From the NCBI GenBank assembly GCA_051362555.1, contig CM120649.1, positions 3,038,001 to 3,102,000 of the forward strand: 64,000 nt of DNA, in the 5' to 3' direction. The stretch comes from Lingula anatina (lineage: Eukaryota > Animalia > Brachiopoda). This document shows, piece by piece, positions 1 to 64,000 of this stretch. The notes under the pieces were generated by a model that did no database searches, had not been told where the DNA came from, and saw only the letters and a program-made list of their open reading frames with translations. A program made the position numbers and the translations under genes. Numbering within the stretch: position 1 is the stretch's first letter; each line of letters opens with the position of its first letter.

Positions 1-3000
1 CTTTTTCTTCTCCAAAAGATTGTGTGTATTCAAAAGCAAACACTTTCCAAAGTTTTATGGACCGTTACATTTGACAGCCATACTTCGGGCGTGTTGAAAT
101 TTCGAAGAATATTCTTCCTTTGGTACAAATCTAGTGCTCATCACGTCTTAACAAATCCATCCATGGCAAAACGCTACGAGAACTCTGAATACAAAATAAG
201 CGCAAAAAGTATATCTTAATTATAACCTTTATTCGCATGTATTTCATACAACCACTTTTACTCAATATGTACTTTGTTCGTACATAAATAAAGAACAAAG
301 CCAGACTTTCTTAAATATTCAAGTTTAAACAGGAAATGCTACTGAGAAATTTTTAAATGCCGTCCCATTTAAAAGATGCACTCTCTCTCTCTCCACACAC
401 ACAGGTAATGTGATTTCTAAAGACTTATTTAGAGCCCTTAATCTCGCAGTTTTCTTCTAAGTGCTCAGGAACAACAGCTATTCCCAATGAACCGCAGGAA
501 ATGAAATGAACCTCTAAAGATCACAGTACTTGGTACAAATATGAAGGAAACTAAAACAGAACGAAACGAAAAGGATTAACCCTTGGGGGGAAAACTTTGT
601 GGGCACTATGCAAAAAGTACAGGTATGCATTTGCTCGTTTGAATAATTTCTTAACAATCTCTTGTAGAACCTAATTCGCCTGTGCCAACACTCACTCACT
701 GCACCCTTTCTCACAAAGAAAATATGTAAAACAATACAAATGCAGTTTCACTTGGCACGTAACGCACGTTGAGATGCTAAGTCCAATCGCTTGGACAACT
801 AGGCCATCGTATTCAATACCTAGCTGACAAAGAGTCAAATCTAAAATACGGGTCATTAGTTGCCTGATTGGATTAAGATATTTTAAACTTACTGGCATCA
901 TGTCAGCTAGTGGTTACCATGACATCATGGCCCCCGAGCGTGCTCCTACTTAACTAGATGAACTGATTAAAGCAGCAAAAACGACAGAATCTGGCAAGTC
1001 ATTATTTGAACGAGCACAATCCTTCATCACAGAATGCTTAAAAAGTGAATATTTAAACTTCGGCCACCAAAAAAAAAAAAGTTTTTGGCACCGACGGTAG
1101 CGTAGACAATTTCGGAAATCAACACGTGTTCCAAAATATTGCCCACACTTCATTGTATGACACTTATTCACCTCCCGATTCTGTGTAAAGAAACCACCTA
1201 CACAACCCAAATAACGGTGGTCTTCACAACAAGTGCAGCGGAAAAAAGACTGGTTCCATTGCATTATTTGGTCCTTTGGTACTCCAGACAAATAAATAAA
1301 AAAAATCACCGAGTTTCTGTGTATAAAAAAGTTAGGCAGTCGGTGATTTTTATGTGAACATTTCACGGATGGAAATAATGCCCCATAAGAAAACTACCAC
1401 CAACTGCTATTAACCAGCGTATACATACACTTATAAATAATAAATAACTTAATGACAGGATTATGAAACTGCTTTGGTTTAGTATTAATTGATAGCGTTT
1501 TATGCCCTTGTTGCGCCATAAAACATATCCCAAACTTTGTTTCTATTCCTCAATAATGAAAAGTTTATAATTCATGTTGAGATTTCTTGTGACATAACTA
1601 ATAACGAAATTCATAAATAAAAACCTGCAGTAGTCAATTCCGACTACCCAATGCGACCATATCAGTAACCAAGACTTCAGTAACCATGGCAAACACATAG
1701 CAACCAATTCAACAATATCATAATTTGCATGCATGAACTGCATATCAAATGAGATGGTATAAAACTTGCAGGAATGACTTTATATCAAAATGAGTAGTCT
1801 TTCTCTAAATTCAGATCTTGAATGGCACAAACTTGAGAAAATCTCTTTGCCCTTCAATGCGTGTGTGAAATAAGGAGGTATGAATTCAATCAGAACCAAA
1901 AAATTACTTTCAGTTCGTGACATCTATAACATTCAAAACATATTACATACCACTGACAAAAGCAATTTTGTACCAATGGCCTACATTGAAAAGCAAGGAC
2001 AATTATCCCCTATTTCTTTACCTTTTACAATTGCTGGAATGTCTTAGAACAGATTACCGCTGCAAGACGGCTGGCCTTGCATTCTATCAAACCAAGGTTG
2101 CAGCTGCCTCATCCACACTGCAACCAACAGCTTGCTATCTATTATTGAACCCAATTGTTATCAAATTTTTCAATTGATCATCACCAGCACGTAAGGAGCG
2201 CATGGTCCTTACTCCATTAATACAATCTGAATAGATAAATTCAGAAACTTAACTGTGTCAGGCGACTGCATTGTTATGTGTCAGATGATGTATAATCTTG
2301 AAAAAAAAAAAAAAAAACTTTGAAAATGTTTAGCAATTGCTGTATCACACTCACTATACAGCTTGTGGTATACACCTATAGAAAATGAACACATTTCAAG
2401 ATATTGCCATCCAGAATGATCGTATTAGTGACCAAAATGATCCGAAAAAAGCAATTGGCTTAAGTGCAAGACCAGTACTTTTCCAATCCAGTTAAGTGAT
2501 TACTCCAGCAAGATCACGTCTAACTTACAAGTGTCCATTTCATTTCCCTTTAAATAAATAGCATAAGTAGTATACAAGCCTTCTCAAAGTAGACCCCAAC
2601 TCACTTACTATGCTAGCAGAATTCTTCACAGTTACCACTGGAGGCCATAGTACAAGTAGATGACTTGAGATCAATAATAAAGCCCCTGTTATGAAAATTC
2701 ACTCTATAAGAGCTGGTTAAAACATGTCTTACAACATTCTAATTCTGGAGCAAGCACCAATAAGTACTGGGTCTTAACTGACCCGACATGGACATAATAT
2801 ATTATCCATCTAACAAGTTTTGTCCTTTTGACACTACAACTAATATCGAACAGCAACATCTAAATACCAAACCATACTATGAGCAACATTTAAGCCTACC
2901 AACTGAAATAGCTTAATGAATAAAATAAAATGCTTGCAATACCTTCCAATATTGACATAGAACTCACATCATTATGATCTTAACAATTCAAACTCTACAC

Positions 3001-4823
3001 AGTCCAGAGCAAGAATCTGGATTGGTTCTCCATAATTCTTCATATAAAACATTTCCTGAGTTATAACAAAAATGAGAAGTTTGATTATCTATTTGATATC
3101 TCTTTTAATAAATTTTTGAAGTAAGTAACCTCCTCCCTTCAAAATATATTGAATGGAAGACAGTCTTTTCTAGAAATCTTCTACAACTGTGTGTAGACAA
3201 CCCCAATTGGTGCTAGCTAGCAAACTCCAGAAATACTATAATGTTGAATGCAGAGATCCTTAACAAAATGCCCCTGCCACGCTACTCAAAATTGTGCAAA
3301 ACCTAGGACACCATCTCTGTTAAGAGACAAAATCTTCAACATCCTTCATAAAAAACTCTCATCCTATGCCTCACACAAATTTCCCTCAGTCTAATAGAGG
3401 CAACGTTTTTTAACTACAGTTTGACCCCAGTAGACCAAACTTGGTGTGCATCTTGTAATCAAATGACAACGAACAGGACGGCAAATGAAAATCTTCACAA
3501 ACTACTCAAATACACAACTAGAATAATAACTACACAATAGGAAAAAAGTCTGGCCTCTTTTTGTTTGAGGATAACATTTCTTTCCATAAAACCAGTGTTT
3601 TAAATAGTAAATATACAATACAATTGTCATATAAGTTGTTTTTACTTGTTCTTATTTTTCTTCTTCTTGCTTTGTTTAAGGTTACTTTGGTGGCATTCTT
3701 GTTTGTTTTTTTGGTCCACTTTGTTTGAATACTTGACACCCTGGGTTTGTTTACTTAATCAGCACTCGTTGGAGCGCTAAAAAATAGATCACCGATCGGC
3801 CTCAGTGACGCACTTAAATGTCCGCGTGTACGTTTCCCTTTGCACACGTCGTACGTATGTTTTTTTTTTTTTCGCCACTGATTCCAACCAAAATGGCACT
3901 TCTGTCTGTGTTGTCTGTCAATCCACAGAAGTCCCCAACTTAAAAGTCCTTTTGTTCTTCAGTTTTCACAGGGCACCCGTGATTTGCACGCTAGATTATG
4001 AACACTAGGATGATGACGAAGATGATGCTGGGAGCCCAGTGCTGGGGAAAGAAAGAAAGAAAAAAAAACTTCCAGAATAACATAAAATGACCTGGGAGTA
4101 AAGAAACAACCCACTTGTTTCCTATGTCTTCACACTTCTAAACAGAACGTGTTTTCCAAATCTACTTTCCAGATGAAATTTTTTGTCCAATCTTGGAATC
4201 CTCTCACGCTGAAGAAAATGGGATTCCAATCACAAATGGGTTGTTGATCCTTCAATAACTGACATCTCTGTCCATTAGGCAGGAGAGGGTCAGGGACAGA
4301 GAGCGAAAGAGGAGGGGTGACGCAGGATGTCAAACAATCATTTCTGACTTCACACAGAGAAGAGCGCCAGTACGCTCCCCATCCTGTACTGAGAATACGA
4401 GATCAAAGTATGCACCAAGCTATGCCACAAAAGGCAGCATGATCACCGGTAAACTCCCTTGTATAAAATGTCATGCCACCCAGTTGAAGAGAGCAAGGGG
4501 TTAAAGTCAAAACATCAACTATATATACATTTCAACATGTGATCGTAATGGCCTTCTTAGTTTCCTTCTTTGGCCAGCAGAACGGTTTGACAAGACGAAA
4601 GTCTTTAAAGCTTAAAAAGCTTTTTTATGCTCTTTTTTTTTTTCATCCCAAATGAGACACTGACCCAGCTGAAGAAGGAACTGAGAAGATTGCACAGTAC
4701 TTCCAAATGTAAACAGCTATGGTTCGAGTGAAGAGGGGGAGGGGGGAGGAGGGGTGGTGCAATAAAAACACTGGTCTAAACGTCTGTTATCCCCATCTGT
4801 AGTGGTTGTGCTCTCGTCCCTGC

Positions 4824-22576
<17,753 letters not shown>

Positions 22577-22619
22577 ATTACAAAATCTATAAGATGTTTC
22601 TTCACACGTTAAAGTGAAT

Positions 22620-23094
22620 CATAAATGAGTGCGCCGCACAAAGGGAAACGCACCTTATATAGTTCAGATCACGTGACCGGCGAGACACGGGAGTATTGAA
22701 TCTTCAGACAGCATTGATAATTTACTTTTGGGAGTTTATATATATATAATATCAATATACAATATATTAATAACTTAATTTAGTTAGATTTATCTGTAAA
22801 ATAAACATATAACTTCACTGTATATATTCACGTAAGATGTGAAATTTTAAATATGCTCTAAAAATAAATGCTCCCCCACCAAATCATGGTACTTTAAAGT
22901 CGTAAATAGACCGGTTTTGTCTATGTATTTCTGATCGTGAAATCTTATTTAGACGTTTGTATCTAACATAAATAAACAGCATCTTATTTCTGACATACAA
23001 CATTTACTTTTATTCAATGCAAAAGATATTTAAACCAGCAATGTCGTAAATTTTAACTCCTTTCCGGCCTCTTTAATCGGCCATCTTGACACAG
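22620..23094. promoter_or_regulatory. Divergent DDX3/RPL8 promoter region and RPL8 non-coding first exon
   Basis: Minus strand: TATATAA (22655-22661), Inr-like TCATTT (~22626) and palindromic E-box TCACGTGA (22669-22676). Plus strand: TCT/5'TOP motif CCTTTCC (23059-23065), ETS-like TTCCGG, YY1-like GCCATCTT (23080-23087) and donor CAG|GTGAGA at 23094. Confidence 0.7.
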
Positions 23095-23328
23095 GTGAGA
23101 ACCAACGTAGAATGGCCTTTGGAAAATCCATTAAATCACTCATACCCATTATACATCCGAACATATATTTCAGATAAATAAAAACCTAGGACACAGATGA
23201 AACCATATTGCAAATTTGTTTGAGAAAAACATTGCCCTGTTATGTGTTATTGGATTGTAAATGTGCCCGACCTGTAACGTGTTCCCGTCTGTGTTTAAAA
23301 ACGTATTTCTATTTCTTTTAGCCCAAGT

Positions 23329-24405
23329 ATGGGGCGTGTAATTAGAAGTCAGCGTAAGGGTCCTGGAAGTGTTTTCAAGGCCCACACTAAGAACAGGAAA
23401 GGAGCTGCAAGGCTCAGGCCAGTTGACTTTGCTGAAAGACATGGATACATCAAAGGAGTCGTGAAGGTAGGTAAAAACGAGCACAGGGCTTGACAAAAAG
23501 GGTGGGCCACTGGATCTGGGCCACTGAAAACCAACCTCGGGCCATTGAATCGATGGGGTCACTGGCCAAGGAGCGAGTAAAATGTCATGTGTCAAGTCAG
23601 CCTTGCAATATTTACCAGTATTGAAAAAAGTTAGTGTCAAGCCCTGAAGCAGAAAATGGCATATAAGTTTTTCAATACAGACTAATTCTGAATACAAATG
23701 CAGTGTTTTGCTCATTACAGAGTATAGTCAGTGCATATCAGCATTTCGAAAAATGAAATTCAATTTGAATTTTTATCATTGCATAAAAAAAAGTGCTCCA
23801 GAGAAATGGCTTTGAACTTTAAGAAAGCCGTCTGTTACTTGTAAGTTTAAAATTGTTGTAGTGCAGTGATGACACTAAGTTCCAAAAAAGTTGTGACTCA
23901 CTAGTCAGAAGAGGTAAATTCTATGAAATCTGTCTGAGACTTTGAACAGTTTCTCATAGATTATTCGCCTTTTATAAAGCCATCTAGTAGTAACTTACCA
24001 AAAAAATCTTGTCTCCAATGTTTAAGTGAGGTTGATCAAGAAACTAGCATTTTTAGGTCCATTTTTTTGTTTGACAAAAACACTTGTGCTGTAATTTGAT
24101 TCATAAGTTCTTATATATTTTTCTTATCAGGATATCATTCACGATGCAGGCCGTGGTGCTCCCCTGGCCAAGGTTGTCTTCAGGGACCCCTACAAGTATA
24201 AACTGAGACAAGAGACCTTCATTGCCTGTGAGGGCATGTACACTGGACAGTTTGTGTACTGTGGAAAGAAAGGTGATTTGAAGTATTTCTGAATTTCTAG
24301 AACTTCTTAGGAAGTCATCTTTAGTTTGTGTGTCTGTGTGTGCTTGCGCAAAAATGTGATAAAATTGTGAAGAGAATGGTTTAAAGATAGGGTTGATAGC
24401 TTGTC

Positions 24406-24438
<33 letters not shown>

Positions 24439-27400
24439 TGTTATAAGAATCTCACCATGAATAAATCAAAAGGCAGTCTTGAAATGAAATTTAATTTTGA
24501 AAATGGAAAGACCATACCCGGCTGGTGGTACCTACCCAGGAGGAGGTAACCCCTCTGTGAACCTCTAGGAATAAAAGTGGAATGGCAATGATGAGTAAAA
24601 AAAATTTTCTTCACTTTGACCTGAATTTCATTGCTGACCTTCAGAGTTCTGAGCTATTCCAGATCTTTTTCACAGACGGTTCATTTTGATGAAATAAAAG
24701 ATGTGCTTGACAAAAAATTGTGAAATTTTACTTGTAGACAGACTTGGCATAGCTTTGCAATTAAAATTAAATTAGTGATGTTTTTGGTGTAGGTTGGTGC
24801 AGACTTCTTGTTTGAAGAATATATTTGCTTGCTAGGACGTCTATTTAAGAATGAAAATTATTGTGTTGTTGAATTTTCTGTTGCTTCATGCTCTCTGTAT
24901 CGACATTTCTTTTATCTTGATCTGCATATCCCAGCTGGCGGTACAACACTGGTGGTGGCTGCACTTCTCTCTGGGGTTGCGCTAACACTCGCCAATTTAG
25001 CCAAATGCTAAAACTGACTTCAACTGGCTAAAGAAAAAGGGCTTGATTTGACATGTTTTAGCCAAATTATAACCATTTTGGTAACAAATTGACAAAAATG
25101 TGGTGATTTGGCTAAGCGAAAAAAATTGCTAGCACTACTGCAGTCTCTTATTCACATCTAATAAATTGATTTATCTATTTTCAGCTGTTCTCCAGATAGG
25201 CAATGTCCTCCCTATCGGGTCCATGCCTGAGGGAACCGTCATCTGCAATGTAGAGGAGAAAGCTGGTGACCGCGGCAGGCTGGCCCGAGCTTCAGGAAAC
25301 TACGCCACCGTCGTCTCACACAACCATGAAACAAAGAAGAGTCGTGTGAAGCTTCCATCAGGGTCCAAGAAGGTGGTACCTTCAGCAAATAGGGCTATGG
25401 TTGGTAGGTTGTGGATTTTTTTTATCTCTGTGGACATGCGGCAGAGGCAATCATTTTGGTTAAAAAGATAAAAAAATGAATAGTTTATATAAAGAGTTTG
25501 CCCAAACATGTCATAGGTTGATTGAAATAATGTCTATGTATTAAAAAAAAAAAGAAAACTTGGCTAGATTTAATCTTCTGTTTGTTGGAACTCATAGTGT
25601 AGTACAATATTTTGTATTAGAGCCACTGTGTAGACAAAATGAGCATGGATTGTGTAAACGTGAACTAGCAGTGATGACAAACGAATGCCCCTGTCAGAAT
25701 ACCATGACGAAACCTCACTAGAGGTTAATCTGAGCCAGTTCACCATTTGAACTTCAAAATTGGACAATTCTTGATTTGTTTTTAGAAAAGTGAATATGAA
25801 TATTTTAATTATTTAAAGTGACTTTTGTCTTTTACTACAATCAGGCAAAGACCTATGACCCAGTCGTTTAGGGCCTTGAACACCTGACTGGCACATTGAT
25901 TTGATTGTTTACAATGTCGTTCTAAATTTTTCATTCAAATTTAGGCATAAACATTTTAAAACATTAACACAGTGGTATAGAATATTATAAAGTGCATTTT
26001 CAAAATGTGCATCCCCAAGTTTTTTTGGTTGAGACACCTTAGACTGACCACCCTCTTCATTTCAGGTATCGTCGCTGGAGGAGGTCGTATAGACAAACCC
26101 ATGCTGAAAGCTGGGCGAGCATACCACAAATACAAGGCCAAGAGAAACTGCTGGCCTAAGGTCCGCGGTGTGGCTATGAACGTAAGTGAACTTCGCTGCA
26201 GGTGATGGAAAAGGTTTTGAACGTTGTCAATTTTGCCGTTCTGACCCACCCGTTTGCCCGTTTTACTGATTTAATGTGTTTGCTATCCTGCATGTAGTGA
26301 CTTCAAATTTCAAATACAAACCATTATAAATTACTCCCTGTAACATATTTTCTAAACAAAAACAAACCTAAATCGACTTATTTGAATTCCAATGTAAAAC
26401 AACCAAGTGTATAACACAGCCCTCGGAGTTTATAACAGAGTGAGACTATTTTCACTAGAATTAACTGTCATCTGTCATGTTTTTTCAGCCTGTTGAACAT
26501 CCTCACGGTGGTGGTAACCATCAGCATATTGGTAAGGCATCCACAGTCAGGAGGGACGCATCCGCTGGTAAAAAGGTAAGACAAACTGTCTTGATTTTTG
26601 TGATACTTAGAACAGGGTGTACATTTTTGTAGAGAAATGGCTTGTTCCTATTTGCCTTGCCATTGCTGGCATTATTTTTAAAAAAAGTTATTTTCATCTA
26701 GAGCCAATGTCTTAAAAGAATATAGGCCGTAGGATGATCTAAGTAAATTTTCACTCTCCTCTGGACCAAAAAAAATAGAGTAGAAAATCGATTAGGTTGT
26801 AGACGTATATTTGAAGTGCTTGTTTGCACTAAAGTACGTCCCCCCCCCCCTTTTTCCAAAAAAAAAAAAAAAAAAAAAATCCAGTCTTGGAACCACAACA
26901 AACTTCAAACTTGGGTACCTTTTTGTAAAACTGAATCAAGTGGATTTCAGTTTGTTTTATGATTCAAGCAGTGATGAAAGCAAACCCATGTCTGATATTA
27001 CATGAAGACACTCGGTTGAGGTTTCTGAGCTGTGCCCCCAAGTCATAACATTTTGGCATCGTGTAATTCAATAGTAGAATATCCCAATCACTAAACACTT
27101 CCAAACTCCTTTAACAAGGATGTGATTTTAGATGGAATTACAGCCAACAAAAACTTAAATTTTAATCAAAAGTGCTGTGTTAAAAGGTTTATGGTTGTGC
27201 AGAAGCAATAAATGGATTTGATTAAACTTAAATGTATTAAATTTTACTATAAAGTTACACGACAGTACGATAACTTAGTAAGATGTGTTATATGAGACAA
27301 TACGTTTCTTAACTTTTATTTGGCAAACGATCCTCAGTAATTAATTACTGATGGATCCACATGTTAAATCGAATTCTAAATTGTGAATGTTTCCCCATTT

Positions 27401-27485
27401 TCAGGTCGGTCTCATTGCAGCCAGACGTACTGGTCGTATCAGGGGTACCAAGCAAATTACCGGCAAGGAAAACAAGAAAGAATAA
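23329..27485 (+). CDS. RPL8: 60S ribosomal protein L8 (uL2), 260 aa
   Basis: Exons 23329-23466 ([11 protein letters not shown]), 24131-24272, 25185-25403, 26066-26181, 26489-26575 ([15 protein letters not shown]) and 27405-27485 ([11 protein letters not shown]). They sum to 783 nt. ATTAAA at 27583-27588. Confidence 0.98.
23484..23646. mobile_element. hAT-like MITE in an RPL8 intron
   Basis: Perfect 12-bp TIRs CAGGGCTTGACA / TGTCAAGCCCTG. An 8-bp TSD is not recognisable. Confidence 0.65.
23861..23941 (+). ncRNA. Candidate orphan box C/D snoRNA
   Basis: C box GTGATGA at 23866-23872 and D box CTGA at 23934-23937 in an RPL8 intron. The terminal stem is weak and no target was recognised. Confidence 0.4.
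24578..24661 (+). ncRNA. SNORD37: Box C/D snoRNA, SNORD37 (U37)-like 28S rRNA methylation guide
   Basis: Terminal stem TGGAATGGC/GCTATTCCA. C box ATGATGA 24588-24594, D' CTGA 24621-24624, C' TGCTGA, D CTGA 24649-24652. The guide TTTCTTCACTTTGAC is complementary to conserved 28S GUCAAAGUGAAGAAA and matches the vertebrate U37 guide as recalled. Confidence 0.85.
25661..25742 (+). ncRNA. Box C/D snoRNA with an 18S rRNA antisense element
   Basis: Stem TGAACTAGC/GCCAGTTCA. C box GTGATGA 25671-25677, D' CAGA, C' ATGACGA, D CTGA 25730-25733. The guide ACGAATGCCCCTGT pairs with conserved 18S ACGGGGGCAUUCGU (one G-U pair). Confidence 0.8.
26967..27031 (+). ncRNA. Candidate box C/D snoRNA
   Basis: C box GTGATGA 26971-26977, D' CTGA 26992-26995, C' ATGAAGA, D CTGA 27025-27028, and a short AGC/GCT stem. 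GGTTGAGGT is a possible short 28S antisense element. Confidence 0.62.
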
Positions 27486-27638
27486 TTGCTTGAAATGCAA
27501 CATCAGAAACTGTGAAATTATTGCGTACATTATTACAGTGACAGAAGAGAATTTTGTCATATTTAAAAAGAAAAAAAGAAAAATTAAATGGTTTATACTG
27601 GAAGTGGTTGTTCTTGTTGTTTTGTCTTAGTCACACGT

Positions 27639-29373
27639 TTATTAGTACCACCAGCGTATACGCTGGCGGTACTCATGGTTTTAGTCCCGGCCCGTCTCGT
27701 ACAGCTCCGCCGGCTCCGCCGGCTCCGCAGTCGGGCGCCGGAAACAAGTCACCGTTACCGCTTCTCCTCCTAGACCGCAAAGACCTGTCCCCATCTCTTG
27801 GATTTAGGTCACATATAATCTCAACTTGAACCCCCTGGTATTTTTGTCTCAGTTGGTGCATTGGTCTGGGTGTGATGTTCACTGAAATGCACCCTTGTCA
27901 AAATTTTTGAAAATTTGATGCTAAATATCTCCCAAACTGAAGGAATTATGGAAAAAGTTACTATAGAGGTCTGACCAAAAGTCATATATGGAGTTTCCAA
28001 ATATGCCCTTGGATTTGACATTTGACCTTTATTTCAAGGTCAAACAGGCCAAAATTTTCTAAAAATGGGAATTTTCTGCAAAAAAAGAATTGTTTGTGCC
28101 AATTTTCAGAAACTACATAGACCTAAGCTTTCATATTACAGTGAGGGCTACTATTTAGGGACTCCCTTCATCTTCGTGGGTTTGGGGTCAATCGGTGCAT
28201 TTTCACGGGAGAAGCAGTCATTTGATGCCAAAACTAAAAACTCTGTAATTGTGGAACTGTTTACACTAGAGACGTCTTGTTTTTTGCATGAAGTACAGCT
28301 TGTCAAGCACAATACTGGAGGTGGTGTCCATTTTCTTATTTTCCATACGGTTTAGGAGTTGCACATTATTAAATAGTACAACAATGCAATATTCAGTAGT
28401 TAACATAAAATGAAAAAATACTCCCAAAATTAGCAGAGATACACCCATAGCATTTGAATAGGAAGTCATTAACTAGCAATCTAACTGTGACCTTGATATT
28501 GACCTTTGACCTACTTTTCATGATGAACTTCACTTTGCAAGTTTTCTGGTCCTTATATCATCAAAACTAGCAGAGATACACCCATAGTTACCATTGAACT
28601 TGAATAGGAAGTGATATACTGACAATCTTAGAGCACATTCCCATAGATTAAGATCGATCTTACTTGATCGACCTAACTCCCTGCAGTTAGCCGACCACAC
28701 ACAGAATTTAATTATCCCCTTACAGCTTTTAGTAGGCAGGACAGGCACTTAAGCCAGCTAAGCTGACAGTAATCTAGTGAGACTCCCCATGGGGATAGAT
28801 CGATCTAAAATCTGTGGAAATGGGGTCTTACTGTAACTTTGAAATTAGCCTTTGACCTTCAAATTGATCTGTGACCTACTTTTCATAATGAACTGCACTA
28901 AAAAAAAATTCACTCCCTTATATCTCCAAAACTGGCAATAGTTGCTATTGATCTTGAATAGGAAGTCATATACTGGGAAACTTTTACTTTGAAATTGACC
29001 TTTGACCTATTTTTCACCATGAACTGTAGTTTGCAAATTTTCCCACCCTTATAAAATATGCTGACAGAGAAATGCCCATAGTTACTATTGAACTTTACCC
29101 AAATATAAACAAACTTTGAAATATTGTTTCCATTACAGTTAGAGAGGAAGTCCTACATTCACAATGATACTACATCCTTGTATTTGACCTTTAACTTTTT
29201 CCCACCTGATTTAAAAATATAATAATTATCTATAAAAAATGATAACCCTTGTTTACTGCATTTCATGCAGCTTGTCAACCCCTCCCCCTTCTTTTTCCTT
29301 CCCATTCGAATGTGCTTACTCCAGCTGGTGGTACAATACCAGGAGGCGGTATCGCCTCTCTGATCCTCTAGTT
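27639..29373. mobile_element. HINE family 2, copy 2 (opposite orientation to copy 1)
   Basis: Hairpin GTACCACCAGCG-TATA-CGCTGGCGGTAC, GCTCCGCCG repeats, core repeats and end CTCTGATCCTCTAGTT. Absent from the duplicated segment (~35450). Confidence 0.88.
28631..28827. mobile_element. PIF/Harbinger-type MITE nested in a HINE core repeat
   Basis: Inverted homolog of 16470-16669. It interrupts the core repeat at ATCTTA|CTGT with TTA duplicated. Confidence 0.75.
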
Positions 29374-30064
29374 TAGGAACTGAGGACACGCAAACTTGTC
29401 ATTTATCTGCAATGAATAGGCTCTTGAAATTATAATCACAATTATGAGTTAAACCAGTTAACCGGTCCAACTTTATAAACCCGATATTTGAATTGCCCTC
29501 CATTACTATACACATTTGCCGTCATCCAAGCGTCCAGAAATTGACGGCTACTTCATCCTGTCCATCTCCCTAACCATTAGAAGTCACTGGAGACTAGCCC
29601 CAACACGATATTGTCTGCAGGTCGCTGGAGTTTCCAAGAACGAGACATGCTGGTGATAAAGATAAGTTCCCAGAAAGTTCATGTGCATATCTCACTCTTA
29701 CACGCAAAAATATAGTATGATAAGTATAAACACAACATTTGGGAAACCAACGTGTTGTTTTTTGGGCAATAGCCTAATGAGATGTTTTTCATCTACATCA
29801 TTGAAGCAGAAGGGGCCCCCGAGTCCATTTCCGTGCTCCTTTTTGGGTACAATCATCATGCTTTTGAATATTGTTTTAAGTTCTTTTAGAGAATTCTGTC
29901 AAGGCTTTTCAGTGGCATAGTTAACACACAGTGAACTGCAAATTATATCTCTTCTATATGCCAGCATCATAATATCTTTATTCTTGCATATAATCCCATG
30001 CAGACTTTATATTACATGCCGTTATTTTGCCGTTGTCTTCTATAATGCAAGCATAACAGACAGA

Positions 30065-30625
30065 TTAAACAAAATCCCCACAGAAAATGCAGAAATAGTT
30101 CAGAAGGTAACGGCAGAGCGTTCCAGGCTTTATAGCGTCCCCATACGTTTTCGACAATCTGTTATATAGATGCACAGCAAATGACTCTTCGTTTACTGTG
30201 CCATTATCAAGGAAACATTCTCGTGTAACATTAGGCCACTCAATAGGATAAAACGATTGCCGATACAAACGTCTGACTATGCACGACTCTTCTTTGGATA
30301 GATCTTAGTAACTGCTGACGTCACGAGCCACGCGCGATGTTTTTTCGCCGCGCGGGTGAGAAGACTCGGCCCATTTGCCCCCCAAACGCTCTGATTATAG
30401 TGAACTAGGTAATTTTTAAAACAATCACGGAGAAATGGAGACTCACAACATGAAAACGGGTAGTGTGGTCTGATCTACCGGTGAATTCAGGATCATTCGG
30501 TGCCGAGTCTGGTAGTTGAGTAGGTCTGTCTACTTGAAAACCTGCTTCAGTGAACTCAGAAAACGCCTTTTGTGTCAAAGCTCAGAATGCGCACACTCGC
30601 ATTTGGATGGTGGAAAAAATATACT
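30065..30625 (-). pseudogene. Decayed C-terminal GT32 domain of glyco-enzyme copy A
   Basis: Lies after a premature TAG. It has a 5-nt deletion near 30580, and 300 bp including the DxD motif (36576-36875 in copy B) are replaced by an unrelated filler at 30440-30528. The tail ...NYFCIFCGDFV* is still recognisable. Confidence 0.85.
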
Positions 30626-32743
30626 CTACAGTGAACGGCGGTTTCGCTTAGTCTGATTCTTTGTTCCATACACTTGAAAGAAAACCGAACCAGTCGTTTC
30701 ATTTTGGTTAAATTGCCCGAATGTTTTAAAGGGAACGACCCCAAATGTTATCGCCGTTTCTCGTAATGCGCGTGATTTCCGTATCTCGTACCACATGGTG
30801 GCTCGAAAGCGCATGTATATTTCACGATTTGGATTCATTTCCGGTTTGTCCCAATTAAAGTTGTCCAGGCCTCTGTAGGTTTTCCTCGTACGGTCCACAG
30901 TCACTGTGTGAAAAAGTTCTGTTAAGCCCTCAGTTCGATGCCCGCCTCCTCCAGGTAAGACATCAGTTTCCACAAAAACTACTGGAATCCCCATGGCAAC
31001 GCATGGAAGCGCGCAATGGATACGCGAGGTTATAACTAATTTTGCGCGTGAGTATCTCTCTATCAAACTTTGTGCTTCTTCGTAGCGAGTTAATCTATCA
31101 AATTTCATCCAACTGGGTAGGTCATGTTTGACGTATATCGCCGATTTTCGTATGTGATACGGAACAATTAATTCTAAAGCGCGTTTGTTTACATTAACGA
31201 CAAATATGCCCTCTCTTTTAATGTTGGGATTGGGATTACGCATCAAAAGTGTCAAGCAGCCCGATTTAAATACTGAAAAGTTTTGGGATTTTAAGAAATT
31301 AAAAGTGACGTCATCACGAGCACCCACAGGGCCATGATGTCGAAGGTAATTTCTGCCCGGCTTAGTTAGTAGCTTCTTCCAGAAATTGGACCCAAAGTGC
31401 ATCGATATAATCAAAGGGTTTAGATTAACTTTTGGTGGCCATATCATGTTGCCGGCGTTATACCAACCATTTAGAAATATTGTGATTGGTTCTTTGAGTA
31501 TATTGGTTTGGTTGGAAACAATGAACCCTCTTCCATGCTGATCTTTCGTATCGCTTGTTTTAGATATATCATCACCGGCTGCATTTCGGTCCATGTACAA
31601 AGACCAATGTTTTTCCTTTTCATGGCTTTCTCTTTTACTGTTTGCTGCCCAAAAATTGTCAGTACCTTTCGACTGGACAGATGTTTTTACTACACTAGTG
31701 ACGTCCCAATTATCCCTGTCCACAAATAAATCAACAAAGGGAAGAAATTGTAGCCCTGCCAGAGTTTGAATCTCATCCCCAACGTTGCTGCCTCTTGTCA
31801 CATTCACCCGATGGTCAAAACTTAGGATTCCAAAGAGTTCATCTGGCCAAAAAGGTATTACAGAATCTCTACCGTTCTTTTCAATCTGTCTCTTATCTAC
31901 CTGGTTAAGAACTTTTGATTTCAGTAAGATTGAAGCTGTGTCCCAATTTTGGATTTGGCTTCTACTGCGACTGCTGTAGGCCGACTGAATCTCGATCATA
32001 GCATTTTGGACGAACAACGATTGTCGTTCGAACCTGGATACGAAAAAGATGCCTTTGGGGGACATCCATTCCCCCGTGAAATATTCATCTGGTAAATTTG
32101 ACGGGACTATTCTTCTTACATCTATGTAAAGTCCACCAAATGTCCACAGTGCAAGTAAAACACTTACTTCATGTACGACTGCCATAAATTTACGACCCAT
32201 GAGCAATTTCAGAATGGCGGATTTAGAGACAAAATCGTCCAGTGGTGTGCCCTGAGTCAACTCAGATAACAGTAAACGAAGTACTGTTACGTGTTTCCAT
32301 GACTTGGCGTCTATATGATCTATACATCCACTGCTTCCACACAGAAATACAACGCGTTTCCCTGGATTTAACCGGACGACGGTCTTTATTTTATCCATAA
32401 GCGTTTGTGGAATTGCGGCATAATGAGACCAGACCATGACAAAGTCTGAGGTCGCATTTTGATGTTGGCCCAAGTATTGTGGTGCTGCAGTTAACGCATC
32501 GCCTTTATAAGATGTGGGTACAGTAGATTTGGAGCCACCTGTCCGACCACTTGTAGATGGCCTGGCAAACGCCAAAAACTGTTTTAACTGGGTATGAGGG
32601 CCCTTCTGGTTCTCCCGGTAGATGATATCTCCGGATGTAGCAGACTGTTTTTTAGCCACCAAGTTGCCACTTGTGTTAACTTTCGTCACTGCTGACGGCA
32701 GGGCTGAGTTGGAATAAAAAGATATAATAATATAATAATAATG

Positions 32744-32812
<69 letters not shown>

Positions 32813-33202
32813 AGCACGCCAATACATGAACAATATTGGAACCTGAAAATGTACTTTTTATATATAAAAGCATCTTCTAATATGTTGAATAGCACATACC
32901 GACAATGGAATATTGGAGGCGAATCTACCAGAAACGTAACTAAAATTACAAATTAAATTCTGATTAAGAAGTCTATCTCAGTGGACTTGTTATTGGGTAT
33001 GCTGAACGTCCTGAATCTGATAGGCTTTCCTGTCCTTATATGTCTTCAATGGCGAATAATGTCCGCCCTTTAGCTTACTTTCAGTGCGGTTCATGAATTG
33101 GAAGGTGTAAATCAATGTCCCAATCACTAACAGCAGAACAGGCAGAAGGGATGTCTGCCAGCAACGAGGACATCTACGAAGACTCATCACTGTATATCTC
33201 AT
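30626..33202 (-). CDS. Truncated paralog (copy A): TM + degenerate GT32 + polysaccharide pyruvyltransferase-like domain, ~733 aa; possibly a pseudogene
   Basis: Exon 1 is 33079-33202 (MRYTVMS...LLPVLLLVIGTLIYTF, donor A|GTAAGC) and exon 2 is 30626-32703. Motifs NVGDEIQ, GARD, GCLTL and ITSRIHCALPCVAMGIPV are present. The stop TAG corresponds to GAG in copy B. Confidence 0.7.
32747..32807. repeat. (TA)n microsatellite in the copy A intron
   Basis: Long pure TA run, absent from the paralogous intron at ~39050. Confidence 0.95.
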
Positions 33203-33687
33203 CTTATAAATCCAAGGGAAAAGATCCTCAAAACATATGACGTGTGAATAATGGTTGTTGAAAAATAATTTATGATTCAACTTAGAAAACACTGTAACAC
33301 AGTAAATCATCGTAGTATTATTCTTCTAGCGTGCTCTAACATGTCCTGTCGTTAAGGGTATCGTCACCCTTCGCCCAAAACTTCTTCTTTACTGCTTTAC
33401 ATACATTGTTTTAGGTAATAAATAAATCGTCAGTGAGCAGCGAATAGATGAAGTAACATTTACACATATGTCATCTTAAGGGTGACGTCATAATTAATTG
33501 CGATTTTGGGGTAAAAACTGAAAAATCGGTTTTTCAAATTTCTTTTACCTAAGTACCCACAATAACCGTTTCAACGCCGATTTAATGACACTATTTCGTA
33601 CTCCAAAACCCTGCCAGCGATTTTTCTTAAAAGTCTTAGTTTAGATTTTATGATTGATAAAGCAAACTAATGCCCCAATTTGTTTAA

Positions 33688-34664
33688 AGACAGTCTCGGT
33701 GGGTTAGATTAATGTATAGAAGCAGGTTCTATGTAAAACTTTGGTCAGATTTGTGTTTTGTGAGATTGTTTATTATTATATTAATAAGTCTGGGTCACAA
33801 AAGTTCTGTTTAGACAACTAGAATAAAAAATTAGAAAACGAAAACTATTTATCATGATTTCGGAGCACAGCCGGAAGTACCTCCGGCTCAAGGTCACGAC
33901 CTCGATTTTCCCACGCTTACGACCAATCACAGCAGGTTTCAGTCAGAATGAGAAAGACGTCACGACTACAGAGCGAAACTTGTCAGACATGTAAATGCCG
34001 CCTGTCCACCTTTTCGGTACATGTACCGATCAAAAACAGAAAACGTAAAGCCCAAAACGCTCTTATACACGTAACCAACTTTGAATGAGCACAAATATTG
34101 TCATTTATTGTGAACAGGATAATATGATAATGAGACACACTTGAGACCTGTGAAGCGCATACTCACGTGTCGAGGAGTAGTTTCGCCATTGCCTCCTAAC
34201 TCAGCTTTAAGTGTCTTCCACCGCCCCACCTCCCTCCCAACATACACAGTCTGAGTGCTTCTTCGTCTGTCTCTAATTTTCTTTCGTATCTTTTGAACTG
34301 GAGTGGCTATTTTCTTTCCTTCCCTTTTCTCGCTCTCCTCTTCAGACTTGACGCGCGTCTCCATGTTTGCTGTTTTGGCGCCAAATAGTAACATCCGGGT
34401 CTCAGCCGTAGTACTTCATTCATAGTAAACCGCGAGACTTAGCGAGAAATTGCGCGTTCTGAAGCCGTACTGTGAGGTGGTAGCTGAGTATTTAAGACGA
34501 GTCGTCTTTTATTATTTAATGGAACTTAAAAACGGTATAAGGTAGCTTCATTTTCTGAACGGTTTTGGATAGGATATACCTTGGTCATTATGGGGAAATT
34601 GGTGAGATTTTCAGGAAAATTCATTTTCGTGCTATTTTAAGGGTTTAACGCGCTGAGACTGTCT
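33688..34664. mobile_element. Kolobok-like non-autonomous DNA transposon
   Basis: TTAA|AGACAGTCTCGG ... CTGAGACTGTCT|TTAA, giving a TTAA TSD with purine-purine termini. It sits inside a further TE-like tract that begins TTAA|GGGTATCGTCACCC at 33356. Confidence 0.7.
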
Positions 34665-35218
34665 TTAATGAAAATTTGTAATTAGGGGCTCACAACTTCA
34701 TAACAAAAATTTTTAACTCAAAATGGCGGCACGGGATTGTATTGTTTTTCTCCTGGACAAATATAATTCTATTCGGCTGACCGAAGTGAATTAGAATGGA
34801 ATTATTTTCTCCTAGGGGGCGACACTGTATACATTCGACCAGTTAGCGCAGACCAGTTGACACGTTAATTTTCCAGCGCGTATTTTTTCAATAATATCTA
34901 TGTATTTAAAAAAAAGCTTGGCTAGATTTAATCTAATCTTTAGGTTGTGCAGAAGCAAAAAATGGATTTGATTAAACTTAAATGTATTAAATTTTACTAT
35001 AAATTTTAAATGGCTGAAACTATACGTAGCACGCTGTTCAACGACAAAGTTACACGACAGTATGACAGCCTTGTAAGGCGAATTATCCGAGACAGTATAT
35101 ACGTTTTCATCTATTTTTCATCAAATCCTCAATAACAGAACACATTTCCATTGATTATTGATGGTTCAATGAACACGTTGAATCGATTTCCAAATTGTGA
35201 ACGTTTCCCCACTTTCAG

Positions 35219-35299
35219 GTCAGTCTCATAGCAGCCAGACGTACTGGTCGTATCAGGGGTACCAAGCAAATTACCGGCAAGGAAAACAAGAAAGAATAA
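35219..35299 (+). pseudogene. RPL8: Duplicated RPL8 terminal exon (fragment)
   Basis: TTTCAG|GTCAGTCTC... encodes [26 protein letters not shown], one amino acid different from 27405-27485. The 3'UTR and ATTAAA are retained. Confidence 0.9.
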
Positions 35300-36199
35300 T
35301 TGCTTAAAATGCAACATCAGAAACTGTGAAATTAATGCGTACATTATTACAGTGACAGAAGAGAATTTTGTCATATTAAAAAAGAAAAAAGAAAAATTAA
35401 ATGGTTAATACAGGAGTCGATTGTTGTTGTTATTTGTGTGCCAGTCAGTTTAATTTAGGAAGTTAGAATACTGTTATACATACTTGGCATATATGGGAAT
35501 CTGTTAATTTGGGAGGCTCTTGAAATAAGGAAAAGTGCACTCAATATTTTGTTTACTTGTGGTTGTCTTAAGTATTTTAAAGTTGCACAAAATTATAATC
35601 ACAATTATGAGTTTTAACCACTCCACCGTTGTAAACCCGATATTTGAATTGCCCTCCATTATATACATGTGCCGTCATCCAAGCGTCCAGAAATTGACGG
35701 CTACTTCATCCTGCCCATCTCCCTAACCATCAGAAGTCACTAGAGACTAGCCCCAACATGATAATATGTGCAGGTCGCTGGAGTTTCCAAGAACGAGACA
35801 TGCTGGTGATAAAGATAAGTTCTCAGAAATTTCATGCGCATATTTCACCCTTACACGCAAAAAATATAATATGATAAGTAACACAACATATGGGAAACCA
35901 ACGTTTTGTGTTTTGGGCAATAGCCAAATGGGATGTTTTTCATCTACGTCATTGAAGCAGAAAGGGCAGAGTCCACTTCCGTGATCCTTTTTGGGTACAA
36001 TCATTATGCTTGTGAATATTGTATTTACTTCTTTTAGAGAATTCCGTGGCATACCAAACGTGAACTGGAAATTATCTCTCTTATTCAAGCTATATGCCAG
36101 CATCATCAATATCTTTATTCTTGCATAATCCCATGCAGATTTTATATTACATGCCGTTATTTTGCCGTTGTCTTCTATAATGCAAGCATAACAGACAGA

Positions 36200-39100
36200 T
36201 TAAACAAAATCCCCACAGAAAATGCAGAAATAGTTCAGAAGGTAACGGCAGAGCGTTCCAGGCTTTGTAGCGTCCCCATACGCTTTCGACAATCTGTTAT
36301 ATAGATGTACAGCAAATGACTCTTCGTTTACTGTGCCTTTATGAAGGAAACATTCTCGTGTAACGTTAGGCCACTCAAAAGGATAAAACGATTGCTGATA
36401 CAAACGTCTGACTATGCACGACTCGTCTTTGGATACATCTTCATATCTGCTGACGTCACACAGCCACGTGCGATGTTTTCTCGCCACGCGGGTGAGAAGA
36501 CTCGGTCCATTTGCCGCCCAATCGCTCTGATTATAGTGAACAAGGTAATTTTTAATACACTCACGGAGAAATGGATTGTGCTTATCGAATTTCAGAACAG
36601 CCCCATTTAAGAGGGAGTTTTCATTGTTTTCCCATGCAGTAACATTATTCAGAACTTTTAAACTCTTTACTAAAATGACGTCAGTGTCCATGTAAACGCC
36701 ACCGTACTGATATAACAAGAGCAATCGTATCAAGTCAGTTTGGTGGCTATACCAATATGGTCCTTCTGAAATAACGGGCAATCTCTTCAAGAACGCTCTC
36801 GAGCAACCTCTAAAGGTGTGTGGTTCCAGATTTTCAATGCGCTTTAATAAGTTTTCAAGAGTATAGTTTTCGACTTCTACTTGAAAACCTGCTTCATTGA
36901 ACTCAGAAAACGCGTTTTGTGTCAAAGCATTGCTCAGAATGCGCACTTTCGCATTTGGATGGTGGTAAAATATACTCTCCAGTGAACGGCGGTTCCGCTT
37001 TGTCTGATTCTTTGTTGCGTACACTTGAAAGAACACTGAATCAGTTGTTTCATTTTGATTAAATTGCCCGAATGTTTTAAAGGGTACGACCCCAAATGTA
37101 ATCGCTGTTTCTCGTAATGCGCGGGATTTTCGTATCTCGTACCACAAAGTGGCTCGAAACCGCATGTATATTTCACGATTTGGATTCATTTCCGGTTTGT
37201 CCCAATTAAAGTTGTCCAGGCCTCTGTAGGTTTTCATCGTACGGTCCACAGTCACTGTGTGAAAAAGTTCTGTTAAGCCCTCAGTTCGACGCCCTCCACC
37301 TCCAGGTAAGACATCAGTTACCATAAAAACTACTGGAATTCCCATGGCAACGCATGGTAGCGCGCAATGGATACGCGAGGTTATAACTAATTTTGCGCGT
37401 GAGTATCTCTCCATCAAGCTTTGTGCTTCTTCGTAGCGTGTTAATCTATCAAATGTCATCCAACTGGGCAGATCGTGTTTGACGTATATTGCCGATTTTC
37501 GTATGTGATACGGAACAATTAATTCTAAAGCGCGTTTGTTTACATTAACGACAAATATGCCCTCTCTTTTAATGGTGGGATTGGGATTACGCATCAAAAG
37601 TGTCAAGCAGCCCGATTTATATACTGAAAAGTTTTGGGATTTTAGGAAATTAAAAGTGCCTTCATCACGAGCACCCACAGGGCCATGATGTCGAAGGTAA
37701 TTTCTGCCCGGCTCAGTTAGTAGCTTCTTCCAAAATTTGGACCCAAAGTGCATCGATAAAATCAAAGGGTTTAGATTAACTTTTGGTGGCCATATCATGT
37801 TGCGGTCGTTATACCAACCATTAAGAAATATTGTGATTTCTTTTTTGAGATTATTGGTTTCGTTGGAAACAATGAATCCTTTTCTATGCTGATTTTTTGT
37901 ATCGCTTGTTTTTGACATGTCATCACCGGCTGCATTTGGGTTTATGTACAAAGACCAATTTTTTGCCTTTCCATGACTTTCTCTTTTACTGTTTTCTTCC
38001 CAAAAATTTTCAGTATTCTCCGACTGGACAAATGTATTTACTACACTGGTGACGTTCCAAGTATCTCTGTCCACAAATAGGTCTACAAAGGGAAGAAATT
38101 GTAGCCCTGCCAGCGTTTGAATCTCATCCCCAACGTTGCCGACTCTCACCACATTCACCCGATGGTCAAAACTAAGAATCCCAAAGAGTTCATCTGACGA
38201 AATAGGTATTACAGAATCTCTACCGCTCTTTTCAATCTGTCTCTTATCTACCTGGTTTAGAACTTTTGATTTTAGTAAGATTGAAGCAGTGTCCCAATTT
38301 TGGATTTGACTGCGACTGCTGTAGGCCGACTGAATCTCGATCATAGCATTTTGGACGAACAACGATTGTCGTTCAAACCTGGATACGAAAAAGATGCCTT
38401 TGGTAGACATCCATTCCCCAGTGAAATATTCATCTGGTAAATTTGACGGCACTATTCTTCTTACATCTATGTAAAGTCCACCAAATGTCCACAGTGCAAG
38501 TAAAACACTTACTTCATGTACGACTGCCATAAATTTACGACCCATGAGCAATTTCAGAATGGCGGATTTAGAGACAAAATCGTCCAGTGGTGTGCCTTGA
38601 GTCAACTCAGATAACAGTAAACGAAGTACTGTTACGTGTTTCCATGACTTGGCGTCTATTTGATCTATACATCCACTGCTTCCACACAGAAATACAACGC
38701 GTTTCCCTGGATTTAACCGGACGACGGTCTCTATTTTATCCATAAGCGTTTGTGGAATTGCGGCATAATGCGACCAGACCATGACAAAGTGTTGTGGTGC
38801 TGCAGTTAACGCGTCCTCTTTATAAGATGTGGGTACAGGAGATTTGGAGCCACCGGTCATACCAGAAGTAGATGGCATGGCAGTCGCCAAAAACTGCTTT
38901 AACTGGGTATGAAGGCCTTTCCTGTTCTCCCGGTAGATGGTTTCTCCGGACTGCATCTTAGCCACCAAATTGCCACTTGTGGTAACTTTCGTCACTGCTG
39001 ACGGCAGGGCTGAGTTGGAATAAAAAGATGTAATAATATAATAGTAATAAAATATAGGCCTATATGTAAAATGAGCACGTCAATACATGAACAATATTGG

Positions 39101-39456
39101 AACCTGAAATGTACTTTTTATATATAAAAGCATTTTCAAGTATGCCCATACCATAAACTGGCTGCAATATTGCAGGCGAATCTACCAGAAACGTTATTAA
39201 AACTACAAATTAAATTCTGATTAAGAAGCCGTAACTATCTCAATGGTCTTGCAATTGCGTATGCTGAACTTCCTGAATCTGATAGGCTTTCCTGTTCTAA
39301 TAAATATAATGGCGAATAATGGAAGCCCTTTAGCTTACCTTCAAACCGGTTCATGAAGGTGTAAATCAATGTTCCAGTCACTAACAGCAGAAAAGGCAGA
39401 AGGGATGTCCGCCTGCAACGAAAACATCTACGAAGACTCATCACCCTAGGTCTCAT
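36200..39456 (-). CDS. Type II membrane multidomain glyco-enzyme (copy B): degenerate GT32 + polysaccharide pyruvyltransferase-like + GT32 (A4GALT/A4GNT-like alpha-1,4-glycosyltransferase), ~975 aa
   Basis: Exon 1 is 39339-39456 (short basic tail + TM LLPFLLLVTGTLIYTF, donor G|GTAAGC) and exon 2 is 36200-39009; the join is in frame. Motifs: LALWTFGGLYID (GT32-like); NVGDEIQ, GARD and TSRIHCALPCVAMGIP (PS_pyruv_trans); SLESIFYHHP, DLIRLLLLYQYGGVYMDTDV, WAANGPSLLTR and AVHLYN (GT32/Gb3 synthase). Confidence 0.85.
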
Positions 39457-41421
39457 CTTACCATACGCCATGGAGGCAGACGAAGTGATAAATCCGAGGG
39501 AAAAGATCCTCAAAATAAATGACGTATCACGTGCACGGAGCTGCTGGTGTTATGTGAATAATGCATAACGAGTGTTGAAAATCATTTATGATTCAACATA
39601 AGAAACACTTTGACACGGAGAATCATCGTAGTTCTTCTTCTAGCGCTAATCCTACCGTCATTAATGCCTTCGTCGCCTGCGCACTTGTTACTTACCTTAC
39701 TTGGAGAGCAATATTTGGAAGCAATGTGGTGTAGCTGCGCAAAACAAGAAGACATACACAAACTACAAAAGCATGGCGGAAGAATCATTCTCGATATCCC
39801 AGGAAAGGAAGCCAAGAACCATCCATCAATCGAGCTAATTATAAAAGTGGACTGTCAAATAATTTATGAACGAATAAAATTTAAGAAAGCGACACTTGTT
39901 TTCACATCAGTAAATGACTTTCGAAAAAACGTATTAGGGACTTTCTCGATCGGTACTACAATAATTGACATTACGGGAAGAATCACCAGATCAAGTAATA
40001 TAGTTAATTTTTATTTGCCGATTGGCATGAACATAAAGACATACTAAAGATGCAATATGGGTGGAAATATGGAACTGTATTAACTCTGAAATTAGGCCTA
40101 ATAACTTCGGAGACTTGTACGTACATTTAAAAAATGTACGTAGACCCCGTATTTAAAAAATCAAAAATACTTTTTATGTTATGTAGCTTTTACGTTTTTT
40201 GACTAAATGTTTTTTATTTATAATTTAATTTTTTTTAATCATAGGCCTGAGTATATATAAGCCCGTGCCACCAAATTAGCCATAGGCCTACTATGATAGT
40301 ATTAGCAATGGACCATATTGAAGCTCGATCTTTCCTTTTTTAAGAACCCTTTTTGTCCTTTACAAAACATTTCCTAATTAAAAATGTAACTATTATAACT
40401 GGAAATGAATTATGTAAATATGCAACAGCATGTGGATAACCATGATAATTAAAAAAGGAGAGTTTTAATTATTATTGTAAATATTTTGGGCACCAAAGGG
40501 TGCGTTTGGTCTTGTGTAAAGTGGTAAATTAACGTAGCCGTAACTTGGCAAAAATTACACAATTGCACAACCATAATAACTGACTAGTGTATTTCAGAAA
40601 GAAATATCAGCATCTGACACTTATATTTGAGGGTGTTCATCATTTAAAAACCTGTTGAGAGGGGATCTCGGAAAGATGAAGAGCTCTTGTCTTGGGTGAG
40701 TCACTTTTGTTCCTCCTATTACTGAAGAAACTCACGCTGCCGCAAATAGACTTCGAACTTTTGATAAATTCTGGCGAGTTTTAGGGTAAGCACTTAATGT
40801 TATACTGTATTTATTTGGCAGAACACTTAGAACAATGAACTCACTGTAGTGCATGATTATCAATTTTGCACACCGAAAATTAAGATAAATCTTGGTCCGG
40901 CTTTCCCTCTTGAATCGTTACGCCGCCAGCACATCTTCTCTGATATATACACATACTGTTGTGCTAACGCACAAAAGGCAAAGACTCAGCTTTGGAATGC
41001 CGACTAGCTTCTGCATCCAGCATGATGCTGGGGGCTCTCAAAGTTCCTCAATTCGCACATTTCTGTAAACCCAACCAGTTTCCCTACGGGTACACGCCAC
41101 TCACCGACGAGTAAACAGCTACTCACTGTAACTGTAGTGTTAGCTTGAATGATAAACTAAAAATCAAGGTGTAATGGAGAGCATATGAACTCCAAACGAC
41201 GCTTAAATTTCTAGCTTCGAGAGTTTGTAACACAGGGTATTATGATCGAGGCCTCATACCAGCTGTAAGACAGAAAAAAAACATGCCAATGATTTGTGGC
41301 TTATATTAATTCTATCATATATGCAGACGTTGATGCATAATGCAACACATTGCTCTTTAATGGGTCAGGGCAAATACCTGCATTTAAAGAAGCTGATAGT
41401 GAAAATAGTGATTTATAATGA

Positions 41422-41480
<59 letters not shown>

Positions 41481-41553
41481 TTTGACTGTCAATATGGAAT
41501 TATATCCTTCAGTATGTTAATTTTGTCATCTCTCTTTATATAAGGCACTCACC

Positions 41554-41860
41554 ATGGCTCTGACAGAAGTTTCAAAGAACAAGAGTTTTGGAGGATGGCA
41601 GAAAGTCTTCAGTCATGATAGGCAAGATTGTATTCTGTTGTGTTTTATTGTATTGTAAAGTACACATTTATAAATTTCACAGTTTTGACTTAAAATAAAG
41701 AAATAACAAGTAATAGGATGCATGTTTAGTAGGTGATGATTTTTTTTCTAAACAGAATCTTTAATTTCAGCCAAGAACTGAAATGCAAGATGAATTTTGG
41801 AGTTTACCTTCCCCCACAAGCTGAGACTGGAAAAGTGTCTGTCCTTTACTGGCTGTCAGG

Positions 41861-41915
<55 letters not shown>

Positions 41916-41948
41916 CCCTTCCTCCCTCTCTCTCTCCCTCCATCCCTA

Positions 41949-41979
<31 letters not shown>

Positions 41980-44900
41980 TTTATTTTTTTATTTCTACCA
42001 CTTTTGAGTGTTTGTTGCAATTATTTTTTCTTTGCAAATCAAAGAAAAAAACATATATGCATTAGTAAAAAAGACCATAAATTTTACAATCTACTGCCTG
42101 AGGCCATTTTCTCTGCAAAGAACTCAAAAATATACCTTGATACCCAAACTGAGAACAATCAGATCTTCAGAGAAGTCCATACCATGGGCATTGAATACTT
42201 TTAAAAAACTGACATAAGTTTTAGTGTGTTTTTAATTAATCTTAATCTCATTATTTTTTTCAATATCCGAAAGGTACCAAAGGTTTTATATGTTCTTAAT
42301 AGTTTTAATTTTAACAATTTTATTAAACTCATTGATATTCTCATAAAGTGAATCAATCATTTTATGTTATTGTGCAATGATTATTCAACTATCTAAGTTG
42401 CAAATAAACACCATAATAATAATGATGATGATGATTATGTTGATTATTATTATTATTATTATTATTATATAAAGTAGTTATCTAATCATCTTTATTAACA
42501 TCTTGATCTCTATGTCTAGGCCTCACTTGCACAGAGCAGAACTTTGTCACCAAGGCTGGGGCACAGAAGTATGCTGCAGAGCATGGGATTATGATTGTTG
42601 CACCAGACACCAGTCCTAGTAAGTTCACAGGGAGCAGGGTGAGGGGGGGGGGGGGGCGATAAGGGGCCTATTGTCTCTCCCACCTCAATGTAGATAATTG
42701 ATTTTCTTCTGAATGGCTACCCCCTTCTTTCCCAATTGCATACACACACACACACACACATGCACTCACGTAACCCACGCACACACACACACTTCCTACA
42801 TACCTGCATTAACTATTAAGAAGACTAACAATGATGGATGGGAGGATAACTATGACTGTGTCTCATTATTCAATAATATGGCTAATCCCATGCTGAGAAC
42901 TCAGTCTACAGATTCCTTAAATCTTTGTTGACATATGTTGTACATTGTAAGCCCCTCTCTAAAATTTTCTTTCCACACAGATGTTTTTTACAATTCAGGG
43001 GGCTGTAACATTGAGGGAGAAGATGACAGCTATGACTTTGGTTGTAGCTGAGAACTCGGATAACAGATTTCTTTAGCTTTGTTGATATATATTTAACGTT
43101 GTTAGCCTCTCTTAGATTTGCTTTCCACACACACAGATGTTTTTTTCCAATTCAGGGGGCTGTAACATTGAGGGGGAAGATGACAGCTATGACTTTGGTT
43201 CCGGAGCAGGATTTTATTTGGATGCCTCTGAAGAGAAGTGGAAAACCAACTACAGGATGCATTCCTATATTACCAAAGAGGTAAAGTCCCTTTTATACTG
43301 GACGGCCCCTTTCTGTGTCCCGTAGTACAGCCCCCATTTGAGAGTAAAAAAAAAAAAAACTTTACATGCTGACAACTGGCCGATCATTGAGCATTCATTC
43401 TGCAACCAAAGCGATGCTTGAACAAAGGACGCAGGTTGAACAAAGGATGCAGAAAGGATGTCATCCAGTTTAAAGGGGGTTTAATTAAAATTTCATGCCG
43501 CTATCTTGAAAAACCATTAAGCTGTCAATTTAATATTTAGAAGTACCAAATCTGATGGTTTATTAAACTCCAGCTTTCATATTGTGGGAGATATTGGTTT
43601 TTATATTCTCCTTTTCATTAATAATGCATTGGTGAAGTTATGACCACTGAAGCAGATACGTTGAAAAGGAATTTAAAAATGAATAAAAATACCATGATGT
43701 ACTTGACTTTATGATACTCAGATGTTCCAGTTTATGTTTCTAAGATTCACCAATTCTGATCAAACAATACGAAAGTTTTTATAAAAATAATTTTTATTCT
43801 TCTTGTATTCAGATTGAAATTCGCTTAATTGTAGTGTTGCTGTTTGTTTTCTTGAGGTATCAAGAAATATAGTGAATTCAGATCTACAGACTAACAGATC
43901 CCCAATTCAAATATGTCTGAAGCATTTGAATGCTTATTGCGTAATCCCCGCGGGAAATCTGTACAATGTCTAATCGGGAATTAAGCGACAAGCTTTTTAG
44001 TGGGTCGCCATATTTGATCCTCGGATCTGTTAGTCCGCTGTTCTGAATGCACTAATAGTCTATGAATATACAATTTGTATTCCAGCTGCAACAGTTAGTG
44101 AATGCCTCCTTCCCTGTCTCTGGGAAACAGTCAGTATTTGGACACAGGTGAGGGAAGGTGGGGTGGGGTTAGGATAGGGGTAGGGGTGGGGTTGGGTTGG
44201 GATAGGGGTGGGGTGAGTTTGGGGTGGGGGTGGGGGTTGGGTTGGGATGGGGGTAAGGGGCAGGGTGAAAGTTGGGTAGGGATGGGGATGGAGGTAAGCG
44301 CTTGTTGGGGTGGTTTGGGGGGGGGGAGAGGAACCAACAAAGAATGCTTACAGTGCAAATGCATTAAGAAATTTGTAAAAGCAGAAATTAGTTCTTTTTT
44401 TCTGGCATCTTGATCTGTTTTTTTTTCTGTTAAGTTGTTCTTAGTTACATTAGGTCATGAATTTAATTAATAGTGTTAGGTCAAGAGAATGACTTACTTT
44501 TAAATGACTGAAGTGAAACATAACAATTGATTTATTTTTGCTTATCAATATGCCATGATATGCATCACGTATGATTATTGTTTTTATTTTAATAGTTTTA
44601 TTCCATGGAAATGAAGTTTATGAGATATCAGTATAAAAAAGATTCAATATCGCATTCCAGCATGGGAGGCCATGGTGCCCTGATATGCGCCCTGAAGAAC
44701 CCTGGGATGTTCAGCTCTGTGTCAGCATTTTCTCCTATCTGTAACCCGTGTGAGTGTGCCTGGGGACAGAAGGCATTCACAGGGTACCTGGGCTCTGACA
44801 AGGAGGCCTGGAAGGTCTGCCATTGAAGCTCTCTCCCCTCCTTCTCTCTCTCTCTCTTTCTTTCTCTCTCTCTGGAAGGTCTGTCATTGAATCTCTCCCC

Positions 44901-45630
44901 TCCCCCTTCTCTCTCTCTCTCATATTATAGTTAAAACTGCTGTTTGCATGCAAAGGTGTGGAGTCTTAACACTAAGTCTCGAGTGGCTCCAAAATTCTAC
45001 AGTATATCCATTAATGATACCTATATTATTCTGTTCCTTTTTCCTGTAAGCAAAATATAGAGGATACGTAGTCAATATTTTTAGTTGCAGTTGAAATTGA
45101 TTAAAGAGTTGTAGAATTGTAAGTGCCATTTCCTTTATCAGTGGGAGAAAGGGAGTTCCATAACAACTACATGTGTGTTAAAATCATGAGAAAGGTATTT
45201 AGTAAATTTTGAAAGGTATACATGTACAATGAATTTTCTGTTAGTTTGATTTTCTAATCTACAGGCTCATGATGCTAGCTGCCTGGTGAAGAGCTACTCT
45301 GGACCCCCTCTTGGAGATATCCTCATCGACCAGGTGGGTTTAAAAATACATTATGCAAGGAAAGTGTTGAAGTATTTTGGAAAAATATTTCAAAAGTTTT
45401 CTTTATACATACATACATTCATACATACATGTCTAGCAGTGTCCTTTGGGTTAGGAACCAATTAGAGGGAAAAAAAGCACAACCAAAGAAAAAAAATATA
45501 TATATATTGAAAATTTAGATCCACACAATTAATATGCAGAATCCTATTGACAGTTTTCGTTCAACAGGATATTGCTAATTTGCAGTGTTGTTGGAAGTCA
45601 CTTTATTTCTTAGGAATTACAAGTATTAAT

Positions 45631-45684
<54 letters not shown>

Positions 45685-47987
45685 ATATAATATAATAATA
45701 ATATAATATATATGTATTTGAGAAAGTTGAAAATTAGTTTCTCACTTTTCCCTGACATATTGCCCAAAATTTCAGGGCAAAGATGACAACTTCCTGGGTC
45801 AAGGTCAACTGCTGCCAGACAATTTTGTCGCTGCCTGTGCTGAGGCTAAGGTTCCTGTGGTCCTCAGGATGCAAGAGGTATAGTTCTTTTTTATTTTTCA
45901 GAAATAAAAGTTGGATCAAAACTTCACTATAACTCAATGTTAATTTTACAGATATATTTTTATAAACCAGTTTCTAGGTTTCATTAGTACCACCAGCGTA
46001 TACGCTGGCGGTACTCATGGTTTTAGTCCCGGCCCGTCTCGTACAGCTCCGCCGGCTCCTGCGGCTCCGCCGGCTCCTGCGGCTCCGCCGGCTCCGCCGG
46101 CTCCGCAGTCGGGCGCCGGAAACAAGTCATCGTTACCGCTTCTCCTCCTAGACCGCCAGGACCTGTGTCCCCATCTCTTGGATTTAGGTCACATATAATC
46201 TCAACTTGAACACCCTGGTTTTTTTGTCTCTGTCGGTGTATTGGCCTGGGCGTGACACTTGTTGAAATGCACCCTTGTCAAAATTTTTGAAAATTCAAGG
46301 CTAAATATCTCCCAAACCAAAGGAATTATGGGAAAAATTACTACAGAAGTCTGACCGAAAGTCATATGTGGAGATTCCAAATATGCCCTTGAATTTGACT
46401 TTTGACCTTTTTTTCAAGGTCAATCAAGCCAAAATTTTCTAAAAATGGGAATTTTCTTCAAAAAAATATTTGTTTGTGCTATTTATTGGAAACTACACAG
46501 ATCTAAGCTCTCCTGTTATAGTGAGGGGTTACAATTGGGGACTCCTTTAATCTTTGGGAGTTTGGGGTCAATCGGTGCATTTTCACGGGAGAAGCAGCCA
46601 TTAGATACCGAAACTGAAAACTTGCTTTTATTCTGGAATGGTAAATGCCAGAGACCTTTTGTTCATAGCATTTTGTAGAACTTGTCAAGTGCATTACTGG
46701 ACGTGGTGTCCATTTTTTTGTTTTCGATATAGTTTAGGCATTGCGCTGTATCAAATATTACTACATTGCAATATTCAGTTGGGGAAATGTTAAATATTCC
46801 AAATTAGCAGAAATATGCCCAAAGTTACTATTGAACTTGAATAGGAATTCATATACTGGTAATCTAACTGTGACCTTGAAATTGACCTTTGACCTACTTT
46901 TCATGATGAACTGCACTTTGAAGTTTTCTGATCTTTATATCTCCAAAATTGGCAAAGATACGCCCAAAGTTACTGTTGAACTTTTATAGGAAGTTACATA
47001 CTGGTAATCTAACTGTGACCTTTAAATTGACCTTTGACCTACTTTTCACCATGAACTGAACTTTGCAAATTTTCCAGCCCTTATATCTCCAAAACTGGCA
47101 GAGATACACCCATAGTTACTATTGAACTATAATAGGAAGTCATATACAAGCATTCTTATTGTGACCTTTAAATTGACCTTTGGCCTACTTTTCACCAGGA
47201 ACTGAACTTTGCAAATTTTCTATCCTTTATATTTTGATAACTGGCAGAGATAGGTCCAAAGTTACTATTCAACTTGAATAGGAAGTCATATACTGGCAAT
47301 CTTACTGTGACCTTGAAATTGACCTTTGATATTTTCTTGCCCTTCATATCTTCAAAACTAGCAGAAATCTGCCCAGTGTTGTCCCTAGGTTTTCTCTTTT
47401 GTCAGCACCGGTATATGCAATACTGATAATGCATTTCGAGGAAAACCCATAGGCCTATTGTCTAGAAAATCACAGGAGTGATCAGTGTTATGAAAATACA
47501 GGTCAATTTGAACATCTCTTTGATTGGACCATTTTAACTGTTTTTTTTTTTTTTTTTTTTTTGCATATTTTGAGAATTCTTGTTAATTGCATTTTATAGA
47601 GCTTGTCAAGCACAAGACTGGTGGTGGTGTCCATACGAATGCGCTTACTCCAGCTGGTGGTACAATATCCAGAGGCGGTATCGCCTCTCTGATCCTCTAG
47701 TTTGTTTTTGTATATAAGATTGCTTTTGCAATTGATGAAATAAATTTATTATTGCCAAACTGAATCAGTTTACATTCATTACAGTTTTTAAGTGGAAGTT
47801 GCCAGTTGAAAACTATTGTTTTTATCCATTCAAATTTTGTAAGTTGTGATAGTGTGTGAGACATACATTACGATAGTTTTAATATAAATTTTTATTTCAA
47901 TTTTAGGGCTATGACCACAGCTATTTCTTCATCTCAACATTTATTGAGGATCACATAAAACACCATGCTAAATACTTGAATGCCTAA
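41554..47987 (+). CDS. ESD: S-formylglutathione hydrolase / esterase D, 282 aa
   Basis: Exons 41554-41621, 41771-41859, 42520-42618, 43156-43280, 44086-44147, 44661-44814 (GHS|MGG nucleophile motif), 45265-45333, 45776-45877 and 47907-47987 (GYDHSY). They sum to 849 nt. A probable 5'UTR exon ends at ~40786. Confidence 0.96.
41863..41977. repeat. (CT)n microsatellite; (AAT)n also at ~41426-41478
   Basis: Direct inspection. Confidence 0.9.
43872..44052. mobile_element. Palindromic MITE in an ESD intron
   Basis: Imperfect long inverted ends GTGAATTCAGA..GACTAACAGATCC / GGATCTGTTAGTC..TCTGAATGCAC. A related inverted copy lies at ~49062-49262. Confidence 0.6.
45981..47702. mobile_element. HINE family 2, copy 3, in the last ESD intron
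   Basis: Same terminal hairpin, GCTCCGCCG/GCTCCTGCG repeats, ~146-bp cores (~46800-47350) and CTCTGATCCTCTAGTT end as the other copies. Confidence 0.88.
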
Positions 47988-49061
47988 GTCAGGCATACAG
48001 CCACAGCCAAAAGTGACAGAGATCATAATTGGTGGGCAGAGATCACTCATTCTATCCAATCAAGCGCCTTGTTACAAGTGACCAAAAATGTGAAATTTAA
48101 CATAATTCTCTTTACGATGCTAAGGTTGATCATGCACAAAGAGTTTATGAAATATGCATCGTGAACTCAAATTCTGCAAAGATACTATCGAATGTATTAA
48201 AATGTAAACATGCATAAAATAAGAGATCAAACATATCAATATCTGATTAGGAAGGTTAATTTGAATTATGTCAACTACCTTTACTTTTTTTTTTTAGAGA
48301 ATTTGAGATTTATGCCAATATGCCAAATAACTAAATCACTGTCAGATGCATGAGTAGAGAACTCCTTGATGCTGACAGAAAAAATATATGAATTACATGT
48401 AGATATTTTTCATCAATCGGGTTACGTGAAAGAAACAACCAATCAGTTTTTGGGTAATATGCGATTGTTTATAAAAGTAACTGGCCAACTGATCTGTTGC
48501 ATAAATATGATGTCTGGTTTCCAATGACTTGCTTCGAGACTGATGGAAGAAGAACCATCTTAGCTTACAGATTTGGAGAAAATTTGAGCTCTTGAGACAT
48601 TTTCTCCAGGAGTCCCTTTTTTCTTTTACATGTACTGTATTTGTACTCAAGAACAGCATTTTGTTGTGATTTCTTTAATTAAATGATTTGATTATCAGCT
48701 GGAAATTAAGAGATAATTGTTCAGTTTAAGGGGCAGAACATTAAATTTTGATAGCATAAATAACTGAAAGTTTTATGTTTTGAATTCTATTCTGTAACTC
48801 AATAACCATATATTTATGAGTGCCTTTTGTTGAAAGCTGATGAAGAAAGAGTAATGATTCTGCATAAAAGGAAAATTGATTCAATTTATAAATTATATAA
48901 TGGGAAACCGGAGATAGGAGGCTGTCTTCTATACACTTTGCTGCCTTACAAGACTAAACTTTCATTATTTTTGTAGCCACCCTTCTCCAAAACCCACAGA
49001 ATATTGCTTGATTTTACACTTAATCATGACACATTAGGTTAACTCGATTAATCCCCATTGG

Positions 49062-49262
49062 GAGCATTCAGAACAAATCGCTCCATGGAGTAACATCCAC
49101 GTGTTAAATATGGCCAACCCACTTAAAAACTTGCTGCATAATCCCCTAATAGACACTAAAATAAATTCCCTGCGGGTATTACACAGTAAGCTTTGAAGTG
49201 GGTTGGCCATATTTGATCCACGGACCTGTTAGTCTACACATCAACTTTCGTTGTGAATGTGG
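49062..49262. mobile_element. MITE related to 43872-44052
   Basis: Internal inverted repeat AAATATGGCCAACCCACTT / AAGTGGGTTGGCCATATTT and shared GCCATATTTGATCC..CGGA..TGTTAGTC. Confidence 0.5.
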
Positions 49263-49552
49263 CCATTTTATTTAAATACTCCTATCCCTGTTTGCACTAG
49301 AAGTCCTGGCAATGGTAGGAGACTTCACCAATTTGAAATTATTGAAGAAAATGTAGTAGTGAAAAAATGATTAAGAGATAAACGACAAAGTGAACATCAA
49401 CCATTTTATTCAATTTTATAGCAAAATACACAGCACAGCTGCCTATAAGTATATATTATTTATCTCTACATACATATGGCAACCTTTTAAGGAAACACCT
49501 GTTTCTAATCCTTAACAATAATAATGCTTCTATTTCTAACAATCACTACTCC

Positions 49553-49690
49553 TTACCCTCTACTGGGGCCACAATTATGAATATTTGGACATTCTAGCCG
49601 AGGTGAAGAGAATAACTGTTAATTTAACCACAGATATATTATCTGTGAATATCTCTTGAAAAATCAATCTGTGGCCCTGGTAGAGGGTAA
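49553..49690. mobile_element. Small TIR element (MITE)
   Basis: Inverted ends TTACCCTCTACTGGGGCCACA / TGTGGCCCTGGTAGAGGGTAA. Confidence 0.55.
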
Positions 49691-51424
49691 CGACTTCTTA
49701 GTTGTGGTAACCATAACCAACCATATGCTACATAATATCAAATGCAGATCTCTCACTTCAGTGCAATATGTAAAAAACGGCAAATCTAGCCTCAGAAAAT
49801 ACCTCAACATAACTAACACAATATCAAACAATTAGTAGCAAACAAAGACCATGGCTTAACTACATTGTGATGCAGCCCAGACAAAATAAAATTAACACAA
49901 ATGGTTGAGAAAAGAAAAAATTGCCATACTATGTCTAAATGTTACTTTAAACAAATGTCTTTATATTAACTTGGAATGTGACTTTGTTACTATGGTGATC
50001 TCACCAAAGCTTTGACCATGTTACTTATAAATGCTTTAGTTCACAGGAAAACTGATGGGTAACTGACACACCAAAATACAAGTTACATTAAATCTTCTTT
50101 AAAACAGAAATGAGATTATACTACACCTAAATTAGATTATCCCCCCCCCCCCAAAAAAAAATTATAATAAATGAAAAAGACACCTTAGTGCTGTGATCCC
50201 CAGGCAATTGCATCTACAGAGATAAAATGGTCTTCCCATTTTGTCAATAATATATAACAAAATATATTGTAAACTCTATTCTGTAGCTACAACAGACTCT
50301 TTGTGAACACCTGCAGAACTGTTTTATGACATGGTATGTAGTATTGTGTTGCCTTCAAGGTGGAAAATGGCAATATCACTGCTAAATATCTTAAAACTGT
50401 GGCTAGTTTCATTACATAACTTCAGCCTGGTAATTGTTCTTCACTTTTAGAACAAAAATTTGATCCAGACTTCAATTCAAGTTTTACTGGTTCATTAATA
50501 ATATATAAATTGCTGCTACAGCATTGCTTCTCTCAAAATATATTACAAAACATATTTGGTATGTTTGAAAAATAACAGTAACAAATGGATAATAAAATTC
50601 ATATGTTTGCGCATCTAGAATGATTTTTGTGCTAAAATTGACTTTCTTGGAATTGTGCAGAAAAAAAAATACCACAGCTGTATAAAACTTTATACAGTGT
50701 TAATTTGTGCTTGGTAACTGCAAAAAAAAAAAAAATAAAAAAAAAAAATAAAAAAAAAAAACCTGGCATCTGTCCAGGATCAATCCTTGTAAAATGCTGC
50801 TAATCGGATTATCAACGGAAACGTGGATTAATTAAAAAGTGACAACACTTTGGATGTGAAAATTAAGGCTCGAATTCTGATAATGACACACAAATTATCA
50901 CATCAAAATAACATAGTTACTGTGTAAAAATAAACATTTGTGCTTTGGTTTTAATTAACCCCACTCTTGATAATTTGGGGAGAATATAATTGTGCTTCAC
51001 ATTTATATAAGAATAGATGCTTATAAATAATGTAATATGTGAACCAAAAATTACCTTGTAAATTCATTTAGACATTAACACACCACACTTAAGTTTTAGA
51101 ATACCTGTGGTAAAATATTCACAACATTGTATCCTCCATACTTTTTCTATCATTATTTTTGTAGGATCATACCAATTGTTCAGAAAAGAGGTTCTGATAA
51201 ACAATTTTTTGCTTGTTTTCTCTTTTAGATTTTTACATAGTTTCACATGCTATGTGTACCTTACTAAAAGAGTATTTCACACGTTTATATTTTGCACTCA
51301 GTTCACTGATATATATGTAATACGTATAAATATAGAATTGCGACACTGACCTTAAGCTTTACAAGGACACCAATTGCGTAAATAATGACTCAGTCTAACA
51401 TAAATGTCAAATACTAAAAATACA

Positions 51425-51742
51425 TGTTACGGTTTGGCCCGTCTTAGCTGTTATGCACATCGGTGGAGATAGCGTTTTACTTTTTTGACTAGAGCACGCG
51501 CTTATCATAGTTATGTTCTGATCATTAAAAGTCACTAATTCCCGCAATGAGGTAAGACTTTATGAATCATTTAGTAATTTAAACAGTTAATAAGAACTTT
51601 ATAAGTTGTAATTGTAACATAATTTAAGGATAATTTCTTAATTTGATGTATTTTGTTCATTTCAGTTTCTACGTGACAATTTCAATGACAAGCAAATAAA
51701 ATAGATGTAAAAAAGACTAAAGAAGTTTGCTTATTCGTAACA
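51425..51742 (+). repeat. 5' LTR
   Basis: TG...CA termini, internal GT-AG intron candidate 51552-51665, AATAAA at 51695-51700. Confidence 0.97.
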
Positions 51743-51828
51743 GTAGAAACTCAGCGACGATTTAGTGAAAGATAGTAGAAACTGAGCGACGATTTAGTGA
51801 AAGACGATCAGCATAGTATTTAGAAAAG

Positions 51829-54800
51829 ATGGCAACACAAGCAGAAATGATACTGCTGCAAGCAGAACTGAAAAGGGTAGAGTCGCATATAGATCAAACC
51901 ATGTGTGAGTTGGAAAAGCATTTTAATTTCACAAAGTCAAATATAAAAAAGACATCTACGCCCAAAAATGCACTAACATCTTGTGCCCCACTCACTTTGT
52001 GTGAGCAAACTACGATAGCAAAGGAACTCAGTAAACCAAGAATTCAGATTCAAGTATTTGAAGGTGACCCGATCAAATATGTGCTGTTTAAGAGACAGTT
52101 CAAAAGTAGAATCATAGAAACATGCGACTCTGACGATGAAAAACTGAACTATCTACTGCAATACACCAGAGGTGAGCCTCATGAAATTACGCTAGGTTTC
52201 GCTCACTTAGATGCAACCATTGGTTTCAAGGCCGCATGGAAGGAATTTGAGAGAAGGTATGGGGACCAAGAACAGATTGCGACATCGTATATAAACCGTG
52301 CCTTACAGTGGCCAGTGATAAAGCATGATGATTATGTCGCATTAGACAAATACGGCATATTTTTAAGGGAATGTGAATATGCAGTAAAAGAAATAGATGC
52401 CATTCCAGTCCTCGAGTATCCCGATAACCTTAAGAGGCTAATGACGAAGCTGCCGCTCAAATTGCATGATAAATGGAGAAGCATAGTATATGAAAGGAAG
52501 GAAAGGGGACAGAAGATAACCTTTCAGGTTTTCGTCGATTTTGTGCAGAAAGAAGCACGAAAATTGGCTGACCCCATTTTTGGAAAGGTTCCACCGCCAC
52601 CAGAGAGACCTATACCAGCACCAAGGAGAAGAGTTCCAACACAAACAGTACTGTCTAGTACCTCTGCATCCAGCAACGAAAGACACGTTCACAAGTGTAT
52701 ATTATGCAAGGAACAACATAAACTTCACCAATGCCCAGAAATGCAAGAAAAGACAATGGATGAAAGACTCAGCATTATAAAGAATAATGGTTTATGTTTT
52801 GGGTGCCTTGCATATGGTCACAGAAAACATGAATGCAGAAGTAAAATGAAATGCCAAAAATGTAACTCTTATCATCCAACAATTCTACACGATGACAATT
52901 ACACTAGTAAAGTAGTGGGAGCAGCTGTATGCCATACCACCCACAGTTCTGAGAATGTGCATTCCATGATAGTGCCAGTTGTAGTGCACCACGAGGATAA
53001 TCCAGACATTTATTCAGTGGTATATGCAGTACTAGACGAGCAGTCAGATGCCTGCTTTGTAAAGTCCTCGACCCTCAGTGAACTCGAATGTAAAGGGAAG
53101 CATGTAGACATCAGACTTTCAACCATACTTGGAGAAAAAACCGTCCCGAGCAGGAAAGTTAGAGGACTTGTTGTGAGAGGTCTGAACCAAGAGACATTGA
53201 TTGAGCTCCCAGATACATACTCCAGAGACTCCATTCCAGTTAAGCGATCACAGATACCCAGACCAGAAACTGCTAAGAAATGGCCACACTTGCACTCAAT
53301 TGCTGATAAGATTACTCCTTATCGCCCAGACATAGAGGTAGGACTGCTGTTGGGAGTAAACTGTATGAAAGCCATTAGAGGTCTGGAGTACATACATGGT
53401 AGAGGAGAGGAGCCATATGCATACAGATGTAACCTAGGTTGGGGTATAGTAGGGCCAGTGGACAAATCAAGACCCATAGATGAGAACAAGAGCTTTGGAA
53501 CACATGCCTTTGCCTTTAGAACACAAGTGACAGAGATCAGCCCCGCTGAGGTTTGCAGTCTCTTTGACCAAGGTTTCGACCAACAGAAAGATGAGAAGTT
53601 AAGCCTTCAAGACCAGAAGTTCATGAAGATTATGGAGGAGGGCATACATTTCAACGAGGGTTTTTACGAGATGCCACTACCATTTAAAGATGGACATCCA
53701 GCATTGCCAAACAACAAACCAGCAGCTGAGATCAGGCTAGAGCAGCTAAGGAAAAGGCTAATCCACAACCCGAAGTATTATGAGCACTATAACAGTTTTA
53801 TGCAGGACCTCATAGATAAATGCTATGCAGAAGAATCACCTCATGAAGATGGAGGTTGGTACTTACCACATCATGGTGTATATCACCCCAAGAAACGTGA
53901 GAAATTACGAGTGGTGTTTGATGCCAGTGCAAAACATGAAAATGTTGCGCTAAACGACTGCCTGTTGAAAAGACCTGATCAGAATAACTCGCTCATAGGT
54001 GTTTTATTGAGGTTTAGAGAGCAGCCAGTAGCAATCATGGGTGACATGGAGAACATGTTTCACAGGTTTAAAGTGAAAGAAGAGGATAGAAAGTTTTTAC
54101 AGTTCCTATGGTGGAAAGACGGTGACCTCAGTAGTAATCCCATCACATACAGAATGACGTCTCATATATTTGGAGCGATAAGTTCACCAGCATGCGCATT
54201 GTATGGACTGAGGAAACTAGCAGAGGACTACCAAGATGAGTATTCACCAGACGTCATTGCCTTTCTTAAGAATGACTTTTATGTAGACGATGGACTCAAG
54301 AGCATTGAGTCAAGTGAAGAAGCTATACGTCTTGTTAGAGAAACAAGAGAGCTGCTGAACAAAGGTAACCTAAGACTTCACAAGCTAGTATCAAACAACC
54401 GTGAAGTGATGAATACAATCCCAATGTCAGAGAGAGCCAAAGAAATGAGAAACATTGACCTTAACAGAGACACATTGCCAATATGCCCAGCTTTAGGAGT
54501 ACAGTGGTGTGTAGAAGCGGACAGTTTTCAGTTTAAGGTCCAGATCAATGATAAGCCATTAACAAGAAGGGGAATTCTCTCCACTGTAAGTTCCATATTT
54601 GACCCTTTAGGCCTTGTCTCACCATTCATCCTTGCCGGTAAGAAAATTCTCCAAGAGCTATGCAGAGACGGTGCAGAGTGGGATGATCAAGTGCCAGAGA
54701 GTATTAGATGCAGATGGGAAAGATGGCGCTCAGATTTGCTGAACTTAACCAAGTTGAATATACCACGGTGCTATAAGCCAAATGATTTTGGTGAAGTGAC

Positions 54801-55809
54801 TACTGCAGAACTTCATCACTTCTCAGATGCCAGTGTAGAAGGCCTAGGTCAGTGTAGTTACTTGAGACTTAAAAGCAACACAGGAAGAATAGCAACCACA
54901 TTAGTTATGGGCAAGTCCAAGGTAGCTCCCTCTAAACCAGTGACAGTCCCACGCCTAGAGTTGTCAGCAGCAGTGATGTCTATAAAGGTGGGGACCTTTC
55001 TTGCCAAGGAGTTAGAGTATGAGGACATCACCCATGTGTATTGGACTGACAGCAAAGTTGTTCTAGGGTATGTCAATAATGATGCTAAGAGATTTCATGT
55101 CTTTGTAGCAAATAGAATACAACAAATTAGAGAAGTCAGTCAGCCATCCCAATGGAGGCATGTTAAGTCCAGTGACAACCCAGCTGATATAGTCTCCAGG
55201 GGAACAGGTGTGACAGAGCTACTACAGAATGAACAGTGGTGGAGTGGGCCAGACTTTCTGCGCATTGATGAACCACTATCTACCACTGATACCCAATTCA
55301 GACTAGCACCAGATGACCCAGAAGTACGCAAATCTGAAGTCAATGTATTTGCTACTAAAGTAGAAACCAACCACGATCACTTGTCTGATGTATTGAAAAG
55401 GTTTTCTTCCTGGAACAGAGCAACACGAGTTGTTACGTGGTGTTTACGATTCATACAGAAGCTGAAACAAGCTAAGAACAGGAAATCTACACAGCAGAAC
55501 ACAGTTGAGACCAGCAATGAACCGTTGAATGTTCAAGAAATACAAGTGGCAGAAAAGATCATTCTCAAGTCAACACAGATTGCTACATTTGAGAAGGAAA
55601 TTGCAATACTGAAAGCAATTAACAGAGAAGATAACAGTGAACACACAGAGAGAAAACAGGCAAGATATCGCAACGAACAAATCAAGAAAACCAGTTCACT
55701 ATACCGCCTAGACCCATTTTTATGTGAAGATGGACTACTCAGAGTAGGTGGTCGTATAAAGAGGGCAAATCTACCCAGAGAGCTTACACACCCAGTGTAT
55801 TCTGCCTAA
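51829..55809 (+). CDS. BEL/Pao gag-pol polyprotein, part 1 (Gag with three Cys/His knuckles, aspartic protease, RT, RNase H)
   Basis: FEGDP, CILC..H..C / CFGC..H..C / CQKC..H, AVLDEQSD, FYVDD, HHFSDAS, WTDS, DNPAD. Ends at a frameshift near 55797. Confidence 0.95.
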   Translation: MATQAEMILLQAELKRVESHIDQTMCELEKHFNFTKSNIKKTSTPKNALTSCAPLTLCEQTTIAKELSKPRIQIQVFEGDPIKYVLFKRQFKSRIIETCDSDDEKLNYLLQYTRGEPHEITLGFAHLDATIGFKAAWKEFERRYGDQEQIATSYINRALQWPVIKHDDYVALDKYGIFLRECEYAVKEIDAIPVLEYPDNLKRLMTKLPLKLHDKWRSIVYERKERGQKITFQVFVDFVQKEARKLADPIFGKVPPPPERPIPAPRRRVPTQTVLSSTSASSNERHVHKCILCKEQHKLHQCPEMQEKTMDERLSIIKNNGLCFGCLAYGHRKHECRSKMKCQKCNSYHPTILHDDNYTSKVVGAAVCHTTHSSENVHSMIVPVVVHHEDNPDIYSVVYAVLDEQSDACFVKSSTLSELECKGKHVDIRLSTILGEKTVPSRKVRGLVVRGLNQETLIELPDTYSRDSIPVKRSQIPRPETAKKWPHLHSIADKITPYRPDIEVGLLLGVNCMKAIRGLEYIHGRGEEPYAYRCNLGWGIVGPVDKSRPIDENKSFGTHAFAFRTQVTEISPAEVCSLFDQGFDQQKDEKLSLQDQKFMKIMEEGIHFNEGFYEMPLPFKDGHPALPNNKPAAEIRLEQLRKRLIHNPKYYEHYNSFMQDLIDKCYAEESPHEDGGWYLPHHGVYHPKKREKLRVVFDASAKHENVALNDCLLKRPDQNNSLIGVLLRFREQPVAIMGDMENMFHRFKVKEEDRKFLQFLWWKDGDLSSNPITYRMTSHIFGAISSPACALYGLRKLAEDYQDEYSPDVIAFLKNDFYVDDGLKSIESSEEAIRLVRETRELLNKGNLRLHKLVSNNREVMNTIPMSERAKEMRNIDLNRDTLPICPALGVQWCVEADSFQFKVQINDKPLTRRGILSTVSSIFDPLGLVSPFILAGKKILQELCRDGAEWDDQVPESIRCRWERWRSDLLNLTKLNIPRCYKPNDFGEVTTAELHHFSDASVEGLGQCSYLRLKSNTGRIATTLVMGKSKVAPSKPVTVPRLELSAAVMSIKVGTFLAKELEYEDITHVYWTDSKVVLGYVNNDAKRFHVFVANRIQQIREVSQPSQWRHVKSSDNPADIVSRGTGVTELLQNEQWWSGPDFLRIDEPLSTTDTQFRLAPDDPEVRKSEVNVFATKVETNHDHLSDVLKRFSSWNRATRVVTWCLRFIQKLKQAKNRKSTQQNTVETSNEPLNVQEIQVAEKIILKSTQIATFEKEIAILKAINREDNSEHTERKQARYRNEQIKKTSSLYRLDPFLCEDGLLRVGGRIKRANLPRELTHPVYSA

Positions 55810-56977
55810 GCATCATCACGTTACAAATCTCATAATTGACCACTATCATACACGATGCGGACATTCAGGAAGTGGCATTACTCTTAATGAAGTCCGAGCT
55901 AGTGGTTATTGGATAATTTCTGGCCGTGCCAAGATTGGATCATATATATGGAAATGTGTGACCTGTCGTAAGCTACGAGCAAACTCACAGAGTCAGAAAA
56001 TGTCAGATCTTCCAGCTGACAGACTGGAACCAGCACCTCCATTCACCTACAGTGCAGTAGATTTCTTTGGACCATTCTATGTGAAGGAGGGAAGAAAGCA
56101 GATGAAGAGATATGGTGCTATGTTTACATGTTTAGCATCACGTGCTATTCATATAGAAGTTGCATATTCACTCAGCACAGATTCTTTCATTAACTGCTAC
56201 AGACGCTTTGTATGCAGGCGTGGACCAGTACGTCTACTCAGAGCAGACCGTGGAACCAATTTCATTGGAGTTAAGGGAGAGCAAGAAACTGCCTTTATGG
56301 ATATGGATCAGGACAAGATCAGGAGAGAACTTCTGAAAGACCACTGTGACTGGATTCAGTTTGAAATGAATGTTCCTCATGCTTCACATATGGGAGGCGT
56401 GTGGGAAAGGATGATCAGATCAGCCAGAAATGCTTTATCGGGACTTCTCACAGCTCACAGTGACCGTTTAGATGATGATTCCTTGTCCACATTGTTAACT
56501 GAGGCAGAAGCCATAGTTAACAGTAGACCTTTGACTTACATTGATACACAGTCACCAGATTCTCCAATGCCTTTGTCTCCAAATCAGCTCCTGACCCTGA
56601 AAACTAAGGTCGTGATGCCACCACCTGGGAATTTCATAAGGAAAGACACATACCTTCATCGAAGATGGCGACATGTTCAATATCTAGCCAATGAATTTTG
56701 GAACAGGTGGAGAAAGGAATTTCTTCCTACATTACAAGAGAGAAAAAAGTGGATCAAACAATGTAGAGATGTACAAGTTGGAGATATTGTTCTCATGATA
56801 GATGACAGTGCACCAAGAAATCAGTGGCCACTTGGTCGCATAACAGAAACCTTTCAAAGTGCAGATGGATATGTGCGTAAGGTCAAGTTGAAAGTTAGGG
56901 ACTCTACATATGAGAGACCAGTGCACAAGTTAATTCTTTTATTGACCGGAGAAGACCCCGTCGAGGAGCCAAAATAA
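55798..56977 (+). CDS. BEL/Pao integrase (frameshifted continuation of pol)
   Basis: ILPK...DHYH...GH...C..C zinc finger, then VDFFGP, RADRGTNF, GGVWERMI and the C-terminal WPLGRI/RPVHKL motifs. Confidence 0.93.
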
Positions 56978-57267
56978 CTGTTAACTGTGACAATAGTGTT
57001 AGTTTGTTATGATTCTATGCTACAGTTTGTGTAGATTTAATGAACACTTTTGTTTTCTAAAGACAGTTAAATGTTGGGCTATTTGTGTTTATGGGATTGC
57101 AAGGTATTTTATGTTTAAATACAGTAATTAACAGTAAGTTTTGATGTTCCTTAAAGGTGTTTAAGGTACGGTAATTCTTAATAATTTCCGAGCAAATATT
57201 TTTTATACGTAATGATAAGGTAAACAGTGTATATTGTATAAATTGCTTTCACAATTTAGGGGAGCCA

Positions 57268-57585
57268 TGTTACGGTTTGGCCCGTCTTAGCTGTTATGCA
57301 CATCGGTGGAGATAGCGTTTTACTTTTTTGACTAGAGCACGCGCTTATCATAGTTATGTTCTGATCATTAAAAGTCACTAATTCCCGCAATGAGGTAAGA
57401 CTTTATGAATCATTTAGTAATTTAAACAGTTAATAAGAACTTTATAAGTTGTAATTGTAACATAATTTAAGGATAATTTTTTAATTTGATGTATTTTGTT
57501 CATTTCAGTTTCTACGTGACAATTTCAATGACAAGCAAATAAAATAGATGTAAAAAAGACTAAAGAAGTTTGCTTATTCGTAACA
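57268..57585 (+). repeat. 3' LTR
   Basis: Near-identical to 51425-51742. Confidence 0.97.
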
Positions 57586-58955
57586 ATACATTACACATGT
57601 AGATGAAATAAAACAGAATTAAAATATATAAATTTAACAATGACAAGAGAGGCTTTTGACTGGAGAAAGAGTAATAACAGAAATAATAAAATAAATTCAC
57701 AACTATTCATATTAAGTCGAGTTATTATCATTGTCAGATCTCAACCAATATCACCTTAATGCACCAAATTTCAGATCCATTGTATAACTGCAGGCTTGAT
57801 CTTTTAACATCTCCTTTTCCATACAGGCAAGCTTATTACCCAACAAGTGAAAGTGAAGAATCTGCATTGCCAATGTAGGATCTAAAACTGGGGCAAATTT
57901 AAGTGCTCACATAATTTTAGAAAACACATAAAACTGATGGGTAACTCATTTACAAAACTGAAGATTAATCACAGGAATAAGACTGCCATTTAGTGAAAAA
58001 TCAAAAAAATATAGCTTTGGGTTCAGGGGGCTGCCTAGGCCAATATTTTTGGCTCATAAAACGTAGCAAATCTGTCAATAGTTGGAAAAATCTCACCCCT
58101 ATAATTAGACACCCTGTTAAGACACGGTGATAGCAAGTGCATTTATATCCGGGGTTTAATGAAAGAAGTTTATGTATGCCATCAGTGCTATGCAACTACA
58201 GTCACCTCACACCTGTTAATTAGACTGTCTGATGCCTCAAGTGATAAACACTTGTTTGTAGGTGACAAAAACAATAAAAGAAGTTTCTTCATATCCAAAA
58301 AACAACAGCATCTTGTACTTAAAAAAAAAAAAAAGATATACCAAGTAGCCATCTTGGTACCTGTTCACACACGTTACCAACTTAAACTGGAATGTGACAA
58401 AGCCATGTCACTTTATATACTAGCTACAGTACCAGAAAACCTGTCGATGTCATGGCTGAAACTTTAAAATGGCACATAAGTTATCTTAACTTGATCTTGT
58501 CAACAGGCTAGTCAGAGGCTAGTTAATGGATTTTCAAAAATTTTTTTATTATCAGCATACTGAGGACAGAGGACAGTTAGAAAAAAAAAAAAAAAACTCA
58601 AAAAGTCAGGGTGTAACAGAGGTGTTAGCTTCCAGATCAAAACTCTCTGAAACTCACAGAGAAACAGCTGTAAGCTTCCAGAAACTCTCTGGTGTTCTCC
58701 GATTCCATTCCAAGATATTTTGTATCCTAGCTCTACCCAATTAAACATTTTGCCAAATGTTCGACTTAATTAAATTGTCTAAAGAAAAATATATATATTT
58801 ACAAGCATACATGTAACTAATACAGCAATGTTTCTATTCAAAAAAAAAAAAAAAAAAAAATACAGCTATTTTAAAAAGAAGGTTCTATATCAAATGGGAG
58901 CATTTTTCTTAATTTGAAAATTATCATAAATGCTCTGGCACTATCAAATGGATCT

Positions 58956-59675
58956 CTATATGTTTCCATTGCCACTACCATCTCCATTCATTAGTGCTTG
59001 AACTGCTGGGTTACCTTCGGCGCGGGCTCTGAAAGAGGCGTCAAGTAACTCATTGCCATCATTAAACAAGGGATTCTGGGTAACAGGGAGACTAATGGTG
59101 GAAACGCCATTATTCGTGGCCATGTCCCCATCATAACTAACCCCAGAATCCACGCTGATTCTCGACTCGGCTCTTTTCTCCCCTTTTGAGATGGACTTCT
59201 TGGTTTTTGCCTCATCTTGGGAGAGAGAGCGTTGCCGTTGCACTTTGGCTGAGTTTGTCTTCCATTCCTTAAAAGCTACCTGAAATGCTCGCGATAAAAC
59301 TAACGCCACAGCCTGCGCCTTTTCCTTGCTGCTGCATATCGCTGCGTGACAATACAACTTCTGCTTTTCTGGCAATTTATACACCCAGCAGACGATTCTA
59401 TCATTGATGGCCCTGTCTGGTGCGCAGTAGGATAACTGTTCAATTCCAAACATAAACTCCTGTTTGGTCTCTGGATTGACCATGAGCATGCCCGTTTTGT
59501 TTATTCTCAGAGCAACGCGGCTCATGTTGCGCTCTTCTGTTGAGGAGTCCCATATCTTCTGCAACGGTGCATCCGTGCAGCCTTTCCCACTTGGCACGAA
59601 GGTTTCCGTGTTGCCAATGTAGCGCACAAAGAAAACAGGATCTTCCTCAGTGATGGGGACTTTTTTCTTGAACAT
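58956..59675 (-). CDS. FAM43A-like phosphotyrosine-interaction (PTB/PID) domain protein, 239 aa
   Basis: ITEEDPVFFVRYIG...GKGCTD...KIW, LSYCAPD and LYCHAAICSSKEKAQAVALVLSRAFQVAFKEW match the FAM43/PID_2 pattern. The CDS is in a single exon with a splice acceptor at ~59707. Confidence 0.8.
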   Translation of the reverse strand: MFKKKVPITEEDPVFFVRYIGNTETFVPSGKGCTDAPLQKIWDSSTEERNMSRVALRINKTGMLMVNPETKQEFMFGIEQLSYCAPDRAINDRIVCWVYKLPEKQKLYCHAAICSSKEKAQAVALVLSRAFQVAFKEWKTNSAKVQRQRSLSQDEAKTKKSISKGEKRAESRISVDSGVSYDGDMATNNGVSTISLPVTQNPLFNDGNELLDASFRARAEGNPAVQALMNGDGSGNGNI

Positions 59676-62454
59676 TCCTCTTCAGTGGCACAAAAGACTT
59701 AAATGCCTGCTGAAAATGAAAAATGAAAAAAAAAAAAAATTATGTAATATGACAAAGTTTAATTTTTTAAAACCAAAACAGTAACATGTAGGCAATACAT
59801 CAGGCATATTTACAAAACCTTTTTTGAAAACTATACATGTACATGTATAAAAAGCATTATCCATTTATATAATACAAAGTTGTTTATTGTAATCCATTTC
59901 TATTTTAGTATAATAATTTAGGTAGAAGTTAAACATTAATTAGGAGGTTTAGCAGGGGGCTGCCTAAGCCAGTGATATTCTTGGCTCCCTGAACAGTAGG
60001 AAATCTGCCGATAGTGGGAAAACCACGTCCCTGAACTAGTTGTGGCAGTGACAGGTGCCATTCTAAGTAAAATGGAGACATCTAACTCATTTCACAGTTA
60101 TAAACTTACAAATGCAATTATGATACAGGTTTGACCTACCGTGCTCAAGTAATTCTTTATATTTTATATGCAGGCAAGTTACCATACATGCACCTTCAAC
60201 TCCATTTGGCCCTGAAAGATAGAATATAAATTAATAAACAGCCAGAGACCTCATGTGATTGTGACGATATATCCTTTTTTCCCCCATTCTAATGGTGTTT
60301 TGAGGTGAAATGCAAGTACTTTCTATCAGAACAAATAAATAATACAATGCAATTAACCCACTTCAGGGGCTGATTGAGGCCATCATCTGGGTCCTCCTGA
60401 CGACAGTCAGATTTTCAAGTTAACATTGATGGGTATCTATTTTTTTCTGTCAGAAGACGATCAAAAATGGAGGATGCATCAACAAAGATAATTTGGAAGA
60501 CTGTCAGAAAATAACTCTGGATCCACCCCTGCTCTTGGAATATATTCCGTGAACATACACCTCTTGCTGGCGCTTAAGGTGTTCCTGCATATATATCACC
60601 TGGGGATTGCCTATTATCTTACACATATACCAAACAAGTTAACAATATAAATTCATATCACTCTAACTGTTGCCTGCAGCTCTATCAGCAGCATCATTCT
60701 GTACAAACCACACTACTGGCTGCATAAATATTCTATAAAGCATGGGGCAATGCTGGTGTGTCATACATTGCCAATAGCTATAAAAACAATACACTTTAAT
60801 GACATATACATGTAGATTTCACATTTCAGTTCTTTAGGAGTTTGTCCTCAATTTTAAAACATGATCGATGCAGTTGCCACTAAAATTATGAATCCAAAGA
60901 TAAAACCTTCTAGCATTCAAGGTAGAAATAGAGAAAAATAATTTATTTCACAGTTACGAACTCATGGCTGAAATTAATAAACCATTGTTTGTGAATGTGG
61001 CCTGATAAACCTACTGTATCATGCTGAAAAGAAATTAGTCTATAAAAACGGTTTTAAAACATGATAATTTTTGTTCTGTTATAAAGGAGACAAACTGACC
61101 AGTAACACTTGAAAAAAAATTAAAGACGCCGTTAAAAGAATAATAAAATTGTTAAAATAAATAAATTCCTATGTAAAGTTAAACCTGTCCATATATATTA
61201 TAACCTAAAACAATCCTTCAATAAATAAATAAATAAAAACAGTAAAATTATAATGTTACTTTAAATAAAGTCTCATGCCAGTTTATGAAGATAATCATCT
61301 TCTCAAATTCACTAAGTTAACAATATTTGACCAATTTACTGAACATAAATAGCCACTCCATTGTGTGTCCATAAAGTACTTCTACCTGCTGATTAAATGG
61401 CCACACTGTTGGGCTGGTCCATAGAAACAGTTCTTACATCAGTAGCCAGTGAATACTAGTAAATCTTACCTTAATAGCTACAATCAATGAGCATAAAATT
61501 AGTCATAAAATCAGCAGTAACCTGTTTATAATTACCTCCCAGACTGACCAATCACTCGTACTACTGAAACTACCACTTCGCATGGATAGACATAATGTCA
61601 TGTACTAGTACTGTACGTGTCAGCATTTTACCCATCAGCCTCAGCCTTAGGCGTAACATAACAGGAGTGGCCAAACCAGAAAAACGGTGTATACTAGTAC
61701 CTTAACAAACCACCTTCACGGCCATTATACCCATGACGTTGATGAATTGAGAACTGTCTTTGATGTATCGCCAGCTTTTGTTAATCTGATACTAACAATG
61801 GATACAGAGACGTGATGAATCACTTTGGCTTGAAATAAGACCTCTTGTGTCAATATCACCTTGTATGTTTATGTATTATACAGTATATCATATTAATGCT
61901 ACTGGTATATAGTAACGGATGGATCACTGCTTCTCTTTTTATATTTCTGGTTTGAATTTTTTCTCTGGTAAACTGCAGGTGATATTGCAAATCTACATTT
62001 GTCACTTCATATTTAAATCATATAATTTTTTGAAGCAGCAGATAAATATGAAATCACTGTCACCTGAATAACATATGCCTCTAAGATGACAGTGAAAACC
62101 TCCTCATTTCTCAAAATAAATAATAAAATATTATAAATAAACATACGATGAAATCTCTTTTCACCTGAATTGACTTTAGAACCACGTTTCCACTTTCAAT
62201 TATCTCACCACAACCTATCTCTTTGTTATACTGGTTGTATTATATAATGAACAAAATTAAACATAGATGACCTGTGAGGTTTCTATTTCTACAAGGGAAA
62301 GTACATGAACATGTTTGACGTGTACATGTTGGAGTGATAACAAATACTAACAGCAGCCTCCTCATATAAATTTGCCTGTTATCATGAACTTTTTTTTTTT
62401 TTTTTAGGTCAGTCTACTGAACACCTATGATGGATTTTAGTCTTTCTATTATTC

Positions 62455-62497
<43 letters not shown>
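62455..62497. repeat. (AAT)n microsatellite; (TG)n also at ~63165-63190 and ~10348-10376, (TA)n at ~45634-45680
   Basis: Direct inspection. Confidence 0.9.
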
Positions 62498-62498
<1 letters not shown>

Positions 62499-63164
62499 GA
62501 CCCATTGTTTCAGAGAGATTCCTCTTCTTAATTGCTGAATATACAGGCCTGTTAATAAGGAAAATACCAGTAATAATTAATTATTGGTATAAGCATTATT
62601 ATCATTATTATAATAACAGTCTTTACTTCATAATTCTTTTTATGTCACCATTTTTAATTTAAGTCTAAATGTATAATAACAGAATTATTTTATAAATCAA
62701 TTAAAGTCTAAAATTTATAATTACAGAATTTGTGTAATTATATATTAGACTTAAATTATATGGATGCAATTTTTTCAATTATGAAGTCAACTCTGTCAGG
62801 AAAGAGGAACAGAAATATTATATAGTGAAAAAAGTTTGTCTTTCATAAATACACAGTCAATCACATCAATCAATAGGAAGATGAAGATATAAATTTTGTG
62901 CAAAAAAATTTTTTGTGGCCCCAACAAATGTTAATTTTTGAAAAAAAAATTTTTTTTACTGAGCTGCTGCTTCAGCAAGTCCCAGAAAATAGTATTTTGA
63001 TACAAATTTTGTACTGTAATATATTCTATTTCGCCATTTGCCGAGTGAATGATCATGTAAAGCTGGTACGTACTTGCATTTTCACTTTGCATAATATGTA
63101 TTATCTGCTTAAAAAATGAAGATCTGGTAAAATCATATCCACACTGCACATTCTGTTTCATTCA

Positions 63165-63204
<40 letters not shown>

Positions 63205-64000
63205 GCAAGTGTTTATACCCCCCAGTATGTGATCCTAGACCTGCCTGTAAACAGTTTACTTTCTTTCAAATAAGTTTTCAATTATTATTTCAAATTTATG
63301 CTTCCCTGAATTGAAATGGAAAGCAATGCATACATGTATATCCTTATCAAAGTCACTATTCAATTAATTTGTTAATAATTGCCAATTGAACTTAAATGTT
63401 TAATATTTCTTTATGTAGGAACTAATCTTCATAAGTATACCATTAAGTCAAACAAATAAGATTTCTAAAAATTTAGATTTTCCTTAATTAGAAATTAAAC
63501 AACTAACTTTTTAAAGGTAGAAATGCCTCTCTTCAAAAGCTTTTCTAAATCTTATAAAAATAAAATAATATTCCCCTAACACAAACTGAAAAAAAAATAT
63601 ATAAAAATGACATCTTGAGCCCATCCTTTGTCCCCGTTGTAAAGGGGCAAATTTCCAAATACATTTTTTATTAATATTATTATTATAACTATTCGTATAT
63701 CATATACTGAGTATGGGTTCAACTTCAAGCTGAAACCAAACTGCAAGTCAAAGTCACAGCGTGACCACAATTATCTAACTACACTTTAACTCAGGTCACA
63801 TGTTGGACCGAGTGTGTTAGCGTAACCCCAACCCCGGTTATCTATGGAATAAAACACGTCACCTTTATAGCTGCCTTATCTATTCGGGGCAACTGCCATC
63901 GCAAAACAAATAAATCCAGGTGCAACATGTAATTCACCAGCTGCCGAAAGGTGGTGCTGATTCAAGACGAGATTGAAATGATGTGCTCTTCGAAAAAATA

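What the first reader, a model, noticed from the sequence alone, without database searches (positions are those of the whole stretch)
36200..39456. Animal Golgi-type fusion of a polysaccharide pyruvyltransferase-like domain between two GT32 domains
Seen: a type II membrane anchor on a small exon is spliced to a 2.8-kb uninterrupted exon. That exon encodes a degenerate GT32 module (GGLYIDVR, incomplete DxD), a PS_pyruv_trans-like module and a complete GT32 module (YMDTD). Known: ketal pyruvyltransferases are typical of bacteria (CsaB/WcaK-like), fission yeast Pvg1 and some giant viruses. Pyruvylated glycans are rare in animals, with sponge aggregation factor the classic case. GT32 includes A4GALT and A4GNT. 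Inference: a coupled 'add sugar then pyruvylate' enzyme making an anionic, sialic-acid-like cap. The intronless catalytic exon among intron-rich neighbours suggests horizontal or retro origin with a recruited TM exon.
Basis: partly seen in the sequence, partly recalled or inferred. Interest (0 to 1): 0.82.

Follow-up and report, generated by a model that had tools for sequence, protein, structure and literature searches.

The report
Animal Golgi sugar-pyruvylating enzyme family
A gene of a Lingula-like animal encodes a predicted membrane-anchored, three-domain protein whose middle domain has the predicted fold and the active-site motifs of enzymes that put pyruvate on sugars, so it likely caps Golgi glycans with pyruvate; relatives in a starfish, a hydroid and an amoeba carry a likely phosphoenolpyruvate importer on the same chain, which makes the family a testable candidate source of the pyruvylated sugars known from sponges and sea hares.

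Summary
The anatomy is confirmed. A 133-nt anchor exon joins in frame (GT..AG) to a 2,810-nt exon encoding a DxD-less GT32-like domain, a PF04230 domain and an intact GT32 domain. The middle domain keeps all three published ketal-pyruvyltransferase motifs, and its model matches Pvg1p (Z 13.6-13.9) and WbbZ (Z 12.6). It is not a one-off: 96 of 162 relatives examined share the three-domain core. 54 of 162 also carry an N-terminal phosphate-translocator (TPT) domain, including Acanthaster, Hydractinia and Balamuthia. The transporter's phosphate-binding residues are kept in 26 of 30 relatives with intact pyruvyltransferase motifs against 5 of 21 without (not significant after allowing for kinship). 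Strict 'add sugar, then pyruvylate' coupling is doubtful: 55 of 83 relatives keep the motifs of only one domain, and the tandem copy next door has lost its GT32. Recent bacterial transfer or retroposition is not supported; relatives in animal-like contigs are intronless too. This Lingula-type subfamily falls outside the cnidarian/echinoderm clade, so a protist donor or ancient paralogy remains open. Expression is trace-level in 7 RNA runs, with no junction read. No activity has been measured.

The parts
39339..39471 (-). Exon 1: ATG, basic/Cys cytosolic tail and predicted type II membrane anchor (residues 22-40, 39352-39408)
   Evidence: same N-terminus in Lingula model P0127
39010..39338 (-). 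329-nt phase-1 GT..AG intron
   Evidence: splice sites conserved in the tandem copy; no junction read
36200..39009 (-). Exon 2: 2,810 nt uninterrupted, holding the stem and three domains, with the stop
38243..38794 (-). N-terminal GT32-like (GT-A) domain without DxD (GGLYIDVR at 38459-38482), likely non-catalytic, strongly conserved
   Evidence: hhalign 98.4% to the C-terminal domain; model and fold match; dN/dS 0.13 between tandem copies
37088..38194 (-). PF04230 ketal-pyruvyltransferase domain: NxGD 38126-38137, RxxxT 37655-37669, SRIH 37367-37378; low-confidence insert about 37871-38008
36203..37045 (-). C-terminal GT32 domain with DxD (YMDTD 36680-36694) and HLYN (36296-36310)
   Evidence: Pfam PF04488 and PF04572; GT-A fold Z 16.2, Och1 Z 14.2
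36114..36119 (-). Candidate polyadenylation hexamer about 80 nt after the stop
   Evidence: pattern match only
33079..33202 (-). Tandem copy, exon 1 (anchor)
30626..32703 (-). Tandem copy, exon 2: intact N-terminal and pyruvyltransferase domains, stop at 30626-30628 (733-aa product)
   Evidence: core dN/dS against copy 1 is 0.23 (bootstrap 0.14-0.36)
30066..30625 (-). Tandem copy, decayed GT32 remnant (frameshifting indels, a block replaced by a short repeat-like stretch)
   Evidence: high depth at about 30450-30525

Best explanation
The gene encodes a predicted type II Golgi membrane protein whose middle domain likely transfers pyruvate from phosphoenolpyruvate onto a terminal sugar (likely beta-galactose) as an acidic ketal cap, flanked by a likely inactive GT32-like domain and a likely active GT32 glycosyltransferase. 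Shown: gene structure, domain order, motifs and purifying selection on the first two domains. Predicted: folds. Inferred: Golgi location, PEP as donor, galactose as acceptor. The likely ancestral form carries its own TPT-family PEP importer in front of the anchor; this subfamily lacks it and would need a separate Golgi PEP transporter, as Pvg1p needs Pet1p/Pet2p. The two catalytic domains likely work on the same class of glycan but need not act in series. An alpha-1,4 sugar and a 4,6- or 3,4-ketal both use O4 of galactose, so they may be alternative caps.
For: Pfam PF04230 E 1.5e-17. Model pLDDT 86, pTM 0.86. Among the top 50 of 48,161 chains, the only rows aligned to the middle domain are Pvg1p 5ax7 (Z 13.6, rmsd 4.7, 249 aligned) and WbbZ 6x1l (Z 12.6, rmsd 4.2, 209 aligned), both proven ketal pyruvyltransferases. 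The motifs NxGD, RxxxS/T and H named in PMC10629545 (passages) are present as N336-V-G-D339, R492-D-E-G-T496 and R590-I-H592; TSRIH aligns to Pvg1p TDRLH. 54 of 162 relatives carry a TPT domain. Pfam confirmed it in 3 of the 24 proteins scanned; TIGR00817 matched 3 of 3 TPT-fused proteins tested, below cut-off. The family profile hits translocator 5y78 at E 1.8e-18 and aligns its K204, Y339, K362 and R363 positions. An extra membrane helix follows the TPT in 45 of 53. The K-K-R triad is kept in 26 of 30 with intact PvT motifs against 5 of 21 without (Fisher p 8e-6). An ESM Atlas cluster of 60 has PF04230 97% plus TPT 93%, commonest phylum Mollusca (score 0.79, a lead). Pyruvylated beta-Gal is reported from Aplysia and Microciona.
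Against: No activity has been measured. Identity to Pvg1p and WbbZ is only 13-15%, and the closer bacterial subfamily is named by domain only. Expression is trace-level: mean depth at most 0.87 in any bin over the gene in 7 RNA runs, none in 2 of 7, no junction read, while the neighbouring ribosomal-protein gene gave 110-920 reads per junction. The TPT correlation rests on 6 independent pairs (3.4 the same way, 0.0 opposite, median sign-test p 0.25); one truncated protein (P0243) was counted among the 21. This protein has no TPT, and none lies in the window. The anchor's hydrophobicity is modest (1.69). I found no report of pyruvylated glycans in brachiopods (one search returned 0 papers).
Confidence: 0.7

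Rival explanations
1. Strictly coupled two-step capping: the GT32 adds a sugar and the middle domain pyruvylates that same sugar.
For: 27 of 83 relatives, including this one, keep both motif sets. Separate pyruvyltransferase and GT32-like ORFs are neighbours in 9 of 80 prokaryotic loci and 1 of 14 viral loci. Bacterial PF04230 + Caps_synth/Gly_transf_sug clusters exist.
Against: 55 of 83 keep only one motif set. The tandem copy and Lingula P0002 and P0003 stop at or near the start of the GT32 while the pyruvyltransferase stays intact. The Pfam family is the alpha-1,4 type, whereas the eukaryotic pyruvylated sugars with a stated anomer in the review's table are beta-Gal.
Confidence: 0.2
2. The PF04230 domain uses PEP or another phosphorylated donor for different chemistry (another acidic substituent), or only binds glycan.
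For: Low identity to proven enzymes. TPT carriers move several phosphorylated substrates (PMC-held preprint 10.1101/206912, passages). No NCBIfam model matches the window protein.
Against: All three ketal-pyruvyltransferase motifs are intact. PEP supply by Golgi transporters is the known arrangement for Pvg1p.
Confidence: 0.15
3. The locus is a silent or decaying duplicate with no present function.
For: Trace RNA only. The neighbouring copy is broken in its GT32, and broken tandem copies also occur in a relative (L003).
Against: Open 980-aa frame with intact motifs. dN/dS between the two copies is 0.23 (0.14-0.36) over 487 core codons, against 0.63 in the stem and insert. The few reads in stranded runs X11 and X13 are sense. 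Tissue and stage of the runs are unknown.
Confidence: 0.12
4. Origin: the Lingula-type subfamily came from a protist by gene transfer, rather than being an ancient paralogue lost in other animals. This concerns origin only and is compatible with the best explanation.
For: It falls outside the clade holding Acanthaster, Hydractinia and Actinia in both maximum-likelihood data sets. In the pyruvyltransferase-only tree it sits in an 11-row set (SH-aLRT 96) with Balamuthia and Bolivina. An AU test rejects joining it to the animal clade (p 6.6e-7, 20 rows, LG+G4, group named after seeing the tree). Its anchor lies on a separate exon, whereas sister proteins carry the anchor in the same predicted protein.
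Against: The nearest sisters (P0004, P0006, P0007, P0175, P0193, P0009-P0011) have no taxon on record and could be animals. Branches are long (about 30% identity), Bolivina is compositionally deviant, and a FastTree tree of 88 rows placed this group sister to the animal clade. The mixture-model AU test did not finish.
Confidence: 0.3

Closest known systems
Schizosaccharomyces pombe Pvg1p (PDB 5AX7) with the Golgi PEP transporters Pet1p/Pet2p
   Same: Golgi membrane ketal pyruvyltransferase; same predicted fold (Z 13.6-13.9) and the NxGD / R / RxH motifs; needs lumenal PEP.
   Different: Pvg1p is a single catalytic domain at 13% identity with separate transporters. Here it is flanked by two GT32-type domains, and many relatives fuse the transporter.
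Klebsiella pneumoniae WbbZ (PDB 6X1L); CsaB and WcfO
   Same: Fold match to WbbZ Z 12.6; the three motifs defined on WbbZ are present.
   Different: These are bacterial stand-alone enzymes; WbbZ works beside a separate polymerase, WbbY. No anchor, no GT32.
GT32 alpha-1,4-glycosyltransferases (PF04488 + PF04572; A4GALT and A4GNT, names recalled) and Och1
   Same: The C-terminal domain passes both Pfam cut-offs, has DxD, and matches Och1 at Z 14.2.
   Different: It is fused behind two other domains; donor and acceptor are unknown; it is lost or DxD-less in many relatives.
Uncharacterised Lingula anatina LOC106160056, LOC106160055, LOC106160029, LOC112042473
   Same: 55-67% identity and the same layout; three lie on contigs of the same length, likely one tandem array.
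   Different: Annotated only as uncharacterised; three of the four are truncated before or within the GT32.
Bacterial and giant-virus 'polysaccharide pyruvyl transferase family' proteins (Mimivirus L143 is called putative in PMC9614988)
   Same: 30-38% identity over the middle domain; sometimes next to, or by Atlas clusters fused with, a GT32-like gene.
   Different: 0 of 80 prokaryotic and 0 of 14 viral loci had the GT32 fused by my profiles; none had the N-terminal domain; they form a separate side of the tree (support 71). L143 itself was not compared.

Membership tests
Ketal pyruvyltransferases (PF04230; Pvg1p/WbbZ/CsaB/WcfO) | Pfam PS_pyruv_trans above gathering score | tested here: met
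   64.9 bits against 25.3, profile positions 1-278 of 280
Ketal pyruvyltransferases (PF04230; Pvg1p/WbbZ/CsaB/WcfO) | Two-Rossmann GT-B-like fold as in Pvg1p and WbbZ | tested here: met
   Predicted model: 5ax7 Z 13.6-13.9, 6x1l Z 12.6
Ketal pyruvyltransferases (PF04230; Pvg1p/WbbZ/CsaB/WcfO) | Motifs NxGD, RxxxS/T and H | tested here: met
   N336-D339, R492-T496, R590/H592. Matched by sequence; only the last was aligned directly to Pvg1p.
Ketal pyruvyltransferases (PF04230; Pvg1p/WbbZ/CsaB/WcfO) | PEP-dependent ketal formation on a sugar | not testable with these tools
   needs an assay
GT32 (C-terminal domain) | PF04488 + PF04572, DxD and GT-A fold | tested here: met
   YMDTD at 817-821
GT32 (C-terminal domain) | Metal-dependent alpha-glycosyl transfer from a nucleotide sugar | not testable with these tools
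   needs an assay
GT32 (N-terminal domain) | GT-A fold and homology to GT32 | tested here: met
   hhalign 98.4%; GT-A matches Z up to 14.8
GT32 (N-terminal domain) | DxD motif and Pfam match | tested here: not met
   D-V-R; no Pfam hit at E<=1; D-x-D in 4 of 110 alignment rows
TPT-fused eukaryotic form of this family | N-terminal TPT/PF03151 domain | tested here: not met
   No TPT match in six frames of the window; the rest of the genome is not held
Type II Golgi glycosyltransferases | Short basic tail plus one N-terminal membrane helix | tested here: inconclusive
   Hydropathy 1.69 at 22-40; splice not seen in reads; location untested
Recent bacterial transfer | Nesting among prokaryotic homologues | tested here: not met

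The most novel reading that the evidence does not exclude
Invertebrates have a self-contained Golgi pyruvylation machine: one chain with a plastid-type PEP importer, a pyruvyltransferase and a glycosyltransferase, present in cnidarians, echinoderms, molluscs and probably sponges. It makes the pyruvylated epitopes of sponge aggregation factor and Aplysia nerve glycolipids, so pyruvate is a widespread, overlooked sialic-acid-like cap in animals. The Lingula lineage uses a separate, transporter-less subfamily, possibly taken from a protist.
Probability: 0.45. Interest if true: 0.82.

Novelty: new variant of a known kind. Interest (0 to 1): 0.64.

Why it matters
Two reviews (PMC6801904 and PMC6994554, passages read) list pyruvylated glycans in a sponge and a sea hare; in those passages the only eukaryotic enzyme named is fission-yeast Pvg1p. 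This family supplies concrete, clonable candidates, with a built-in clue to the donor in the fused translocator. That makes the origin of the sponge self-recognition epitope directly testable and predicts pyruvylated glycans in starfish, cnidarians and brachiopods. The window's gene is a transporter-less member with both motif sets intact, which suits a first assay.

Tried and rejected
No whole genome is held, so copy number, synteny and a separate PEP transporter could not be checked. No RNA holder was listed by the run search. A single-sequence PDB search found nothing; the profiles hit Pvg1p only weakly (E 0.069; E 0.006). NCBIfam gave no family for the window protein. Taxa of the sister sequences: 30 look-ups named 4. 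The one metagenome scan did not return the sister loci. The 41-row mixture-model AU test did not finish; only a 20-row LG+G4 test did. Summed DNA contig depth over both copies was 280-620 against about 90 at the ribosomal-protein gene; the tool warns that this is no copy number, so I do not use it. Contamination is rejected: the gene has a spliceosomal intron, a tandem copy and Lingula relatives, and DNA runs of three studies hold 37-83% of its words (one may be the source). GC3 of 0.42 against 0.46-0.62 in three neighbouring exons is too weak to use. Literature: of ten searches, seven bore on animal enzymes and none listed a paper describing an animal pyruvyltransferase or the TPT fusion; most subscription journals are not in the library and no supplements were read. 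No complex prediction was run.

Full report
Observation. The minus strand carries a 133-nt exon (39471-39339), a 329-nt phase-1 GT..AG intron and a 2,810-nt exon (39009-36200), together an open 980-aa frame. Residues 22-40 are hydrophobic behind RRCFRCRR. Pfam gives PS_pyruv_trans at exon-2 residues 291-564 (E 1.5e-17), Gly_transf_sug at 671-787 and Gb3_synth at 807-931. The N-terminal module is homologous to the C-terminal one (hhalign 98.4%), folds as GT-A on its own (pLDDT 95.8; Z up to 14.8, rmsd 3.1, 178 aligned), lacks DxD and ends before the HLYN strand.

Surroundings. The neighbours look like ordinary animal genes: a DDX3-like helicase, a ribosomal protein L8-like gene and an esterase D-like exon (these three names recalled from motifs), a PID-domain exon and a Bel/Pao-like retroelement (recalled). 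The closest named proteins are from Lingula anatina at 55-67% identity, including the cytosolic tail and anchor. The organism is therefore probably Lingula or a close relative; this is inferred. A tandem copy at 33202-30626 keeps both splice sites and encodes 733 aa: anchor, N-terminal domain and pyruvyltransferase, then a stop and a decayed GT32. Between the copies dN/dS is 0.13 in the N-terminal domain, 0.27 in the pyruvyltransferase core, 0.23 over both (bootstrap 0.14-0.36, 487 codons) and 0.63 in the stem and the insert. The DxD-less domain is thus the most constrained part, though its lower dS (0.09 against 0.15) leaves room for gene conversion.

The middle domain. The AlphaFold model from a 110-row alignment has pLDDT 86 and pTM 0.86. 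Among the top 50 of 48,161 chains, the rows aligned to the middle domain are Pvg1p (Z 13.6) and WbbZ (Z 12.6) (Pvg1p Z 13.9). PMC10629545 (passages) defines NxGD, RxxxS/T and H as the conserved motifs; all are present (N336-D339, R492-T496, H592). PMC4872226 and PMC10435577 (passages) assign D106, R217, R337 and H339 of Pvg1p to acceptor and PEP binding, and the TSRIH/TDRLH match is direct.

The family. A profile search of 1.84 billion representatives gave 1,767 hits at E<=1e-30, of which the best 150 were listed. I classified 162 proteins (the 24 plus 138 others) with profiles built from my own alignment. 96 of 162 have the three-domain core, some with only a partial last domain, and 54 of 162 carry an N-terminal TPT domain. 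Named TPT-fused members are Acanthaster planci, Hydractinia symbiolongicarpus and Balamuthia mandrillaris; an Actinia tenebrosa fragment and a Bolivina argentea protein lack it as recorded. An Atlas cluster of 60 eukaryotic proteins, commonest phylum Mollusca, pairs PF04230 with TPT (score 0.79, a lead). Many unnamed TPT-fused members may be sponge host DNA in metagenome assemblies; that is a guess. Three such loci are single ORFs of 1,128-1,186 aa, and the two I read lie beside intron-containing kinase and F-box-like genes, so lack of introns is a family trait.

The transporter clue. The family profile matches the translocator 5y78 (E 1.8e-18) and lines up the residues that preprint 10.1101/206912 (passages) names as phosphate-binding: K204, Y339, K362, R363. 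An extra membrane helix follows the TPT in 45 of 53 proteins, which would put the catalytic domains in the lumen. The K-K-R triad survives in 26 of 30 proteins with intact pyruvyltransferase motifs and in 5 of 21 without (Fisher p 8e-6; 1 of 52 dropped as uncovered, and one truncated protein counted among the 21). On the tree this reduces to 6 independent pairs, 3.4 the same way and 0.0 opposite, median p 0.25: suggestive only. Pvg1p depends on the Golgi PEP transporters Pet1p and Pet2p. The window has no TPT.

Coupling. Of 83 alignment rows (of 110) covering both domains, 27 keep both motif sets, 29 only the pyruvyltransferase set, 26 only DxD and 1 neither. The search itself favours proteins that keep something, so the rarity of 'neither' is partly built in. 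Still, each activity survives without the other, which argues against an obligate two-step enzyme. By inference, an alpha-1,4 sugar and a 4,6- or 3,4-ketal both need O4 of galactose and could be alternative caps.

Origin. Prokaryotic and viral homologues are stand-alone in my loci: 0 of the best 80 of 569 prokaryotic matches and 0 of 14 viral loci are fused, while 9 and 1 have an adjacent GT32-like ORF. Atlas clusters show that bacterial fusions exist. They score 177 and 143 bits against 305 for the best non-Lingula family member, and fall on the other side of the tree (support 71). Recent bacterial transfer is not supported. The window and Lingula proteins do not join the clade of Acanthaster, Hydractinia and Actinia (SH-aLRT 98 for that clade in a 41-row tree; AU p 6.6e-7 in a 20-row, post hoc LG+G4 test); an 88-row FastTree tree made their group sister to it. 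Their nearest sisters have no taxon on record. I put ancient paralogy at about 0.6, protist-to-animal transfer at 0.3, and bacterial or retro origin at 0.1.

Expression. Seven RNA runs of the same species label were laid, 6-26% of each. Mean depth over the gene was at most 0.87 per bin and zero in 2 of 7; reads in stranded X11 and X13 were sense, X12 had both directions; none crossed the junction. The ribosomal-protein control gave 110-920 reads per junction in the three runs that included it. Tissue and stage are unknown, and reads could come from paralogues.

What is known. PMC6801904 and PMC6994554 (passages) report pyruvylated beta-Gal in Aplysia glycolipid and Microciona proteoglycan; those passages name no animal enzyme. 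PMC9614988 (passages) calls Mimivirus L143 putative. Seven searches aimed at animal enzymes (listings only) showed no paper on this family or its TPT fusion; the library lacks most subscription journals. Earlier scan notes held nothing on this sequence.

Verdict. A real, intact, weakly expressed member of an apparently undescribed eukaryote-wide multidomain pyruvyltransferase family: likely function 0.7, a new variant of a known kind, interest 0.64.

Noticed in passing
window 30066-33202: Tandem copy that has lost only its C-terminal GT32; Lingula P0002 and P0003 end at nearly the same point, suggesting repeated trimming to a pyruvyltransferase-only enzyme.
   Followed up: yes
P0005, P0160, P0187, P0194; L001 8873-12433; L003 5858-9358: TPT-family transporter fused in front of the three-domain core: a possible self-feeding Golgi PEP importer and enzyme.
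   Followed up: partly
L003 2113-4634: A second, broken tandem copy beside an intact TPT-fused gene in an animal-like contig, next to a mariner-like transposase.
   Followed up: no
L008 4854-6579: Giant-virus-like contig with a pyruvyltransferase ORF directly followed by a GT32/Caps_synth-like ORF, near tandem major-capsid-like genes.
   Followed up: partly
window 35217-35361: A short stretch between the two copies is covered by hundreds of stranded RNA reads whose loose ends lie elsewhere; probably a repeat or a fragment of another transcript.
   Followed up: no
window 27600-29400 and 33450-34670: High-copy repeat zones flank the two copies (very high DNA contig depth).
   Followed up: no
window 51817-56977: Near-intact Bel/Pao-like retroelement ORFs (name recalled from motifs).
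   Followed up: no
P0238: A relative with a different N-terminal domain that looks like a GT8 glycosyltransferase (by eye, untested) in place of the TPT.
   Followed up: no

Follow-up and report, generated by a model that had tools for sequence, protein, structure and literature searches.

We found that a BEL/Pao retrotransposon of the brachiopod Lingula anatina carries, directly behind its 5′ long terminal repeat (LTR), a site that is exactly complementary to the splice junction of an intron located within the same LTR. The splice sites of this intron work in RNA, and the pairing between junction and site is kept across families of related elements. It is probable that the element primes its reverse transcription in cis, in a Tf1-like manner, using as primer the 5′ end of its own RNA after splicing, and highly probable that a splice-assembled self-primer is used when action in cis and in trans are taken together. 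Self-priming of this BEL lineage via the LTR splice junction had been suggested by a first-pass annotation of the sequence, and it is supported here by splicing in RNA and by the pairing kept in relatives.

The element and its post-LTR site

The window, that is, the whole 64,000-nt stretch of L. anatina DNA that was analysed, contains one such LTR retrotransposon, located at 51425-57585 on the plus strand and flanked by a 5-bp target-site duplication (51420-51424 and 57586-57590). Its LTRs (51425-51742 and 57268-57585) are 318 bp long, the 5′ copy having TG..CA ends with an inverted repeat, and they differ at a single position, 51637, which falls within the intron. Because the LTRs show one difference over 318 bp and the target-site duplication is present, the insertion is young. 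A gag-pol ORF (51829-55809, plus strand) encodes DUF1759, a CCHC knuckle, a protease-like motif, reverse transcriptase (RT, with YVDD), and RNase H motifs, while an integrase with a zinc finger, D,D-E motifs, and DUF5641 lies in another frame (55760-56977, plus strand); the frame change between RNase H and integrase interrupts pol, either in this copy or in the assembly. Pfam matched DUF1759, Peptidase_A17 (E 1.5e-44, in gag-pol), and DUF5641 (E 1.1e-30). The order of the motifs is PR-RT-RH-IN, as in BEL/Pao, and judged by these proteins, the element is a member of BEL/Pao. A Pfam domain search of the element gave no match to a chromodomain, and the element is not a member of the Tf1/sushi group. 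The closest protein to the gag query was from L. anatina (86% over 59% of the query). A polypurine tract (57258-57267) precedes the 3′ LTR, and an AATAAA at 51695-51700, taken to signal polyadenylation, would function in the 3′ LTR copy.

The 88 bases following the 5′ LTR lack TGG. They contain two tandem units of 32 nt (51743-51774 and 51775-51806), which differ at positions 10, 31, and 32. The LTR itself holds an intron of 114 nt with GT..AG ends (51552-51665; 57395-57508 in the 3′ LTR). The first 11 nt of unit 1 (51743-51753, GTAGAAACTCA), beginning with the first base after the LTR, are the exact complement of 51548-51551 joined to 51666-51672, and represent the predicted primer-binding site; 51666-51672, the start of exon 2, would form the 3′ part of the primer. 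In the exon 1 end (51532-51551), the bases upstream of the exactly paired 51548-51551 are predicted to continue the pairing as a bulged helix. The corresponding bases of unit 2 (51775-51785) are the exact complement of the unspliced acceptor, 51662-51672. Since exon 1 and the intron both end with AG, 9 of these 11 unit 1 bases are still paired by unspliced RNA. Thus, the first-pass description of a BEL element with no TGG-type tRNA site, a consensus LTR intron, two tandem units distinguished by one base within their first 11 nt, and an 11-nt match of each unit to either the spliced junction or the unspliced acceptor was borne out, including the coordinates and the bulged pairing reaching back to 51532. 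ARAGORN found 0 genes in the window, and the 4 Rfam matches in the window were all below gathering scores, with none being tRNA-like.

We assessed how often such a match would arise by chance if every GT..AG pair of the LTR was admitted as an intron, giving 845 possible 11-mers, and if the site could lie at 6 offsets. A junction match was obtained for 1127 of 200000 random sites and for 3 of 5400 internal positions, which puts the estimated probability of a chance match in the window at about 0.6% at most. The 11-nt match involves the very intron that is spliced in RNA reads.

Several other features of the window were observed. Two long tandem ORFs on the minus strand (30626-32857 and 36200-39079) carry a polysaccharide pyruvyl transferase domain, with glycosyltransferase domains additionally present in the latter. 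This pyruvyl transferase domain is mainly bacterial, and thus, gene transfer is possible. Tandem arrays of 146 bp at 13329-14680, 28407-29068, and 46790-47364, found in both orientations, probably represent one dispersed repeat family. Last, an ORF with a PTB/PID domain is located on the minus strand at 58956-59681, 1.4 kb from the 3′ LTR.

Splicing of the LTR intron in RNA

Four RNA runs (X11, X14, X17, and X19), of each of which 6-30% was read, were placed on 51325-52524. We found that 12 of the 43 reads placed from X14, with 11 different starts, skip 114 bases bounded by GT..AG, which correspond precisely to 51552-51665; the 51551-51666 junction, which the first-pass annotation had proposed to look for in RNA-seq, is thus present. 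The first mate of the spliced reads maps to the minus strand, which in most stranded libraries indicates sense RNA. The remaining runs (13, 25, and 21 reads placed for X11, X17, and X19, respectively) showed no joint, with X17 and X19 covering the flank only. The alignments of the spliced reads break off with loose ends at 51495 and 51743, and the reads thus derive from another LTR copy inside a longer transcript. These reads demonstrate that the splice sites are functional, and the genomic RNA is presumably spliced in the same manner. No reads from the four runs cover 51765-52284, and thus, none joins the spliced LTR to the site.

The RNA runs displayed no pile-up of read ends that would mark a transcript start, the spliced reads do not begin near 51532, and no cut was seen in the RNA reads. 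Only 5 of 24 cases, the window not among them, had an initiator-like motif ahead of the donor, leaving the start site unsupported. A cryptic splice acceptor is located at 51480-51495 in U3, where X14 reads have loose ends; for this reason, an LTR copy elsewhere seems to feed exons to a host transcript.

Pairing and folding in related elements

Relatives were collected by RT alignment, with the best 80 of 541 confirmed metagenome matches and eight loci from genome bins giving 88 loci; scans of viral contigs yielded none. The eight BEL/Pao loci from bacterial genome bins (L081-L088) are most likely misbinned host DNA. A permissive scan accepting any GT..AG and any CA/TA was dropped as too noisy, with matches of 11-13 nt often arising by chance. 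We used a stricter scan, blind to LTR ends, in which donors and acceptors had to fit the consensus and the junction had to be matched by an exact complement of at least 10 nt located 20-400 nt downstream; some loci had been inspected by eye before the thresholds were chosen. Matches were detected in 19 of 69 upstream regions, including that of the window, as compared to 4 of 69 regions on the reverse strand and 17 of 154 coding controls. Of 24 scan matches, 19, one per positive region, lie 0-4 nt past an LTR-end-like tetramer, against a background of 11%.

The LTR end could be fixed in 11 relatives with two LTR copies, although for L023 and L070, it was manually shifted by a few bases to the closest TA or CA. 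Eight of these 11 pair exactly across a junction over 10-15 nt. As for the rest, L082 has one mismatch, L058 matches contiguously, and L070 shows no match. When sites and LTRs were swapped among the relatives, pairing of at least 10 nt was found in only 1 of 132 combinations. None of the 11 carries TGG in the first 8 nt after the LTR.

Altogether, 30 of the 88 loci have a donor, an acceptor, and pairing in one LTR copy, with 10-15 exact pairs and mostly 11. They comprise 18 loci from the upstream scan, 5 found via the 3′ LTR, 5 from a looser search, and two further loci (L014 and L079); five pairs are near-copies, leaving about 25 families with 19 different sites besides that of the window. 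Among 29 curated rows (window included), spliced pairing spans 10 nt in 4, 11 in 18, 12 in 4, 14 in 2, and 15 in 1, while unspliced pairing is limited to 4-9 nt and is exceeded by spliced pairing in 29 of 29; because these rows were chosen for pairing, their significance rests on the blind scan and on the relatives with both LTRs. The gain from splicing is often larger in relatives, rising from 4 to 11 nt in L040 and from 5 to 11 nt in L005. Pairing of at least 10 nt between the site of one curated row and the junction of another occurs only between families sharing at least the first 10 site bases.

The first-pass annotation had proposed covariation in related elements as a check. We found that complementarity is kept with different letters, each site matching its own junction: in the 20 different site sequences, positions 3-11 vary and position 2 is constant, and the end of exon 1 and the start of exon 2 both change along with the site across families. 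The LTR introns of the relatives measure 71-625 nt, the donor of L054 being uncertain. A blastn search with the window LTR found no match among the relatives, and their RTs are at most 59% identical to that of the window; thus, the pairing is kept while the sequence is not. The layout is present in both purine-tract classes and across a quick tree of fetched loci (72 of 89 rows plus one outgroup, with 5 of the 29 curated loci absent). A label test on this tree was uninformative, as untestable rows were scored as negatives.

The other 58 loci were surveyed by eye, most of them lacking an LTR end or not closely examined. Both halves of the match are present in separate pieces in L019, L042, and L084, and the exon-2 half alone in L011, L030, L037, and L046. 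Four loci fail or are doubtful (L008, L056, L070, and L082); L008 matches only via a weak donor 1038 nt away, and L056 is mismatched. The site is matched contiguously in L028, L050, and L058. In L028 (1-183 and 6924-7206), the LTR has the joined, intron-less form with an 11-nt match to the site; its RT is nearly identical to that of the intron-bearing L012 and L021, and an origin from spliced RNA or from intron-less DNA are both conceivable. L058 (566-911) and L050 (1-290) are sisters (quick-tree support of 86) with a contiguous 11-nt match and no intron, and might represent an intron-less, Tf1-like lineage. The early-branching L068, whose LTR end is not fixed, has TGG right after CA upstream of gag (about 355-372) and is possibly a tRNA-primed relative.

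Leader folding was predicted assuming an exon 1 of 30 nt. In the spliced leader of the window, unit 1 is paired with a predicted probability of 1.00, with the helix reaching 51532 and including a stem between U5 and exon 2. In the unspliced RNA, pairing of the first bases of unit 1 with exon 2 drops to 0.01, and unit 2 is paired at 0.98 (37 C). Among 21 leaders, helix probability was at least 0.5 in 13 spliced versus 4 unspliced forms; folding failed in 8 of the 21 spliced leaders, L060 being reversed and L005, L018, L020, and L081 low both ways. Beyond the exact match, the helix outperformed all 46 swaps in 6 of 24 cases, including the window, and was equaled by at most two swaps in 10 of 24. 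These predictions suggest that the extended helix is common, not general. By eye, A-U, C-G, and U-G pairs were noted at one helix position in L005, L081, L018, and L019.

For this copy, folding predicts what the earlier idea of a primer site switched by splicing between the two units would require, but this part of the claim stops here: no relative was seen to share a distinct pair of spliced and unspliced units, and a two-site switch beyond this copy is unsupported. A second tandem duplicate site was spotted by eye in L042 (about 127-170), the units of which share their first 10 bases. Speculatively, unit 2 may be left over from an unspliced primer.

Priming model, alternatives, and known systems

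In the model that we favor, transcription would start within the LTR about 20-30 nt before the donor, as the reach of the bulged helix suggests. The host spliceosome would excise 51552-51665 from the genomic RNA as it does from an LTR copy elsewhere, and the joined leader, as predicted by folding, would lie back on unit 1. By analogy with Tf1, the RNase H of the element would cut after 51672, leaving a 3′-OH opposite 51743, from which RT would copy 51742 back to 51673 before jumping to the 3′ end. Because this strong-stop DNA would span only 51673-51742, the 3′ LTR would be the source of the inherited intron and must often leave it unspliced, consistent with the occurrence of the intron in both LTRs. 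Splicing of the 3′ LTR intron would give rise to intron-less relatives, and L028, L050, and L058 fit such occasional loss. Copy-back of the primer into DNA has been reported for Tf1; here, it would make the site track the junction as the latter changes and could thus yield covariation in the absence of selection, on condition that the spliced RNA serves as the primer. Self-priming of Tf1 in cis with its own RNase H is said to have been described by Levin in 1996.

The same pairing could be read in other ways. The junction might be the primer but act in trans, supplied by a co-packaged second RNA or a short spliced transcript ending at the poly(A) site of the 5′ LTR, or a host nuclease might cut instead of the RNase H of the element. 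The pairing evidence fits action in trans equally well, and a short LTR-only spliced RNA is possible, as A[AT]TAAA is found shortly past the acceptor in 22 of 24 cases. We nonetheless consider this unlikely, because pairing within one molecule is predicted at 1.00 for the window and because Tf1, according to the available part of the report, primes in cis with its own RNase H (10.1101/2022.12.06.519325). It is likewise improbable that the helix serves in regulation or packaging, for instance by controlling gag translation, with a host RNA such as a tRNA half priming at or near the site. A regulatory role would suit the gag start located 86 nt past the LTR, but no more than 0-4 nt separate the end of the helix from that of the LTR, the point at which minus-strand synthesis must begin, and the exact length of 11 nt in 18 of 29 rows argues against this reading. 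Half-tRNA priming does exist in Ty1/copia lineages, as described in the accessible text of PMC6317226; here, 20 different sites each match their own junction, and thus, no one tRNA can serve them all, in addition to which TGG is absent and Rfam gave no tRNA-like match.

Least probable, to a degree that we regard it as largely refuted by the sequence comparisons, is that the primer is the free first exon released by the first splicing step or the unspliced acceptor, with the junction match being incidental or due to chance. Exon 1 alone does pair with the far part of unit 1, and unspliced RNA forms 9 pairs with unit 1 and 11 with unit 2. Yet the exon 1 end and the exon 2 start co-vary with the site across families, unspliced pairing reaches just 4-9 nt in 29 of 29 rows, and a primer consisting of exon 1 or acting at unit 2 would presumably initiate synthesis 7 or 32 nt from the LTR end, respectively. 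The low chance estimate for the window and the single success among 132 swaps further argue against a coincidence.

Splice-assembled self-priming thus remains the preferred reading. We also think it fairly likely that a large BEL/Pao branch exchanged tRNA priming for a two-exon primer built by the spliceosome, so that reverse transcription is gated by splicing and the intron, which distinguishes the 5′ from the 3′ copy of the primer, survives via the unspliced 3′ LTR. If this is true, self-priming extends to a third LTR superfamily, a reverse transcription primer can exist only after splicing, an intron can persist in an element replicating through RNA, and the replication of the element is tied to host splicing. 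The model specifies precise RNA ends (51672/51673) and a precise junction between primer and DNA. It would also account for the failure of annotation tools to locate a primer site in these elements, given that searches for tRNA sites and for contiguous self-primers both miss it.

The first-pass annotation knew of no such description for BEL/Pao, and our literature search likewise turned up neither BEL/Pao self-priming nor a splicing-built primer; an earlier description is possible in subscription journals, Repbase, Dfam, GyDB, or supplements, which lay outside its scope. BEL/Pao self-priming is not described in the available parts of PMC3601003, PMC12451622, PMC8220671, PMC6934838, PMC13524379, and PMC5443660, and neither PBS nor tRNA came up in a term search of the accessible text of PMC554778, PMC3118150, and PMC6238403. 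The ICTV description of Belpaoviridae lists LTRs of 0.2-1.2 kb, a gag-pol order of PR-RT-RH-IN, a polypurine tract, and an 18-nt site complementary to the 3′ terminus of either tRNA-Arg or tRNA-Gly (PMC8742986). The window element shares the LTR size range, the PR-RT-RH-IN order, and the polypurine tract; it departs from the description in that it lacks TGG and has a site pairing with its own splice junction.

Self-primers have been predicted for the plant TAR elements of Ty1/copia (Houba and Osr-1) and for Tcn1 where, in the part of the source available, an LTR segment is complementary to at least 10 bases starting 0-5 nt after the 5′ LTR (PMC6317226). These matches are contiguous in DNA, whereas that of the window element exists only after splicing; as unspliced pairing spans 4-9 nt, this blastn-based rule would miss the spliced cases.

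The closest likeness is to the Tf1/sushi group of Ty3/gypsy chromoviruses (Tf1, Tf2, and Tj1), which, like the window element, has no tRNA site and a post-LTR site pairing with its own leader. The Tf1 self-primer is 11 nt long, matching the exact pairing in the window. According to the available parts of PMC4600332 and 10.1101/2022.12.06.519325, the Tf1/sushi site is complementary to a 5′ stretch of the RNA of the element itself, and the latter describes a three-duplex “pretzel” in Tf1. The central duplex and a stem of U5 with the sequence after the primer are likewise predicted in the window element; the third duplex was not seen, and in its place, the sequence after the site folds onto exon 1. 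In about half of Tf1 cDNA, the 3′ end retains the site in full, according to the accessible portion of PMC11042837. In contrast to Tf1, the window element has BEL/Pao proteins with no chromodomain found, its primer is predicted to extend past 11 nt as a longer, bulged helix, and this primer is split by a spliceosomal intron and never occurs as one piece in the DNA. Thus, the element may work like Tf1 while not being a member of the Tf1/sushi group.
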